Source of the DNA: an uncultured Dehalococcoidia bacterium
GTDB taxonomy: Bacteria > Chloroflexota > Dehalococcoidia > Lucifugimonadales > UBA3495
Direction: 5' to 3'
Assembly (NCBI GenBank): GCA_950072105.1
Contig: CATMOE010000009.1
Span: forward strand, 14,443 to 78,442
Length of the DNA: 64,000 nt
Shown: piece after piece, positions 1-64,000 of the stretch
Position numbering within the stretch: position 1 is the stretch's first letter
How the letters are laid out: each line of letters opens with the position of its first letter
The notes under the pieces: generated by a model
Told to the model about the DNA's origin: nothing
Database searches by the model: none
Seen by the model: the letters and a program-made list of their open reading frames with translations, nothing else
Program-made: the position numbers and the translations under genes

Positions 1-2
1 TC

Positions 3-290
3 CGCAACCCTCACAACTGGAACGATCCCAGGACCGATAAACTGATGGTTGACCAGAACATGGAGCAGGACCCAACCAAACGCCGGGAGTTGATTAAACA
101 ATTCGCCGACGTGCTACACGAAGGAGAGAGCCACATAGTGCCTCTGTGGTGGAATTCCTCTGGAGCTACGTTCGACTACCGGTTGAGGAACTGGCACGCT
201 CCAATGACAGTCCAGTTGGTCCACAAGTGGGACCACGTGTATTGGGACCCAGACGCTAAAATGCCTACCACACCGGGATACCATCCGTAG
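3..290 (+). CDS. ABC transporter substrate-binding protein (family 5, Dpp/Opp-like), C-terminal fragment truncated by window edge
   Basis: Open frame from the window edge reading RNPHNWNDPRTDKL..EQDPTKRRELIKQ..IVPLWW, typical of an SBP_bac_5 C-terminus; directly upstream of two permeases. Confidence 0.8.
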   Translation, partial: RNPHNWNDPRTDKLMVDQNMEQDPTKRRELIKQFADVLHEGESHIVPLWWNSSGATFDYRLRNWHAPMTVQLVHKWDHVYWDPDAKMPTTPGYHP

Positions 291-344
291 GTCTAATAAG
301 CGCAGAAACCTACGGAACAAAGTGTTAGTTTAATCTCGACCCTG

Positions 345-380
345 AACGAGGGCGGAGCGTTGCCCGCCCTCGTTCGTTTC
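345..380 (+). terminator. Stem-loop between SBP and permease genes (terminator or mRNA stabiliser)
   Basis: Inverted repeat GAACGAGGGCGG..CCGCCCTCGTTC followed by GTTTC. Confidence 0.6.
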
Positions 381-440
381 CGATATCAACTGCACAATCG
401 TCCGGCCTGATTCGGCTCAAAGTGATTCCCTGGAGAGATA

Positions 441-1403
441 ATGTGGCAGTACGCTAGCAGAAGGCTTCTCCTCTTCATACCAACACTATTCTTGGCCACA
501 ATCATGGTGTTCGCCTTGTTCTGGATCGTGCCTGGGGACGCGGCCATGATGCTCCTTACCGGAGACGAAGACGGGACGGGGAAAGTCACCACAGCGGACA
601 TAGACAAGCTGCGTGAGAAGATGGGACTGAACCGTCCCATACATATCCAGTACGGCGCCTGGGTCTGGGACCTGATGAAGGGCGACATGGGGACATCTCT
701 CTGGTACAAGAATCCCATCATCGACGACCTGAAGGAACGGTTCCCGGTCACCATAGAGCTGGCTTTGCTAGCGATCCTGATGGCCTTCGTGGCGGCCGTA
801 CCCCTGGGAATCATCTCTGCAGTGAAGCAAGACTCTAAAATAGACTACGCTAGCCGGGTCTTCGCTCTGATCGGGATAGCTATGCCGAGTTTCTGGATAG
901 GGCTTCTCACGATATATGCGCTAGCTTATGGGCTCAACTGGTTGCCGCCATTGGAATACGCCACCATCACTGAGAATCCCCTGCTCAACCTGGAACAGCT
1001 TTTCTTCCCGGCACTGGCGTTGGCTTTCCATGACATGGCCTTCACCGCCCGGGTGACACGCTCAGCGATGCTAGAGGTGTTGCGCGAGGACTATATGCGG
1101 ACCGCCCGGTCCAAAGGTCTCCGGGAGCGGACTGTCATCCTTCGACACGCTTTGAAGAACGCCTTACTTCCTGTAATCACCATCTCGGGCTACCAGTTCG
1201 GCCGATTATTAGGTGGAGTGATCATCATCGAGTCCATCTTTGTGATTCCAGGGATAGGTCTGTACCTGGTAGATGCGATCATCCACCGGGACTTTATAGT
1301 CCTGCAAGGCGTGGTCCTCCTCGCAGCGGCGGTGGTATTGGTCTTGAATCTGGTAATCGACATGTTATACGGGATATTAGACCCCAGGATCCGATATAGT
1401 TGA
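441..1403 (+). CDS. Peptide/nickel ABC transporter permease (DppB/OppB-like)
   Basis: PGD N-terminal motif, EAA-loop DYMRTARSKGL, RHALKNA, C-terminal LDPRIRY; GGAG RBS. Confidence 0.93.
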   Translation: MWQYASRRLLLFIPTLFLATIMVFALFWIVPGDAAMMLLTGDEDGTGKVTTADIDKLREKMGLNRPIHIQYGAWVWDLMKGDMGTSLWYKNPIIDDLKERFPVTIELALLAILMAFVAAVPLGIISAVKQDSKIDYASRVFALIGIAMPSFWIGLLTIYALAYGLNWLPPLEYATITENPLLNLEQLFFPALALAFHDMAFTARVTRSAMLEVLREDYMRTARSKGLRERTVILRHALKNALLPVITISGYQFGRLLGGVIIIESIFVIPGIGLYLVDAIIHRDFIVLQGVVLLAAAVVLVLNLVIDMLYGILDPRIRYS

Positions 1404-1428
1404 AATCATCTAGACATCGGAGAAGCCC

Positions 1429-2361
1429 ATGATCGACCAAGATACATTAGGTGCTTCTACCCCATCCAATCGCGGCGCGTTGTTGCTGACGCAGACGGTT
1501 CGATCAACTAGATGGGTAGTCACTTTCTCTAGGCGCAAGCCATTGGGAGCAATCGGTGGAATAATCACGGTTATATTGTTCGTGGTGGCGATCTTGTCAC
1601 CTGTGATTGCACCTTACGATGAACGCGACACACATGGCGATTACGTCCACGCACCACCCGGCTCCCCGGGCCCAGAGGCACGCTTCCTATTGGGAACTGA
1701 CGCCCTGGGTCGGGACGTATTCAGTCGCTTAGTCGTCGGAGCGCGAATTTCCCTCTACGTTGGTGTCGGCAGCGTCCTGGTTGGGATCACCGCTGGCTTC
1801 GTTTTGGGCATTGCCAGTACCTACGCCGGGGGCAAGATTGACATGACCTTTCAGCGTTTTGTCGACGCCTTGATGGCCTTGCCCGGTCTCATCATTGCCT
1901 TGGCCATCATGGCTGTTCTGGGTCCCTCTTTAAATAACGTAATTATCGCCATCGTCATAGGAATGTTGGCACCGGTGATCCGTACCATCCGGTCCCAGGT
2001 ATTGTCACTCAAGGAACTGGACTACATCCTAGCAGCGCGGGCCATAGGTGCCTCTTCCAAGCGTATCGTTTTCTGGCACATCGCACCTAACTGCTTCGCC
2101 ACTTACCTGATAATGGCTACTTACTACTTGGGGTTCGCTATCATTATCGAAGCCTCCCTGAGTTTCCTAGGCGTCGGCTCACCACCTGACGTACCAAGTT
2201 GGGGAGGGATGCTAACTAGAGCTTCTCAAGAACACCTCAAAACCGCTCCTTGGGTAGGTATATTCCCTGGCCTGGCAATATTTGTGGTGGTGCTGGGGTT
2301 CAACCTGCTGGGAGACGCCCTCAGGGACGTATTCGACCCCAAGCTGAGGGGCCGCGAGTAA
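1429..2361 (+). CDS. Peptide/nickel ABC transporter permease (DppC/OppC-like)
   Basis: LGTDALGRD, YILAARAIGAS, EASLSFLG, SWGGML, GDALRD motifs. Confidence 0.93.
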   Translation: MIDQDTLGASTPSNRGALLLTQTVRSTRWVVTFSRRKPLGAIGGIITVILFVVAILSPVIAPYDERDTHGDYVHAPPGSPGPEARFLLGTDALGRDVFSRLVVGARISLYVGVGSVLVGITAGFVLGIASTYAGGKIDMTFQRFVDALMALPGLIIALAIMAVLGPSLNNVIIAIVIGMLAPVIRTIRSQVLSLKELDYILAARAIGASSKRIVFWHIAPNCFATYLIMATYYLGFAIIIEASLSFLGVGSPPDVPSWGGMLTRASQEHLKTAPWVGIFPGLAIFVVVLGFNLLGDALRDVFDPKLRGRE

Positions 2362-2409
2362 ATATCTAGCCGCCTCCCACATCCCTAGAACTCTGGACTA
2401 CGAAATAGT

Positions 2410-2445
2410 AAGAGCCCGGCCCCGATTCGTCGGGGCCGGGCTCTT
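2410..2445. terminator. Bidirectional hairpin terminator with CCCCGA-TTCG-TCGGGG core
   Basis: Perfect 16-bp inverted repeat AAGAGCCCGGCCCCGA/TCGGGGCCGGGCTCTT between convergent genes. Confidence 0.75.
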
Positions 2446-2491
2446 CGTTCCAGATTCGGGGGACCTCCCTTATCCCATTCCCTTCCCATAG

Positions 2492-2875
2492 TTACTCAGC
2501 CAGATTGGAAAACCAGGGAACTACTACGCTCAGCACCAGAACGATGGCGACGACAGCCAACAGCAACCAGACACCTGACGAACCTCGGTATTGGGCTACT
2601 TCTGGTTCACCCTCATAGCCTTCCGGTAGATCCAGCGATTCCCTTGCCTTGGCCAGGTCCGCCTCGTAGACGTAGATGTCGTGCGGTAGATTGTAGGCCG
2701 AACCCCACAATCCGGGGCCGCCTCGCATGCTGCGAGTGATGCAGGGGATGCCCGACTGCCAAAGGCGTTGTTCCGCCAAACGTGCCAAGGGCTCGTTATC
2801 GAATCCAGTCAGACGAACTTGTTTTCGGGCGTCTCGGTCAGTGAAGGTCATGACACTCCAATCGAAATTCCTCAC
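2492..2875 (-). CDS. Small membrane-anchored protein with DUF2007-like (putative signal-transducing) domain
   Basis: NEPLARLAEQRLWQSGIP..IYVYEADLAKARESL pattern plus C-terminal TM helix; start uncertain. Confidence 0.65.
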   Translation of the reverse strand: MRNFDWSVMTFTDRDARKQVRLTGFDNEPLARLAEQRLWQSGIPCITRSMRGGPGLWGSAYNLPHDIYVYEADLAKARESLDLPEGYEGEPEVAQYRGSSGVWLLLAVVAIVLVLSVVVPWFSNLAE

Positions 2876-3064
2876 GCTTCATACCGGTAACTTCCTTGCG
2901 GGCTTAGGACTATGATCTCAATAGCCGACGCGGCCACCGATAGCTTAGGCGCCAAATTATATCAGAGCCCGCCCACAATCCCCGCTTGATGGGGCCGCCG
3001 GCGCAGGCATCCCTGGGCGTGATTCCGGGCTGGTGTCATGATATAATAATCGGCGCGCTAATAG

Positions 3065-3151
3065 GCCGAGGTGGTGGAATTGGTAGACACGCGGTCTTGA
3101 GGGGGCCGTGGGCGTATGCCTGTGTGGGTTCAAATCCCGCCCTCGGCACCA
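3065..3151 (+). tRNA. tRNA-Leu (anticodon GAG)
   Basis: GCCGAGG/CCTCGGC acceptor stem, TGGTAGAC D-loop, anticodon loop TT-GAG-GG, long variable arm, GGTTCAAATCC, encoded CCA. Confidence 0.96.
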
Positions 3152-3165
3152 AGTCGGCATCTCGG

Positions 3166-3242
3166 GGCGACGTAGCCAAGTGGACTAAGGCGGAGGTCTG
3201 CAAAACCTCTATTCGGCGGTTCGAATCCGCCCGTCGCCTCCA
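3166..3242 (+). tRNA. tRNA-Cys (anticodon GCA)
   Basis: GGCGACG/CGTCGCC acceptor stem, GAGGT-CT-GCA-AA-ACCTC anticodon arm, GGTTCGAATCC, U73 discriminator + CCA. Confidence 0.96.
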
Positions 3243-3461
3243 ATAAAAAGATGCTATTGAAGAGGTTCAAGGACGCCAGCTTAGGGGTCCTTAACCAGGG
3301 TGCACAAACAGGATGTTCGTCACCCACGGCATGTGGAGTACCTCTCTAGACCGGGTCCAATTGAGATTCCATCCACCAAGATTCTCCCGTCGTAAAAGGG
3401 CTGTTCTAACCTTTAATACAGATCTTCTCTCGAGCCTGTCCTGGTTCCCAATGATAAGTTA

Positions 3462-3547
3462 GCCGGGGTGGCGGAAAGGTAGACGCGGCGGACTTAAAAT
3501 CCGCTACCTTCACGGGTGTGTGGGTTCGATTCCCGCCCCCGGCACCA
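3462..3547 (+). tRNA. tRNA-Leu (anticodon TAA)
   Basis: GCCGGGG/CCCCGGC acceptor stem, GCGGA-CT-TAA-AA-TCCGC anticodon arm, long variable arm, GGTTCGATTCC, CCA. Confidence 0.96.
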
Positions 3548-3566
3548 ACTTTACAGGCACAGAAAC

Positions 3567-3595
3567 AGGCCCCTGAGGAGTTTCAGGGGCCTTTG
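3567..3595 (+). terminator. Rho-independent terminator after tRNA-Leu(TAA)
   Basis: AGGCCCCTGA-GGAGTT-TCAGGGGCCT followed by TT. Confidence 0.65.
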
Positions 3596-3676
3596 GATTT
3601 GGCTGGCTCCCCGCATCTGATCCACGAACCTTTCTTGGACTTCCGGTGTGAGTCGACCTCAACAAATATAGGAGTC

Positions 3677-4300
3677 ATGAAGATGAATGAAACAGTGGGA
3701 CCAGGGGATGCGCGGGCGGCGGCGGCGGCCTGCCGTGAGGCGCTTTCCGGCGTGGTGGACCAGGACTGGTCCATCTTGGCGGACGGTTTGGAATGGTCTT
3801 GCCGCCAAACGCTGGAACACATTCCCAGCGCCCAGCTATTCTACGCCTCCCAATTGGCGCTCCAAGCGAATGAGCGGCTGCCGAGAGTCAGTGGAGGAGG
3901 GGATCAACTTACCGTTGCGGAGGTATTGTTGACCGTAGAGGTGGCCACCTCAATCCTGGAACACGTGCTCCGGGCGGCGCCGGCATCGGCGCGGGCTTAT
4001 CATCCGGCCGGCATGGCGGACGCCAGCGGGTTCGCCGGGATGTCATGCGACGAGATCCTGATCCACACGGCGGACATAGCGGGCGGCTTCGGGATCGACT
4101 TCCAGGCGCCAGAAGAAATATGCGCCAAGGTCCTCGCCCGGCTGTTTCCGTGGGCTCCCACGGATGTTAGCGCTTGGGACTCCCTGCGGTGGGCCAACGG
4201 CCGCTTAGAACTCTCCGGATTGGCGCCCCCGGACGTCAATTGGCGTTGGCATTGCGCGCCGTTGAGCGAGTGGGACGGAACTATCCCCCGGCGCGAGTGA
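3677..4300 (+). CDS. Maleylpyruvate isomerase N-terminal domain (DinB superfamily) protein
   Basis: WSCRQTLEH and DEILIHTADI His motifs, VLARLFPWAP, LRWANGR; GGAG RBS just upstream of ATG 3677/3683. The longer ORF start overlaps the tRNA. Confidence 0.8.
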   Translation: MKMNETVGPGDARAAAAACREALSGVVDQDWSILADGLEWSCRQTLEHIPSAQLFYASQLALQANERLPRVSGGGDQLTVAEVLLTVEVATSILEHVLRAAPASARAYHPAGMADASGFAGMSCDEILIHTADIAGGFGIDFQAPEEICAKVLARLFPWAPTDVSAWDSLRWANGRLELSGLAPPDVNWRWHCAPLSEWDGTIPRRE

Positions 4301-4400
4301 CCGGCGAAGATGGGGTCAGTGGGATAAAGAATCAGCCCCCAAAGAGTTCATCTTTGGGGGCGTCGGTTGTCAAATACCGGAGTCAGGAACCCTGTCTACG

Positions 4401-4910
4401 TTAGGGAGCGATCTCGCCGCCGGTCGTGCCAGTGCTTGTGAAATAAGTGGCTGGATCTATACCAAACGCATCCAGTCCATGCAGCGCTGCGTCCCTGAAC
4501 TTTTCCACCCTGGGAATGAGCTCGGTTAAATCCTCATCTTCTGCTGCTCTCAGGTCGTCTATGCATCTGTCGACGGCGGCGGCCAAAGATCCTCCGCCCT
4601 CTTTGCACACGAAAACCGGTGACCCGTCGCCTCCAGCCTCCGCGACACTAAAAGAAAAACTTGCATTAACCGCACGGTTTTTACCCTTCCCTGGAACCGC
4701 TTTCCAGGTCGTTTTCGCATTGATATTCAGTTCCCTCACGTCTTCTCCTGTCCCGACGGTCACAGTGGCTTGAACACCAGAGACTCCGGAAGGGTTCACT
4801 TCGGTGATCTGGCCTTGTGCCGCCAGTACTACAAACAGTGGGAACACGGCCACAAAGCCCGCCGCTATGGCCACCGCCAAAAGACGTTTGTTAGGCATCA
4901 TAAACTTCAT
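4401..4910 (-). CDS. Secreted hypothetical protein
   Basis: Sec-type signal peptide (NKRLLAVAIAAGFVAVFPLFVVLAAQG); GGAGGAGGG RBS upstream. Confidence 0.65.
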   Translation of the reverse strand: MKFMMPNKRLLAVAIAAGFVAVFPLFVVLAAQGQITEVNPSGVSGVQATVTVGTGEDVRELNINAKTTWKAVPGKGKNRAVNASFSFSVAEAGGDGSPVFVCKEGGGSLAAAVDRCIDDLRAAEDEDLTELIPRVEKFRDAALHGLDAFGIDPATYFTSTGTTGGEIAP

Positions 4911-5136
4911 TTTTGATTCCCTCCTCCGGTGTAGGCACGGAAGCCCTCACGTACATTCTATATTCCAACCTATATTCCAACTCCCAGAAATCAACCAAGT
5001 CTACCCTTAAGTAAATCGCCGATTTACCCTCAAGATAGCGCCACACACCCTTGTTCTGCTTATAATGACTCAGTGCCCCGGTGAGGCCATTGAACCCACC
5101 CGGCGGCGGCACGAATAAAAGCGAAAGGAGCAACCG

Positions 5137-5553
5137 ATGGCAGACAAACCGTTTTTGAGTTTCGAACAAGTTCGGGCGGCCATGAGCGCCATGATAGACA
5201 AAGCCATGCAGACTCCCGATGAGCCGGTAGCAATGGCCATAGTTGACGACACGGGCAACTTGGTAGCCTATGCCAAGATGGACAACCTGCGCATATTCAG
5301 CCGGCGGCACGCCCTTCGCAAGGCGTATACGTCCGCCATCGTGGGAATGGACAGTGGAGCACACGCCGAGCGCATCCACGGTCAGGGCAGAAACATGAGC
5401 GACCTGGGCGACCCCAACCTGACTCACGGCCAAGGCGGTCTTGTGTTGATGCAGGATGGTGTTATTCTTGGTGGCATCGGCGTCGGCGGCTACCCCAGCG
5501 GTCAGTCCGACGAAGACTTGTCCCGGGTTGGCCTGGCGGCCATGAACCTGTAA
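5137..5553 (+). CDS. GlcG/HbpS family heme-binding protein
   Basis: AIVDDTGNL..MD..A.RKAYTSA, GGIGVGG..DE motifs; AGGAG RBS. Confidence 0.88.
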   Translation: MADKPFLSFEQVRAAMSAMIDKAMQTPDEPVAMAIVDDTGNLVAYAKMDNLRIFSRRHALRKAYTSAIVGMDSGAHAERIHGQGRNMSDLGDPNLTHGQGGLVLMQDGVILGGIGVGGYPSGQSDEDLSRVGLAAMNL

Positions 5554-5586
5554 AGCAACCAGTCCTGGTAAGGGGAATATCGGGTC

Positions 5587-6498
5587 ATGAAGTTCGGTGT
5601 TATGTTGCCCCACTATCGCCAAGTGGCTTCAGCCGAGGGGATCATGCGGGTGGCCCAAGAAGCCGAATCCATGGGATTCGACACGGTTTGGGTCAGCGAA
5701 CATACCGCGGTGCCCGACCAGGATGTAGACCGGTTCGGCCTAGGCTACTACGACCCCTTTACCGTGTTGGGGTACGTGGCGGCGGTTACAAAGAAGATCA
5801 CTCTGGGAACCAGCATAATTATCTTGCCCTTCCGAAACCCGTTGCATATGGCCCAGATCGCCGCCACCGTCGACCAGCTCTCCAACGGCCGGCTTATCCT
5901 GGGAGTAGGCGTCGGTTCGGGGGAAGAGGAATACCGGGCGTTGGGCGCTCCCTGGGATGAAAGGGGGTCCGTCGCCGACGAGGTGCTCCAGGTGCTCCAA
6001 CATGTCTGGACGGTGGACCGGCCTAATTTTGAGGGAAAGCACTTTAATTTCTCCGGGATCAACTCCTTTCCCCAGCCGGTGCAGAGCCCCCATCCTCCTT
6101 TCTGGGTCGGCGGAGGCAGCCGTAGGTCCATCCGAAGGGCGGCCGAGTTCGGCGACGCCTGGCACCCTTCCCGCCCCAGCTTCCAACTGCTGGAGGAAGG
6201 AGCGCCCCGTTTGCGCCGCTTGGCGGAAAGGGCCGGCCGTGACCCCGGCAAGATTCAGATCGCCGCCCGCCATCCCATGAAGATTTTGGACGGCGCCGCT
6301 GATTCAGATTGGCCCTTGGTCGGCGCTGAAAGCAACGTGATTGATGGGATCAACCGCTTCGCCTCGGCCGGCGTGTCTCACCTGGTGATGGACACCTTTT
6401 ACAGCATCCCCGAACTTCATCAGGAAACCGTGGACACGGTACTTGCCACCATGGAGCGCTTCGCCCGGCAGATTATTCCCGAATTCCCCGGTAACTGA
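5587..6498 (+). CDS. LLM-class (probably F420-dependent) oxidoreductase
   Basis: GFDTVWVSEH, DPFTVLGYVAA, DQLSNGRLILGVGVG, PQPVQSPHPPFWVGG. Confidence 0.9.
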   Translation: MKFGVMLPHYRQVASAEGIMRVAQEAESMGFDTVWVSEHTAVPDQDVDRFGLGYYDPFTVLGYVAAVTKKITLGTSIIILPFRNPLHMAQIAATVDQLSNGRLILGVGVGSGEEEYRALGAPWDERGSVADEVLQVLQHVWTVDRPNFEGKHFNFSGINSFPQPVQSPHPPFWVGGGSRRSIRRAAEFGDAWHPSRPSFQLLEEGAPRLRRLAERAGRDPGKIQIAARHPMKILDGAADSDWPLVGAESNVIDGINRFASAGVSHLVMDTFYSIPELHQETVDTVLATMERFARQIIPEFPGN

Positions 6499-6564
6499 CC
6501 CGGAGAGCTCAGTGCCTCTGAAACCCTAAACTCGCTTCCTCAAACTTAACATAGGACTAACTTA

Positions 6565-7287
6565 ATGGATCTGTTTATCATTCGGCATGGCCAGTCAGGG
6601 AATAACGCCCTCGCCAATATTCGAGACCGGGAAGTGGACCCGCCACTGACAGACCTGGGAAAGCGGCAGGCCGAACTCCTGGCTGAACATCTGGCTTCCG
6701 GGGAGACTCACGACCGGATAACCGCCGACACCGGCAACACCAAGTATCAGTTGCGTCAAGGCTTTGGCATTACTTCACTGTTCACCAGTGCCATGTACCG
6801 TAGCCTGCAAACCGTCCAGCCGGTCGCCATGGCATTAGGGATGGCGCCCAAGATCTGGGTAGACATCCACGAAGAAGGCGGGATGTACCTGAAGCACGGT
6901 GGAGATGAGGGACTGGTAGGCTACCCCGGCAGGACCAGGTCCGAGATTTTGTCCGAATTCCCCGATTACCAACTGCCTGTGGATTTCGATGACGACGGAT
7001 GGTGGAACAAAGGCCATGAAGACGCGGCATCCGTATTGGTCAGGGCAGCCAAGGTCGCGAAACAGCTACATGAAATGGCTCCAAACGAAGATAGGGTAGC
7101 TATCATCAGCCATGGCGGATTCATGAACGCCCTTCTCACGGCGTTGTTCGGGCAAGATCCAGCAGGGCAGATGTACTACCGCCATCACAACACGGCAATC
7201 TCGAGAATCAGTATGGACGGCAGCGAAGTCCAAGACGTCAGATACGTAAACCGCATTGACCACCTGAGTCCCGAGCAAGTTTCCTAA
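6565..7287 (+). CDS. Histidine phosphatase family protein
   Basis: IIRHGQS..N, LTDLGKRQA, ISHGG catalytic motifs. Confidence 0.9.
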   Translation: MDLFIIRHGQSGNNALANIRDREVDPPLTDLGKRQAELLAEHLASGETHDRITADTGNTKYQLRQGFGITSLFTSAMYRSLQTVQPVAMALGMAPKIWVDIHEEGGMYLKHGGDEGLVGYPGRTRSEILSEFPDYQLPVDFDDDGWWNKGHEDAASVLVRAAKVAKQLHEMAPNEDRVAIISHGGFMNALLTALFGQDPAGQMYYRHHNTAISRISMDGSEVQDVRYVNRIDHLSPEQVS

Positions 7288-7416
7288 CTTGTCGGGACCG
7301 CGCCTGCCGAACCGCTGGACGGCGAGGCTATTTACGACTACTATTCCGGGGTACATGACCAGGCTGGTGCCATCGTAGGTGACCCCGACCATTATTTGCC
7401 TTGCAGGAGTAGACCT

Positions 7417-8277
7417 ATGACTACCGTAAAAGCCCAAGAAAAGTTCGTAACAGTAAACGGCGTCCGGCTGCGGTACCTGGATTGGGGCACGGACGGAAAG
7501 ACCCCATTGGTCTGCCTGCACGGCCACACCGGCCAAGCCCACATCTGGGACGAATTCGCCGAAGCGATGTCCCCCCACTACCACGTGCTGGCCGTGGATC
7601 AGCGGGGACACGGCGGCAGCCAATGGGCCGACACCGGCTACGCCCGGGACCGGTTCGTGGAGGACTTGGCGGGTTTCGTAGACGCCCTGGGTCTGTCAAA
7701 GTTCGTCCTGGCTGGTCTTTCCATGGGAGGCTGGCATTCCTTGCTCTACACTCCGGACCACCAAGACCGGGTGGAGCGCATCATCATCGTGGACATCAGC
7801 CCGCAGCCCAGCCCTCAGTGGCAAGAGCGGGCGGCTTCCCGGCCCGTCACTCCCATGGAGTTCCCCAGCCTGGACGCCGCGATATCGTGGATGCGCGAGA
7901 GCAATCCCTGGGCCTCCGACGCCGGCCTGAGAAAGGACGCCGAAGATAAGATGTATCGCCGGGATGACGGCCAGTGGACCTGGAAGGCCGACGCTTCTCT
8001 GTTCAACGTTCCTCTGCCCGACCAAACTGATCCGACGCTCCAAGCCCGCTATTGGAAGGGTATCGATTCCATCACCTGCCCGATCTTGGAAGTTCGGGGC
8101 GCTGAGAGCGGCCTGGTATCCGACGAAACCATCGAACAGATGAAGCAACGGGGTAAGCAGATCACGTCGGTAGACATCCCCAACGCGGGCCACGTGGTAA
8201 CCGTGGACAAGCCCAAAGAATTCATCGAGGCTACCCGCTCCTTTTTGGGAGTCCACGCCCAAATCTCGCCCGCTTGA
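7417..8277 (+). CDS. Alpha/beta hydrolase
   Basis: LHG, DQRGHGGS, GLSMGG nucleophile elbow, C-terminal AGH; AGGAG RBS before ATG 7417. Confidence 0.9.
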   Translation: MTTVKAQEKFVTVNGVRLRYLDWGTDGKTPLVCLHGHTGQAHIWDEFAEAMSPHYHVLAVDQRGHGGSQWADTGYARDRFVEDLAGFVDALGLSKFVLAGLSMGGWHSLLYTPDHQDRVERIIIVDISPQPSPQWQERAASRPVTPMEFPSLDAAISWMRESNPWASDAGLRKDAEDKMYRRDDGQWTWKADASLFNVPLPDQTDPTLQARYWKGIDSITCPILEVRGAESGLVSDETIEQMKQRGKQITSVDIPNAGHVVTVDKPKEFIEATRSFLGVHAQISPA

Positions 8278-8302
8278 TACCCGCCGTGGAGAGGAGAACG
8301 TC

Positions 8303-9415
8303 ATGACGACGAATCCGGTAAACATCTACGAATACGAAGCGATCGCCAAGGAGCGTCTGGCCCAGGGCGAATACGACTTCATCGCTGGGGCAGCAACGGA
8401 CGAGATAACCCTTCGCCGCACCCGGGCCGTATTCGATTCGATCATGATGAAACCGAGAATGATGGTGGACGTTAGCCAGCGGGACCTGAGTACCACCGTG
8501 TTGGGAAACAAGATCGATTTCCCGGTGATGCTGGACCCGGCGGGAAACCACGGCGCCGCGCATCCCGATGGCGAGCTGGCAACCGCCAAGGCCGCCGGAG
8601 CCATGAACACGATCATGGCCCTGAGCTCCCACGCCTCCCGCACCTTGGAAGACGTGGCCGAAGTGGCCACCGGGCCTTTGTGGTTCCAGTACTATTTCTT
8701 CAAGGATCGGGAACTGACCCTGGATATGGCCAAGCGAGCTGAAGACGCGGGATACTCCGCCCTCTGCGTAACCCTGGACGCCAAGATCAAGCCCAAACGT
8801 GAGCGCAATCTACGAAACAATTACGTAGGTTCCTCGTCTCCCAACTACGCCCATCTGGATCTATCCACGCACACGTGGAAGTTCGGCGCCGACGCCCCCG
8901 CCGGCCCCAGCGACATCCGGGACCCCGCCTCCACCTGGGAGGACCTGGACTGGCTGGCGGCTAACACCAAGCTGCCGGTGGTGGTCAAAGGAATCATGGT
9001 GGGGGAAGACGGCAGGCAAAGCGCCGAACATGGCGCCAAGGGCGTGATTGTCTCCAACCACGGCGCCAGGTACCTGGACACCACCTTGGCCACTATCGAG
9101 GTGCTACCAGAGGTGGTGGAGGCCGTGGATGGACGCATCGAGGTCTACATGGATGGAGGTATCCGCAGGGGTTCCGACATCTTCAAGGCCTTGGCTCTGG
9201 GGGCCCGCGCCGTGCTGGTCGGACGGCCTCTGTTTTGGGGCCTGGCGGTGGACGGGGAGAACGGGGTCCTGTCAGTCTTGGAGATGCTCCGGGACGAGCT
9301 GGACGCGACCATGGGCATGTGCGGCCGCACAACTATCGATAGCATCGACATGAGCACCATAACTACTGTCTCGCCATTGCTGTCCCTGTTCCCCCAGCCG
9401 GATAGCTTTCGCTAG
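8303..9415 (+). CDS. FMN-dependent alpha-hydroxy acid oxidase/dehydrogenase
   Basis: LPVVVKG, VSNHGAR, DGGIRRGSDIFKALALGA, GRP motifs. Confidence 0.92.
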   Translation: MTTNPVNIYEYEAIAKERLAQGEYDFIAGAATDEITLRRTRAVFDSIMMKPRMMVDVSQRDLSTTVLGNKIDFPVMLDPAGNHGAAHPDGELATAKAAGAMNTIMALSSHASRTLEDVAEVATGPLWFQYYFFKDRELTLDMAKRAEDAGYSALCVTLDAKIKPKRERNLRNNYVGSSSPNYAHLDLSTHTWKFGADAPAGPSDIRDPASTWEDLDWLAANTKLPVVVKGIMVGEDGRQSAEHGAKGVIVSNHGARYLDTTLATIEVLPEVVEAVDGRIEVYMDGGIRRGSDIFKALALGARAVLVGRPLFWGLAVDGENGVLSVLEMLRDELDATMGMCGRTTIDSIDMSTITTVSPLLSLFPQPDSFR

Positions 9416-9640
9416 GCCTCACAAGGCGGTTCACCGAATCCTTACCTAGGCCCAGTAATACCCTATCCAGGCAGAAGTAACAACTGTCATTGCTCCGAAA
9501 ATAGAATTGCCAACCTTCGTCCGCACAATTCGTCATTCCGACACCAGCCCTTCCGCTAAAGGGCGGCGAGGAATCTGAGGTGACCGCTACAACCAGGCAG
9601 TCCAGCACAACCAACATGACGCAGAATCACCAGGCCGGGG

Positions 9641-10267
9641 CTACTTCACGTCCATGATTCCCTGCAGTTCCCCGGGCAGCGTACGAGTTACGATGACGAC
9701 CGCGCCCTTGTTGGGCTTGATCTGTATGGTGAATTCCTGCTTCGCGGCCAAAAGAGGGGTCAGGTTGGTGAGGGTGACCGTAATTTCCACCTGCTCACCG
9801 GGGTCAACGATTTCTCCTGAGCCGATCAACCATTCAGAAGACCAGGAACACTCGGCGGTGTCGGGGTCCCCGTCGAAGCTCTGGGGGTTTTGACAGTTGA
9901 TGCCCTGGAAATCATCGAGATAGGTTATGACACTGCCGGTGGTGGACAGGTCGACAGACTCGGATGCGGTGGACGCTGGAGCCAGATTGAACTTTATGAG
10001 GTCGACGGCGGTCTTTGCGGCGTTAGAATCCGCAATCACCTCTCCACGGAGGCTTAAGGTCGACGACGTTTCCTGCAGACCTCCCAGAGCCGCCTCTTTA
10101 CTCTTTTCCGAACTCAAAAATCCAGTGTTGAGCACAGCAAATGCGAAAACCGAAGCGACTACCACGAAGGCGATGAGAACGATGGCCGTTTCCAGGCCCG
10201 TGATTCCTCGCTGGTTGTGTAAAAAATTATCGGTTCTGATTATAGGTCTATTTTTCAACGCCGTCAT
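9641..10267 (-). CDS. Archaellin (archaeal-type flagellin, ArlB/FlaB-like)
   Basis: Class III signal QRG|ITGLETAIVLIAFVVVASVFAFAVLNTG and C-terminal DPGE..EFTIQIKP..GA..VTRTLP typical of archaellins. Confidence 0.88.
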   Translation of the reverse strand: MTALKNRPIIRTDNFLHNQRGITGLETAIVLIAFVVVASVFAFAVLNTGFLSSEKSKEAALGGLQETSSTLSLRGEVIADSNAAKTAVDLIKFNLAPASTASESVDLSTTGSVITYLDDFQGINCQNPQSFDGDPDTAECSWSSEWLIGSGEIVDPGEQVEITVTLTNLTPLLAAKQEFTIQIKPNKGAVVIVTRTLPGELQGIMDVK

Positions 10268-10393
10268 GGAATGCTTACTGAGCGCCGGTCGATTGCCAGG
10301 TCAGCACCACAGGTCTGCTATTATATCTTAATCACTTTGAACACCCCGTCAGGGATCGCGCCGGGATAACCCGATTATCTGAACCCAAATGAA

Positions 10394-11155
10394 GTGATGG
10401 GCGAAAACATGCTACTCAACACCCCTTCTATCACCAGAGTCGACGGAGCCCCAGGCGGACGCCACTACCGGGTTGAAGGGTTCGACGGGTTGTTCCCATC
10501 GGTGACGACCGTGTTGGACGTTATCAATAAACCGGCCTTGGTGCCCTGGGCCAGAAATATGGCGCTGGAATCGGTGGAAACCGCGTTGATGAAGCGCACC
10601 GGGGCTCAAGAAGCAATCACCCCTGAGTGGGTGTCCAAGGTGATCGCCGAGGCCCGGCGCCGGCCGGAACAGATCAGGTCCGAGGCCGCCGACTTCGGCA
10701 CTCAGGCCCACGTAGCCATAGACCAAATAGTGCAAGGATTGGAGCCGCAGATCCCGCCCGAGATGGAGTTGGTGGTCAACAACTTCGCCGAATGGCGCCG
10801 CGAAGCCCACCTGGATATCAAGCTGACTGAGACCATGGTCTTTTCCGCCAAGTACCGCTACGCCGGAGCCATGGATGCCATCGCCTACCGTGACGGCAGT
10901 CTGGTGGCGTTGGACTGGAAGACCAGCAACGGTATCTATCCCGAATACGCCCTGCAAGTTGCCGCCTACGCCAAGGCCCTGGAAGAGATGACCGGAAATC
11001 CGGTCACCGAGGCTTGGACGGTAAGGTTCGGCAAATCCGCCCCGGAGTTTGAAGCCCGCCAAGTTATGGACCTGGAAAAGTCGTTCATCGCTTTCCGGGC
11101 GGCGCTGTATCTATGGCGGGCGATAAAAGGGGAGTTGCTCCACCCACCAGCGTAA
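10394..11155 (+). CDS. PD-(D/E)XK exonuclease-like protein (phage exonuclease/RecB-like family)
   Basis: PSVTTVL, GT.AH, E...YAGAMD, LDWKTS, LQVAAY motifs; start may be ATG 10409. Confidence 0.82.
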   Translation: MMGENMLLNTPSITRVDGAPGGRHYRVEGFDGLFPSVTTVLDVINKPALVPWARNMALESVETALMKRTGAQEAITPEWVSKVIAEARRRPEQIRSEAADFGTQAHVAIDQIVQGLEPQIPPEMELVVNNFAEWRREAHLDIKLTETMVFSAKYRYAGAMDAIAYRDGSLVALDWKTSNGIYPEYALQVAAYAKALEEMTGNPVTEAWTVRFGKSAPEFEARQVMDLEKSFIAFRAALYLWRAIKGELLHPPA

Positions 11156-11198
11156 GCCGCGTTTTATATACGATCGTTTTCCAAAAGGGAGATTAAAG

Positions 11199-11987
11199 GT
11201 GCTAATCGTCGACAGCCACGTTCACATCGCCTTGCACATCTACGAACCGGTCGAGATTCTACTGGCCCAGATGGAGCATAACCAGGTTGAGAAAACGGTG
11301 CTGGTGCAATCATCCACCACCGTAGACAACACCTACGTCATTGAATCCATGCGCCGGTTCCCTGGGCGGTTTTCCGTGGTCTGTCGAGTAGACGTGGACA
11401 GCCCCAACGCCCTTAACGACTTGGAGCGATGGGCTGGAGAAGGGGCCGAGTCGATCCGGCTACGGAACTTTCAACGCTCGCCGGGTGACGACCCACTGGC
11501 CATCTGGCGCAAAGCCGAGTCGTTGGGGATGTCGGTAAGCGTGGGCGGTCCGACAGACGTGTTCGCGTCAACCGATTTCGCTGATCTGGCCGAGGCTCTG
11601 CCCGGCCTGAAAATCGTGATCGAACACCTGGGAGGAGTGGGAGTCTGGGCGGTGGGAGAGACCCAGCGGCCCGAACCTCCCTACGCTCAATACCGGCAGA
11701 TGCTGGAACTAGCCCGCTTCCCTAACACTTACGTTAAGATTCACGGCATCGGAGAGATCTGCCCGCCGCCCTTCCCTTATCAAGACATCCCACCTTTCAT
11801 GGACATGGCCTACGAGGCGTTTGGGCCGCAAAGGATGACTTGGGGCAGCGACTACCCACCGGTCAGTCTAAGGGAAGGATACAGCAACGCCCTGCGGTAT
11901 CCTCAGGAGCACATGCCCTTCGCCAGCCAAGACGACCTGGAGTGGATCTTCGGCAAAACAGCCTTGTCCATTTGGAAGTTCCCGTAG
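11199..11987 (+). CDS. Amidohydrolase_2 family metal-dependent hydrolase
   Basis: DSHVH, IEHLG, YVKI, FGPQRMTWGSDYP. Confidence 0.9.
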   Translation: MLIVDSHVHIALHIYEPVEILLAQMEHNQVEKTVLVQSSTTVDNTYVIESMRRFPGRFSVVCRVDVDSPNALNDLERWAGEGAESIRLRNFQRSPGDDPLAIWRKAESLGMSVSVGGPTDVFASTDFADLAEALPGLKIVIEHLGGVGVWAVGETQRPEPPYAQYRQMLELARFPNTYVKIHGIGEICPPPFPYQDIPPFMDMAYEAFGPQRMTWGSDYPPVSLREGYSNALRYPQEHMPFASQDDLEWIFGKTALSIWKFP

Positions 11988-12041
11988 CCTGTCCCGAGTA
12001 TAGGCTGGTGGGTGGTCCAGTTCTAGGAAACTGACCCCGGC

Positions 12042-14704
12042 TTACTTGTTATTTCCGTTCCCGTTCCCGCCGCCATTCCCATTGCCACCGCCGTTGTCGT
12101 TCCCATTCCCGTTATCGTTGTCGTTCCCACCACCGTTGTCGGTGCCGCCCCCGTTGTCGTTGCCACCGGCGTTATCGTTTCCGTTGCCGCCTCCGTTCTC
12201 GGTCCCGTTGCCGCCGGCGTTGCTGCTGTTGTTCCCACTATTACCTTCCCCGCCGTCGTCATCGTCATCGTCATCATTGTCGACACCAGAGCCTACGCTT
12301 TGAGAGCTGGGGTCTCCAATATTACCTCGTCCTTGACCAGAGTTGCCATTTCCGTTGTTGCCCTGACCCGAGTTTCCGTTGCCGTTCCCATTGTTACCTT
12401 GGCCGGAGATGCCGTTATTGCCTACCCCGGAATTCCCGTTGCTGTTTCCATTGTTCTCTTGGCCGGCGTTACCTCTTCCTTCTCCGTTGTTACCCTGGCC
12501 AGAGTTCCCATTGTCATTGCCACGGTTGCCCTGGCCTTGACCCGGCGTCCCATTCCCTGGTGGAAGAGTTGCCGGAGCCGGCTCGATCACCCTGGGGCTA
12601 AAGTTCCGAACCAATCGAACAGTATCCATCCCTTCAAAGGGGGCTCCGCTGCCTACCAGACTGCCGGTCATCACAAGTTCGATTATTGTGTCGCCGGGTT
12701 GGGTCAGATCAATGTCTAATTCCGAGTATCGGAAGTGAAGTTTAAGTTGGGATAAGTCGTCAGCCAAGTGTCCGCCGTGCTCGGGTGGCGCTTCGATTCC
12801 CGTAACGCCGAAACGAACAGTTAAGGCGTCTACATCTGCGACGGCGAATCCGTCGTCGCCTAACAAGGCCACCGGCACAACACCCTTACCGTTGAGATTC
12901 AGTGCGCTGGGATTGATATTTACGTTGATCCTTTGTACCACCACTATGATGCTGAACAGCACATTTTCTGATGCGTTGCCCGCGGCATCGGTAGCTATAC
13001 AACTTACGGGGGTAGTCGCTCCCAAAGGATAAATTGGATCGTCCAACAGGGGGTCGTCCGGAGCGCAAGTCACGGTCATGTCCCCCGGCCCATCATCGGA
13101 GGCGAGAACAAGTGCGGCTAGGTCCACTTCCGCTCCCAGGGCAGTAGTGGCATTTAGTTCAAACACGCCTTCAATCACGTCTTCAGTGACCGCGAGAATA
13201 GGATCCGTGACATCAATGTGGATGATCAATGGCAGCGAATCATCCGATTCGTTCCCCGCAATGTCGGTAACGGTGGCGATTATGCTGTGGCTACCTTCGT
13301 CTAGCGGTAATAGCGGTGGTTCATTCGTAGTAATCTCATAAGATCCGAACCCATCAGTAGGACCACTGCCTATCTCTGGCCCAGCAGCGCCGTCGAACAG
13401 AGTCACCGTGCTGTCCGGCTCTAAATCTGGGACCGCTTTGCCATCAACAAACGTGGGCGTATCGTCATTTGTGATTTCGTCGTCCAGGAATGAACCAATG
13501 TCACTTGCGTCTATCAGGTCCGGCAAGGACGGCGGCGCCGGAGCGATGGTGTCAATATTCACCGGTGGCGTCGTGAATTCCGCAGAGTTGCCAGCCAAGT
13601 CGGACACGGTCACTATGGCGGTCACGCCCTCCCCTTCATCGCTAACCACCACCGGGCTACTCCCCGGTATAGTGGCATCTACCCCAGAGAGAGCGTCGCC
13701 TGGAGAGAAGGGGAAATCGACTTCCGAATTGTTCCAGCCTGCGCCGTTGGCCAAGGGGTTCTGTATCCCAAAGGTTAACGTCGGCTTGGTCAGGTCTACG
13801 TTGATCGGTGTCTCCGTGACCGACGCGCTGTTACCCGCCAGGTCCACCGCCGTTCCTAAGGAACTTTGACCGGCTCCCTCTCCCAGGGTTTCCGGTGCGG
13901 TGCATTTGTCTATGCCGGAACCGCCGATATCTTCACAAGTAAAGGTCACCTCGACCTGGGTGTTGTTCCATTGATTGGCGTTGGGACCTACGTCCCTAGC
14001 CGCGTTGATCGTCGGCTTGGTCAGATCGATGTAGATAGGTCCAACCACCACCGTTGCCTGGTTACCTTCGTTATCGATGCATGTGCCTGCGACAGAGTGA
14101 TTCTGCACCTCGAAGTTGATGGTTTGGTCGTCGGTCAGGCTGGCCACTCCTGAATCGTCATCCGTGCAGGTGAATTTCACCGTAACTGGTTCGTTATTCC
14201 ACACACCGCTAGTGGCCGCCGGACTCCGCGACCCGGTGATAGTTGGCGGGGTTTCATCCGTGGCAACTAATAGACCACGTACTAGCAGGGTTTCATGGCA
14301 ACAATCTGGTATACCGGCCGGATCGGATACGATGCGCCCACTGTTAAAGTCAGCAGCGTCACAGTGGTGATTAGTCGGGTCGAAATATGGGGACGCACAC
14401 TTCGTAGTTTTAAACGGATCGAATCGAGCCCCGCTTCCAATCCCCCCATCTCAGCAAAGGTAGGGTGGGCGGCAAGTTTGGTGGTGGTAGCAAAGCGAAA
14501 ACCATCCCTAAGAAGAATGGTGCCGGTGCAACCGCCGGATTTGCAGGGGCTTGCCCACACCCATTCCAAACCGTCCTTTTCAACGATCAGGTCGGGAGGG
14601 ATGGGGTCGCTGTTCTGATCCCCTGCCAAAACGCTGCCGGCGGATAGGAACACAGCGAACAGTACTATGCTTAACGCGGATGCCAGAATTATGTGCTTTC
14701 TCAC
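12042..14704 (-). pseudogene. Large secreted multi-domain surface protein (Cys-rich N-domain, Ig-like/HYR-like repeats, Gly/Asn/Asp-rich tail) split by a 1-nt frameshift at ~14442-14447
   Basis: The signal-peptide ORF 14704-14282 and the 720-aa ORF join into one frame if the G6 run (C6 on +, 14442-14447) were G7. The downstream frame is open from there (KCASPYFD..HCD..CCHETLLVR..DETPPTIT) and has repeated D.TKPT/D.AGN Ig-like motifs. Confidence 0.72.
12046..12560 (-). repeat. Low-complexity GN/GND-coding repeats (GNGNGNSGQGNN; GGGNDN) with poly-Asp
   Basis: Direct translation of the C-terminal ~170 aa. Confidence 0.85.
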
Positions 14705-15127
14705 GTCGATCCCTCGCCATGCAAGTCAGATACGCTGGGAAGTTGAATACGGGACGCAACCATACCGCATCCATTAAATCCCCAGATCATCAGACCGCAA
14801 ACTTTAAAAGGAATAGTCCAAATATCCTTGGTCAAGTCTGACCTTAGTCTCGTTTTTACACTTCACTCGTACCTCGCGGGCCTGTCCAGACACGTAATTC
14901 TAGAACATAGTTACAGTGCAGGCTACAGCTTGGTGAGATGGTTTCCCAGTCCGGAAACACGCAATCGTTAGGGGAATAACTTGCGGAATTATCTCGGGGT
15001 ATTGCTCATTGACCGGATAGTACCGTCCGGCTGTGTTTGAAACACGAGAATTCAGGAATGTTTTGAACGGTCAGCCGAGGACTCTCGTGGCGGCCTTTCC
15101 ATGAGACTCCTGTTGGGGGGAACGGGG

Positions 15128-15694
15128 TTAGAGGGAGTTCACCTCTTGGTATCTGAAACAGGAGACCAAGTGGTCGTTGACCAGGCCCGCCGCTTGGATA
15201 AAGGCATAGACGATGGTTGACCCTACGAATTTGAAGCCCCGGCGCTTCAAGTCGGCGCTTACTTTGTCTGACAATTCGGTCGTGGCGGGAATCTGGCCGT
15301 CGCCGGTCCAGGCGTTGCGCACCGGATTGCCGCCGACGAAGTCCCACAAATAAGTGTCGAAGCTGCCGCATTCCTCTTGCAGGTCCAGGTAGGCTTGGGC
15401 GTTGGTTACGGAGGAACGGACTTTCAATCGGTTGCGGATGATGCCCGGGTTGTTCAGCAGATCGGCGATCTTATCCTCGCCATATGCGGCGATGACCTTG
15501 ACGTCGAAGCCATCGTACGCCTCCCGGTAGCCCTCCCGCCTCTGGATGATTGATTCCCAACTCAAGCCGGCCTGGGCGCCGTCCAGAAGCAGATACTCGA
15601 ATAGCCGCCGGTCGTCGTGAAGGGGTACACCCCACTCCCGATCGTGGTATTCGATCATCGAGTCGCTCTTGGGCCATGAACAGCGTGAAACCAT
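15128..15694 (-). CDS. tag: DNA-3-methyladenine glycosylase I
   Basis: RC.W..YHDREWG, QAGLSW, IIRNRLK, GFKFVG, NDH..C. Confidence 0.95.
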   Translation of the reverse strand: MVSRCSWPKSDSMIEYHDREWGVPLHDDRRLFEYLLLDGAQAGLSWESIIQRREGYREAYDGFDVKVIAAYGEDKIADLLNNPGIIRNRLKVRSSVTNAQAYLDLQEECGSFDTYLWDFVGGNPVRNAWTGDGQIPATTELSDKVSADLKRRGFKFVGSTIVYAFIQAAGLVNDHLVSCFRYQEVNSL

Positions 15695-15844
15695 GTCATT
15701 CCCTCATGCAGGCAGCCCGATAATCACGACCCACATGGGTCTCTGCGCTACGGGATAGGTTTAGAGAGGTGCCAGGATCCCGGTGTCTCGGTTGATCCCA
15801 AAGGAAACGTACATGAATTAGGCCATCTCTGCGTCCATCCTTAC

Positions 15845-16849
15845 CTACCACACCAAGGGATTCCAGCCTTTGAATAACGTGCGCGGTTGCCCATGGAGGG
15901 AAGCGGTCTGACTGTCAGCCGTTACCAGGTAATAGAACTGGCCGGGCGACATTTCCTTGATGGAATTGAAGCTGCTAAATAGGGCCCTTGGGTCGTAGAA
16001 GGTCCATGACTGGGTGGCCGGGTCGAATTTCCAAACCCGCACCAGATTGTCGCCGATCACGCCAAGGGCCTGCCCCACCGGACCGCCTCCACCGCCAGAC
16101 GCGGCGGGAGTAGCCTCTATCGGCGCCTCCGCTCCGGGTACTTGAACCCCATCTATCCAAGCGGAAACGATACTGCCCTCAGGCGCCAGATTTCCGCTGA
16201 TCGATGCCGTGCCCACAAACACGTGGGGCGCCAATGGCGGCGCCTGTAGTAATGGCGCTGCCAAAATACCTCCCCGGCTGTTCGATCCCATACGGGCGGC
16301 CAAGGGACGGACCGGTACAAGTTGCCTGCTACCCATGGCTGCGCTGGACGCGGTTAGGTTCAACTCGTCAACGCCGCCTTGCTCCCAGATACCCGTCTCC
16401 TTAGCCTCGCTCCCTCCTATCTTGAACGTGATCGTCTTACCGGCATAGGACTCGCCACCGGGTTGATTGACGATGAGGATATAAGTGCCGTCAAAGGGCG
16501 GCGGTGCCGGCGGAGTGGTCGCCGTGGGGACGGGAGTTGGCGTGGGCGCCGCTGCCGGAGCGGGCGCAGGGGTGTTGGTGGGCGTGGGTGTATCGGCCGT
16601 AGCGGCCGTGGGCGGAGGCGGTACCGTTGCGGTTGGGGTGGTAACCGGAACGGCCGTGGCTTCTTCCACCGGCGCGGCCGTGGGGCTGGGGAGCGGCGCG
16701 GCGGTCGCGGTAGGGTTGGGTTGGACTACGGGCGCCGTTGTAGGCGGCAGGGGTGTTGGGGATTTCTCACCACCGCAAGCCGTCAATGCGATGACAGCTA
16801 CTAAGATCGCGGAAACCACTGCCGGTGCAGCGAATTTTCTGTTACGCAT
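15845..16849 (-). CDS. Lipoprotein with Pro/Thr/Ala-rich stalk and surface-associated C-terminal domains
   Basis: Lipobox LTAC, ~90-aa PTPT linker, C-terminal VWKFDPATQSWTFYDP..GWNPLVW. Confidence 0.8.
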   Translation of the reverse strand: MRNRKFAAPAVVSAILVAVIALTACGGEKSPTPLPPTTAPVVQPNPTATAAPLPSPTAAPVEEATAVPVTTPTATVPPPPTAATADTPTPTNTPAPAPAAAPTPTPVPTATTPPAPPPFDGTYILIVNQPGGESYAGKTITFKIGGSEAKETGIWEQGGVDELNLTASSAAMGSRQLVPVRPLAARMGSNSRGGILAAPLLQAPPLAPHVFVGTASISGNLAPEGSIVSAWIDGVQVPGAEAPIEATPAASGGGGGPVGQALGVIGDNLVRVWKFDPATQSWTFYDPRALFSSFNSIKEMSPGQFYYLVTADSQTASLHGQPRTLFKGWNPLVW

Positions 16850-17127
16850 ATTTCCTTCCAACGTTGAATAAACGATCCCATAAAGTCTACCCGGACAAAG
16901 GTCTTGAAACTAGGCGATATGGGCGCGATTCAAGTCTAGGTGGGGCACTATCTGTTGTCAAACCTCATGGATTCAACGGGTTTATAGACATGGTGGAACC
17001 AGCTTTTCCGGCACAGTTGTGTAAGGGAGTTCACCCGTGGTCTGACAGGTGCCGTTACCCTATATTCCCGGTGCAACGGGCATCAAGATAGTCAAAGTAG
17101 TTTCAATCAGGTTTATTGGAGGCCATC

Positions 17128-17400
17128 ATGTTTTGGCTTAAAGGCTGTCCCCACTGCAGCGGCGATCTCTACGTTGATCAGGACCAGTACGGTTCGTTCG
17201 TATCCTGCTTGCAATGCGGCTTGAACCAGGAAGTTTGCAGCCAACCTGGAGAGCCTCTGGAGATCTCGGCCGACCCGGTATTGCCTCAGCCGCTGCGCCA
17301 GTGGCAGGGGACCAAGCGCCGCCGGTTGTCCCACGGCGGCCGTCACTTCGCCAAAAGCTTATCCGTTGGCGAAGAGGCGCAAGCCCAATCGGTGGCCTAA
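17128..17400 (+). CDS. Small zinc-ribbon protein
   Basis: CPHC..GDL..CLQCG; GGAGG RBS before ATG 17128. Confidence 0.75.
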   Translation: MFWLKGCPHCSGDLYVDQDQYGSFVSCLQCGLNQEVCSQPGEPLEISADPVLPQPLRQWQGTKRRRLSHGGRHFAKSLSVGEEAQAQSVA

Positions 17401-17498
17401 AGCATTACGTTCCAAGCCGGACTCGATCGTTCCGGCAAGACCCCTATCGACTTCAACCCAGGCGTCCAAGGGCAGATAAGTCTACTTCCTTGACGATG

Positions 17499-17547
17499 CC
17501 GCCGATGGTCCGGCGCTCGTACCCACGGGATGCCGGACCATCGGCGG
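17499..17547. repeat. Long GC-rich inverted repeat (16-bp perfect stem plus extension)
   Basis: CCGCCGATGGTCCGGC...GCCGGACCATCGGCGG. Confidence 0.7.
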
Positions 17548-17775
17548 AACGGCCCCGTCTTCCAAGATATCCCCTGGTAAAGCTGATCGAGAGCCGACGC
17601 CCAGCTCCCTCATTTACTCTCCTCCCTCGCAACTCCCATCCTCGTCCCCGGCTCGTTACCCCTCTTAAAGCCCTGTGTTAACATTGGTGAGCATGTTTGA
17701 TCGGCCAGGCTCACGCCACGAGACTTGTCAGCGGCGGTAAAAGTCAGGACCGGAGAGGACGGAGGAAACGAATAC

Positions 17776-18963
17776 ATGAAGGCGCTTGAGGGCATCCGTG
17801 TGCTTGACCTGACCAGAGCCCTGGCAGGGCCGTTCTGCACACTGATGCTGGGAGACAACGGGGCGGACGTGATCAAAGTGGAGATTCCCGGTACGGGAGA
17901 TGACACCCGAAAGTGGGGCCCGCCGTTCATCGGTGAAGAGAGCGCTTATTATCTTTCCATCAATCGAAATAAGAGAAGTCTGACGCTGAATCTACAAGAC
18001 GCCCAAGCCCAAGAAGTATTTATGAAACTGGCCAAGGACATCGATGTGGTGGTGGAGAATTTCACGCCCGGTGTCATGGGGCGCTTCGGCTTGGACTACG
18101 ATGCGGTCAAGGCCGTTAGCCCCAAGGTTGTATATTGCTCCATATCCGGATTCGGCCAGGATGGCCCATATCGCAACCGCCCCGCCTACGATCAAATCAT
18201 GCAGGGCGTAGGTGGGCTGATGAGCATAACCGGCGAGCCCGACGGTGAGCCGCAAAAGATCGGCATCGCCGTCACGGACATCGGAGCCGGCATGTGGTCC
18301 GCCTTCGCCATAATGGCGGCTTTGCACCACCGTGAAAAGTCCGGCGAAGGTCAGTACATCGACATCTCGATGCTAGACGCTCAAGTCGCCTGGCTGACTT
18401 ATCAAGCGGCCTTCTTTTTCGCCAACGGCGAGGCCCCCAAGCGCATGGGCGCCGCCCATCCTACCCTGGTGCCTTATCAGGCGTTCATGTGTAATGACGG
18501 CAAGTACATCAACGTCGCCGTCGGTTCGGAAAGAATCTGGGGGAGGTTCTGCCAGGGTATGGGCCGGGAAGACCTGAAGGACCACCCCGACTATGCCACC
18601 AACAGCGTTCGAGTGAACCATCGAGGCGCGATGGTGTCCATGCTGCAAGAGATTTTTCTTACCCGGCCGGTGGCCGAGTGGGTTGAGGACCTGCAAGCCG
18701 CCAACGTGCCGTGCGGGCCGATCAACGACTTGGCGGATGTTTTCGCCGACCCTCAGGTCTTGGCCAGGAACATGTATCTGGAAATGCCCCATCCCACCCT
18801 GGGTTCGATCAAGCAGACGGGGCTGCCCATAAAGTTTTCCCTTACCCCAGGCGGCCTTGACCGGCACCCACCCCTATTGGGTGAACACAACCAGGAGATA
18901 CTACAATCTCTGGGTTACTCCGACGCCGACGTCCAAAGTTTGAAGGAACAATCTGTGATCTGA
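17776..18963 (+). CDS. CoA-transferase family III (CaiB/BaiF)
   Basis: LEGIRVLDL..LAGP, GADVIKVE, NRNKRS, ENF.PG, SISGFGQDGP, PLLGEH; GGAGG RBS. Confidence 0.94.
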   Translation: MKALEGIRVLDLTRALAGPFCTLMLGDNGADVIKVEIPGTGDDTRKWGPPFIGEESAYYLSINRNKRSLTLNLQDAQAQEVFMKLAKDIDVVVENFTPGVMGRFGLDYDAVKAVSPKVVYCSISGFGQDGPYRNRPAYDQIMQGVGGLMSITGEPDGEPQKIGIAVTDIGAGMWSAFAIMAALHHREKSGEGQYIDISMLDAQVAWLTYQAAFFFANGEAPKRMGAAHPTLVPYQAFMCNDGKYINVAVGSERIWGRFCQGMGREDLKDHPDYATNSVRVNHRGAMVSMLQEIFLTRPVAEWVEDLQAANVPCGPINDLADVFADPQVLARNMYLEMPHPTLGSIKQTGLPIKFSLTPGGLDRHPPLLGEHNQEILQSLGYSDADVQSLKEQSVI

Positions 18964-19394
18964 TATCAAATACCTAGCGCCATGGGTAATGAAGCCGTAA
19001 TACTTAATTGCCTGAAAATTGACTTCCGGCGCGAATCGCAGTCACTTGCCGTTACAACCAGCCTGCCCTGATTTGATGAAAAGGTTCTACTCTTGACTGG
19101 ATACGGGTGCTCCCGGGCCGATGCGCACCACGGCTTGAGAGCGCAAAAACTACCGGCCGCACTCCGGAGCCAATCTCCTTGGGGCGCCTGCCGCCCCGAT
19201 CGGGCGATTCTATTTCCCCATTCGCCGCCCGTCAAAAAGTATATCGTTGGGATCCGGGCCGGCCTGAACCTAGGAGAATTTCCGACGCGGACGGCGAATG
19301 CCCGTCTTGCTTGCGACTCCCTGGAAGACTATCATGGGACGGAATTTTTCCGCATGCTTTCACGAATCACTCTGACAAAGGATGTCATCTGGCC

Positions 19395-20189
19395 ATGGAT
19401 CTGGGGTTAAAGGAACGCGTCGCCATAATCGGCGGCTCCAGCAGGGGCATTGGCCGAGCGATCGCCATGACGTTTGCTCACGAGGGCGCCAGTGTTACCA
19501 TCTCGGCCCGCACCGAAGCCGACCTGCGCCGTACCGAGATTGAGTTGGCCCGCATCGGGTCTCAGCACCATGTTCTGGCCATTCCCGCCGATCTATCGTC
19601 GGCCCGGGATATTCGCCGGGTAGTTCGGGACACGATGAACCGCTTCGGCCAGATCGGAATTCTGGTCAACCACGTCTGGCACGGCATGCCCGGCCGTCCT
19701 TCAGAATTCAACGATGAATCGATAACGGCCGCTTTTGAGCAAAACTTCCTGGGCGCGGTCCGCCTAACCCGGGAGGTGATTCCGTTCATGAAGCAGCAAC
19801 GGTGGGGACGCATCATTCATTTGCTGCCCCTCCAGGTGAAGCAGCCGGGCAAGGGGTCCGCATTATCCGCTTCCAGTCAGCTCGCTTTGGTAGGCTACAC
19901 CAAGATGCTCGCCACGGAGCTTGCTCCGTTCAATATCACGGTTAATAACGTGATCTCGGGACCGGTGCAGACCGATTTTCTAACCTCAACATTCGAATCC
20001 ACGGCAGAAGAGCAACGCCGCACCAGCGATGAACTGATCCAGGAAGCTGTTGAAGCGATACCCATCGGCCGCCTGGGTAAACCCGAAGAGTTGGGCGACT
20101 TGATCGCCTTCCTAGCATCCGACCGCGCCGGATTTATAACCGGCACCAGCGTCGTGATAGACGGTGGGATGCTGCAGACCGTTACCTAA
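19395..20189 (+). CDS. Atypical SDR family oxidoreductase (3-oxoacyl-ACP-reductase-like)
   Basis: MDLGLK..GGSSRGIG, IPIGRLGKPEE, FITG..IDGG; lacks YxxxK. Confidence 0.88.
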   Translation: MDLGLKERVAIIGGSSRGIGRAIAMTFAHEGASVTISARTEADLRRTEIELARIGSQHHVLAIPADLSSARDIRRVVRDTMNRFGQIGILVNHVWHGMPGRPSEFNDESITAAFEQNFLGAVRLTREVIPFMKQQRWGRIIHLLPLQVKQPGKGSALSASSQLALVGYTKMLATELAPFNITVNNVISGPVQTDFLTSTFESTAEEQRRTSDELIQEAVEAIPIGRLGKPEELGDLIAFLASDRAGFITGTSVVIDGGMLQTVT

Positions 20190-20464
20190 CGGCCAAACGT
20201 AAACTGAACCGGAGTCACGGCCCGTCCGCCGGCCTCCGGACCTCCAACCCGTCACGGGGAAACCGGCTGTCCAAAGAATAGACCAAGTCCGCCTTCGCAC
20301 TACGATACGCCGCCCACACTAAAGCATCGGATAGAGAGACTTGACCCGAAGGCCGGCACATCAGCAAGGCTTGTCACAAGAGCCTCCCAACCTCGGTTGC
20401 CCCCAGGGCGATTTGCCGATAAACTGGGGACAATCAACGAACGAGCGCAAATGGGGGTTGATCC

Positions 20465-21628
20465 GTGCAGTTTTCTCTAGCTTATGAAATGCAAAGGCCC
20501 ACCCTTGACGACCACGCCGTCATCGAGGAAACCATCGAGCAGTGCATCCTGGCCGACGAGATGGGCTTCGACGCCGTATGGTTCGTAGAGCATCACTTCC
20601 TCACGACCTTCTCTTCGTCGCCTTGTCCTGAAGTGATCTTCGGTGCGCTTAGCCGGCTTACCAAGAACATCCGCCTGGGTTTTGGCGTCGTGATATTGCC
20701 CTACCACCACCCCATACGGGTAGCCGAGCGGGTGGCGATGGTGGACCAGCTTTCTCATGGGAGAGTCGACTTCGGCACCGGGCGTTCCGCACCCTACGAA
20801 CAGACGGGAATGGGAATCGACCCCCGGTTCACCCGGGAAATGTGGGAAGAGTCGTTGAACATGATTCCCAAGATCTGGGAATCGGAGACATTTGAGTGGG
20901 AAGGGAAATTCTGGAACGTCCCACCCAGGGAGGTCCTTCCCAAGCCCTACCAAAAGCCCCACCCGCCCATATGGGTCGCGGCGCTCCAACCGGCCACTTA
21001 CCAGTTGGCCGCTGAAAAGGGCATCGGCGTCATGGCCTTGGGAGTCGCCGCGCCTTCGATCCTCGAACCCCATATCAAAGCCTACCGGGAGACCATCAAA
21101 AACGCCCAGCCGGTGGGAGCATTCGTCAACAACCAGTGGCTCAGCTCCTGCTTCGGCCTTTGCGGCGAAGATAATAAAGCTACCAGAGAGTTATGCACCC
21201 AGTCGCTCAAGACTTTCTTCGGGCCGGGACGCCCCTACGTCCAAGACCAGAAGGACGTTTACAGCAAACTGCTAGAGCAGTGGGGCGGGGTGCCGGACCA
21301 TTTGACCCAAAACTTCTCGCGTTACGTGGAAGTCCAGGGAGTGGATGGAGGCAACGGAAGCAACGGAAGCGCGGTTGACCTGTCCGGAGGCAGCGCCCTG
21401 GCCCAAAAGATCTGGGAGGAGTTCGACGCCGACACCTTGGCCGAGCGTGGCGTCATCATCGCGGGCGACCCGGAGAGTTGCATCGAAGCCGTCAAGCTAC
21501 ACGAGGCCACCGGCGTGGATCAGATCCAGTTCCTCATGGCCACCGAAACCGTGGGCCATAAAGAAGTGATGAAATCCATAGAGATGTTCGGCAAACACGT
21601 GATTCCAGCGTTCAAGAAGACTGCTTAG
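20465..21628 (+). CDS. LLM-class flavin-dependent oxidoreductase
   Basis: GFDAVWFVEHH, HPIRVAERVAMVD.LS.GR, PKPYQKPHPP. Confidence 0.92.
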   Translation: MQFSLAYEMQRPTLDDHAVIEETIEQCILADEMGFDAVWFVEHHFLTTFSSSPCPEVIFGALSRLTKNIRLGFGVVILPYHHPIRVAERVAMVDQLSHGRVDFGTGRSAPYEQTGMGIDPRFTREMWEESLNMIPKIWESETFEWEGKFWNVPPREVLPKPYQKPHPPIWVAALQPATYQLAAEKGIGVMALGVAAPSILEPHIKAYRETIKNAQPVGAFVNNQWLSSCFGLCGEDNKATRELCTQSLKTFFGPGRPYVQDQKDVYSKLLEQWGGVPDHLTQNFSRYVEVQGVDGGNGSNGSAVDLSGGSALAQKIWEEFDADTLAERGVIIAGDPESCIEAVKLHEATGVDQIQFLMATETVGHKEVMKSIEMFGKHVIPAFKKTA

Positions 21629-21653
21629 GGGGCGTGGTAAGCCGCTCTTCCCT

Positions 21654-22736
21654 CTACTTCAGGTCGGCAACCAGTGGGCCGACCTCATTCATCAGTAACT
21701 CCAGGCACTCGTGCTCCCACTCGGGGTCTTCCGGGTCCTGGGTGATGGCCAGCAGGCTGCCGAAGCCGCCGACTTCTTCATAAAGTTTGCGGATGCGGTC
21801 GGCGCATTCTTGAGGGTCGCCCACTATCCAGATGTTCTCCATCATGTAGTCCACATCCACGGCTTCGTCGGACATGTTGGGGTCAATCTTGCAGGCGCCC
21901 AGCGCCCCCGAGCCTTTCCGGTTGGGTAGCTGGTGCTCGATGTAGTTCCGGCCCAGCACCTCATGGGCCCGCTCCCTTGCCTCTTGGGTGGTCTTGGCCA
22001 CCAGCACGTCGCGGCCGATACGCCATTCCCGCCGGTCGGGCTCCCGGCCGGACTCGGCCGCGCCCTCTTCCACCACTTCCCAGTGACCTCGAAGGTGTTG
22101 TGGCGCCAAGTTGGAACTGCTCATGGGGATCCAGCCCTTCTCCCCGGCAACTTTGATGGAGCCTGAGGCCAGCGACGTGGCGGCGACCCCGATGGGCGGA
22201 TGGGGAAGCTGGTAGGGCTTCATGTACAGTCCTCTACCCAAGACCGGGTCCAATTCGGGAGCCTCGATATCGAAATACTTGCCGTGATAGCTAAATTTCC
22301 CCTCAGACTCCCAGATCTTCAGGATAATGTCCAAGACTTCTGCGGAGCGCTCCCGCACTTCGGCGCCCTTGGTTGGGTCCAGCCCAAATAGCTGCAAGTC
22401 GGTGGGGATCGCCCGGGCGCCGATGCCCCAGTAGAACCGGCCGCGAGCCAGGTGGTCCAGCATGGCGATGCGGTGGGCCAGCTCCACCGGGTTGTGGATC
22501 GAAAGCAGGGTTACTCCGGTGCCGAAGATTATGTTCTCGGTCATCGCCAGCGCCTTGGCGATGAGCAGGTCCGGCGCCGGGGCGTTCTCCCAACGCTCCG
22601 TTATGTGCTCCCCGATCCAGACCTCATGGTAGCCCAACCCATCAGCAGTGACGATCAGGTCCAGGTCCCGGTCATAAGAGTCGGCGTAGCTACGATGGGG
22701 CGGATGTAGCGGCATCATGAACAGTCCGAAATTCAT
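21654..22736 (-). CDS. LLM-class flavin-dependent monooxygenase (limonene monooxygenase-like)
   Basis: MNFGLFMMPLHP, EVWIGEH, AMLDHLARGR, KPYQLPHPP; AGGAG RBS before ATG 22736. Confidence 0.9.
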   Translation of the reverse strand: MNFGLFMMPLHPPHRSYADSYDRDLDLIVTADGLGYHEVWIGEHITERWENAPAPDLLIAKALAMTENIIFGTGVTLLSIHNPVELAHRIAMLDHLARGRFYWGIGARAIPTDLQLFGLDPTKGAEVRERSAEVLDIILKIWESEGKFSYHGKYFDIEAPELDPVLGRGLYMKPYQLPHPPIGVAATSLASGSIKVAGEKGWIPMSSSNLAPQHLRGHWEVVEEGAAESGREPDRREWRIGRDVLVAKTTQEARERAHEVLGRNYIEHQLPNRKGSGALGACKIDPNMSDEAVDVDYMMENIWIVGDPQECADRIRKLYEEVGGFGSLLAITQDPEDPEWEHECLELLMNEVGPLVADLK

Positions 22737-23200
22737 GGTTTTCTCCTGGCCTTGATTCTTGTTGGCCTGTTGAGGTAGACCTTTGGTAGGGGTAAGGCAC
22801 GATAACATCGATATTATACTAATTTTGGCAGTTGACGATAAACCGATTCTTGAATCGTATGGAAATCCAGGGCTTTCACCGGGCAGGTATTTGCCGCTTG
22901 GTACGACGGCCATTCGTACCCGTACCACCAAATCCTACTTAACACCGACCTTAATATCTCCCCTTTTGGGCAAGACCTTGCCGGCAACCTCTACATTATT
23001 TCAGGGAAACCAGGCGGTGATGAGGTGAATAGTTTACACTCCTTCTACCGCTTGACTTTGACCCCAAGAGAACAGGGAACCACGCCGCATAATACCCAAG
23101 ATCGCTTCGATTATGGTCGTCGGAAGGAGGACCTTTCCGGATATAACAAGGGCGAACGATACTGGATGAGACAGGTTGGGCAATATATACTGATGCGGCA

Positions 23201-23935
23201 TTGGACACATCAACCTTTCGCGGTGCGCTCTTGACCTCAGATTTCAGATCATTCAGTCCCATTGAACTGGTACGCAGGCGATGTTCCGGCGTAGCAAGGG
23301 ATTGGCTTGACCGAATGGTTTCCCGAATCGAATCGCCTTTGGACCGTAACATCTTTGGGGCGGCCTATGCGGGAGCCCGCCGCCGTCTCGGTGGTGAACC
23401 GGTAGTCTTGGACGCGGAGGAACAGGCCGCCCTGAAAGGTACAGGGCTGCTTTCTCTAAGTGGGCATTCTCTCGACGAAGTTTGCCGCATCGCCCTGCTA
23501 GTGCGGACTTCGGAGTGTCTGCCGCCCGAGGATTATTCGTCCTTCATAAGTGAGTTGTATATCCGGGGCGACAACTTCGAACGGCAGGCCCTGCTCAGAG
23601 GACTGACCTATTTGCCGGACCCGGAACAGTTTCTCTCCACCGCCATCGAAGCTTGCCGCACCAGTGTCCAACTCATCTTTGAAGCCATCGCCTGCGACAA
23701 CCCTTACCCGTTCCGTTACTTCCCGGAGTTGAACTACAACCAGATGGTCCTCAAAGCCCTCTTTATCGGCTCTCCATTGGCGAGATTAGTAGGACTTGAG
23801 GAGCGAATCACCCCTGAACTCGTCCGCATGGCGGAAGACTACGCCACCGAGCGGCAGGCTGCCGGCCGGCCGGTGCCGGAAGATATCCCACTGTTTATCA
23901 CTAATGATTTGGGAGCTAGGAATGAAGCTTTTTGA
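23201..23935 (+). CDS. eboA: EboA domain-containing protein
   Basis: GD..ERQALLRGL..L, A.EACRT, FEAIACDNPYP, NQMVLKALF, ER.AAGR.VP; start uncertain. Confidence 0.82.
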   Translation: MDTSTFRGALLTSDFRSFSPIELVRRRCSGVARDWLDRMVSRIESPLDRNIFGAAYAGARRRLGGEPVVLDAEEQAALKGTGLLSLSGHSLDEVCRIALLVRTSECLPPEDYSSFISELYIRGDNFERQALLRGLTYLPDPEQFLSTAIEACRTSVQLIFEAIACDNPYPFRYFPELNYNQMVLKALFIGSPLARLVGLEERITPELVRMAEDYATERQAAGRPVPEDIPLFITNDLGARNEAF

Positions 23936-24794
23936 CCCTCACATACATATGACGTCGCGGCCTACATCCGACTACCAGGCAATGGCCGACGCAGGTATCT
24001 CTGCTATCGTTGAGCCGTCCTTCTGGTTGGGCCAGCCCCGGACTCATGTTGGTACCTTTGAAGACTATTTCCTTTCCCTCCTGGGTTGGGAGCGTTTTCG
24101 GGCCAGCCAGTTTGGCATATCCCACTTCTGCACCCTGTCGATCAACCCCAAGGAGGCTAACAGTCCTTCGATAGCGCAGGGTGTGTTGGACCTGTTGCCG
24201 CGATACCTGGAAAAGGACGGCGTGGTCGCGGTCGGCGAGATCGGCTTCGACGATCAGACTGATGCCGAAGAGCACCTATTTGCCGAACCGTTAAAGCTGG
24301 CGATGGAGTTCGAACTGCCAGTGCTCATTCACACCCCACATCGAGATAAGAAACGGGGCACGGCGCGGAGCCTGGAATTAGTTAGAAGGGTTGGGTTTCC
24401 TGAACAACGAGTCCTCATAGACCATAATAACGAAGAGACACTGCCTATGGTCCTGGAAACCAACTGTTGGGCGGGGCACTCCATTTACCCTGACACCAAG
24501 ATGGACGAACTTCGAATGGTGGCGCTGATTCAGACGTATGGCAGTGACCGGATCATCATTAACAGCGCCGCCGACTGGGGAGTCAGCGATCCATTTAAAG
24601 TGCCCAAAACCGTCGAGGCTATGTATGAGGCCGGGCTCGATGAGAAGACTATCCAGACGGTGGTCTGGGACAACCCGGTAGCGTTCTTCGGCCAGAGCGA
24701 ACGCCTGGATCTGGATAGAGATCCCATCGACCAAAGCCAGCTATGGGAGGGCAATTCCGTCCTGCGCGGCCAAGAGCCTGTTGTCGAGTCGTAG
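23922..24794 (+). CDS. eboB: TatD-family hydrolase (EboB-like)
   Basis: DPHIHM.SR..DY, EP.FWLGQPRT, NPKEAN, GEIG, IHTPHRDKK, IDHNNE, NSAADWG.SDP; overlaps the eboA stop. Confidence 0.85.
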   Translation: MKLFDPHIHMTSRPTSDYQAMADAGISAIVEPSFWLGQPRTHVGTFEDYFLSLLGWERFRASQFGISHFCTLSINPKEANSPSIAQGVLDLLPRYLEKDGVVAVGEIGFDDQTDAEEHLFAEPLKLAMEFELPVLIHTPHRDKKRGTARSLELVRRVGFPEQRVLIDHNNEETLPMVLETNCWAGHSIYPDTKMDELRMVALIQTYGSDRIIINSAADWGVSDPFKVPKTVEAMYEAGLDEKTIQTVVWDNPVAFFGQSERLDLDRDPIDQSQLWEGNSVLRGQEPVVES

Positions 24795-24962
24795 GATCAG
24801 CGAACGCGACGCACCGTTGTCTTCGACGTGGTTCGAATTAAATCGACGCAGAATCCACCGGTTGCCTAGTCATGAATTCCCCCTACCGTGGCAAATCGAC
24901 AGGCCTAGCGGCCTATGCTAGACTGACTCAAATCGGTCAAACAATAGACGAGGTTTCTACGC

Positions 24963-25883
24963 ATGAAAAAGGTAGTCAGCGAAATCAGCGGGGTGGTGTT
25001 CAGCCTGCCTTGGCTGGTGGCCAAAGACAACGGTCTGTTCGAGGCCGAGGGCATCGACATGGAGTTCGTTAAGGCCATCAGGACCGGCCCGGTGGAGCAC
25101 ACCGAGAACCCGGAAGACGTTAATCCCATTCTGGGGCACGTCGCCTTCGAACAGGGACAGGTGTCCATCTACCGCGCTTGAGAAGAGGGTCAGGTCCGTC
25201 GGGCCTATGAAAGCAAACAAGGGGCCAGGATAATCGCATTGCGTTCCGCGGTGGCCAGCCAGGCCATCATGGTGCCCCCAGACTCGCCCCACAACTACCC
25301 GGGCACCTTGGGGAACCAACCCGTCGCGGTAAATTTCCACGCCGGGTCCCACTACGTTGGATTGCGATTGCTGGAAGGTTACCTGCCGGTGGAGAAGATT
25401 AAACTGGTGCACTACGGGTCGCCGATCCATCGCTTCGAGTCCATGCTCAACGGAGAAGTCGCGGCGGCGGTGGTGATGGAGCCCTGGATCGCCCTGGGAG
25501 AGAAACTGGGTTGCAAGACCGTGGCCGAGGGTCACTACCTGGGCGCGGAGAACGCCAGCGAAGACATGGACGAAGAGACCTTCGCTGCGATCAACCGGGC
25601 GGTGGAGAACGCCGTAGACCTGATCAACGCGGACAAGCGAAAGTACCTGCACTACCTCATCGACGACCCCAGCTTCGCCCAGGCTGCCGCTAAATACGGC
25701 GGGTTGACACCCGAAGACTTCCACCTGCCCCGCCTGCGGTACACCAGGCCGGCCGTGTATACGGACGAGATGGTGGAGGACACGTACAATTGGCTGACAC
25801 GTTGGGGATTGCTCAGCGATCTGGCTTGCTCCGCCGACCTGGTGGACAACCGTATCGCCGAGCCGGCGTCCGCCGACGACTGA
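24963..25883 (+). CDS. Periplasmic-binding-fold (NMT1/THI5/SsuA-like) protein with in-frame TGA at codon 73, putative selenoprotein
   Basis: ORFs 24963-25181 and 25239-25883 are in one frame interrupted only by TGA 25179-25181 (IYRA*EEGQVRR). LPWLVAKDNGLFEAEGID and AVNFHAGSHY..EPW fit a PBP2 fold. A SECIS-like hairpin follows. Confidence 0.75.
25192..25206 (+). promoter_or_regulatory. Putative bacterial SECIS element
   Basis: Stem AGGUCC/GGGCCU with G-U-C apical loop; the stem starts 11 nt and the loop 17 nt after the UGA. Confidence 0.55.
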
Positions 25884-25891
25884 GAGTCTGG

Positions 25892-25927
25892 CCCTCACAC
25901 CCATCCCCTCTCCCTGCGGGAGAGGGG
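25892..25927. repeat. REP-like element CCCTCAC..CCCCTCTCCC-n-GGGAGAGGGG (copy 1)
   Basis: Palindromic element; degenerate second copy at 47795-47829. Confidence 0.6.
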
Positions 25928-26094
25928 TGCCGCCAATAAGATCCGTTAACGGATGAGGGATCACCTGAACCCGGCGAGCCTTCATTGACCCCGGCCAGGA
26001 AGCGAGTACAGGCCGGGAATATTTTTTTTGCTCCAAACCTCGACCTAGCCCCAAGAGACACCCTTGTATGCGGTAGAATAATCCCATCTAGATC

Positions 26095-26949
26095 GTGGCG
26101 AGGTTAGGCATGGCTCTGCCGTTTCGAAAGCGTCCCGGTGTCGCTGTCGTGGAGATTCACGGAGTTATCGGCAATCAGATTAGAACACCCGTTTACGAGC
26201 GGTTGTTCGACGGTATCGCCCAGAGCAAACGCTACCGGGCTTTGCTGTTGGATATCGATTCTCCGGGAGGCTCGGCTTCCGGATCGGAAGTCCTACACCA
26301 CAGCTTGTTAAAGGTGGCCGAGACCAAGCCCATCGTGGCCTATGTGAGGGGTATCGGAGCGTCGGGCGCCTATTACCTGTGTTCCGCCGCCAGCCGGGTG
26401 GTCGCCCTGCCCAGCGCCATGGTCGGTTCCATCGGCGTCATCTACCTGCGCCCAATCCTGGAACAACTGCTGGGCAAGGTAGGCGTGGAGTTTTCGGTGT
26501 TTAAAGAGGGCCGCCTTAAGGACATGACCGGATTCTGGCGCAGTCCGACATCGGAAGAAGAAGGGAAGTTCCAAGGACTCCTTACCGAGATATACGACAA
26601 TTTCGTGGCGGTGGTGGCGGAGGGCAGATCGTTGGAGGAATCGGCGGTCCGGGAACTGGCCACTGGCGAGATATTTACCGCTACCCAAGGCAAGGAACTC
26701 GGCTTGGTGGACGATTTCGGTGGGTTCGCCGAGGCCCTGGAAACAGCGGCCCAGTTGGGCAACGCCCGTCCTAGGCCACTCTGGGTGCGCCCGAGGCGGC
26801 CTCTATCCGCTAGACTGTTCGGCCGGATGGGCGCCCAACAACCGGGCATCTCTCTGCTAGCCAACCAGTTCCAACGCCTGATGGGTGGGGGCTTTTACTA
26901 CCTAGAACCGTCCTACCTGATGGGCGATTACCTGGGAGAATCGGATTAG
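26095..26949 (+). CDS. sppA: Signal peptide peptidase SppA (S49)
   Basis: IDSPGGS, GASGAYYL, GSIGV, G.LKD, LGLVD. Confidence 0.92.
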   Translation: MARLGMALPFRKRPGVAVVEIHGVIGNQIRTPVYERLFDGIAQSKRYRALLLDIDSPGGSASGSEVLHHSLLKVAETKPIVAYVRGIGASGAYYLCSAASRVVALPSAMVGSIGVIYLRPILEQLLGKVGVEFSVFKEGRLKDMTGFWRSPTSEEEGKFQGLLTEIYDNFVAVVAEGRSLEESAVRELATGEIFTATQGKELGLVDDFGGFAEALETAAQLGNARPRPLWVRPRRPLSARLFGRMGAQQPGISLLANQFQRLMGGGFYYLEPSYLMGDYLGESD

Positions 26950-27042
26950 ATCCGTCGTTGCAGCGATGCAACATGGCGAAATACGGGGGGATTCCAATAA
27001 AGGGACGTTCGGTCTGAGGTAGAAATCAGATCCTATGAGGAG

Positions 27043-27264
27043 CTATGCATAGCTCCTCGTTTCCAGATAGTCCTCGTCCTGTTCGTCGGGCACTGGCAAG
27101 CTAACTTGTGTGCGCAACCGGGAGATCCACCGGCCCGTAGCCGATGATACAACCCCGCCAATAATCAGCGGTAGACGCCAGACCCATCCCAAGATTAACA
27201 GGAAAGAAACCGCGATCAGCATGAGAATAATTATTCCGCCCAATTGCCAGTCATGTGAAACCAT
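27043..27264 (-). CDS. Small membrane protein
   Basis: Hydrophobic N-terminal TM segment; GGGAG RBS. Confidence 0.55.
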   Translation of the reverse strand: MVSHDWQLGGIIILMLIAVSFLLILGWVWRLPLIIGGVVSSATGRWISRLRTQVSLPVPDEQDEDYLETRSYA

Positions 27265-27574
27265 ACTTACTCCCAGGGTCTTAGGCTCAGAGAATACAAC
27301 GATAGCTGCTCTTTATGGAACCATTCGACCATAAAATAGAGACCAAAGCATGTAGGCTGGCACCTAAGTCATTGGGGCGGAAACGAAACCCGGGGGTCGG
27401 GGGTTAAGTTTGGAAGTATCGAGGACATCTGGCGGCGAGCACATCCGAAAACACCAACCAGATACAGAACAGAAGATGGAGTGACGACAATGGCGGCGGC
27501 GGCGGCTCAGTCACGCAGTGACGTAAGCCGGATTTTGATGAGTTTGGACTGCTGAAAACGGCGAACATCGCCCT

Positions 27575-28378
27575 CTAACCGCCCTCCAATCCCTTGGCTT
27601 CTTGCCACAACGACTCTTTCTCCATCAAAGGCAGGCCGTTGAAGTCCTGGCCGCGTTGGTCCGCCAGTTCCTCCATCTGAAGATATCGGCCCTGGAAGCG
27701 CCGGTTGGCCTGGCGCAGAGCATCCTCGGCGTGGATGTTCATCCACCGGGACAGGTTGACCATGGTGAACATCAGATCGCCCAACTCATGCGCCTTCTCT
27801 TCCTCGATGACCGCCCGGCGCAGCTCTTCCACCTCTTCAGCCACCTTGTCCAGCACCCCGGAGATGTCTTCCCACTCGAAGCCGGCCCGGCCCACCCGGT
27901 CCTGCATCAACTGGGCGTAGGTCAGAGCGGGAAGCTCACCGGGGATGCCTTCCACCGGCGACCTTCGTCCGCCTTCCTGAGCTCGCTCAGCCGCCTTTAG
28001 TTGTTCCCAGTTGGCCTCGACCTCCTTAGCATCGGAGGCCGACCCGTCGCTGAACACGTGGGGATGGCGGCGTATCAACTTCTCGTTTATATGGGTCAAC
28101 ACGTCGGTCAGAGAGAACTCCCCCGCTTCACTTGCGATCACGGAGTGAAATGCCACCTGCAGCAATAGGTCTCCCAACTCTTCCGACAGACCCTTTGGGT
28201 CGCCTTGGTCGATGGCTTCCAAAACCTCGTAACACTCTTCCAGCAGCGTCCGCTTCAGGGACTCATGGGTTTGCTCCCGGTCCCAGGGACAGCCCCCCGG
28301 CGCATGGAGCGTTTCCACGATGTCCATAAACGTTTGGAAGCTGCCCAGGTCGCCTTGAGGAATCCGTTTGTTGCTCAT
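27575..28378 (-). CDS. mazG: Nucleoside triphosphate pyrophosphohydrolase MazG
   Basis: GCPWDREQT, EECYE, EELGDLLLQV, KLIRRHPHVF, second ELGDL domain. Confidence 0.95.
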   Translation of the reverse strand: MSNKRIPQGDLGSFQTFMDIVETLHAPGGCPWDREQTHESLKRTLLEECYEVLEAIDQGDPKGLSEELGDLLLQVAFHSVIASEAGEFSLTDVLTHINEKLIRRHPHVFSDGSASDAKEVEANWEQLKAAERAQEGGRRSPVEGIPGELPALTYAQLMQDRVGRAGFEWEDISGVLDKVAEEVEELRRAVIEEEKAHELGDLMFTMVNLSRWMNIHAEDALRQANRRFQGRYLQMEELADQRGQDFNGLPLMEKESLWQEAKGLEGG

Positions 28379-28456
28379 GGACGAATTATAGGCGTGGGCG
28401 GCGTTGCTTCACAAGGCAACGGGTGATACCTTTAGGATCACCGATCAGGAGCTAGA

Positions 28457-29167
28457 ATGAACCGGGTAGCCTGGGTCCCAGCCTTTCTTTTCGCCATAGC
28501 CATGCCCCTGTTTCTGGTCACCGCCAGCGTAGCCTGGGCATTTAACGACCCCGGCGTCTACAGCCGGGGTTTCGAGAAGTACCGCATCTCCCTAACCACG
28601 GGCATCACCGAGGAGGATCTGCGCCACGTAGCCGGACAGATCAGGCACTACTTTAACTCCACAGATGAGCCTCTGCTGGTGAAAACCCAGGTCTACGGGG
28701 AGGAACGGGAGCTTTTCAACCCGCGGGAGGTCCAGCACATGCGCGACGTAAAGCGGCTGGTGTGGTGGGTCTACGCCGCCGCCGCCGTGTCGTGCATCTA
28801 CTTGCTGTCGGCTACGTCCTGGGGATTCATCGTAAATGGTCGAGGATTCCTCGGGTTGCTCGCCCAAAGGGTTATCCGGGGGGTGGCTCTGATGGGAATC
28901 TTGGTGGTTGTCGCAGGGATCTTCGCCTCGGCCGGGTTCGACACACTATTCTTGAAATTTCACCAGTTGGCTTTCGCCAACGACCTCTGGCAACTGGACC
29001 CGCGCCGGGATTACCTGGTCATCATATTCCCTCAGGGGTTTTGGTTAGACGCCACCATGAGAGTCGTTGCTTTGACAGTGGCCGGAGCAGTGGCGCTAAC
29101 GCTGGCTTCCGGGGGGTACTTACTATGGAGCCGCCGCGCGGGGAAAGGAAGCGTGGAAGTAGTCTGA
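28457..29167 (+). CDS. TIGR01906/DUF1461 family membrane protein
   Basis: E..HM.DVK.L, F..FH..AF.NDLW.LDP..DYL..IFPQGF. Confidence 0.85.
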   Translation: MNRVAWVPAFLFAIAMPLFLVTASVAWAFNDPGVYSRGFEKYRISLTTGITEEDLRHVAGQIRHYFNSTDEPLLVKTQVYGEERELFNPREVQHMRDVKRLVWWVYAAAAVSCIYLLSATSWGFIVNGRGFLGLLAQRVIRGVALMGILVVVAGIFASAGFDTLFLKFHQLAFANDLWQLDPRRDYLVIIFPQGFWLDATMRVVALTVAGAVALTLASGGYLLWSRRAGKGSVEVV

Positions 29168-29269
29168 TAGGCGATTGCCAGAGGAGAAAGGCGCGCCGCC
29201 CCAGGTAGGAATCATCGTCGGGGCGGCGACTTTAAAGATCGGTGATTTTAGGTGATACCAGATTCCCGG

Positions 29270-29497
29270 TTAATGACCGCAGCCGCAACCACCGCCGCAG
29301 CATCCCCCACCGCCCATCGGCGGTAGTGGGCTGAATCCGGTGTCGCCGGACTCGCTCCCCGAAACAGCGGCGAAAACGGAGATGATCCGCTTGGCTGGCT
29401 GTTCGCAGTTGGGGCAGTCGGCGCCGACAGAACTCATGGACTGTAATTTGTCGAACTTGTTGTTACAGGTCGGGCAGTGGTATTCGTATAACGGCAT
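29270..29497 (-). CDS. FmdB family zinc-ribbon protein
   Basis: MPLYEYHCPTC..F..CPNC, Cys/Gly-rich tail GGCCGGGCGC. Confidence 0.88.
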   Translation of the reverse strand: MPLYEYHCPTCNNKFDKLQSMSSVGADCPNCEQPAKRIISVFAAVSGSESGDTGFSPLPPMGGGGCCGGGCGCGH

Positions 29498-29747
29498 ACC
29501 GGGACCTTCCTTGATTAGAGTTGCCAAATCGAGTTCGGTAGCCTAAATTTACCCGACATGGACCAATATCGTCAAGTAAAGGGTCCGTGCCATCGTGATT
29601 TATATTGACGCTCGGCCTTCCCGCCAAGACCGGGATTCAAGAATCGTTCGCAACATCACAATCCCGGACACTCGCGTACACAACTTGCGGAACTTTGAAA
29701 GTCGTTTCCGGATAGACGTCCTGTTTCTCCCGGCCTATCCTATCTTC

Positions 29748-30890
29748 ATGAAATCAATTGAAGCGGCTCCCATAATCGATGAACAAACTTGCTGGCAGGC
29801 AGTCCTGGAACGGGACCGGCGGAGCGACGGCAAGTTCGTCTACGCTGTCAGGTCCACCGGAATATTCTGCCGTCCTTCCTGTCCTAGCCGAAAGCCTCGC
29901 CGGGAGCAAGTTTCGTTTTATCCGGACCCCGCCACCGCCCAACAACAGGGGTACCGCCCATGCAAGCGATGCCGCCCGCAGGAAGAATCGGGCGAAGACC
30001 CTGATTCCAAGTTGGTGGGATCGGCATGTGAGTATTTGGCGGCTGACAACCCAGACTCGATCGGCTTGGAACAGGTAGCAGCCCAGGTTGGCGCAACTCC
30101 AGCTCGATTGCGCCGGGCATTCAAAAACGTGACCGGCTTGGGTTTCAAGCAGTTTACCGATGCCCGGCGATTGGACCAATTTAAGATTCGGTTGAGGCAA
30201 GGGCAGGACGTGACCGGGGCATTGTACGACGCGGGATACGGCTCCACCAGCCGTCTTTACGAAAAGGCGCCGTCCCAGATGGGGATGACACCGGCCACCT
30301 ACCGCAAGGGCGGTCAAGGCGTCCAAGTAGCCTACACTATCTCGGAGTGCTCCCTGGGCAGAGTTTTAGTGGCGGCCACTGACCGGGGTATCTGCGCTAT
30401 CCACCTGGGGGACGATGCCAACTCCCTGGAATCGGGGCTGGCAATGGAATATCCCAATGCCCAGTTGGAACGAGTCGACGGACCGCTTCAAGAGTGGGTG
30501 GACGGGGTGCTTGCCCGGATAGACGGCCATCCCACCGGCCAGGCGCTGCCCCTGGACGTGAGGGCTACCGCCTTTCAACGCCGGGTATGGCAACACCTGA
30601 CGACGATTCCCCGAGGCGAAACCCGGACCTACGGCCAGGTAGCCCAGGACTTGGGAGAACCAAAATCCGCCCGCGCCGTGGCCCGAGCCTGCGCCGCCAA
30701 CCCTGTGGCCCTGGTGGTGCCCTGCCACCGGGTGGTCCGGCAAGACGGCGGACTGGGCGGTTATCGTTGGGGTCTGGAACGGAAGGCCGCCCTTCTTGAA
30801 AGGGAAAGCTTCAACAGCGAGCCTCTGCAAGATGAAGATCCCGCAGCCGGCACTCCGGCCTCCTCTGCTTCCTTCCCTTTATCTTCATAA
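29748..30890 (+). CDS. ada: Bifunctional Ada transcription regulator / O6-methylguanine-DNA methyltransferase
   Basis: TGIFCRPSC..PCKRC Zn domain, AraC HTH, PCHRV active site. Confidence 0.94.
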   Translation: MKSIEAAPIIDEQTCWQAVLERDRRSDGKFVYAVRSTGIFCRPSCPSRKPRREQVSFYPDPATAQQQGYRPCKRCRPQEESGEDPDSKLVGSACEYLAADNPDSIGLEQVAAQVGATPARLRRAFKNVTGLGFKQFTDARRLDQFKIRLRQGQDVTGALYDAGYGSTSRLYEKAPSQMGMTPATYRKGGQGVQVAYTISECSLGRVLVAATDRGICAIHLGDDANSLESGLAMEYPNAQLERVDGPLQEWVDGVLARIDGHPTGQALPLDVRATAFQRRVWQHLTTIPRGETRTYGQVAQDLGEPKSARAVARACAANPVALVVPCHRVVRQDGGLGGYRWGLERKAALLERESFNSEPLQDEDPAAGTPASSASFPLSS

Positions 30891-31235
30891 AGAAACGGAC
30901 CGCAAGAAACGGACAGCTTCACTGTCCTTCTCGTAGTTCGCCGCTGACGCTCAGGATTTGTCACGCCCCGATCAATGCCACCCTTGCCAGCAGGCCAAAT
31001 CCATTTCAAGCCGAGGTTGCTGGAAACCCACGTCTTAACGCGGGTTTCAGCTAACTTGCCACCTCGCCGCAATCTTCCGGCCACCGTCTATTGTGGAAAC
31101 GAGTCGACCATCCCTCAGATTTGAGAGATGCCATTCCTGATACCCACTATTCCGTCCAATCTTCGAATAATCATGCGGTATCTGTATCATAGTTATCGAT
31201 AAACCCTCGAATATATTCACCTACAGCAGGTCACA

Positions 31236-31264
31236 TTGACTCTTCCTAGGGCATCTGCTAGACT
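31236..31264 (+). promoter_or_regulatory. Sigma70-type promoter of ABC SBP operon
   Basis: TTGACT-17 nt-TAGACT with TG extension. Confidence 0.55.
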
Positions 31265-31328
31265 GGGCCGCCGAATAAGCGCCTACACCAGACTGACTCC
31301 GCCGACAAGCACTATGGAGGTTCTCTTG

Positions 31329-33314
31329 ATGGGTAATCACTGGTTAAGTCCTAAAATTTTAATCTACGTATCGCTCCTGTTACTTCTGTCACTCGCCGTG
31401 GCCTGCGGAGGAACCTCCGCGGAGCCTCAGATTATTGAAAGAGAAGTGATTGTGGAGAAAGAGGTCATCAAGGAGGTACCTGTAGAAAAGCAGGTAATCG
31501 TGCGGGAGGAGGTCATTAGGGAAATCATCAAAGAGGTCCCGGTAGAGAAAGAAGTAATAAGGGAAGTTATTAGGGAAGTTATCAAAGAGGTCCCGGTGGA
31601 AATCGTGGTGGAGAGGATGATAGTACCCACCGCGCAACCTATAGTAAAAGCGGGATCTCTGGCAGGATTTCCTAAAGCCGGAGAGAACGGCGTTCCGAAG
31701 TCGGTGGGCAAGCTCACCATGGCGACGGATAGCTGGGGAGGCAGTGACCTCAACCCGTGGCAGCTCTCGGGCACGACCTTTCTACAAGACCTGTTCAACC
31801 TTTCTATCATGCGGCAGGCCCCCAACGGGGACATAGCCGCCTATTGGGCCGAAACCTTTGAGCAGGACGAAGAGGGAATCACTTTTAAGCTCAACCCCAA
31901 GGCCAAGTTCCAAGACGGCAGCCCCGCCGATGCGCAAGCGCTTTATGACAATTTCCAGGCCATCGGGTGGGACTGGAAAAAGTACGGCTACGAAAACCCC
32001 AGTTGGACCAGTGGCCGGACCAAGACCAATATAGAGTCCATGGAAGTTATCAGTCCCACGGAGCTCCGCATCACGACCAAGGGCCCCAAGCCCATATTTA
32101 TGTGGGAACTGGGTGGCAACGGCTACCATGGATGGTGGGCCGGAAACCCGGCGACTCTCAAGAAAGGGCAAGAAGAATACCTCAAAGACCCCCTGGGAGG
32201 CGGCCCCTTCAGTATAGCCGAATGGGATCCGGGAACTCGGATCGTCTTGGACCGGTGGGACGACTTCTGGGCTGATTACGAGTGGTACCACGCGCCCCAG
32301 TACGAACAGTTAGAGCTGCTGACCGTGCCGGACCACGCCGCCCGCTTTGCTCTCTTGAAGAGCGAGCAGGCCGACATGGTCTACAACGTCCCGTGGCCCG
32401 TCGCAAAGGGCCTGGTCCGTTCTGAGGATTTTAAGCGAGGGATAAATCCAGAGAAAGGAGACCTCTGGACCCAGACCTATCTGGCCAATGGAATGCTGGT
32501 ACTGGATTTCAATCTAGCCTACCGGCTGAGGCAATCTAAGTATCCTGAGGGCCGGGTGGACAAAGGTGATGTTAAGATCAACTACTTCGCCTACCCGGAG
32601 GGGTTCGAAAAAGACCCCACTCTGGACAGCCGGGTACGGCAAGCGTTGAGCCTGGCCATCGACAGGCAGGCGATCTCCAAGGGGCCCCACTTCGGAATGT
32701 CCTTCCCCATCGGGTCTATCTGGCACGCTGGCTCCTTCGGCGCCAGGGAGGAAGTAGTTTTCAACCCCTCTCCCTACAATCCTGAGAGAGCCAAGCAACT
32801 CCTGGCTGAAGCTGGGTACGCCGATGGCTTTGAGATTACCGGTCACTTCGGCCAGTTCGCCGGCCGGCCCGGCATTCCCGAGGCCGTTGACGCCATCTCC
32901 AGCTACTGGCAGGACATTGGAGTTAAGGTAACCTGGGAGGAGCACGACCCATCGGACTTCGTCAATGGTTTCCGGTTCAACAGACTTAAGTGGACGCAAG
33001 TGTCCCTCAGGACCTGGGGCCGTCAAGACAACAGCGGACGGGAAGCCGTTTTGTACCGGCCCTCGTCGGGATATACAGGGGTCACGACTCCAGATATTGT
33101 AGACCTGACCTTCGTCCTCCAGCGGACCACCGATGTTGAAGAACAGGAGCGGCTGCTCGCTGAGATAGAGGACAGGGTGTTGGCCCTGAACGAGACATTC
33201 CCCTTGTATGGAATGACTCTGGTGATGGGTTACACAGACCGGGTGCTGGCTCACCCCACGGTGAAGTTCTCGCCCCACTTCAAGCACCTTGATCTGATCA
33301 CGCTCCGGGACTAA
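31329..33314 (+). CDS. ABC transporter substrate-binding lipoprotein (family 5) with N-terminal EVIKEVPVEK repeats
   Basis: Lipobox AVAC, KFQDGSP, GGPF, VRQALSLAIDR, AKQLLAEAGY; GGAGG RBS. Confidence 0.9.
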   Translation: MGNHWLSPKILIYVSLLLLLSLAVACGGTSAEPQIIEREVIVEKEVIKEVPVEKQVIVREEVIREIIKEVPVEKEVIREVIREVIKEVPVEIVVERMIVPTAQPIVKAGSLAGFPKAGENGVPKSVGKLTMATDSWGGSDLNPWQLSGTTFLQDLFNLSIMRQAPNGDIAAYWAETFEQDEEGITFKLNPKAKFQDGSPADAQALYDNFQAIGWDWKKYGYENPSWTSGRTKTNIESMEVISPTELRITTKGPKPIFMWELGGNGYHGWWAGNPATLKKGQEEYLKDPLGGGPFSIAEWDPGTRIVLDRWDDFWADYEWYHAPQYEQLELLTVPDHAARFALLKSEQADMVYNVPWPVAKGLVRSEDFKRGINPEKGDLWTQTYLANGMLVLDFNLAYRLRQSKYPEGRVDKGDVKINYFAYPEGFEKDPTLDSRVRQALSLAIDRQAISKGPHFGMSFPIGSIWHAGSFGAREEVVFNPSPYNPERAKQLLAEAGYADGFEITGHFGQFAGRPGIPEAVDAISSYWQDIGVKVTWEEHDPSDFVNGFRFNRLKWTQVSLRTWGRQDNSGREAVLYRPSSGYTGVTTPDIVDLTFVLQRTTDVEEQERLLAEIEDRVLALNETFPLYGMTLVMGYTDRVLAHPTVKFSPHFKHLDLITLRD

Positions 33315-33360
33315 TCTGAAACCGGTTCGACAGATTCAAACTCAGTTGGTGACATGGTGA

Positions 33361-33399
33361 ATCCACAGGGACGCCGGCGATGTTGGCGTCCCTGTGGAT
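33361..33399. terminator. Stem-loop between SBP and permease
   Basis: ATCCACAGGGACGCC...GGCGTCCCTGTGGAT. Confidence 0.65.
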
Positions 33400-33475
33400 C
33401 GCCTTAATAGTGACGCCTATGAAATGCTTGATTCGTCATATGCTTATCTGACGTTATCGGGCGGGGGAGCTAAAG

Positions 33476-34411
33476 TTGGGCCGTTACATCATTACGAGAA
33501 TACTACAGGGAGTAATCACGCTGTGGCTGATTAGCGTGGCTGTCTTCTTCATTCTGCGGCTAGGTGGCGGCAATCCCATCGACTACATGCTGCCCGAGGA
33601 TGCGACCCCCGAAGATTATCAGTTGATGACCGAGTCTTATGGATTTGACAAGCCCATAATCGAGCAGTACTGGATCTACAATCTAAATCTGATGCAGGGT
33701 GACCTGGGCAATGCCATGGCTTTTGACCGGCGGCCCACCGTGGAAGTAGTCTGGGAACGGCTCCCCGCATCTCTACACCTGGGCGGTACGGCGCTGGTTA
33801 TCGCCATAGTATTAGGAGTTACCGTTGGGGCGGTGTCGGCGTCCAAGCCCGATTCTCTCTTCGACCGCTTGGGCAAGATTCTAGCAATCTCCGCCCAGTC
33901 CATGCCCATTTTCTGGGTGGGCATTTTGCTGATTCTTCTGTTTAGCGTCTACCTCGGATGGCTGCCCAGCGCTGGCGCAGTCGACGGTTTAGCGATTAAA
34001 CGGTTGATATTGCCCGCAACGTCTCTGGGATTTTTCCTGATCGCATCGCACATGCGAATAACCCGTTCCACCATGCTGGAAGTCCTAGAGTCGGACTACA
34101 TCAAGATGGTCCGGGCCAAGGGCCTTCCGCCGCGCATGGTCCTCTGGAAGCACGCATTCAAGAACGCGTCCATACCCGTGTTCACCCTGTTCTTTGTAAA
34201 TTTCGCCGGCCTCATCTCGGGCGCGGTGATAACCGAGACTATTTTTTCCTGGCCGGGAGTGGGACGTTTGCTGGTCGACTCCTTGATTCAGCGCGACTAT
34301 CCGACGACTCAGGCGGTCATATTTTTCTCAGCCGCTTTTGTTTTGTGCGTAAACATTTTTGTTGACGTGATGTACGCCTGGCTCGACCCTCGCATACGAG
34401 TGGCCCGGTAA
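33476..34411 (+). CDS. Peptide ABC transporter permease (DppB-like)
   Basis: DYIKMVRAKGL, KHAFKNA, ETIFSWPGVG, LDPRIR. Confidence 0.93.
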   Translation: MGRYIITRILQGVITLWLISVAVFFILRLGGGNPIDYMLPEDATPEDYQLMTESYGFDKPIIEQYWIYNLNLMQGDLGNAMAFDRRPTVEVVWERLPASLHLGGTALVIAIVLGVTVGAVSASKPDSLFDRLGKILAISAQSMPIFWVGILLILLFSVYLGWLPSAGAVDGLAIKRLILPATSLGFFLIASHMRITRSTMLEVLESDYIKMVRAKGLPPRMVLWKHAFKNASIPVFTLFFVNFAGLISGAVITETIFSWPGVGRLLVDSLIQRDYPTTQAVIFFSAAFVLCVNIFVDVMYAWLDPRIRVAR

Positions 34412-34429
34412 CCGAAGGGAGCTATTGCA

Positions 34430-35329
34430 ATGCTAAGAGGCGCCGACAACGAACTGATTTTACGCCGGCCATGGAGGATCACAGCGGTTATACCGAAACC
34501 CGTGCGACGGGTTAACTCGGCGCTCCGTGGCGCTCCCAAGCTTTCCTTGCTCTTCATCGTGTTTGCCCTTTTATGCGCTGCCTTTGCTCCGGTCATAGCC
34601 CCTTACGACCCCATTAAAACCGATTTCTCGGCCATCCTTGAAACGCCGAGCTCCGCACATTGGATGGGGGCCGACAACCAAGGCCGGGATATCCTTAGCC
34701 GCACGATTTATGGAGCCCGTATCTCGGTGAGGATCGCGGTCATCGCGGTCTTCCTGGCGGCCAGTGTAGGTACCCTAGTTGCGCTCGTCGCCGGAGTGTT
34801 CAGGGGTTGGGTAGATACGGTCTTAATGCGCATCACCGACGGATTCATGGCGCTTCCCTACCTGATGGTGGCGCTCATGGTGGTTTCCCTGATGGGCGCC
34901 AGCATAACCAATGTGATCCTGGTGATCGGGCTCTTGCGTTGGATGGGATTCGCCCGCGTGATAAGGGGCGAGGTGCTTCGATTGATGGAGTCGGATTTCG
35001 TGCGCCTGGCTAGGGTCGCGGGAGCCAGCCGTTCCCGTATCATGTTCCGGCACATCTTTCCCAACGTAATCAACACTTTGCTGGTTCTGTTAACGCTGGA
35101 GATAGGCCTGGCGGTAATCACCGAGTCGTCTCTTAGCTTCTTGGGGCTGGGAGTCCCAAGGCCCGAACCTTCCTGGGGCAGCATGCTCCGTGACGCCCAG
35201 CAGTACATCTACATCGCCTGGTGGTCGCCGGTGTTTGCCGGACTGGCCATAACCATGCTGGTTATGTCCTGCAATCTTGTAGGGGATTGGCTGCGGGACC
35301 GGACCGACCCTACCCGGCGGCAATTGTAA
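34430..35329 (+). CDS. Peptide ABC transporter permease (DppC-like)
   Basis: GADNQGRD, ESSLSFLGLG, SWGSML, GDWLRD. Confidence 0.93.
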   Translation: MLRGADNELILRRPWRITAVIPKPVRRVNSALRGAPKLSLLFIVFALLCAAFAPVIAPYDPIKTDFSAILETPSSAHWMGADNQGRDILSRTIYGARISVRIAVIAVFLAASVGTLVALVAGVFRGWVDTVLMRITDGFMALPYLMVALMVVSLMGASITNVILVIGLLRWMGFARVIRGEVLRLMESDFVRLARVAGASRSRIMFRHIFPNVINTLLVLLTLEIGLAVITESSLSFLGLGVPRPEPSWGSMLRDAQQYIYIAWWSPVFAGLAITMLVMSCNLVGDWLRDRTDPTRRQL

Positions 35330-35368
35330 AGATCCGGTTGGCCATTACTGGAGGGGAAACCTACTCGT

Positions 35369-35404
35369 TTAAGGGCAGACTGAGAAGACTCAGTCTGCCC
35401 TTAA
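35369..35404. terminator. Bidirectional terminator between convergent ABC genes
   Basis: TTAAGGGCAGACTGAG-AAGA-CTCAGTCTGCCCTTAA perfect inverted repeat. Confidence 0.75.
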
Positions 35405-35423
35405 CTACGTGGAAGACCAGATT

Positions 35424-36482
35424 CTAGGGGGCAGCTTCCGTCCCGCCGTCCTCGGTTTCCGGCTCGAATAGCCGTGCCGCGGGAAGCTCAGCGTGCTTGT
35501 CGATGCTACCGATATGGTCGGGGTATAGATGGCAGGCCACCGTACGGCCATCGGGCAGTTGGGTCAAAGACGGCGTAACTTCCATGCAAGTAGGCATCGC
35601 GTAGACGCAGCGCGGATGAAATGGGCAGCCGCTGGGCGTATCCATCGCACTGGGCACTTCTCCTATGATTGGTATCTGCCAGGGCGGGGTGCGATTCGGC
35701 GGCGTTGACGCCGCCACCAGAGAAGCGGCGTAGGGATGTGCCGGGTCGTCACAGATCTGCTGGGCGCTGCCCAACTCCACCAGCTTGCCCAAGTACATGA
35801 CGCCGATGCGATGACTCATGTGTTCGACAGATGCCAGGTCGTGACTGATCAGGATAAACGATATACCTCTTTGCTCTTGGAGGTCCTTCAGGAGATTGAG
35901 CACTTGCGACCGGATGGAGACGTCAAGATTTGATACAGGCTCGTCGAGGATGATCAGCGCCGGTTCCAGAGTCAGTGCTCTGGCGACTCCGATACGTTGC
36001 CTCTGACCACCACTGAACTCGTGGGGGAACTGGGTCTCGCTGGTTTCAGGCAAGCCAACGGCTCTCAGGGCTTCTTGGACAAGTCTTTTTCTTTCACTTC
36101 TGCTGTACCCGTGAACCTCCAGAGGTTCCGCAATGATGTGACCCACGCGCATCCTGGGATTTAACGCCCCGTAGGGGTCTTGTAATACTGCTTGAACCGA
36201 TCTCCGATACTGCCGGATCTCCGCGCTGGATGCCTTATTCAAGGACTTTCCCTGAAACAAAATATCGCCGGAAGTCGGATCCAAAAGTTTGAGAATGAGA
36301 TTGGCCACGGTGGTTTTGCCGCAACCGGATTCACCCACCAGAGCAAACGTTTCTCCCTGGGACACTCCAAAGGAAATGTCGTCCACGGCCTTAACGTTCC
36401 CAATGGTACGGCCCACGATAACACCGGTCCTCACTGGGAAGTACTTGACCAGGTTTTGGACTTCAATGACTGTATTGTTCAT
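35424..36482 (-). CDS. Peptide ABC transporter ATP-binding protein (DppF/OppF-like)
   Basis: GESGCGKT, FSGGQRQR, LDEP, oligo_HPY C-terminal CPFHPRC. Confidence 0.94.
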   Translation of the reverse strand: MNNTVIEVQNLVKYFPVRTGVIVGRTIGNVKAVDDISFGVSQGETFALVGESGCGKTTVANLILKLLDPTSGDILFQGKSLNKASSAEIRQYRRSVQAVLQDPYGALNPRMRVGHIIAEPLEVHGYSRSERKRLVQEALRAVGLPETSETQFPHEFSGGQRQRIGVARALTLEPALIILDEPVSNLDVSIRSQVLNLLKDLQEQRGISFILISHDLASVEHMSHRIGVMYLGKLVELGSAQQICDDPAHPYAASLVAASTPPNRTPPWQIPIIGEVPSAMDTPSGCPFHPRCVYAMPTCMEVTPSLTQLPDGRTVACHLYPDHIGSIDKHAELPAARLFEPETEDGGTEAAP

Positions 36483-37476
36483 AGTCCTTCTCTAGCAGCC
36501 AGCATCTGGCTTGTTGGCTGTTGCCCAGGTAAAAGGCTGGCGGCGCGTCCCCTTCTTTGCAGGTATCCATAGCTTGCTCACAACGGGGATGAAAGGGGCA
36601 AGCAGGGGGCAGATTACCGGCGTGAGGGGGTTCACCAGGAATCGTTTGCAGGCGGTCCTTCTTTTCGCCCAAAACAGGCAATGCTTTCAACAAGGCTTTA
36701 GTGTAGGGATGGGAAGGATTGTTGAGCACTTGGTCCTTGGGGCCATACTCCACCACTAACCCGCCGTAGAAAACGGCCAACTTGTCGCACAGGTTGCCTA
36801 CTATGCTGATGTCATGAGTAATGAAGATGATCGCCATCCCCGTGGCCTTCTGCAGTTCCTTCAACAGATCCAGATATTGGCGCTGGGTGGTCACGTCCAG
36901 AGCGGTGGTAGGCTCATCTGCGATCAGCAAGTCTGGATGCGGCCCGATGGACGCGGCACTGGAGGAGCGCTGGCGCATTCCTCCGCTAAGTTCGTGGGGG
37001 TAGTTGCGTATCCTTACCTCGGGGTCGTTTATCTTTACCATGCGCAGCAGCTCAATCGTGCCTGCCATTGCCCGCTTCCAGGGCAACCCCTGGTGAACTA
37101 CCAAAGGCTCCGCGATCTGAGTGCCGATGCTAAAAACCGGGTCCAGAGCGGCCATGGAATTCTGGAGAATCATCCCTACCCTTTTGCCTCGGAGATGTCC
37201 CATCTCACGCTCGGAGCTCTTAAGGATGTCCTGGCCGTCGAAGATGATCTCCCCACCGACGATCTGGCCACCGCGGGGCAGTAGCCTGAGGATGGAAAGG
37301 CAAGTGATGGTCTTACCGGAGCCTGACTCTCCGACCAGGCCCAGTGTTTCGCCCTTCTCAAGTTCAAAGCTAACGCCGTTAACCGCTCGAACCAGGCCCC
37401 GCCTGGTCATGAAATGGGTCTTTAGATCTCGAACCTCTAGAAGGGTACCGGCATCGTTATGCTGGTATCCAGACAT
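36463..37476 (-). CDS. Peptide ABC transporter ATP-binding protein (DppD/OppD-like)
   Basis: GESGSGKT, LSGGMRQR, ADEPTTALD, HPYT, CPFHPRC. Confidence 0.94.
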   Translation of the reverse strand: MSGYQHNDAGTLLEVRDLKTHFMTRRGLVRAVNGVSFELEKGETLGLVGESGSGKTITCLSILRLLPRGGQIVGGEIIFDGQDILKSSEREMGHLRGKRVGMILQNSMAALDPVFSIGTQIAEPLVVHQGLPWKRAMAGTIELLRMVKINDPEVRIRNYPHELSGGMRQRSSSAASIGPHPDLLIADEPTTALDVTTQRQYLDLLKELQKATGMAIIFITHDISIVGNLCDKLAVFYGGLVVEYGPKDQVLNNPSHPYTKALLKALPVLGEKKDRLQTIPGEPPHAGNLPPACPFHPRCEQAMDTCKEGDAPPAFYLGNSQQARCWLLEKDYEQYSH

Positions 37477-37685
37477 TTCTGCCGCCTCCTGAATTAGCTT
37501 GTGGGAGGCTTAGTCTATTGTATCCGGCCCGCCTCCGCAAGTTATGTGGGCCAAACCAGAACGGTAACACTCCCGCTTGACACCCCCCAACCGAGATGCC
37601 AGACTAGCCAGCACAGCCTAGTGGCTACCGCCAGCATCCCGGGTCCGAGGCCAACCTCGACCCGTGCGAAGGACAGGAGGAAAAC

Positions 37686-37892
37686 ATGGCAGACGTCAAG
37701 ATTGAGATTCGGGAAAACGGTCCCATGCGAGTATACGGCGCATTCGACTTGGTGGACAAAGACGGCAACTCCTACACCCAACCCGAGGGACAGTGGGTAA
37801 CTCTTTGCCGCTGCGGCCAATCCGGGAAAAAGCCCTTCTGCGACTCCGCACACCGTGAGTGTTCATTCGAGGCGGATAGCGTAGCCAGCTAA
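37686..37892 (+). CDS. CDGSH iron-sulfur domain protein
   Basis: NGP..LCRCGQS.KKPFCDSAH; AGGAGG RBS. Confidence 0.9.
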   Translation: MADVKIEIRENGPMRVYGAFDLVDKDGNSYTQPEGQWVTLCRCGQSGKKPFCDSAHRECSFEADSVAS

Positions 37893-37953
37893 CCGGCGCC
37901 CCCAGAGATTCTAGGATGAAACTAGAATCTGATGGGAACGCCTAGATTTACGA

Positions 37954-38010
37954 AAAAACAGACCGGAGCAGGTTGTTTCTTAAACACCGCTTGGCCCGGT
38001 CTGTTTTTAT
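37954..38010. terminator. Bidirectional terminator
   Basis: AAAAAACAGACCGG...CCGGTCTGTTTTT. Confidence 0.65.
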
Positions 38011-38045
38011 TGTGTTGAGCAGCGATCCGCCGATCACGGCTTCGG

Positions 38046-39116
38046 TCAGCGGCTTCGATAGATAGTTTTGATCGCTCGGACGGACGCCAACCGCTGCTCG
38101 GCTATGCGATCGGCGGCCTTGGCGATCGAAATCTCTTCCTTTTTGGACACTTGGATCACCCTGGACATAATTTCGTAGATCCTCTCAGTCTTTTCCCGAG
38201 CCCTATCGGCGCTATAAGGGGTGCCGATCTCCGCCGACACGTTGATGATGCCCCCGGCGTTGATCAAGTAATCGGGCGCGTACAGGACCCCGCGCCGGTG
38301 CAACTCTTCTCCATCGGCCTCGGTTAACAACTGGTTGTTGGCCCCACCGGCGATCACCCGCGCGGTGATTCTGGGGATGGTGTCCGGGTTGATCACTCCC
38401 CCCAAGGCGCAGGGGGAAAAGATGTCGCACTCCACATCGTAAATCTCGTCCGGAGCCACCACCGGCAAGCCCAACTTCCTGGCTCGGTCCAAAGCCTCTT
38501 CATCTATATCGGTGACCACGATCTGGGAGTCTTCTTTGATCAAGTGATGGGCGGTATAGGTTGCCACCTTGCCAAACCCCTGCATGGCCACCCTTTTCCC
38601 CTTCAAGGAGTCGGTACCCCAAACTTCCTTGGCGCAGGCTTTCATCCCCATGTAGATGCCCAGTCCCGTCATGATGGAAGTGTCGCCACTACCCCCTGCG
38701 GTGATGGGCAGCCCCACAACATATTGAGTTTCCTGGCTGATGTACTCCAGATCGCGCCCGGTGCTGCCGACGTCGGTGGTGACCAGGTACCGGCCGCCCA
38801 GAGTATCCAGGAACCGTCCGAAAGCCCTCAGCATAGCCTCGTTTTTCTGCGTATGCGAGTCCGCGATGATGACCGCCTTGCCCCCTCCCAACGGCAGGTC
38901 CGCAGCCGCCGACTTATATGTCATCGCCCGTGATAGCCGCAGCACGTCTTGGATAGCCTGCTCCTCTGTCTCATAGGGCCAGATCCGGAGACCGCCACAG
39001 GCCGGACCCAGTGTTGTGTCGTGGATCGCGACCATCGCTTTCAGCCCGGTCGCTGGATCGGACCACATCACCAACTGTTCGTAGCCGTAGGACCACATGT
39101 AATCGAATATCTCCAC
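38046..39116 (-). CDS. Glu/Leu/Phe/Val dehydrogenase (leucine dehydrogenase-like)
   Basis: AIHDTTLGPA.GG.R, MTYK, GGGKAVI, PCALGG, GGANNQL, APDYLINAGG. Confidence 0.93.
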   Translation of the reverse strand: MEIFDYMWSYGYEQLVMWSDPATGLKAMVAIHDTTLGPACGGLRIWPYETEEQAIQDVLRLSRAMTYKSAAADLPLGGGKAVIIADSHTQKNEAMLRAFGRFLDTLGGRYLVTTDVGSTGRDLEYISQETQYVVGLPITAGGSGDTSIMTGLGIYMGMKACAKEVWGTDSLKGKRVAMQGFGKVATYTAHHLIKEDSQIVVTDIDEEALDRARKLGLPVVAPDEIYDVECDIFSPCALGGVINPDTIPRITARVIAGGANNQLLTEADGEELHRRGVLYAPDYLINAGGIINVSAEIGTPYSADRAREKTERIYEIMSRVIQVSKKEEISIAKAADRIAEQRLASVRAIKTIYRSR

Positions 39117-39342
39117 AGATCAACCTCCTGAAGTGGGGCAAGATGGAACATCCTCACAAGATTAGATGCCAAGCACCGGAGGATGGACCAACGTACGTGA
39201 AAACTTGCTTGTTAAGCACCAAGCCGGCCACGTTTATCTAATACTCCTGAATTATAAACCACTGCTTAAGCTGGCAATCGTGTAAACCCTCTTTGTTCCT
39301 GCTGCCAATAAACTGCTTCCGGGTGGCGCTTCATTATTACTA

Positions 39343-39576
39343 CCGCATCACTACCGCAATTCCGCCGGCAAGAAGAACGACCGGCTGATGCTGGATTTCA
39401 CCGCTGAAGGCGACGCTCTGGCCTGGACTTTGGACAAGATCAAGAACCGGTTACCCATCATGCTGCTTCGATGCGAGGCCGATGAGGTCGCCCGCGACCT
39501 CGACCAGAAGGACGTGGACGCCGCGTTGCCCAAGATCGTGGCCTGGGCCGAGACCATGACTCACCGCCGGGCTTAA
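39343..39576 (+). pseudogene. Probable 5'-truncated remnant (C-terminal part) of a conserved hypothetical protein
   Basis: Strong GC3 coding signal (PHHYRNSAGKKNDRLMLDFTAEGDALAWTLDKIKNRLP..) with no clear RBS or start; own terminator at 39601-39630. Confidence 0.4.
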
Positions 39577-39600
39577 GCAGATATTCACAGATTTGCCAAG

Positions 39601-39630
39601 TAAGAAGGCTCCCGTTTGGGAGCCTTCTTA
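39601..39630. terminator. Hairpin terminator
   Basis: TAAGAAGGCTCCC-GTTT-GGGAGCCTTCTTA. Confidence 0.7.
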
Positions 39631-39727
39631 AATTTCCAGCCCCCTATTCTCCTAGCCGCCTTAGACTGGAAACCGTTCAGATGTTAGAATCCCCAGCAAT
39701 GGCCGCCAAGGCCAAACAGGAGGACGC

Positions 39728-40252
39728 ATGACGCAGCAATATTCTCAGCCGCCGGAGATGTCCATCGACCTTAGCAAGACTTATTCGGCGGCGATACGAA
39801 CCAGCCACGGGGTCATCACCGTGGATCTGTTGACTTCTGACGCGCCGGCCACAGTCAACAACTTTGTTTTCCTAGCCAAGGAAGGTTTCTACACCAACGG
39901 CAAGTTCCACCGGGTGATCAAAGATTTCATGGTTCAAGGAGGCTGCCCCAAGGGGGACGGCACCGGCGGACCCGGCTACAAATTCAACGACGAGACGGTG
40001 TCCCGTCAGTACGTAAAGGGCACCCTGGCCATGGCCAACGCCGGACCCAACACCAACGGCAGTCAGTTCTTCATCGTCCATGGCGCCAACACCGGACTGC
40101 CGCCGAACTACACCATCTTCGGCATGGTCTCCTCAGGGGTTGAGGTGTTGGACGCGCTGGCCAATGTGGAAGTGAAGTCCGGAGGCGGCGGCGAGCGGTC
40201 CACACCCGTCGAGACCCAGGAGATTCAAGGGATAGACATCACCGAAAGCTGA
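39728..40252 (+). CDS. Cyclophilin-type peptidyl-prolyl cis-trans isomerase
   Basis: APATVNNF, FHRVIKDFMVQGG, LAMANAGPNTNGSQFFI. Confidence 0.95.
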   Translation: MTQQYSQPPEMSIDLSKTYSAAIRTSHGVITVDLLTSDAPATVNNFVFLAKEGFYTNGKFHRVIKDFMVQGGCPKGDGTGGPGYKFNDETVSRQYVKGTLAMANAGPNTNGSQFFIVHGANTGLPPNYTIFGMVSSGVEVLDALANVEVKSGGGGERSTPVETQEIQGIDITES

Positions 40253-40300
40253 TCGAATTCCGCATTCATGGAAAGAGCAGGGTGAAGAGCTTTCGCGGAA

Positions 40301-41143
40301 TCATCCCGCGGTTCGGCCAGACTCGACCCACATCTGGTATACCCTGTTCTTAGTCATACCCGTGGCTTCGGACACCTGAGCCACCGCATCCTTAGCCCGG
40401 ACCCCTTCCTGCCGGAGGCTAGCCAGCCATCCCGCGGCATCTTCCAGTTGGTCTGGGGCCGGTCCGTCGTCCGTTGGGCTTGGCGCGGCGCCACGGAGCA
40501 CCAGAACGAATTCGCCTCGGGGCTCCCTGAAGTGGGTCAGGGCCTCCGAGGCGTTGCCCCGGAACACCTCTTCATAAAACTTGGTCAATTCGCGGCACAC
40601 CGACATTTCCCGGTCCCCCAAGACCGCCAGAATATCCTTCAGCGTAACCTGCAGCCGGTGGGGGGCCTCGAAGATCACCAGGGTATGAGTCGATCGGGTT
40701 AGTTCCTGCAGCCGAGCGCGGCGTTCCCGGGCCTTTCGGGGCAGGAACCCCAAGAAAAGAAATTCATCGCCGGACATCCCTGACATCGCCATGGCCGTGG
40801 TAACCGCCGAAACTCCGGGCACCGCTTCCACCGGGAAACCCGCGGCGGCCGCCTGGGACACCAGCTCGGCGCCGGGGTCGCTCACTCCGGGCATTCCTGC
40901 GTCGGTGACTAAGGCCACGCCGCCAGAACCCAGAGCTTCCAGCAACGCCGGGAGCCGCTGGTGTTGGTTGTGTTCGTTGAAGCTAACCATGGGAGTGTGC
41001 AAGCCAAGGTGGCTGAGCAAGCGCCGGGTCACCCGGGTGTCCTCGGCAGCGATCAAGCTCACCTCTCCCAAGACTCGCGCCGCCCGGGGGGTAAGGTCTT
41101 CCAGGTTGCCTATGGGGGTGCCGACTACGTACAACTTGCCCAT
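40301..41143 (-). CDS. rsmI: 16S rRNA (cytidine1402-2'-O)-methyltransferase
   Basis: LYVVGTPIGNLED, AEDTR, DAGMPGVSDPG, RELTK.YEE. Confidence 0.95.
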   Translation of the reverse strand: MGKLYVVGTPIGNLEDLTPRAARVLGEVSLIAAEDTRVTRRLLSHLGLHTPMVSFNEHNQHQRLPALLEALGSGGVALVTDAGMPGVSDPGAELVSQAAAAGFPVEAVPGVSAVTTAMAMSGMSGDEFLFLGFLPRKARERRARLQELTRSTHTLVIFEAPHRLQVTLKDILAVLGDREMSVCRELTKFYEEVFRGNASEALTHFREPRGEFVLVLRGAAPSPTDDGPAPDQLEDAAGWLASLRQEGVRAKDAVAQVSEATGMTKNRVYQMWVESGRTAG

Positions 41144-41273
41144 CGCTCTAGGTCATCCACCACCGCTCTTGCGCCCATGGAAGTGGGCCGGTAAGCTCTA
41201 TCTAGCTATATCACCGGCTAGATTATACCGCCGTTAGAGCATTAGCCGGAGTGGGATTCATTAAGGAGAAAGA

Positions 41274-42944
41274 ATGGCCAAACTCACCGGTGGGCACCTG
41301 TTCATCCGTTGCTTAAAGCAAGAAGGCATTAAGAAGATCTTTACTATAGTAGGCGACACCATCTTGCCCCTGGTAGACGCCGCCGCTGACGAAGGTATCG
41401 AGTTCATCGACACCCGCCACGAAGGTGCGGCGATGCATATGGCCGACGCCTACGCCCGGATCACCGGACAACCATCCGTGGCCATGTTCACCGGCGGACC
41501 GGGTTACGCCAACGCCATCTCGGGTCTTCCGGCCATCTTCACTTCGGAAAGCCCGGTGATCTTCGTGGCCGGCGCCGCTGAGCTTCCTGAGAAAGGAATG
41601 ACCACCTTCCAAGAGATCGATCAGGTAGCCATGGCCGCTCCGGTCACCAAGGGCTCCTGGATGATCCACGACCGCCGCCGGATCCCCGAATTCGTGGCCA
41701 CTGCCTTCCGCACCGCCATGTCCGGCCGGCCGGGACCAGTGCATCTCACATTACCTATAGACATCCAGGAGCAGGAGATCTCCGAGGACGAACTCCCTCA
41801 GTATCTTCCTCACGAATACCGAGCCATGGGCCGCGCCCAGGCTGATCCATCGTTGATCGATGAGGCCGCCTCGTTGCTAAGCCAGGCCCAGAAACCGGTG
41901 ATTATCGTGGGAAATCCTGGCCGCTATTCCATCACAGCGGAACAGATGGAGAAGCTGGCCGAAACCACCGGCATCCCGGTGTTTACCGTTGAGCAGGCCC
42001 GGGGTCTGTTGGACGACGAGCATCCCCTTTGTTTCGGCTACGCCGACGGCGCTCTTAACCCCACCGCCCGCCGGTTCCGCGAGTCCGATGTTGTACTCTT
42101 GCTGGGGAAGCGATTGGACCATCGATACCGCTACGGCCAGATCTTCAACACTTCCGCCAAGCTCATCCAAGCCGACCCATCTCCCGCCGAGATTGGACGG
42201 AACCGTGGCGTAGCCGTGGGGCTGCTTGGAGATTTGGGCGCTATCGTGGACCAGATCACCGCCGCGGCGGCCAAGGGTAGCAAGCAAGACATCTCTTCCT
42301 GGGTTGACCAACTGGGCCAGGACCAAAAGGCCTGGAACGATGCGCTTCGATCCAAAGCCACCGGGGAGCAACCGATGCACCCCTTGGACATATTCACCAG
42401 GATAGAGCATCTGATCGACCGGGACACCTTCATCGTCATGGACGGCGGCGACTACGTACAATGGGGCCGCTCTTACTTGAAAGCGCGGATGCCGGGCCGG
42501 TTCATCCGCCTGGGGCCCCTCAGCCACCTGGGGGCGGGTATCCCCTACGGCATGGCCGCCAAATTGGCCTACCCCGACAGCAAGGTGCTGGTGTTCATCG
42601 GCGACGGCGCGTTCGGGTTTTACCCCATGGAATACGACACCTGCATTCGGCACAACCTGCCCATAACCACCGTCATGGGCAACGACGCTACTTGGGGCAT
42701 CGACAAGACGTTCCAATTGGCCTATTACGACCGAGCCGTGGGTACTGATCTTCGCTTCATCAGGTACGACAAAATGGTGGAAGCCATCGGCGGCTATGCG
42801 GAATACGTGCAGATCCCCGAGGAGGTCGCTCCGGCGGTAGAGAGGGCGCTGGCCTCATCCCTCCCTTCACTGGTGAACGTTTCCGTCCGCTCGGGCGCCA
42901 GCCCGCTGGCCGAAGCCATGATTACCCGGCGCCGGGGGAGCTAA
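41274..42944 (+). CDS. Thiamine pyrophosphate-dependent enzyme (acetolactate synthase/acyl-CoA lyase-like)
   Basis: RHEGAA, FQEIDQ, GRPGPVHL, GDGAFGF...GND TPP motif. Confidence 0.92.
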   Translation: MAKLTGGHLFIRCLKQEGIKKIFTIVGDTILPLVDAAADEGIEFIDTRHEGAAMHMADAYARITGQPSVAMFTGGPGYANAISGLPAIFTSESPVIFVAGAAELPEKGMTTFQEIDQVAMAAPVTKGSWMIHDRRRIPEFVATAFRTAMSGRPGPVHLTLPIDIQEQEISEDELPQYLPHEYRAMGRAQADPSLIDEAASLLSQAQKPVIIVGNPGRYSITAEQMEKLAETTGIPVFTVEQARGLLDDEHPLCFGYADGALNPTARRFRESDVVLLLGKRLDHRYRYGQIFNTSAKLIQADPSPAEIGRNRGVAVGLLGDLGAIVDQITAAAAKGSKQDISSWVDQLGQDQKAWNDALRSKATGEQPMHPLDIFTRIEHLIDRDTFIVMDGGDYVQWGRSYLKARMPGRFIRLGPLSHLGAGIPYGMAAKLAYPDSKVLVFIGDGAFGFYPMEYDTCIRHNLPITTVMGNDATWGIDKTFQLAYYDRAVGTDLRFIRYDKMVEAIGGYAEYVQIPEEVAPAVERALASSLPSLVNVSVRSGASPLAEAMITRRRGS

Positions 42945-43059
42945 GAGATCCAGACAGCTCGAATAATCAGGAGTGAGCGCCAACGGCGACGAGATTCGTG
43001 AAGAATGTGCCGAGTGTCGTGCGATCGAATAAATTTCTCAAATCACCCGCGCCACACTC

Positions 43060-43088
43060 TTGACATTTCCACCCACGATGATTAATGT
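43060..43088 (+). promoter_or_regulatory. Sigma70-type promoter of RdhA-like copy 1
   Basis: TTGACA-17 nt-TAATGT. Confidence 0.6.
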
Positions 43089-43143
43089 TCTGGGTAGAAG
43101 CCGTACACCGATTTATACACTCATAAAACCTGGAGGAACGGTT

Positions 43144-44424
43144 ATGCTAAAGATAGGCCACGAAGTCGTCCGCCCCGGCGTTAGGTTGGGCGATCCCACT
43201 TTGACCATTCCAGTACCTGAAGAACTGGAAACCGTACCTGGGATTCCCCTAAACAACCGGGAGGTCGACTGGTATGCCCGGGAGTATCCGCTGGAAAGCA
43301 TGAACATAACCGAGCGGGCGTCCCGTACCTGGGCGAATGGCATGAGAGACGCGCATGCCGAGATGCGGGAGATTCGCAAGGAGCACGAAAAGCTGAACAA
43401 GGCTTTGATTCTGGCTGCTCGCGCGACTGCGGAGATCGAACCCACTGTCGAGCCGACGGGCGAAGATATGACAGATGCCATCAAGCACAAGGCTCGCGAG
43501 TTGGGATTCATCGAAGTCGGTATTACCTCCTTCGACCACCGCTACACTTTCAGCAGCAAGAAAGACTCCACTACCTATTATCCGCATATAATCTGCTTGG
43601 CTTACGAGCAGGACTTCGAGCCTACCCAGACCATCCCCAGCGTCGACGCTGAGATCGTTCACTCCAGCACCTACCGGACGGAAGGCGCCGCGGCCTTGGA
43701 GCTGGGCAACTTCATCCGCTCCCACGGCTATCACGCCCAGGTCACCGGATCGGGCGACTCCCCTGGCCCCTACATCCCAATGTTCGTGGAAGCGGGACTG
43801 GGTCAGTTGGGCGCTTGCGGCTACCTGTTGACCCCCCACGTGGGCAACCGTTGCCGCCTGGTCTCCGTGACCACCGACGCCGCAGTGAGCTACGACAAGC
43901 CCGTCGACTACGGCATCCACGCCTTCTGCCAAGTCTGCCAGGTCTGCGTCAACCGCTGCCCCGGCCGCGCCCTGATGCGTGACAAGATCTGGTGGCGGGG
44001 TCTGGAAAAGAACAAGTTGTACTTCAAGCGCTGCCGCCCCGTTATGGCCCGCTACTTGGGCTGCGGTATCTGCATGAAGACCTGTCCCGTTCAGAAGTAC
44101 GGAATGAAGAACGTCATGGAGCACTACGCCGAGACCGGTCAGGTCCTTGGCAAGGGCACCCACGACCTCGAAGGTTACACCCTAGAGGGCAAGGGCTACT
44201 TCGGACCGGGCGAGCTCCCCACCTTCGACCGTGGCTTCTTCGACATGCCCCACGGCAACGAGTACGAGTGGTCCTTCGAAACGTTCAAGAAGACGGCCCG
44301 GGAGGCCGGCGGTGTCATCACCGACGATCTGATCGAGCAGTTCAAGGCAGAGATGAACGAACATCTCGGCCAGGAAACCACCGACCACCTATCCATGATG
44401 GACCAGGACGCCGACTACATCTAG
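43144..44424 (+). CDS. Reductive dehalogenase-like (cobalamin/2x[4Fe-4S]) protein, copy 1, no Tat signal
   Basis: IK..ARELGF.EVGIT, EAGLGQLG, V.TD, FCQVCQVCVNRCP and C-X9-CGICMKTCP; GGAGG RBS before ATG 43144. Confidence 0.8.
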   Translation: MLKIGHEVVRPGVRLGDPTLTIPVPEELETVPGIPLNNREVDWYAREYPLESMNITERASRTWANGMRDAHAEMREIRKEHEKLNKALILAARATAEIEPTVEPTGEDMTDAIKHKARELGFIEVGITSFDHRYTFSSKKDSTTYYPHIICLAYEQDFEPTQTIPSVDAEIVHSSTYRTEGAAALELGNFIRSHGYHAQVTGSGDSPGPYIPMFVEAGLGQLGACGYLLTPHVGNRCRLVSVTTDAAVSYDKPVDYGIHAFCQVCQVCVNRCPGRALMRDKIWWRGLEKNKLYFKRCRPVMARYLGCGICMKTCPVQKYGMKNVMEHYAETGQVLGKGTHDLEGYTLEGKGYFGPGELPTFDRGFFDMPHGNEYEWSFETFKKTAREAGGVITDDLIEQFKAEMNEHLGQETTDHLSMMDQDADYI

Positions 44425-44485
44425 AAAGCGGATCTGCCATCCGGTTGATTGGGGCATAGCTCCACTTAACCTAGATCAGCCAAGT

Positions 44486-44528
44486 ACCGGCAGGGGTTAT
44501 TGAACGCCCCTGCCGGTCTTTATTTTTT
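44486..44528 (+). terminator. Rho-independent terminator after copy 1
   Basis: ACCGGCAGGGG...CCCCTGCCGGT followed by a T-rich tail. Confidence 0.75.
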
Positions 44529-44724
44529 GCCGGCGTTTGTCCGCCGGGTTCGTCTTCAGTATTATGCCCTTCCGCAGGCATCAAGAAACGTGGCATCGGC
44601 GATGTAGGCAGGGGTCCTGGGTGGAAACAGAATCAGCTTGCCGGAGCCTAAGTATTGAATCGTCATAATTGTAACGATTTACGTAATATTTCCGGGCCAA
44701 ATAACATTTTACCGTAGAACGCAT

Positions 44725-44772
44725 GGTTGCTTATAGCAACCTATTGACAAATAATGCGGGATCCTTTATATT
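44725..44772 (+). promoter_or_regulatory. Promoter of RdhA-like copy 2 with upstream palindromic operator
   Basis: GGTTGC-TTATA-GCAACC abutting TTGACA-17 nt-TATATT. Confidence 0.65.
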
Positions 44773-44851
44773 TCCGCTTAAGAGCGTGTGCTTGGGGTCC
44801 AACGTTTTGAGACGTATGTAATGGATCACGCATCAATTGGGAGGAGCAGAT

Positions 44852-46138
44852 ATGCTAAAGATTGGCCATGAGGTCGTCAGACCCGGTAAGAGATCAGGAG
44901 AAGCCACGGTAACCATCCCTGTTCCCGCGGAGTTGGAGGGAGTGCCCGGCATACCGCTCGAGCAGCGGGAAGTGGATTGGTACGCCCGTGAGTATCCCCT
45001 CGAGTCCATTAACTACACCGAACGGGCATCTCGTGACTGGGCCAACGAACTGCGAGACCAGCACGCCGAGATGCGGGAGATCCGTAAAGAGCACGACAAG
45101 TTGAACCGGGGCCTGATCATGGCCGCGCGTCAAACCGCCGACGTCGAGCCCACCGTTGAGCCCACCGGCGAGGATATATCCGAAGCCATCAAAGCCAAGG
45201 CCCGGGAACTGGGTTATCTGGAAGTTGGCATAACCGCGTACGACCACCGCTACGAGTTTCAGAGCAAGCGCGATTTCACCAAGCTTCCTCATGCGATCTG
45301 CCTGGCTTACGAGCAGGACTTCGAGCCTACTCAGACCATCCCCAGCGTGGACGCTGAGATCGTTCACTCCAGCACCTACCGGACCCAGGGAGCGGCCGGC
45401 CTTGAACTGGGCTCCTTCATCAACTCTCTGGGCTATCGTGCCCATGTGATTCACTCATCCGACGCCACCGGCCCGGTGATTCCCATGTTCGTGGAAGCCG
45501 GTCTGGGTCAGTTGGGCGCCTGCGGCTATCTGCTGACCCCACATGCCGGCAACCGCAACCGGCTGATGATGGTCACCACCGACGCCGAAGTGACCTACGA
45601 CAAGCCCATCGACTACGGCATCCACGCCTTCTGCCAAGTCTGCCAGGTCTGCGTCAACCGCTGCCCCGGCCGCGCCCTGATGCGTGACAAGATCTGGTGG
45701 CGGGGTCTGGAAAAGAACAAGTTGTACTTCAAGCGCTGCCGTCCCGTTATGGCCCGCTACTTGGGCTGCGGTATCTGCATGAAGACCTGCCCGATCCAGA
45801 AGTACGGCATGAAGAACGTCATGGAGCACTACGCCGATACCGGCCAGGTCCTAGGCAAGGGAACCCACGACCTCGAAGGTTACACCCTAGAGGGCAAGGG
45901 CTACTTCGGACCGGGCGAGCTCCCCGTCTTCGACCGCGGCTTCTTCGACATGCCCCACGGCACCATCGAAGACCACGCCTTCGAGCAGTTCAAGGAGAAC
46001 GCCAAAGCTGCCGGCGGTGAGGTCACTGAAGAGATGGTCGATGAACTCAAGGCCGAGATCGGCAGAGCCATGGGGCAAAAGTACGACGCCGTGGCGATGC
46101 TGGACGCCAGCCTGGACGTGGACGCGGACTACATCTAG
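44852..46138 (+). CDS. Reductive dehalogenase-like protein, copy 2
   Basis: Same motifs as copy 1; GGAGG RBS before ATG 44852. Confidence 0.8.
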   Translation: MLKIGHEVVRPGKRSGEATVTIPVPAELEGVPGIPLEQREVDWYAREYPLESINYTERASRDWANELRDQHAEMREIRKEHDKLNRGLIMAARQTADVEPTVEPTGEDISEAIKAKARELGYLEVGITAYDHRYEFQSKRDFTKLPHAICLAYEQDFEPTQTIPSVDAEIVHSSTYRTQGAAGLELGSFINSLGYRAHVIHSSDATGPVIPMFVEAGLGQLGACGYLLTPHAGNRNRLMMVTTDAEVTYDKPIDYGIHAFCQVCQVCVNRCPGRALMRDKIWWRGLEKNKLYFKRCRPVMARYLGCGICMKTCPIQKYGMKNVMEHYADTGQVLGKGTHDLEGYTLEGKGYFGPGELPVFDRGFFDMPHGTIEDHAFEQFKENAKAAGGEVTEEMVDELKAEIGRAMGQKYDAVAMLDASLDVDADYI

Positions 46139-46203
46139 ATATCCGTCGATCCATACATCCACCATGCCTGCCGGGGTGGCCTCGGCAGGAAACCAAGAGT
46201 CTC

Positions 46204-46240
46204 AAGAGCCGCCCCCGATTCGTCGGGGGCGGCTTCTTTT
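46204..46240 (+). terminator. Terminator after copy 2 with CCCCGA-TTCG-TCGGGG core
   Basis: GCCGCCCCCGA-TTCG-TCGGGGGCGGC followed by TTCTTTT. Confidence 0.75.
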
Positions 46241-46343
46241 CAGTGAGGGAGTGGCCGGCAGCCCCCGGAGTCCCAGAATCACCATCATGTTTCTTGCTGG
46301 TATATATCACGTTTTTAGATACAATTACCCCCCCTCCATAGGG

Positions 46344-46372
46344 TTGACAAATAAACTGTGAACGACTATTGT
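46344..46372 (+). promoter_or_regulatory. Promoter of RdhA-like copy 3
   Basis: TTGACA-17 nt-TATTGT. Confidence 0.65.
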
Positions 46373-46430
46373 TTGTGGCAACCATGGGTTAGACATAGCA
46401 ACGCAGTGCTACTATTTGGGAGGAGAGCGT

Positions 46431-47702
46431 ATGCTGAAAATAGGCCACGAGGTTGTAAGACCCGGAAAGTTCCGGAATGATGCCCCAGTAACCATTCCCG
46501 TCCCCGAAGAATTGGAGGGAGTACCCGGTATCCCCCTCAACTACCGCGAAGTCGATTGGTATGCCAAGGAATATCCCTTGGAGACCATGAACATTACGGA
46601 GCGAGCATCAAGGGACTGGGCCAACACGATTCGTGACGGCCACGTTGAGATGCGGGAGATCCGGAAAGAGCACGACAAGCTCAACCGGCCCCTGATTATG
46701 GCGGCTCGCCTGACCGGCGACCAGGAACCCACGGCCGAGCCCACCGGCGAGGACGTATCCGAAGCGATCAAGGCTAAGGCCAAGGATCTCGGCTTCTTAG
46801 AAGTCGGCATCACCGCCTACGACCATCGCTACACCTACCATAGCAAGAAGGACTGGGTAAAGTTCCCCAACGTTATCTGCTTGGCTTATGAGCAGGACTT
46901 CGAGCCTACCCAGACCATCCCCAGCGTAGACGCTGAGATTGTCCACTCCAGCACCTACCGCACGGAAGGCGCTTCAGGACTGGAGCTGGGAAGGTTCATC
47001 AATTCCTTGGGTTATCGAGCCCAGGTTCACAGCCCCAATGACAACACCGGCCCCTACATCCCCATGTTCGTGGAAGCCGGCCTGGGTCAGTTGGGCGCTT
47101 GCGGCTACCTGTTGACCCCCAATGAGGGTTCACGCTGCCGCATCATGCTGATCACCACCGATGCCGAAGTGACCTACGACAAGCCCATCGACTACGGCAT
47201 CCACGCTTTCTGCCAAGTCTGCCAGGTCTGCGTTAACCGCTGCCCCGGCCGCGCCTTGATGCGTGACAAGATCTGGTGGCGGGGTCTGGAAAAGAACAAG
47301 TTGTACTTCAAGCGCTGCCGCCCTGTTATGGCCCGCTACCTGGGCTGCGGTATCTGCATGAAGACTTGCCCCATCCAGAAGTACGGCCTGAAGAACGTCA
47401 TGGAGCACTACGCCGATACCGGCCAGGTTCTAGGCAAGGGCACCCACGACCTCGAAGGTTACACCCTAGAGGGCAAGGGCTACTTCGGACCAGGCGAGCT
47501 CCCCGTCTTCGACCGCGGCTTCTTCGACATGCCCCACGGAGACACCGAAGAGTGGGCTTTCGAGCAGTTCAAGGAGAAGGCTAGGTCCGCCGGCGGCGTC
47601 ATCACCGACGACTTGATCGAAGAGTTCAAGGCAGAGATGAACCGCGGTTTGGGCCAGAGCAGGGACAACCTAGAAATGATGGAAGAAGTGGACTACATCT
47701 AG
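46431..47702 (+). CDS. Reductive dehalogenase-like protein, copy 3
   Basis: Same motifs as copies 1 and 2; GGAGG RBS before ATG 46431. Confidence 0.8.
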   Translation: MLKIGHEVVRPGKFRNDAPVTIPVPEELEGVPGIPLNYREVDWYAKEYPLETMNITERASRDWANTIRDGHVEMREIRKEHDKLNRPLIMAARLTGDQEPTAEPTGEDVSEAIKAKAKDLGFLEVGITAYDHRYTYHSKKDWVKFPNVICLAYEQDFEPTQTIPSVDAEIVHSSTYRTEGASGLELGRFINSLGYRAQVHSPNDNTGPYIPMFVEAGLGQLGACGYLLTPNEGSRCRIMLITTDAEVTYDKPIDYGIHAFCQVCQVCVNRCPGRALMRDKIWWRGLEKNKLYFKRCRPVMARYLGCGICMKTCPIQKYGLKNVMEHYADTGQVLGKGTHDLEGYTLEGKGYFGPGELPVFDRGFFDMPHGDTEEWAFEQFKEKARSAGGVITDDLIEEFKAEMNRGLGQSRDNLEMMEEVDYI

Positions 47703-47738
47703 ATCAGCCCCCATCTCCCATCAAAGGATAGCAACTGA

Positions 47739-47896
47739 GAGGCCCCACCCCGATCGAATCGGGGCGGGGCCTCAAGCTTTGCCTAGCTAGTTTGCCCTCA
47801 CTCCCGCCCCTCTCCCAGACGGCGAGGGGACTGGAGCATGGGGATCGTCGTCAGGAACAAGAATGAGCCCCCTTTCGTAAAGGGGGTTGGGGGATT
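47739..47896. repeat. Cluster of three different REP-like palindromes
   Basis: CCCCGAT-CGA-ATCGGGG hairpin (47739-47773), CCCTCAC..CCCCTCTCCC..GAGGGG (47795-47829), CCCCCTTT-CGT-AAAGGGGG-TTGGGGGATT (47868-47896). Confidence 0.6.
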
Positions 47897-48059
47897 CCCC
47901 CCATATAGCATGGGGCCTATTCTGAAGCTACGGAAGTGGGACGGCGTGGGTTCTCAACAAATCGAGGGGACCTGGATTAAGCGACACGGAAATCTACCTT
48001 CTGGTGGTGGGCTTGTTAATCGACGAAGCTAGGCGGTAGGAATTGTCTGAGCCGGAATC

Positions 48060-49340
48060 TTAGAGTTGGAGACTATCCCCACCCCCCTCATGGACAGGTA
48101 CGCCGGCCGCTCGGGGCTGAGTCGTCTTTAGGGCTTCAGCCAGACGGGCCAATTCCTGCCCGTACCCCTCTGAACTATCCGCCATTCCGCTCAGGTCAAA
48201 GACAACATTCTCACTGCTCAGTGTGCGGCCCAGGCGGCCTCTACCCTGGGTAAGGCTGCTGTCCGGAGCCACAAGATACAAAAGCCATCGGTCTTTAGTC
48301 TGTTGAAGCCCTTGGGCCGCTGTGATGTCGTCGCGCACCGCTTCCGTGTCCAGTCCCGCTTCAGAGCAAATCACCACCAATTTATCGTAGGCGCGAATCC
48401 AACGCTCTACCTCTTCTTGATCGGAAGTGCTGTGCCGTTCCACTAAAGCACTGCCTCGGACATCATCAGAGAACACCCAGCAGCGAATACCATGAGCTTG
48501 CAATCCGGCCTGCAGAGATTCAGCGAATGCGGCATCTTGGGCCGAACAGGAAATGAAACAGTCACCCGGCGGCAACGGGGCGTCAAGAAGGCTCCGCTGG
48601 AACTCCACTATGGACTCGAGAGCGCCGGCGTTGCGTAAGAACAGGTCGCTTATCTTACCCCCAGACCGGTACAGGGTGTCCAAGCCTATCGAGCTGGGCG
48701 CGTCGTGACGGACCTCGTCCATACCTTCGGCCACGCTGAAGTCGCAGTTTTGGAACACGGTGTATCCAACGATGCTGCCGGCGAACTTAGTCTCCGACAT
48801 TTCCACGTTGTTAAAGGTCGCCTCATAAAAATCGGCGCCCTGCAGAATCGCCCCAGTCAATATGGAACGGGTTAGCTGGGCCCGGTGCAGCACCGCTCCG
48901 GTGAGGTTGGCGTTGGTGAGGTTGGCGCCGGTCAGATTGACCCGAGACAGATTCGCGCCGGTCAGATTCGCGCCCGTCAGATTCGCATCTGACAGGACGG
49001 CCCGGTCCATATCAGCGTTGGATAGGTTTGCTTCTCTAAGGTTGGCTCCTCTAAGGTTAGCGCCGTTCATCAACGACCGGCTCAGATCGGCCTGTCTCAG
49101 GTCGGCCCGGTACATATGACAGGGATTCAGGTGGCACCCCGAGAGGTTTGCCCGGACCAAGATCGCCCCCATCAAGTCGGAGTCGCGTATGTCCGCTCCC
49201 CTAAGGTCCACCTGATGCAAACGGGCGTAGCTCAAATAGGCGGCATTAAGATCCAGAACCTCGCCCACGTGCTCCTCTCGCCACTTAGCTACAGCGTCCC
49301 GGCCTTGCTTTACCAGTTGTACTTGCTCCATATCGGCCAT
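48060..49340 (-). CDS. Pentapeptide-repeat protein fused to C-terminal TIR-like domain
   Basis: A(N/D)LxG repeats over ~170 aa, then CFISCSAQD..FAESL...GIRCW..YDKLVVICS; GGAG RBS before ATG 49340. Confidence 0.85.
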   Translation of the reverse strand: MADMEQVQLVKQGRDAVAKWREEHVGEVLDLNAAYLSYARLHQVDLRGADIRDSDLMGAILVRANLSGCHLNPCHMYRADLRQADLSRSLMNGANLRGANLREANLSNADMDRAVLSDANLTGANLTGANLSRVNLTGANLTNANLTGAVLHRAQLTRSILTGAILQGADFYEATFNNVEMSETKFAGSIVGYTVFQNCDFSVAEGMDEVRHDAPSSIGLDTLYRSGGKISDLFLRNAGALESIVEFQRSLLDAPLPPGDCFISCSAQDAAFAESLQAGLQAHGIRCWVFSDDVRGSALVERHSTSDQEEVERWIRAYDKLVVICSEAGLDTEAVRDDITAAQGLQQTKDRWLLYLVAPDSSLTQGRGRLGRTLSSENVVFDLSGMADSSEGYGQELARLAEALKTTQPRAAGVPVHEGGGDSLQL

Positions 49341-49498
49341 TACAGTTGCTCCACAAACCAAACAAAACTTGAGAGCGTTTCCTCAACGGCTGGGCGAGGC
49401 GGACACCGAATTTCCCAGTCAACCGCCAGAGACATCAAACCGGAGGTCAGCTTCGACTCTACGCAGTGGGATTTTAGCACAAGGCAGAGATGTATGGG

Positions 49499-49852
49499 CT
49501 AACGGTTAGTCTCGATTATGGCCCTGCGGTGGCTCCCTTCCCCGATCTTCCGATCCCCCTCGTAGGCCTCAACTCGAAAGGTCAGACGGTTGCGGTCAAT
49601 CTCGATGAGCTCGGCATGGGCGATGATCGTCGCCCCAATGTCCGCTGGAGCCAGGTGGCGCACGTTTACTTCAAAACCCACCGAGGTTTGCTCCGCGTCA
49701 AGGAACTCGTGGACTGCCTGGATCGCCGCCTGTTCCATAAGACCAATCATCGCCGGAGTGCTGAACTTATCCACGTGTCCGGCTACGTTATGCTCACAGA
49801 CCAGAACTTGCCGCTCGCCCTTCAACCCCGGCGCGATTTTAGCGTTTACCAT
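49499..49852 (-). CDS. Fluoroacetyl-CoA thioesterase (FlK)-like hot-dog thioesterase
   Basis: STPAMIGLME, SVG..V.HLAP, IGEG.H.RAII (Thr/Glu/His triad). Confidence 0.85.
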   Translation of the reverse strand: MVNAKIAPGLKGERQVLVCEHNVAGHVDKFSTPAMIGLMEQAAIQAVHEFLDAEQTSVGFEVNVRHLAPADIGATIIAHAELIEIDRNRLTFRVEAYEGDRKIGEGSHRRAIIETNR

Positions 49853-49986
49853 AGATTGCCGCCTCCGTTTGCCTCAAAGTCTCGCTCGGATTTGTATGAT
49901 ATCAGATACTCTGGGACAGGCGGCCCGATGTCAGCTTGAACCGCCTCATGTATTAAGATATGATTCTACGAAGCGGGATGCCAAGT

Positions 49987-50907
49987 ATGCCGAGCAAGAG
50001 AAACTTTCTATCAATCACCGATTTCAGTCCCCAGGAGACCGCCGATCTGCTCCGGCGGGCTTGCCAGATGAAGGCGGACCGTACGGTCAAGCCCCTCGAG
50101 GGCAAGAGCGTTGCGCTCCTGTTCGAGAAACCCTCCCTCCGCACTCGGGCCAGCTTCGAAGTGGGTATCAAGCAGATGGGCGGGAATTGTGTATACATGG
50201 GCCAGGACGAGGTTGGACTGGGCGTCAGAGAGTCCATAGCCGACGTGGCCCGAGTGCTCTCGGGTTACGTTGATTGCATCGTAGCCCGGGTATTTGAACA
50301 TAAGAGCCTGGAAGAACTTGCGGCCTACGCCGATGTTCCGGTGGTCAACGCCCTCTCCGACTGGGAGCACCCTTGCCAGATAATGGCCGATATGCTGACT
50401 ATCCAGGAACACCAGGGAGATCTATCCGGCCTGAAATTAGCATTCATCGGTGACGGCAACAACGTAGCCCGTAGTCTGTGCCTGGGCTTACCGCCGATGG
50501 GGGTACACTTCACCATCGCGGGGCCGCAGGGCTACGATCTAGACGAAGCTTCTCTCTCCCTTGCCCGCCAGAGAGCCGGAGACGACTCCATCCAGGTGCT
50601 CACTACTTCTGACCCTATAGTCGCGGTTAAAGACGCCGACATCGTGTACACCGACGCGTGGACCAGCATGGGACAAGAAGACGAAGCGGAGATACGCCGC
50701 AAGGCGTTTCAAGGCTACACCGTGGATCCTGAATTACTCTCCAAGGCGAAACCCAGCGCTAATTTCATGCACGACATGCCGGTTCATTACGGAGAGGAAA
50801 TACCGCCGGGCATGCTGGAACACAGCCAGTCGGTGGCCTACGACCAGGCCCACAACCGGTTGCCAGCACAAAACGCTATTCTGGAGTATCTTCTAACCGG
50901 CGGCTGA
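49987..50907 (+). CDS. argF: Ornithine carbamoyltransferase
   Basis: FEKPSLRTR, HPCQ, GDGNN, WTSMG, HDMP (HCLP variant). Confidence 0.93.
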   Translation: MPSKRNFLSITDFSPQETADLLRRACQMKADRTVKPLEGKSVALLFEKPSLRTRASFEVGIKQMGGNCVYMGQDEVGLGVRESIADVARVLSGYVDCIVARVFEHKSLEELAAYADVPVVNALSDWEHPCQIMADMLTIQEHQGDLSGLKLAFIGDGNNVARSLCLGLPPMGVHFTIAGPQGYDLDEASLSLARQRAGDDSIQVLTTSDPIVAVKDADIVYTDAWTSMGQEDEAEIRRKAFQGYTVDPELLSKAKPSANFMHDMPVHYGEEIPPGMLEHSQSVAYDQAHNRLPAQNAILEYLLTGG

Positions 50908-51039
50908 CCGGGGCCTTTACCAGATTGAATAGGCGTAAAGAAGTATCTAAAGACTGGGTTCGTTTACAACCCTCCGGCACGCTGGGTTCGGAACCCAAAG
51001 GCCGAACCACAGTAACAATCCCAATAGCAGGATGACCGA

Positions 51040-52443
51040 ATGCCGGACCTACAGACACAGAATGAGAGCCCGAGTGCCCTACCAAACAATTCATACGTCA
51101 CTTTGCCCATAGTTGCCATCGTTGGACGGCCCAACGTGGGCAAATCTTCCCTGTTCAACCGCATCCTGGGACGCCGTCACGCCATCGTGAGCGAAGTTTC
51201 CGGGACCACCAGGGACCGCCTTATCTCAGAGGTCGAGTGGGACGACCGCCGGTTCATTCTGATCGACACCGGAGGGCTTGAGTCCAAGCCGGAAGGCCCC
51301 ATCAGAGAACGAGTGCAAGAACAGGCGGATATGGCGGTAGCCGACGCCGACGTAATCATCTTCCTTACCGATGTCACCGAAGGCCTCACAGTCAACGACC
51401 TGGCGGCCGTGGAGCGGCTGAGACGGAGTTTGAAACCCGTAATCCTGGCGGTTAACAAAGTCGACAACGAGTCTAGGGAGTTCAGCGCTTCGGAGTTTTA
51501 CCAACTGGGCCTCCAGGAACCGCTGCTGATAAGCGCTTATCACAACCGAGGCGTTTACCCATTGATGGATCAGGTTTTAGCCCTTCTGCCCACCCCGCCG
51601 GAAGTGGCAGAGGATTGGGACCAGGACAGCGGATCAGAATCCAGTGACCTGAAGATAGCCATCATCGGCAGGACCAACGTAGGCAAGTCCATGTTGATGA
51701 ACAGCATCCTGGGCCAGGAAAGGTCTATCGTCACGCCTGAAGCCGGCACCACCCGCGATGCGCTGGATACCTACATGAGCTATGACGGCCACGACGTCAC
51801 GCTCATCGACACCGCCGGTATGCGAAGGCGGGGCCTGGTTCAACGGGGTATCGAAAAGTTCAGCGTGATACGAGCCGTCAACGCCGTAGGCCGAAGCGAA
51901 ATCACCCTTCTGGTCATCGACGCCACCGAACTGGCCACGGCTCAAGATTCCCACATCGCCGGACTAGCCTGGGAGATGTGCCGGGGTTTGGTGGTGGTGG
52001 TCAATAAATGGGACCTGGCAGAGGACGGCAGCCGGTACGCTCAACAAGTAACCGCTGACGAAATCCGTGAAAAGATCCATTTCATGTCTTACGTGCCGAT
52101 AGTCTTCACTTCAGCGCTGCACGGACGCGGGATAGACCCCCTGATGCGAACCGTCCTCGAGCTACAACAAGAGCGGTCTCGGTTCGTGCCGGCCCGTGAG
52201 TTGCAATACGTAATGGCAAGGGCCTTGGCCAGCCACTCTCCGCCGCCGGTGAAAGGCCACTCCCGGGAGCGGGTCTACTTCAGCCGCCTGCGCCAGGTTG
52301 GCATAAACCCGCCCACATTCTTATTCACCGTCGACAAACCTTGGCTGGTACACTTCTCTTATGAACGATACTTGGAAAATCAGATTCGAAACAACTTCGG
52401 CTTCGACCATACTCATTTGAAGCTGGTGTTCAAGAAAGCATGA
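51040..52443 (+). CDS. der: Ribosome biogenesis GTPase Der (EngA)
   Basis: Tandem G domains GRPNVGKS/GRTNVGKS, DTGG/DTAG, NKVD/NKWD, KH-like tail RYLENQIR. Confidence 0.96.
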   Translation: MPDLQTQNESPSALPNNSYVTLPIVAIVGRPNVGKSSLFNRILGRRHAIVSEVSGTTRDRLISEVEWDDRRFILIDTGGLESKPEGPIRERVQEQADMAVADADVIIFLTDVTEGLTVNDLAAVERLRRSLKPVILAVNKVDNESREFSASEFYQLGLQEPLLISAYHNRGVYPLMDQVLALLPTPPEVAEDWDQDSGSESSDLKIAIIGRTNVGKSMLMNSILGQERSIVTPEAGTTRDALDTYMSYDGHDVTLIDTAGMRRRGLVQRGIEKFSVIRAVNAVGRSEITLLVIDATELATAQDSHIAGLAWEMCRGLVVVVNKWDLAEDGSRYAQQVTADEIREKIHFMSYVPIVFTSALHGRGIDPLMRTVLELQQERSRFVPARELQYVMARALASHSPPPVKGHSRERVYFSRLRQVGINPPTFLFTVDKPWLVHFSYERYLENQIRNNFGFDHTHLKLVFKKA

Positions 52444-53159
52444 ACCGGCTCAATCCAACAATCATTTTTGCTCTGACCGGGATACCCCTGTTGGCGGCCG
52501 CCTTCGTGGCCGTGCTTCTGACCATGGGGGGGCAACCCAGGCCGGTACAATACGCCGCTGTCTTGGGCGTTTCCTACCTGTTGGGTTCCGTTCCTTGGGG
52601 ATACATACTGCTGAAGATGCGGATGGGGGTGGATATCCGGCAGCACGGCAGCGGACGCACGGGCATGTCCAACGTGTTGCGGACAGGCGGGGGCAAGGTA
52701 GCGGCTTTGGTACTGCTTTTGGACGTGGGCAAGGGAGTCCTTCCGGTTTTCCTGGCCCGGACAATAATTGGGTCCAGCGAAGCTGATGTCGCCGCGGCAC
52801 TTCTAGCGCTCATCGGCCACAACTGGCCCGTGTTCTTAGGGTTCCGCGGTGGCCGGGGAATCGCCACCGGGGCGGGGGCGCTAACCATACTCGCCCCTAT
52901 CTCCGCCGCCGTTGGGTTCGTTGTTTTTGTTTCGGCCACTTTTGCCAGCCGTTATGTCTCGTTGGGTTCCATCACCGGCGTAGTGGCGGCCAGCCTGGCC
53001 ATGCTGGCGCTTGACCTTTTGGGCTACTCTCCCACGCCCTACACCGTTTACGGTTTCCTGGGCGGCGGAATCATCATCTGGCAGCACCGTGACAATATCC
53101 GGAGGATCCGGGATGGTAACGAGCGGCGTTTGGGACACCCAAGCACCGGTCCCAACTAG
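52440..53159 (+). CDS. plsY: Glycerol-3-phosphate acyltransferase PlsY
   Basis: YLLGSVP, GSG.TG..NV.R, GHNWPVF..F.GG.G.AT, HRDNI.R. Confidence 0.94.
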   Translation: MNRLNPTIIFALTGIPLLAAAFVAVLLTMGGQPRPVQYAAVLGVSYLLGSVPWGYILLKMRMGVDIRQHGSGRTGMSNVLRTGGGKVAALVLLLDVGKGVLPVFLARTIIGSSEADVAAALLALIGHNWPVFLGFRGGRGIATGAGALTILAPISAAVGFVVFVSATFASRYVSLGSITGVVAASLAMLALDLLGYSPTPYTVYGFLGGGIIIWQHRDNIRRIRDGNERRLGHPSTGPN

Positions 53160-53298
53160 TTTCCGGTCATGAGCCATTCACCGGCCGTCACAGCGTTGCC
53201 GGCGAAACACCGAATGCCCGCAACCGTTGTTAACCCCGTATTCAGGTCAAGGTACCCGCTCGGCCCATCAGCAACATATACCAAGGAGTAGCCCGGTT

Positions 53299-54303
53299 TT
53301 GGATGCAACGGTGGCTGTTATAGGGACCACCACTTGGGGGACCGCGCTGGGGATCATCCTGGCGAGGAAGAATATTCCCGTCAGGATGCTGGCCCGAACG
53401 GCCGCTGAGGCTGAGCAACTCCAGTCAGACCGCCGGAACGTCCGTTTCCTACCGAATGCACCCTTCCCCGACTCCCTAACCATCAGCGACTCAGTGGCCC
53501 AGGTGGTCGCCTCCGCCGATTTAATCATTGTCGCCGTGCCTTCCCATACCTTGCGCCATAATATCCAGAAAATAAGGGACTGCGTAAGCCCGGGCGTCCC
53601 GATTCTCAGCGCGGCCAAGGGCCTGGAATTACCCAGCGGTAAGCGGATGAGCCAAGTCATGGAAGAAGAACTGCCGGGCAAACTTCATCCAGGAATCTGC
53701 GCGATTTCCGGCCCGAATTTCGCCGACGAGATCGTTCAGGGAAAGATAGCTTCTACGGTGGTGGCCGGCCGCGATAGCCATGGCATAGAACAGGTCCAAG
53801 CCATTCTGGTGTCACGTTCACTTCGTGTTTACACCAGCGAGGACCTGTTGGGAGTGGAACTGGGCGGAGCCCTAAAGAACATCATCGCCCTGGGGGCCGG
53901 GATCGCCGATGGATTGAACATAGGGGACAACGGCAAAGCCGCGTTCATTACCCGGGGATTGGCCGAGATAACCCGTTTGGGTATCGCCGCCGGCGCACAG
54001 CCGCTGACCTTCGCCGGATTGGCGGGACTAGGCGATGTGATAGCCACCTGCGCCAGCAAACTGAGCCGCAACCGGCACGTGGGAGAACAACTGGCTCAGG
54101 GGTATTCTTTGGCCGAGATCCAAGAGTCCATGGACAATGTGGCCGAGGGCGTCAATACCATCGGCGCAGCCTTGGCTATGGCCAAAGAATTGAACGTGGA
54201 AATGCCCATCGCCCAGGCCACCTATCAGGTATTGTTCGAAGGTCTTTCTCCCCAGGAAGCCATCACCCAGTTGATGGAACGGCCACCCCGCTCCGAGTGG
54301 TGA
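53299..54303 (+). CDS. gpsA: NAD(P)H-dependent glycerol-3-phosphate dehydrogenase
   Basis: WGTAL, KGLE, SGPNFA, GALKN, GD...TC...SRN; AGGAG RBS before TTG 53299. Confidence 0.94.
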   Translation: MDATVAVIGTTTWGTALGIILARKNIPVRMLARTAAEAEQLQSDRRNVRFLPNAPFPDSLTISDSVAQVVASADLIIVAVPSHTLRHNIQKIRDCVSPGVPILSAAKGLELPSGKRMSQVMEEELPGKLHPGICAISGPNFADEIVQGKIASTVVAGRDSHGIEQVQAILVSRSLRVYTSEDLLGVELGGALKNIIALGAGIADGLNIGDNGKAAFITRGLAEITRLGIAAGAQPLTFAGLAGLGDVIATCASKLSRNRHVGEQLAQGYSLAEIQESMDNVAEGVNTIGAALAMAKELNVEMPIAQATYQVLFEGLSPQEAITQLMERPPRSEW

Positions 54304-54340
54304 TGTCACTTGAATATCCTTTTACGTCTGCCCGGAAGGT

Positions 54341-54406
54341 GGTCCGACAAGCTCACTACGAACGGTAGAATCGTTCTTTCCGTTCGTCCTGAGCCTATCG
54401 AAGGAC
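54341..54406. repeat. REP-like imperfect inverted repeat
   Basis: TCCGACAAGCTCACTACGAACGG ... CCGTTCGTCCTGAGCCTATCGAA between convergent genes. Confidence 0.6.
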
Positions 54407-54441
54407 CCAACACTAGGCAATATAGAATGTTTAGATAACCT

Positions 54442-54813
54442 CTAACGTATCTGGCCGCGAACCAACCCCGGCGCCCGCTCCAACAGCCATTCCGCCAGCA
54501 CCACCCGGTGGCATGGCTGGCCTTCCCGTTCAAAGCAGAGCAGAGTGAAGTCCCCCAGGTCTGTAATCCCAGCCAGCCAGTCTCGCAGATCGGGCGACTC
54601 GTCGTGCCGGAGGTCAAGGGAGCTTCTATACTCGGCGGACAAAGCGGCAAAGTCCAACTCTCCGGCGCGGTAGGCAACCAAGAGGTCTCGAGCCGGGTAA
54701 AGAAAGGGCAACGTCTCCCACTGGGTCCGGCGTCCCCGGGGATGGCTTCTTGAAACCCGGTAGCGCAGTCCTTCCCAGTTGCCCGGAGCGTAAAAGCTAG
54801 CGGTGTATAGCAT
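54442..54813 (-). CDS. DUF488-like protein
   Basis: MLYTASF, TLLCFE....CHR..LA.WL. Confidence 0.75.
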   Translation of the reverse strand: MLYTASFYAPGNWEGLRYRVSRSHPRGRRTQWETLPFLYPARDLLVAYRAGELDFAALSAEYRSSLDLRHDESPDLRDWLAGITDLGDFTLLCFEREGQPCHRVVLAEWLLERAPGLVRGQIR

Positions 54814-55895
54814 CAGCCTTCCGAACCGGGCTCTTGCGGGGATGAGCCGGTCCCTTCATACCCCATTTCAAGGTGTCTGGGGGGGTGCGACCACCGGGGG
54901 ATCAACCGGCGCAAAACGAACAGGACGGCTCCCACGGCGATGACCGAGACGTAGGTGATTGACCGGTCCACCAGAACCAACGCCGTAGCGGCATTCACGG
55001 ATAAGCTGGACAACCGCACGAGCAATCCCGCCACGCCTGACTCTACGGCTCCGATCCCACCGGGGGTGGGCACCAGGGTGAGCAGAGAGTTGGCCAGGGT
55101 AATGAAGATAATCAGAGGAATCCCCAGACCGAGGTTCAAGGCGTGGGCCACAAGGTAAAGCCGTCCCACCTCCGACAACCAAGCTAACAATCCCAATATG
55201 GTCACCGGAGGCACCTGGCGAAAACTCCCAACAGCGCCTTCTTGAAGCCTCTGGTAGCGTTCCGCCAACCATCCGGGCAACATACGTAACGCCCGGTCTT
55301 TGGCCAGTCTTAAAACTAAGAACACCACGGTTAAAGTAACCACCAGGACTATGGCCGTGCCCAGTACCGCCCAAGTAACGATGTCGCCGCCTCCAATCAG
55401 AAAAGGAATCGCCGCCAGAAGCAACAGAGCCACCAGGATAGCGTCAAGCATGCGCTCGGCCAAGAGAGTGCCGATGGTGCGGGAGAAGGATGCGCCCATC
55501 TCGTCGCGGTACAGATAAGCCCGATAGGCGTCGCCCAATCGAAACCAAGCTACCGAGTTGGCGAACCACCCCAGGAGCACCAACTGGCTGCAATACAGGA
55601 CGCCAGGAGCGGCTGATCCGTCCTCCTGAGCATTGCGCAGCAAGATGCTCCATCTGGCGCCCCTGAACAGGAAAGTAGTGTAGTGAACCAGCACTGCTAG
55701 CGCCAGATACCAGGGATTGCTATCCCTGACCCGGTCCCATGCGACGCCTGGGTCTACGTCGAAACGGGTCACCAGGAAGAACAGAAAGGCCCCGGCCAAG
55801 GCCAGTGAGACCAGAGAGGGAAGAGATAACACCCGCCGCTTGATGGGGACAGGCCCCTCCGGGTGTTCGTTGGACCGGGAACGGAAGGGAAACAT
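54813..55895 (-). CDS. Lysylphosphatidylglycerol synthase TM / flippase-like membrane protein (UPF0104)
   Basis: RW..LL, RLGDAYRA, ERMLD, TPGGIGAVE, DR.I motifs. Confidence 0.88.
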   Translation of the reverse strand: MFPFRSRSNEHPEGPVPIKRRVLSLPSLVSLALAGAFLFFLVTRFDVDPGVAWDRVRDSNPWYLALAVLVHYTTFLFRGARWSILLRNAQEDGSAAPGVLYCSQLVLLGWFANSVAWFRLGDAYRAYLYRDEMGASFSRTIGTLLAERMLDAILVALLLLAAIPFLIGGGDIVTWAVLGTAIVLVVTLTVVFLVLRLAKDRALRMLPGWLAERYQRLQEGAVGSFRQVPPVTILGLLAWLSEVGRLYLVAHALNLGLGIPLIIFITLANSLLTLVPTPGGIGAVESGVAGLLVRLSSLSVNAATALVLVDRSITYVSVIAVGAVLFVLRRLIPRWSHPPRHLEMGYEGTGSSPQEPGSEG

Positions 55896-55935
55896 CAGAG
55901 ACGCAAACGGACACCCGAGCGGTCAGCCCCCAAGG

Positions 55936-56835
55936 CTAACGCAGCTCCTTGGGCAGGGTGAAGCTCACGTCTTCTTCCACGCCGGGTAGCACGGTTACTT
56001 TCTCCGGATTCAACGCCTTTACTACGCTTTCTACCAGAACTTCCGGGGTAGAGGCCCCAGAAGTGATTCCCACAGTCGCCACGCCTTCCAGCCAGGCCGG
56101 ATCAATCTCCTCGGGGCCATTTATCAGGTAGGATGGTACTCCTTGAGCTTCGGCCACCTCACGTAGCCGGTTGCAGTTGGAGCTATTTACGGCGCCTATG
56201 ACCAGGACAACGTCAACCAAAACCGCCATTTCCAGTACTGCCGACTGGCGATTCGTGGTGGCATAGCATATATCGTTGCGGATCAACGCATCGGGGAACC
56301 GTCCCCTGATAGCGCCGATGCTCTGGGCGGTATCTCCGACAGAGAGGGTGGTCTGAGTCAACACCGCAACCTCAGTATCGGCATCCCAATCCGGTAGGTT
56401 GGACGGATCAGCGTCGTCTATCAAGGTCATGTCCACCTGCCCCATAGTACCCCGTACTTCCTGATGCCCACTATGGCCCACCAGCAGTACCTTTTTACCC
56501 TCACTGCGGTACTTCTTGGCCTCGTTGTGGACCTTGGTCACCAGTGGACAAACAGCGTCGATCACCTGCAGGCCGCGCTCTTTGGCTTGTTGAAAGTCCT
56601 CCGGCGGGGACCCGTGGGCCGAGAACACCACCCTGGAGCCGGGCGGAATCTCCTCAACGGTTTCAACGGTTATCGCTCCCTTTCGTTCCAATTCGGCGAC
56701 TACGTAGGGGTTATGGACGATCTGGTGCTTCACGTAAACGGGAGGCCCGTACCGGTCAAGACAGATCTCCACGACCTCGATAGCGCGCACCACACCAGCG
56801 CAAAAACCCCGGGGAGCGCTGAGAATCACTTCCAA
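55936..56835 (-). CDS. ispH: 4-hydroxy-3-methylbut-2-enyl diphosphate reductase
   Basis: PRGFCAGV, SAHG, DAVCPLV, HQEV, QTT, ICYAT, SSN, GASTP. Confidence 0.97.
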   Translation of the reverse strand: MEVILSAPRGFCAGVVRAIEVVEICLDRYGPPVYVKHQIVHNPYVVAELERKGAITVETVEEIPPGSRVVFSAHGSPPEDFQQAKERGLQVIDAVCPLVTKVHNEAKKYRSEGKKVLLVGHSGHQEVRGTMGQVDMTLIDDADPSNLPDWDADTEVAVLTQTTLSVGDTAQSIGAIRGRFPDALIRNDICYATTNRQSAVLEMAVLVDVVLVIGAVNSSNCNRLREVAEAQGVPSYLINGPEEIDPAWLEGVATVGITSGASTPEVLVESVVKALNPEKVTVLPGVEEDVSFTLPKELR

Positions 56836-56865
56836 GACAGTGCCTCCCTAACAGTTTCCGGGCCG

Positions 56866-58047
56866 CTACTCACCGTATCCCCGGATCAGGTCTAGGTATT
56901 TGTAACCTGACCCGGTATTAAGCAGCACGGTAACATCGTCTTCGGCCAGATCTCCCGAACCTAACAGCCGTTTCAGAGCAACTAGAGTAGCCGACCCTTC
57001 CGGGCAAGCGATAACTCCTTCCTTGGAAGCGATCTCGTACATCGCGTCCACCATTTCCGTGTCCTCCACCGCCAAAGCCGTCCCCCCCGTTTCGCGAAGC
57101 GCTTGGAGGATCAAGTAGTCGGCGAAAGGACCCGGCACCCGCAGGCCGTCGGCCACGGTTTTCGCGTTCGGCCACGGCTCGGCCGAATCCGCCCCCGCCT
57201 CAAATGCCTTGACTATCGGTTGGCAACCGGCGGCCTGCACCGCGATGAACTTGGGCGGCTCGCCTTCCACCCAGCCCAGGTCCAGCAATTCCCGGAATCC
57301 TTTGTGCATGCCTATGATTCCGGTGCCACCGCCGGTGGGGTAGATGATGGTATCGGGCATCCGCCAGCCCAACTGCATGGCAATCTCAAGGGCCATGGTC
57401 TTTTTGCCTTCGGCCCGGTAAGGCTCTTTCAACGTAGAGAGGTCAAAGAGCTTCTCTTCTTCCGCCACCGCCACCGCCTGACGCCCGGCATCGCCGATGT
57501 GGCCATCGACAAGGTTGAGTTCCGAGTCTGCCAGAAGACACTCCTTTTTATTGGCGTCCGGGGCGTCTTGAGGCATATAAACCTTGACGTTCAACCCTGC
57601 CCTGGCGCAATAAACGGCGGCGGCGCCGGCCGCGTTGCCCGCGGAAGGCATGGTAAACCCGGTTGCCCCCAGTTCTTTGGCCTTGGAGATCGCCGCCGAC
57701 AGTCCTCTGGCCTTGAACGTTCCCGTAGGGTTCAGGCCTTCTTCCTTGATAAACAGGTGGCCCATGTTTAGGGACTTCCCAATATTGCTTGCGTTCAGGA
57801 GGGGGGTGGCCCCCTCGCCTAAGGTAACTATGTTCTCGTCTTGGAATACCGGCAGCAGTTCGGCGAAGCGCCACATATTGTCGGGACGCCCGGCAAACAC
57901 GTCGCGGCTCACTTCCCGGCCCAGCCTGGTCAGGTCGTAGCGAGCGAAAAGGACTTTGCCGCAGCATGGACTGACTTTGATAAGCTCGCCATAGGGGTAA
58001 TCCTTACCGCACTGGGTACATTCCAAGTGGTCCAAGTAGCTCGTCAT
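56866..58047 (-). CDS. thrC: Threonine synthase (PLP-dependent)
   Basis: LGEG.TPL, NPTGTFKARG, SAGNA, EGKKT, PTGGG, NTGSG.K. Confidence 0.88.
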   Translation of the reverse strand: MTSYLDHLECTQCGKDYPYGELIKVSPCCGKVLFARYDLTRLGREVSRDVFAGRPDNMWRFAELLPVFQDENIVTLGEGATPLLNASNIGKSLNMGHLFIKEEGLNPTGTFKARGLSAAISKAKELGATGFTMPSAGNAAGAAAVYCARAGLNVKVYMPQDAPDANKKECLLADSELNLVDGHIGDAGRQAVAVAEEEKLFDLSTLKEPYRAEGKKTMALEIAMQLGWRMPDTIIYPTGGGTGIIGMHKGFRELLDLGWVEGEPPKFIAVQAAGCQPIVKAFEAGADSAEPWPNAKTVADGLRVPGPFADYLILQALRETGGTALAVEDTEMVDAMYEIASKEGVIACPEGSATLVALKRLLGSGDLAEDDVTVLLNTGSGYKYLDLIRGYGE

Positions 58048-58238
58048 TCGGCAAAACCCCTCATTATGTGGCGTCACGCACGCCATCTGGCGTCACCCGC
58101 GCCGCCAGAATATCATACTCCATGGGGATGGTCTTTGGTACGGGTGGAGGTTGGGCGAATAGGGTGTTACGACGCTTTTGCCGGATTTATGCCTATGCTA
58201 TAATCGGGTTTTCCCCCTAGTCCGTTCAGAGAGTTACG

Positions 58239-59057
58239 ATGCCTGATTACCGCCACATTCTTCTAGATAAAGACGCATCAGACCACATCGTCAAAATTAC
58301 CCTCAACCGTCCGGAGCGGCTCAACGCCCTGAACGACCTAATGATTGATGAGATTGGCGATGCCGTGGAAGACGTCAGCAGCGACGACTCGATGCGGGTC
58401 CTGATCCTCACCGGAGCCGGGCGGGCATTCTGTTCCGGCGGCGACCTCCAAACCCTGGTCGGCGGCAACGAACCTGGCTCCCTGGTGTCGGACAACTCCG
58501 ATGACATTCGCCGGGGGTTCGAACACATTCAAAAGTTTGTCCTAGGCATCCATCGGATGGAAAAACCGGTGATCGCCATGGTCAACGGCGTCGCCGCCGG
58601 CGCCGGTTTTGACATTACTTGCGTCTGCGACATACGGGTCGGTTGCCCCCAGTCCCGGTTCGTGTCGGCATACGTGCGCATAGGCCTCTTCCCGGGCTTC
58701 GGAGGGACTTGGCTCTACCCACGGGCATTGGGGAGTGTCAGCAAAGCCGCCGAGATGCTCTTCACCGGAGATCCCCTGGAAGCCGAGGAGGCCCACCACC
58801 TGGGATTTCTCAGCAAGCTGGTGCCCCAGGAAGACCTGGAAAACACCACTATGGAGATGGCAAGGAAGATCGCCGCCGGCCCGCCCGTAGCCATCCGCCT
58901 TTCCAAGCTGATGCTTTACAAAGGCTTGGAGTTCGATCTGGAGACCGCCATGAAGATGGCGGCCGCCGCCGAGACTATCACTCCAACTTCCCGGGATCAT
59001 GAGGAGGGTACAAAGGCTATTCGGGAGTCCCGCAAGCCGGCGTACGAGGGTAGATGA
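58239..59057 (+). CDS. Enoyl-CoA hydratase/isomerase family protein
   Basis: LNRPERLNAL, FCSGGDL, KPVIAMVNG.AAGAG. Confidence 0.93.
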   Translation: MPDYRHILLDKDASDHIVKITLNRPERLNALNDLMIDEIGDAVEDVSSDDSMRVLILTGAGRAFCSGGDLQTLVGGNEPGSLVSDNSDDIRRGFEHIQKFVLGIHRMEKPVIAMVNGVAAGAGFDITCVCDIRVGCPQSRFVSAYVRIGLFPGFGGTWLYPRALGSVSKAAEMLFTGDPLEAEEAHHLGFLSKLVPQEDLENTTMEMARKIAAGPPVAIRLSKLMLYKGLEFDLETAMKMAAAAETITPTSRDHEEGTKAIRESRKPAYEGR

Positions 59058-60007
59058 TGGAAGCGATACTCGACGAACTCAAAATTTTTACCGGAAACGC
59101 CCACCGGGGTTTGGCTGAGGATGTGTGCAAGTATCTGGACATCCCTCTGGGCCAAGCAGAGGTGTTCAAGTTCTCCAACGATAATACCTTCGTCAGAATC
59201 CAAGAAAACGTCCGCCAAAGGGACGTTTTTATAATTCAGCCTACCTGCGCCCCGGTGAACGATAACCTGATGGAACTGCTGATCATGATAGACGCCTGCA
59301 AGCGGGCGTCCGCCGGCCGCATCACCGCCGTGGTTCCTTACTACGCCTATGGCCGCACCGACAAAAAGGACCAGCCCCGGGTGCCGATAACCGCCCGGCT
59401 AGTGGCCGACCTACTCACCGCCGCCGGCGCCGACCGCCTCCTAACCGTTGACCTCCATGCCGGCCAGATCCAGGGCTTCTTCAACATCCCGGTGGACGAA
59501 CTGACCGCCCTGCCCATGTTGTCGGACTACTTCCAGGCCAAAGAATTGTCGGACCTGGTGGTCGTAGCGGTGGACATCGGAATAAGTAAAAAGGCAAGAG
59601 ACGTGGCAGAGCGGCTCCACGCGCCGCTGGCCATCATTGAGAAGCGCCGCGTGGGCAACGACGAACGTAGCGAGGTGATGAATGTCATCGGCGATGTCGA
59701 AGGCAAGATTGCTTTGACCTTCGATGACGAGATCGACACCGGGGGCACCATCGCCAACGCCGCAAGGGTTCTTGCCGAAAAGGGAGTCAAGGAAGTTTAT
59801 TGCTGCGTTACCCACCCCGTGTTCTCCAAGGACGCGGTCGACGTGATGGCAAAGAGCGCCTTTCGCGAAGTAGTCGTGTCCGATACCATCCCCATGCCCG
59901 CGGAGAAGCGCAACGGTAAAATCACCGTGCTGCCCGTTGCTCCCCTCCTGGGCGAAGCGATCTTCCGAATCCACAAGGGTCTTTCCGTAGGGGAAATGTT
60001 TAACTGA
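59054..60007 (+). CDS. prs: Ribose-phosphate pyrophosphokinase
   Basis: NDNLMELL, PYYAYGR.DK, DLHAGQIQGFF, DDEIDTGGT. Confidence 0.96.
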   Translation: MMEAILDELKIFTGNAHRGLAEDVCKYLDIPLGQAEVFKFSNDNTFVRIQENVRQRDVFIIQPTCAPVNDNLMELLIMIDACKRASAGRITAVVPYYAYGRTDKKDQPRVPITARLVADLLTAAGADRLLTVDLHAGQIQGFFNIPVDELTALPMLSDYFQAKELSDLVVVAVDIGISKKARDVAERLHAPLAIIEKRRVGNDERSEVMNVIGDVEGKIALTFDDEIDTGGTIANAARVLAEKGVKEVYCCVTHPVFSKDAVDVMAKSAFREVVVSDTIPMPAEKRNGKITVLPVAPLLGEAIFRIHKGLSVGEMFN

Positions 60008-60027
60008 TCTTGGAGGTTTCGCGTCCC

Positions 60028-61203
60028 ATGTACGATTTGCTGATCAAGGGCGGGACCGTCATAGATCCCTCCCAGAAACTGAACGGTCTCAACGATGTAG
60101 CCGTTGAAGACGGGAAGATTGCCCGGGTGGCGCCGAACATACCCGCCGAAGAGGCTACCCGAGTGATTGACGTGGCTGGAAAAATCGTCACGCCTGGACT
60201 CATCGACCTGCATACCCACGTGTATGACGGAGTCAACGGCAACGGCGTAAAAGCGGATCTGGGGGGCGTACGGGCCGGGGTCACCACCATGGTGGATGCC
60301 GGCAGCGCGGGTTGCGACACCTTTGGCGGCATCCCCAAGCACGTGATACCCGGCAACGACACCGAAATCATCTGCTTCTTGCACATCTGCCGCACCGGCC
60401 TGGCTACCACACCGGACATCTTCAGCCCAGCTAGCATCGACCTGGACAAGACTATCCAGGTAGCCTCCGAGAACCGCGATGTGATTTGCGGTATCAAAGC
60501 GCGCATGGTTTCCCCTGCCTTGGAGATCATGGGAATGGAGATGCCCAAGCTGGCGAAGCGGGCCGCCAAGGAAGCCGGCGTTAAGCTGATGGTGCACATC
60601 GGCGACACGGAGAAGCGATACGACCCCAATGTTATCCGCGAACTGCTGCCTATCCTGGAAGAGGGAGACATCGTCACCCACCTGTTCACTGCTAATCCGG
60701 GCGGCATCCTGGACGCGGACGGCAACCTGGTTCCCGAGGCGAAGGAAGCCAAGGACCGGGGGGTGTGGATGGACACTGCCCACGGTAGGATGAACTTCAG
60801 CTTCGACGTGGGCCAACGGATCCTTGACCAGGATCTGATACCTCACTGCATCAGCACCGATCTGACCCTGCCCGGAAGGGCTCTCACCGTCCATAGCATG
60901 ACCGAGATGATGACCCGCTTCCTAGCCATGGACTTCACCATCGATCAGGTAGTCACCATGTCCACTCTGAATCCGGCCAAAGCGATCGGTCAGGAACACC
61001 GTCTGGGCACCCTGGGCGTTGGCATGCAAGCCGACATATCGATATTGGACATTGAGGAAGGGGACTGGGTGGTTAGCGACGTGGTGGGCGGGACCCGGCG
61101 TACCGAGAAAGCGGTTGTTCCGACGCTGACGATCAAGAAGGGGCAGGTATTCGAAGTCGGCTGGGGTCCCCGGTCCTGGGGTTGGGAACCCGACTCCGCC
61201 TAA
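60028..61203 (+). CDS. Amidohydrolase/deacetylase family metallohydrolase (dihydroorotase-like)
   Basis: PGLIDLHTH, GVTTMVDAGS, MVHIG, ISTD, NPA. Confidence 0.9.
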   Translation: MYDLLIKGGTVIDPSQKLNGLNDVAVEDGKIARVAPNIPAEEATRVIDVAGKIVTPGLIDLHTHVYDGVNGNGVKADLGGVRAGVTTMVDAGSAGCDTFGGIPKHVIPGNDTEIICFLHICRTGLATTPDIFSPASIDLDKTIQVASENRDVICGIKARMVSPALEIMGMEMPKLAKRAAKEAGVKLMVHIGDTEKRYDPNVIRELLPILEEGDIVTHLFTANPGGILDADGNLVPEAKEAKDRGVWMDTAHGRMNFSFDVGQRILDQDLIPHCISTDLTLPGRALTVHSMTEMMTRFLAMDFTIDQVVTMSTLNPAKAIGQEHRLGTLGVGMQADISILDIEEGDWVVSDVVGGTRRTEKAVVPTLTIKKGQVFEVGWGPRSWGWEPDSA

Positions 61204-61262
61204 ATACGGTTCAGCAAGCTCCAGTCTCTACCCATGAGAGAACTGGGTTGTCAGACAGGCTT

Positions 61263-62264
61263 CTACTCCGATTCTTTTTGTTTGGTTTTCTTCGGCCAAT
61301 GTATCCGCCTAGTCAAGCGGCGAACCTTAGCCATCGGATGGAACCTGGGGCGAAGATTAGCCGCCAACAGAGGCGCCACCTGATTATTCCCCACCACCAG
61401 CGGAGCGGCCCAACGGCGTAGCTCCTTCAACGTGGGCGGCTTTTCCTGCCAGGTGGGCACCAGGCTATCCATGACATGCCACCCTTTTTCTTTTGGCGAC
61501 CGGGTCATTACCGTGCCCCCGGCTTCCATGACCGCCAGGGCGCCCGCAGCCATGTCCCACATACGGGGAGCGCCGAAAACGGCATACTGCATCACACCGC
61601 AGGCGGTCATTGCCAACTCGTAGGCGATGCTGCCGGTGGTGCGGGGTTCCCCCGACTTACCCCGCAGCCCTTTGCCATACTTGGTCAAATAGCTGAAGTG
61701 GCCGGGAAGACCGGCCAACCGGTTATTAACCGGTTCGTCTGACTTATAGACTTCCACCGGGTCTTCCCCGGCGAAGCATCCTCCGCCTTGCCGGCAGTGC
61801 AGTACAAAGCCGCCTCCCGGTTTTGGCCACGGTATGAACAGAGCCCCGGCCAGGAGTCGGCCCCGGTGCAAAACCCCAACAGACACGGCGTACACCGGGA
61901 GGCCGTTAAGAAAGTTGGTGGTCCCGTCCAGAGGGTCCAGCACCCACAGGAAATCCCCACATGGCGTTTCAGTCGCGCCGGTGTCCTTCTTAGATTCTTC
62001 AGACTCTTCCTCACCCAAGATTGAATGGTCCGGGAAAAGTCCGCTTATCTCGCCGACCAAATATTCCTGACAGGCCTTGTCCACCTCGGTGACCGGATCC
62101 CGTTCTTCTTTGTCCTTATACTCTATCGATATTTTTTTTCCAAAATGGGCCGCCAAAATGTCACCGGCGCCCTGAGCCATTCGAACCGCCGCGGCTTCAA
62201 TCTCACGGGCCAATACGTCGTCTTCAAACAATTTAGATGGTTGGTTCACGGGACCTCGCTGCAT
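61263..62264 (-). CDS. Inositol monophosphatase family protein
   Basis: VTEVD, GEE, WVLDPLDGTTNF, WDMAAG. Confidence 0.92.
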   Translation of the reverse strand: MQRGPVNQPSKLFEDDVLAREIEAAAVRMAQGAGDILAAHFGKKISIEYKDKEERDPVTEVDKACQEYLVGEISGLFPDHSILGEEESEESKKDTGATETPCGDFLWVLDPLDGTTNFLNGLPVYAVSVGVLHRGRLLAGALFIPWPKPGGGFVLHCRQGGGCFAGEDPVEVYKSDEPVNNRLAGLPGHFSYLTKYGKGLRGKSGEPRTTGSIAYELAMTACGVMQYAVFGAPRMWDMAAGALAVMEAGGTVMTRSPKEKGWHVMDSLVPTWQEKPPTLKELRRWAAPLVVGNNQVAPLLAANLRPRFHPMAKVRRLTRRIHWPKKTKQKESE

Positions 62265-62474
62265 CTGGAAGAAGGTGGGAAAGAGCCTGACCTGGCTTCA
62301 GGCCGACTCAGTATAACATCGGGATATATCCCGCTATCTCAAGCTCTTGAATGCGCATTATTGGCCCTATAGAGAGCGCCTGATATAATCGAATGCCGAG
62401 CCGGGCCTCAGAACTTTGATCCATTCCAGATTCCCGGCTCAAATCAACCCAGAAAAGTTGAGGCGAAAGGATAG

Positions 62475-63266
62475 ATGGACCTGGAACTGACGGGCAAAGT
62501 AGCGATAATTGGTGGCGCCAGCAAAGGCTTGGGAAAGGCTTGCGCAGACGTGCTGGCTCAAGAAGGCGCTAAATTAACCATGTGCAGCCGCACGGAGGCC
62601 GACCTGCATCAAGCGGCTGAAGAGATACGCCGGGACACCAACGCCGATATCCTAGAATTCCCTGGTGACCTGGACAGCCCCAAAACGATTACCGCGTTGG
62701 TAGCAGCCACCGTGGAGCGGTTTGGGCGTTTGGATGTGATGATCAATAACTCCGGTGGGCCGCCACTGGCCAGGGCCGCCACGGCCACCGAGGAACAGTG
62801 GGAGACGGCGGTGCAGCGCTCGCTCCTGTTCTTCGCTCGCATGTGCCGGGAATCACTTCCTCATCTGAAGCAGCAGGGCGGGGGGCGAATCATCAACATC
62901 CTGGCAAGCACCGTCTACCAACCCATCGATAACCTGGCTTTGTCCGGCGCGACCCGTATGGGAGTTGTTGCCTACGCCAAGAGCCTGGCCGACGAGGTGG
63001 GCCGGGACAATATCACGGTGAACAATGTGTGTCCCGGCTCTATCCTCAGTGACCGCATGCTCTCCAACGTTACCTCTCGGGCCAACGACATAGGTATTTC
63101 CGTGGAAGAAGCTCTGGAGGAAAGAGCCAAAGAAACCGCTTTGGGCCGCGTGGGTGAACCGGCGGAATTGGCCCACCTAGTTGCCTTCTTGGCATCTGGC
63201 AAGGCCACCTACATCACCGGGACCACTATCCTGGTGGACGGCGGCCTGGTACGTTCGGTGCTATGA
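62475..63266 (+). CDS. Atypical SDR family oxidoreductase
   Basis: GGASKGLG, NNSGGP, LSGATR (no Tyr), YITG..VDGG. Confidence 0.9.
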   Translation: MDLELTGKVAIIGGASKGLGKACADVLAQEGAKLTMCSRTEADLHQAAEEIRRDTNADILEFPGDLDSPKTITALVAATVERFGRLDVMINNSGGPPLARAATATEEQWETAVQRSLLFFARMCRESLPHLKQQGGGRIINILASTVYQPIDNLALSGATRMGVVAYAKSLADEVGRDNITVNNVCPGSILSDRMLSNVTSRANDIGISVEEALEERAKETALGRVGEPAELAHLVAFLASGKATYITGTTILVDGGLVRSVL

Positions 63267-63674
63267 CCGGTGACCGGTCGCTATTACGCTGGAGACCTTG
63301 CTCTCGAAGCTGCCCCGTTGATTCACGATACTTACCACCTTCAAAAGAGCACCCAACTCCTTGGACCGCGCTCCTCTGTTTCCGCCAAAGGTCACGTCTG
63401 TGACCGGTTGGTGACCGCATTACTTTATGGTTTCTCGAACCCTCCTTTTGGCGTGGCTCGAATCAGAGGTTTCTTAGGAAATCTCTTCAAATTTGAGATA
63501 GAAAATATACTGGACAATGGGTAAGATAGCTTTATAGTCGTAGGCATACCACAGGGTCACAAGCTTGGGGAAACGAATTTGACTCGAGAAATCTTGGAGT
63601 ATATTACCACCGCTGAGGCGCTGGCCCCTTCGGCGGACCAACCTCGTTTGACCCACTAGACATTCGAGGCCGTG

Positions 63675-64000
63675 ATGATGGCCATGGCACAATTTCCCAC
63701 AAATAACTATCTCATCTACGTAGTTGATGACGACAAAGCGATCGCCAGACTTCTGTCGATTAATCTGGAGGCTCGGGGATACCAGGTCAAGGAGTTCGGC
63801 AGCGGATTGCAAGCTGTCTCCAGTCTGGAAACCGACGATCCCCATCTGGTCATTCTGGATATTATGATGCCAGGACCAGACGGGCTGGAGATCACCAGGC
63901 GGATCCGTCAGATTTCCCAGGTGCCGATCCTGATTCTCAGCGTTCTGGATGAGACCGCGTCCAAGCTAACCGCCCTGGACTTGGGAGCTGACGACTACCT
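63675..64000 (+). CDS. OmpR/KdpE-family response regulator, 3' truncated by window edge
   Basis: My translation: ..IYVVDDDKAIARLL..LVILDIMMPGPDG..PILILS..LDLGADDY; not in the ORF track because no stop is reached. Confidence 0.9.
   Translation, partial: MMAMAQFPTNNYLIYVVDDDKAIARLLSINLEARGYQVKEFGSGLQAVSSLETDDPHLVILDIMMPGPDGLEITRRIRQISQVPILILSVLDETASKLTALDLGADDY

Follow-up and report, generated by a model that had tools for sequence, protein, structure and literature searches.

The prototype of bacterial selenoprotein genes with an intragenic SECIS element is fdhF of Escherichia coli, and in the bacterial SECIS model, reportedly that of Zhang and Gladyshev, the loop lies 16-37 nt from the UGA. 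The periplasmic-binding-protein (PBP) fold is known from enzymes such as the desulfinase DszB, which has a Cys nucleophile and whose gene adjoins a luciferase-like monooxygenase gene. Substrate-binding selenoproteins have also been listed, namely SaoX, SaoB and BtuF-like proteins, in Table 1 of a 2026 review (PMC13188914); the family described here is absent from the 119 families and subfamilies of that table. Term look-up in the accessible parts of PMC13326102, PMC12013277, PMC2398784 and PMC9312934, whose supplements may list one, returned no NMT1, sulfonate or substrate-binding selenoprotein, and a literature search found no paper naming the family, although survey supplements may include it.

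The gene lies at 24963..25883 on the forward strand of the window, that is, the 64,000-nt stretch of Dehalococcoidia DNA that was analysed, and comprises 306 codons closed by a TGA stop. A putative Shine-Dalgarno-like GAGG (24950..24953, +) stands 9 nt 5' of the ATG at 24963, and the frame is interrupted once, by a TGA at 25179..25181 (+), the proposed selenocysteine (Sec) codon U73. Translation with table 11 yields two ORFs, 24963..25181 (72 aa) and 25239..25883 (214 aa), which a preliminary description of this DNA had joined into one frame (...VSIYRA-U-EEGQVRRAYES...) with a single TGA, high-GC3 codon usage on both sides and no further lesion. Our reading of 24963-25883 agrees on each point: there is exactly one internal stop, and GC3 is 0.806 before it and 0.803 after it, with 0.35-0.64 in the remaining two frames.

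A lone internal stop resembles a fresh nonsense mutation, and one relative's copy has truly decayed (L033/L057, with a 1-nt deletion within the hairpin in L033), as might be expected were this a pseudogene, or a base-call error, in an ordinary NMT1-like gene. Against this, the same TGA recurs in 20 orthologous loci from 19 of 60 related genomes, at protein identities of 46-99%; it is found in all 81 metagenome matches, the search pattern for which itself required TGA, and it stays TGA in contigs from four metatranscriptome libraries (four studies), which may contain DNA and say nothing on translation. The frame is open on both sides in all 20 loci, with 71-74 codons before the TGA and 233-237 after it, no second lesion is present, and dN/dS is 0.154 upstream and 0.161 downstream, indicating equal purifying selection on the two halves. 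As far as sequence comparison allows, the recurrent TGA, the open frames and the dN/dS values refute decay or error, to which we give next to no credence. Nor did we find any support for the idea that TGA has become a sense codon throughout this lineage, which we regard as equally implausible: the terminal stops of the 20 loci are a mixture of TAA, TAG and TGA, the last closing four of them (the window gene and three further orthologues), and the in-frame TGAs that we found coincide with Sec positions known from listed families.

Many public annotations split the gene, as had been foreseen, or leave out its first 72 codons; partial proteins of 186-286 aa (47-71% query coverage) account for 75 of the best 120 database matches, among which some clusters contain hundreds of member sequences. 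Gene-call fragments thus misdescribe a protein that is widespread in SAR202 and other Dehalococcoidia, which are major deep-ocean bacteria. Taken at face value, these gene calls would favour two products, an N-terminal peptide of 72 residues that ends at the TGA and, from a downstream start, a C-terminal protein some 210 residues long. We consider this very unlikely, since the downstream start is not conserved (column 93 is TTG in 5, ATG in 2 and CTN in 13 of the 20 loci) and the called starts vary between relatives, while the break would fall inside strand 3 of domain I in what is confidently predicted to be one fold. The Cys homologues are, moreover, single chains, and two products would leave the 16-nt invariant block described below without a role.

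The residue that homologues carry at the TGA column is cysteine. All 45 full-length homologues in our alignment, and all 14 of a first set, have Cys here, not Trp, within the motif YRACEWGQ[VI]RR; the A-C-E-W-G motif that had earlier been given from recall is therefore real, with its Cys at the TGA column. Four of the five paralogues in the same genome also have Cys (YNACEWG, YRMCEWG, FRLCEWG), and at 80 genome loci the motif column is Cys in 63 and TGA in 15, the remaining 2 being without the motif. The 20 Sec forms make up a single clade in the tree (support 100/97) amid Cys clades, and one relative (locus L035) has Cys instead of TGA. The gene thus bears several marks of a bacterial selenoprotein gene: its UGA matches a Cys of homologues, the coding sequence is conserved before and after it, and other Sec users have TGA orthologues.

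The proposed SECIS hairpin, AGGUCC-GUC-GGGCCU (25192..25206, +), starts at the 11th nt past the TGA, where it had been placed, and has a 6-bp stem including one U-G pair around a loop GUC. The intervening 10-nt spacer, GAAGAGGGTC (25182..25191, +; codons E74, E75, G76 and the first base of Q77), shows free synonymous variation (GAA/GAG, GAG/GAA and GGT/GGC/GGG/GGA). C25191 and the hairpin, on the other hand, form an invariant block of 16 nt (CAGGTCCGTCGGGCCT), the longest all-identical run over the 20 loci, where the next longest are 5 and 3 nt; of the 59 degenerate columns with an invariant amino acid, only 5 show the same codon at every one of the 20 loci, namely the consecutive codons 77-81. 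The Cys forms write the same Q-V/I-R-R with many different codons. A metagenome scan whose pattern ignored synonymous differences in codons 77-81 gave 119 stretches; the 80 loci listed hold 81 matches with 71 distinct downstream sequences, and among these there are two versions of the hairpin only, the middle loop base being U (GUC) in 57 and G (GGC) in 24, although the synonymous sites flanking the frozen block vary. Relatives therefore keep TGA and hairpin together, which the preliminary description had put forward as a check, in the 20 orthologous loci as in the 81 metagenome matches.

None of the six stem pairs ever varies over 80 distinct sequences, so that the covariation count is zero changes and the pairing itself rests on no compensatory changes; we propose the hairpin as a candidate SECIS element. 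On one sequence it is no better than chance: the fold of 25170-25240 has z = 0.37, with 126 of 200 shuffles folding at least as well, and the minimum-free-energy structure of this segment picks other pairings, the proposed hairpin being absent. Its significance thus comes only through comparison among relatives. A search of 25100-25320 against Rfam at permissive thresholds found no SECIS family and returned two chance-level matches (PVT1_6, E 0.41; pRNA, E 5.3), and a genome-wide search with a 13-mer of the hairpin found one other site, not behind a TGA.

The genome encodes the machinery on which a selenoprotein would depend. Scores are 550 bits for selA, 352 for selB and 385 for selD, which has its own TGA, and a tRNA-Sec (selC) is present, so that the check suggested for these four genes has a positive outcome. 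Occurrence of selA in all 19 genomes with the TGA form is a weak test, because selA is near-universal in the order (56 of 60). At least 11 other TGA-interrupted genes of this genome fall in listed selenoprotein families (three DUF3179, two DsbA, one Trx/AhpC-NHL, two Peripla_BP_2, two rhodanese and one AhpC-TSA), a lower bound from a noisy scan in which 4213 TGA-joined candidates were reduced to 345 with a spanning match and to 26 with mainly Cys at the column. Fifteen of these 26 were chosen by eye for Pfam, giving the 11 members of listed families, 3 without a family and 1 zinc-ADH; the last is probably not a selenoprotein, its TGA preceding the domain.

Hairpins of the 11 genes and of selD start 9-21 nt past the UGA, with stems of 5-8 bp and loops of 3-9 nt, and one rhodanese gene has nearly identical geometry to that seen here (start at nt 12, 6 bp, loop GGC). 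The earlier claim that the hairpin has the geometry of bacterial SECIS elements thus holds when it is set beside listed selenoprotein genes of the same genome. A stem-loop whose apical loop contains G follows closely on the UGA (nt 11, 6 bp, GUC/GGC), and the UGA-to-loop distance of 16 nt is at the short end of the 16-27 nt seen in 12 other Sec genes of the genome.

Our preferred reading, to which we give a probability of roughly 0.88 from comparison of sequences, is that the window gene is an intact selenoprotein gene with Sec at UGA 25179-25181. This UGA would be decoded by Sec-tRNA(Sec) brought by SelB, and SelB would be recruited by the hairpin, 11 nt downstream and inside the coding sequence, acting as a bacterial-type SECIS; Sec73 would then stand in for a Cys that is invariant across a wide family (YRA-C-E-W-G-Q-V/I-R-R). 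The in silico basis comprises one translated frame, the pairing of Sec with Cys, an RNA-level constraint on the hairpin, the Sec machinery and the fold; actual selenium insertion, and the role of Sec, we infer. The comparative data reveal translation of the codon and constraint on the RNA behind it, not which residue enters, and would also suit a UGA read through without selenium, with the hairpin stimulating near-cognate decoding (as Trp or Cys) or some other recoding. We think this improbable, given the complete Sec machinery, the classic Sec/Cys pattern of the column and a hairpin similar in geometry to the SECIS hairpins in this genome's other genes from listed selenoprotein families; a lineage in need of Cys has, besides, TGC and TGT at its disposal, which the 63 Cys loci use.

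An AF2 model of the 306-residue protein (pLDDT 91.9) agrees with the PBP fold claimed before: its best structural match is SsuA (3ksx; Z 24.7, rmsd 2.6 over 266 residues), with further Z scores of 23.6 for 2x26 and 21.6 for TauA. Residue 1 of the model aligns with residue 28 of 3ksx, the start of mature SsuA, and the chain thus begins at the first strand, in keeping with the lack of a signal peptide already remarked upon. We envisage a cytoplasmic product of 306 residues whose two-lobed fold is of SsuA/TauA type (NMT1/THI5-like). Sec73 is predicted at the end of strand 3 and start of helix 3, in the strand-helix turn YRA-U-EEG, among loops that line the inter-domain cleft and facing the domain-II motif F-H-x-G-S-H-Y. 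That motif aligns with the sulfonate-binding Thr-rich turn of TauA and SsuA (GVNFHAGSHY with SsuA FQKGSSSHN and TauA PFISTTHY), and Thr132 of TauA, within the aligned stretch, is described as a sulfonate and amine ligand in PMC6906117.

The Sec form does not reach the Pfam gathering cut-offs for NMT1_2 (15.7 against 24.7 bits) or NMT1 (13.8 against 20.5 bits). Precomputed PF09084/PF13379 assignments exist for many Cys homologues, and the fold agrees; the Sec form is a divergent relative within the NMT1/THI5-like superfamily. An NCBIfam search with the read-through Sec form gave no family, the SaoX and SaoB models (NF040735, NF040727) included, although one Cys form has a faint match to SaoX (22.9 bits, where the cut-off is 300). 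With the SsuA and TauA models the Cys forms reach 16-37 bits, below the cut-offs of 163.5 (TIGR01728) and 304 (TIGR01729), and a cluster search with one natural Cys form returned only generic NMT1 or 'ABC substrate-binding' names.

The statement that no permease or ATPase adjoins the gene is correct for its immediate neighbours in the window but does not extend to Cys-form homologues in other phyla. The window gene lacks the traits of an ABC binding protein (an export signal, an adjacent permease and ATPase), and NitT/TauT genes are not adjacent to it, the nearest such pair being on another contig. In Nostocales and actinobacteria, by contrast, Cys-form homologues lie within ABC-importer operons, and in 13 Nostocales loci, which also encode a separate SBP of 343-349 aa, they directly precede SBP-ATPase-permease genes. 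A predicted complex between a Cys form from Nostoc and the ATPase encoded in the same operon (score 0.00, mark 0.32) was uninformative either way. Across the loci compared we found no conserved operon around Sec forms, neighbours being unconserved beyond close kin: the TatD-like gene is a neighbour nowhere but in this genome, close kin alone share the genes for S49 peptidase, MazG, Lit and luciferase-like monooxygenase, and at other loci the neighbours include TPP enzymes and GMC oxidoreductases. The luciferase-like monooxygenase gene adjoins the Sec gene in 7 loci of related genomes, an adjacency that may be fortuitous.

Readings of function draw on the fold, the position of the motif and these neighbours. 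Our best guess is that Sec73 is a reactive residue of the cleft that acts on, or covalently holds, a small anionic ligand. We give an even chance to an enzyme with a Sec nucleophile, and see a cytoplasmic binder or sensor that reacts with its ligand and is linked to importers of NitT/TauT type as a more tentative option; organosulfur chemistry as the business of such an enzyme is only a lead. More speculatively still, this could be the first selenoenzyme on a PBP fold, its Sec nucleophile breaking or transferring the C-S (or a sulfur/selenium) bond of sulfonate- or sulfinate-like compounds, in which case Cys might have been replaced by Sec once in SAR202 and kept for refractory organosulfur of the deep ocean.

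If confirmed, the gene would add to the bacterial selenoproteome a family that has a binding-protein fold and is not thioredoxin-like, and would flag one residue as chemically critical in a large uncharacterised family that spans phyla, since C-E-W-G proteins occur in Nostoc, Streptomyces, Pseudonocardia, Bordetella and others; with that residue marked, the function of the family is open to direct tests. At 15 nt, the frozen hairpin ranks with the smallest natural SECIS candidates, and it might be put to use as a compact tag for recoding.

The locus resembles fdhF-type genes in having a UGA at a Cys column, a hairpin inside the coding sequence with G in its loop, and selA, selB, selC and selD, and its 11-nt spacing equals that of the minimal E. 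coli SECIS. It differs in the very small size of the hairpin (6 bp, 3-nt loop), the nucleotides of which are frozen over 46-99% protein identity. Like SaoX, SaoB and the BtuF-like proteins, two TGA genes for which (Peripla_BP_2) are found in this same genome, the product would be a binding-protein fold carrying Sec, but their Sec motifs are UxP, CUxxT and CxxU, whereas here it is RA-U-EEG. SsuA and TauA offer the closest structural match and an aligned domain-II stretch; unlike them, the present protein has no signal peptide, shares about 15% identity, scores far under the family cut-offs, and has an invariant Cys/Sec with many invariant His, Arg and Tyr residues. The C-terminal regulatory domain of NrtC/CmpC (9uai, 9uak, 8wm7; Z 21.1-22.3) is likewise a cytoplasmic SBP-like fold and is tied to a NitT/TauT-type importer, just as Nostocales Cys forms adjoin importer genes, but ours is a stand-alone protein, not fused to an ATPase, and the SAR202 Sec forms have no adjoining transporter. 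The closest solved folds are thus binding proteins, not enzymes, with lower Z scores for THI5 (18.1-20.3), MqnD (17.6) and DszB (15.7-16.2), all of them whole-chain scores; with these three the protein nevertheless shares a superfold that is there used for catalysis.

The gene at 24963-25883 (+) very probably (we would put it near 0.9, on comparative sequence evidence) represents a genuine and widely distributed selenoprotein gene that is apparently uncatalogued. It has GAGG 9 nt before its ATG, as read in the sequence, and comprises 306 codons with a terminal TGA and one internal stop, the TGA at 25179-25181 (+) (context ...VSIYRA-U-EEGQVRRAYES...), which is the proposed Sec codon 73. Translation under table 11 splits the frame into two ORFs, 72 and 214 aa long. 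The preliminary description had proposed a single frame with one TGA and GC3-rich usage across it; on re-reading of the window the frame and all of its coordinates are correct, and GC3 is 0.806 upstream of the TGA versus 0.803 downstream. That annotation would split such a gene was also foreseen, and public gene calls do so: a search of 5.8 billion proteins returned 769 matches, and 75 of the best 120 are partial proteins of 186-286 aa (62-99% identical, 47-71% query coverage), that is, gene calls beginning past the stop, a few with the source names 'hypothetical protein [SAR202 cluster bacterium]' or 'NitT/TauT family transport system substrate-binding protein'. The other 45 of these 120 are full-length homologues (96-99% coverage, 47-54% identity), and in every one the TGA column is Cys, within the motif YRACEWGQ[VI]RR. 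C-E-W-G also occurs in four of five paralogues of the same genome, and the A-C-E-W-G motif previously offered from recall, with Cys at the UGA, is thus verified. Without exception among the sequences examined, Sec forms (orthologues with TGA at this column) read U-E-E and Cys forms (homologues with Cys there) C-E-W, the last two positions being window codons 74-75 (25182-25187). The SECIS does not account for this Trp-to-Glu change beside the reactive residue, since the third base of the codon is free to vary.

The TGA is kept by relatives. Across 60 related genomes the target finds a match in 24, and 20 loci in 19 genomes, spanning one family and three further families of the order at 46-99% identity, have exactly one TGA, at the same column; one related genome (locus L035) has a Cys form. 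All 20 loci show 71-74 open codons from the common start before the TGA and 233-237 after it. All three stop codons, TAA, TAG and TGA, occur at their ends, so TGA is no general sense codon. By the Nei-Gojobori method, 190 pairs give a dN/dS of 0.154 for codons 1-72 and of 0.161 from codon 74 to the end, values that exclude both a pseudogene and a gene confined to the downstream part. No start codon is conserved at column 93, where the window gene has its first start after the TGA: 5 of the 20 loci have TTG there, 2 ATG and 13 CTN. One decayed copy (L033, identical to L057; related genome G013, C2:2066482-2070207) has its frame shifted by a 1-nt deletion within the hairpin (CAGGTC-GTCGGGCCT), with three TGAs in its upstream part and further stops. 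The genome with this copy still has selA.

A species-level genome collection yielded 80 related loci, with TGA in 15, Cys in 63 and no motif in 2. Thirteen of the 15 TGA loci are labelled Chloroflexota, Dehalococcoidia or SAR202, and the other two 'Gemmatimonadetes' and 'uncultured bacterium'; Nostoc, Streptomyces, Pseudonocardia, Mycolicibacterium, Bordetella and Brevundimonas are among the genera with a Cys form (44-53% identity). A maximum-likelihood tree of 70 proteins places the 20 Sec forms in a single clade (support 100/97), one among several otherwise-Cys lineages, with the Cys paralogues outside. The simplest reading would be a single Cys-to-Sec change, after which the SECIS stayed unchanged along branches as long as ~1 change per site.

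The hairpin AGGUCC-GUC-GGGCCU begins at the 11th nucleotide after the UGA (25192-25206, +), just where it had been described. In a single-sequence fold it is unremarkable: shuffled sequences do as well in energy (z = 0.37), and the minimum-energy structure uses other pairs. Aligned by codon, the 20 loci (pairwise nucleotide identity 0.72 at the median and 0.49 at the lowest) have 59 columns with an invariant amino acid and a degenerate codon, of which only five use a single codon throughout, and these five are consecutive: Q77 V78 R79 R80 A81, written CAG GTC CGT CGG GCC. Complete nucleotide identity extends furthest in the 16-nt CAGGTCCGTCGGGCCT, and the next runs are of 5 nt (TGAGA) and 3 nt. 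As a guard against circularity, JGI metagenomes were scanned with a pattern specifying amino acids only (TAY CGN GCN TGA GAR GAR GGN CAR GTN MGN MGN GCN); 119 stretches were found. The 80 loci examined among them gave 81 matches, whose downstream sequences number 71 once duplicates are removed. Each free synonymous site in the flanking codons varies among these 81 matches, and the block itself has only two versions, CGT in 57 and CGG in 24, which differ at the one base at the centre of the loop (GUC or GGC) and leave the stem identical, so that hairpin as well as TGA is kept. Cys forms in the genome collection write Q-V/I-R-R with many codons and form no hairpin. An invariant stem in Sec forms, together with free codons in Cys forms, argues that selection acts on the nucleotides of the stem and not on the peptide, as a protein-binding RNA element would predict. 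Compensatory change is absent because nothing in the stem varies, all 6 pairs being invariant across 80 distinct sequences.

Whether the genome encodes selA, selB, selC and selD had been left as a check, and all are in the assembly (4.08 Mb, 164 contigs, 92% complete): selA scores 550 bits (cut-off 268), selB 352 (cut-off 242; positions 2-580 of 581 matched) and selD, which has one TGA of its own, 385 (cut-off 125), and there is a tRNA-Sec with anticodon TCA. All 19 TGA-form genomes have selA, a weak test since 56 of the 60 genomes have it. An ad hoc scan of the genome for Sec/Cys paralogues, followed by Pfam and using the family list of a 2026 review, found 11 further TGA-interrupted genes in listed selenoprotein families (DUF3179, three; DsbA, two; thioredoxin/AhpC-NHL; BtuF-like Peripla_BP_2, two; rhodanese, two; AhpC-TSA). 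They lie at C1:117534-119246(-), C9:10906-11646(-), C63:12120-13262(+), C4:107251-107886(+), C99:5071-5670(-), C27:25744-27171(+), C3:32241-33170(+), C29:25918-26832(-), C10:62788-63612(+), C40:1857-2681(-) and C4:82049-82615(-), where C-numbers denote contigs (loci L127-L137), and every one of them is matched by paralogues with Cys in the genome and carries a hairpin 9-21 nt past its UGA. One of them is ~2.8 kb ahead of the window start on the same contig. The predicted selenoproteome of the organism is sizeable. The best hairpins of these genes and selD start at 9-21 nt, with stems of 5-8 bp, loops of 3-9 nt and UGA-to-loop distances of 16-27 nt; that of the target is at the short end (11 nt, 6 bp, 3 nt and 16 nt), and has a near-twin in a rhodanese gene (start at nt 12, 6 bp, 17 nt) whose loop, GGC, is the metagenomic variant of the target's. 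A short frame with TGA at C141:4553-4891(-), without a Pfam match, is 96% identical to a C68 frame with Cys at the column; this could reflect mixed strains or an off-frame artefact, or it could be one more Sec/Cys pair.

Six metatranscriptome runs contain 74-96% of the gene's sampled words, and in four of the runs, which come from four studies, contigs span the TGA and show no other letter at it. These RNA-library contigs (X14-X17) are broken at 25176-25213, a stretch of raised word depth (165 vs 27 in X14), which fits a block common to many co-occurring strains. They show presence and an unchanged TGA, and not translation, because such libraries can contain DNA.

An AlphaFold2 model on a 46-row alignment (pLDDT 91.9, pTM 0.89) bears out the claimed periplasmic-binding-protein (PBP) fold. 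It is closest to SsuA (3ksx; Z 24.7, rmsd 2.6 over 266 residues), followed by the periplasmic binders CmpA/NrtA (22.2-22.6), the CmpC/NrtC C-terminal regulatory domains (21.1-22.3), TauA (21.6) and the enzymes THI5 (18.1-20.3), MqnD (17.6) and DszB (15.7-16.2). Model residue 1 aligns to SsuA residue 28, and the chain therefore has no signal peptide, as had been claimed. Family models missed it (Pfam NMT1_2, 15.7 bits vs 24.7; NCBIfam, no match), and Cys forms reach only 16-37 bits vs 163.5 on SsuA_fam. Sec73 ends strand 69-73, just ahead of helix 74-83 in the model, and invariant residues likewise occupy strand ends and helix starts (S14-L15-P16, F125-H126-x-G128-S129-H130-Y131, H150, M172-E173-P174-W175, E189 and Y192). 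In type II binding proteins the cleft between the domains is lined by such positions. In alignment the GSHY turn falls on the I-S-T-T-H-Y stretch of TauA, within which Thr132 is described in PMC6906117 as a ligand of taurine sulfonate and amine, a further contact being made by the Gly79 backbone. From chain order, Gly79 would lie close to the turn that follows strand 3, the site of Sec73.

There is no conserved operon around Sec forms among the loci compared. Close kin share the order CoA-transferase, SDR, two luciferase-like monooxygenases, target, S49 peptidase, MazG and Lit; beyond them the neighbours of Sec forms differ. A luciferase-like monooxygenase is the direct upstream neighbour at L018, L019 and L029, related loci, and in this genome only a TatD-family hydrolase gene (23796-24794, +) stands between the two. 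A perfect 10-bp GC-rich inverted repeat at 25905-25928 (CCCCTCTCCC TGCG GGGAGAGGGG), starting 22 nt past the stop codon and without a T-run after it, may be terminator-like or a repeat element. Thirteen Nostocales Cys-form loci carry, on one strand, the target, an exported NMT1-type substrate-binding protein (SBP), an ABC ATPase and a permease; an ATPase cluster accompanies 29 of the 80 loci and a permease cluster 26. From these Cys-form operons the family would then be ancestrally tied to NitT/TauT-type importers that possess their own binding protein. The only clear NitT/TauT ATPase-permease pair of the target's own genome is on a different contig. TauD-type dioxygenases recur at 4 of the 80 loci and Cys/Met PLP enzymes at 3, as do amidases, and Rhodospirillaceae loci have recurring Mo-hydroxylase, UbiD and Tct genes. 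At ten actinobacterial loci (L090, L098, L106, L109, L112, L113, L122 and L124-L126) another C-E-W-G protein, a more remote paralogue with the motif Y/F-N-V/L-C-E-W-G-G-I-D-R, is encoded ~3.4-3.8 kb upstream of the Cys-form target, with SBP, permease and ATPase genes between or beside the pair.

With the PBP-fold enzymes DszB, THI5 and MqnD as precedents, we give even odds to a cytoplasmic enzyme acting on an imported anion. A cytoplasmic binder or ligand sensor, resembling the NrtC/CmpC regulatory domain that is itself cytoplasmic, is a more tentative reading, and another role, for example in carrying reactive S/Se or soft metals, is less likely still. The Cys-to-Sec swap, with the many His, Arg, Tyr and Glu residues that stay invariant at 45-50% identity across phyla, leads us to lean towards chemistry at residue 73.

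A full-text literature search gave no mention of the family. It was not found by term in the main texts of BSepDB (PMC13326102), deep-Sep (PMC12013277), the GOS survey (PMC2398784) and a 2022 review (PMC9312934), and Table 1 of the 2026 review (PMC13188914), with 119 prokaryotic selenoprotein families and subfamilies, has no NMT1/SsuA-like entry. SaoX, SaoB and BtuF, as presented in that review, are also binding-protein selenoproteins, but differ from the target in their motifs and models.
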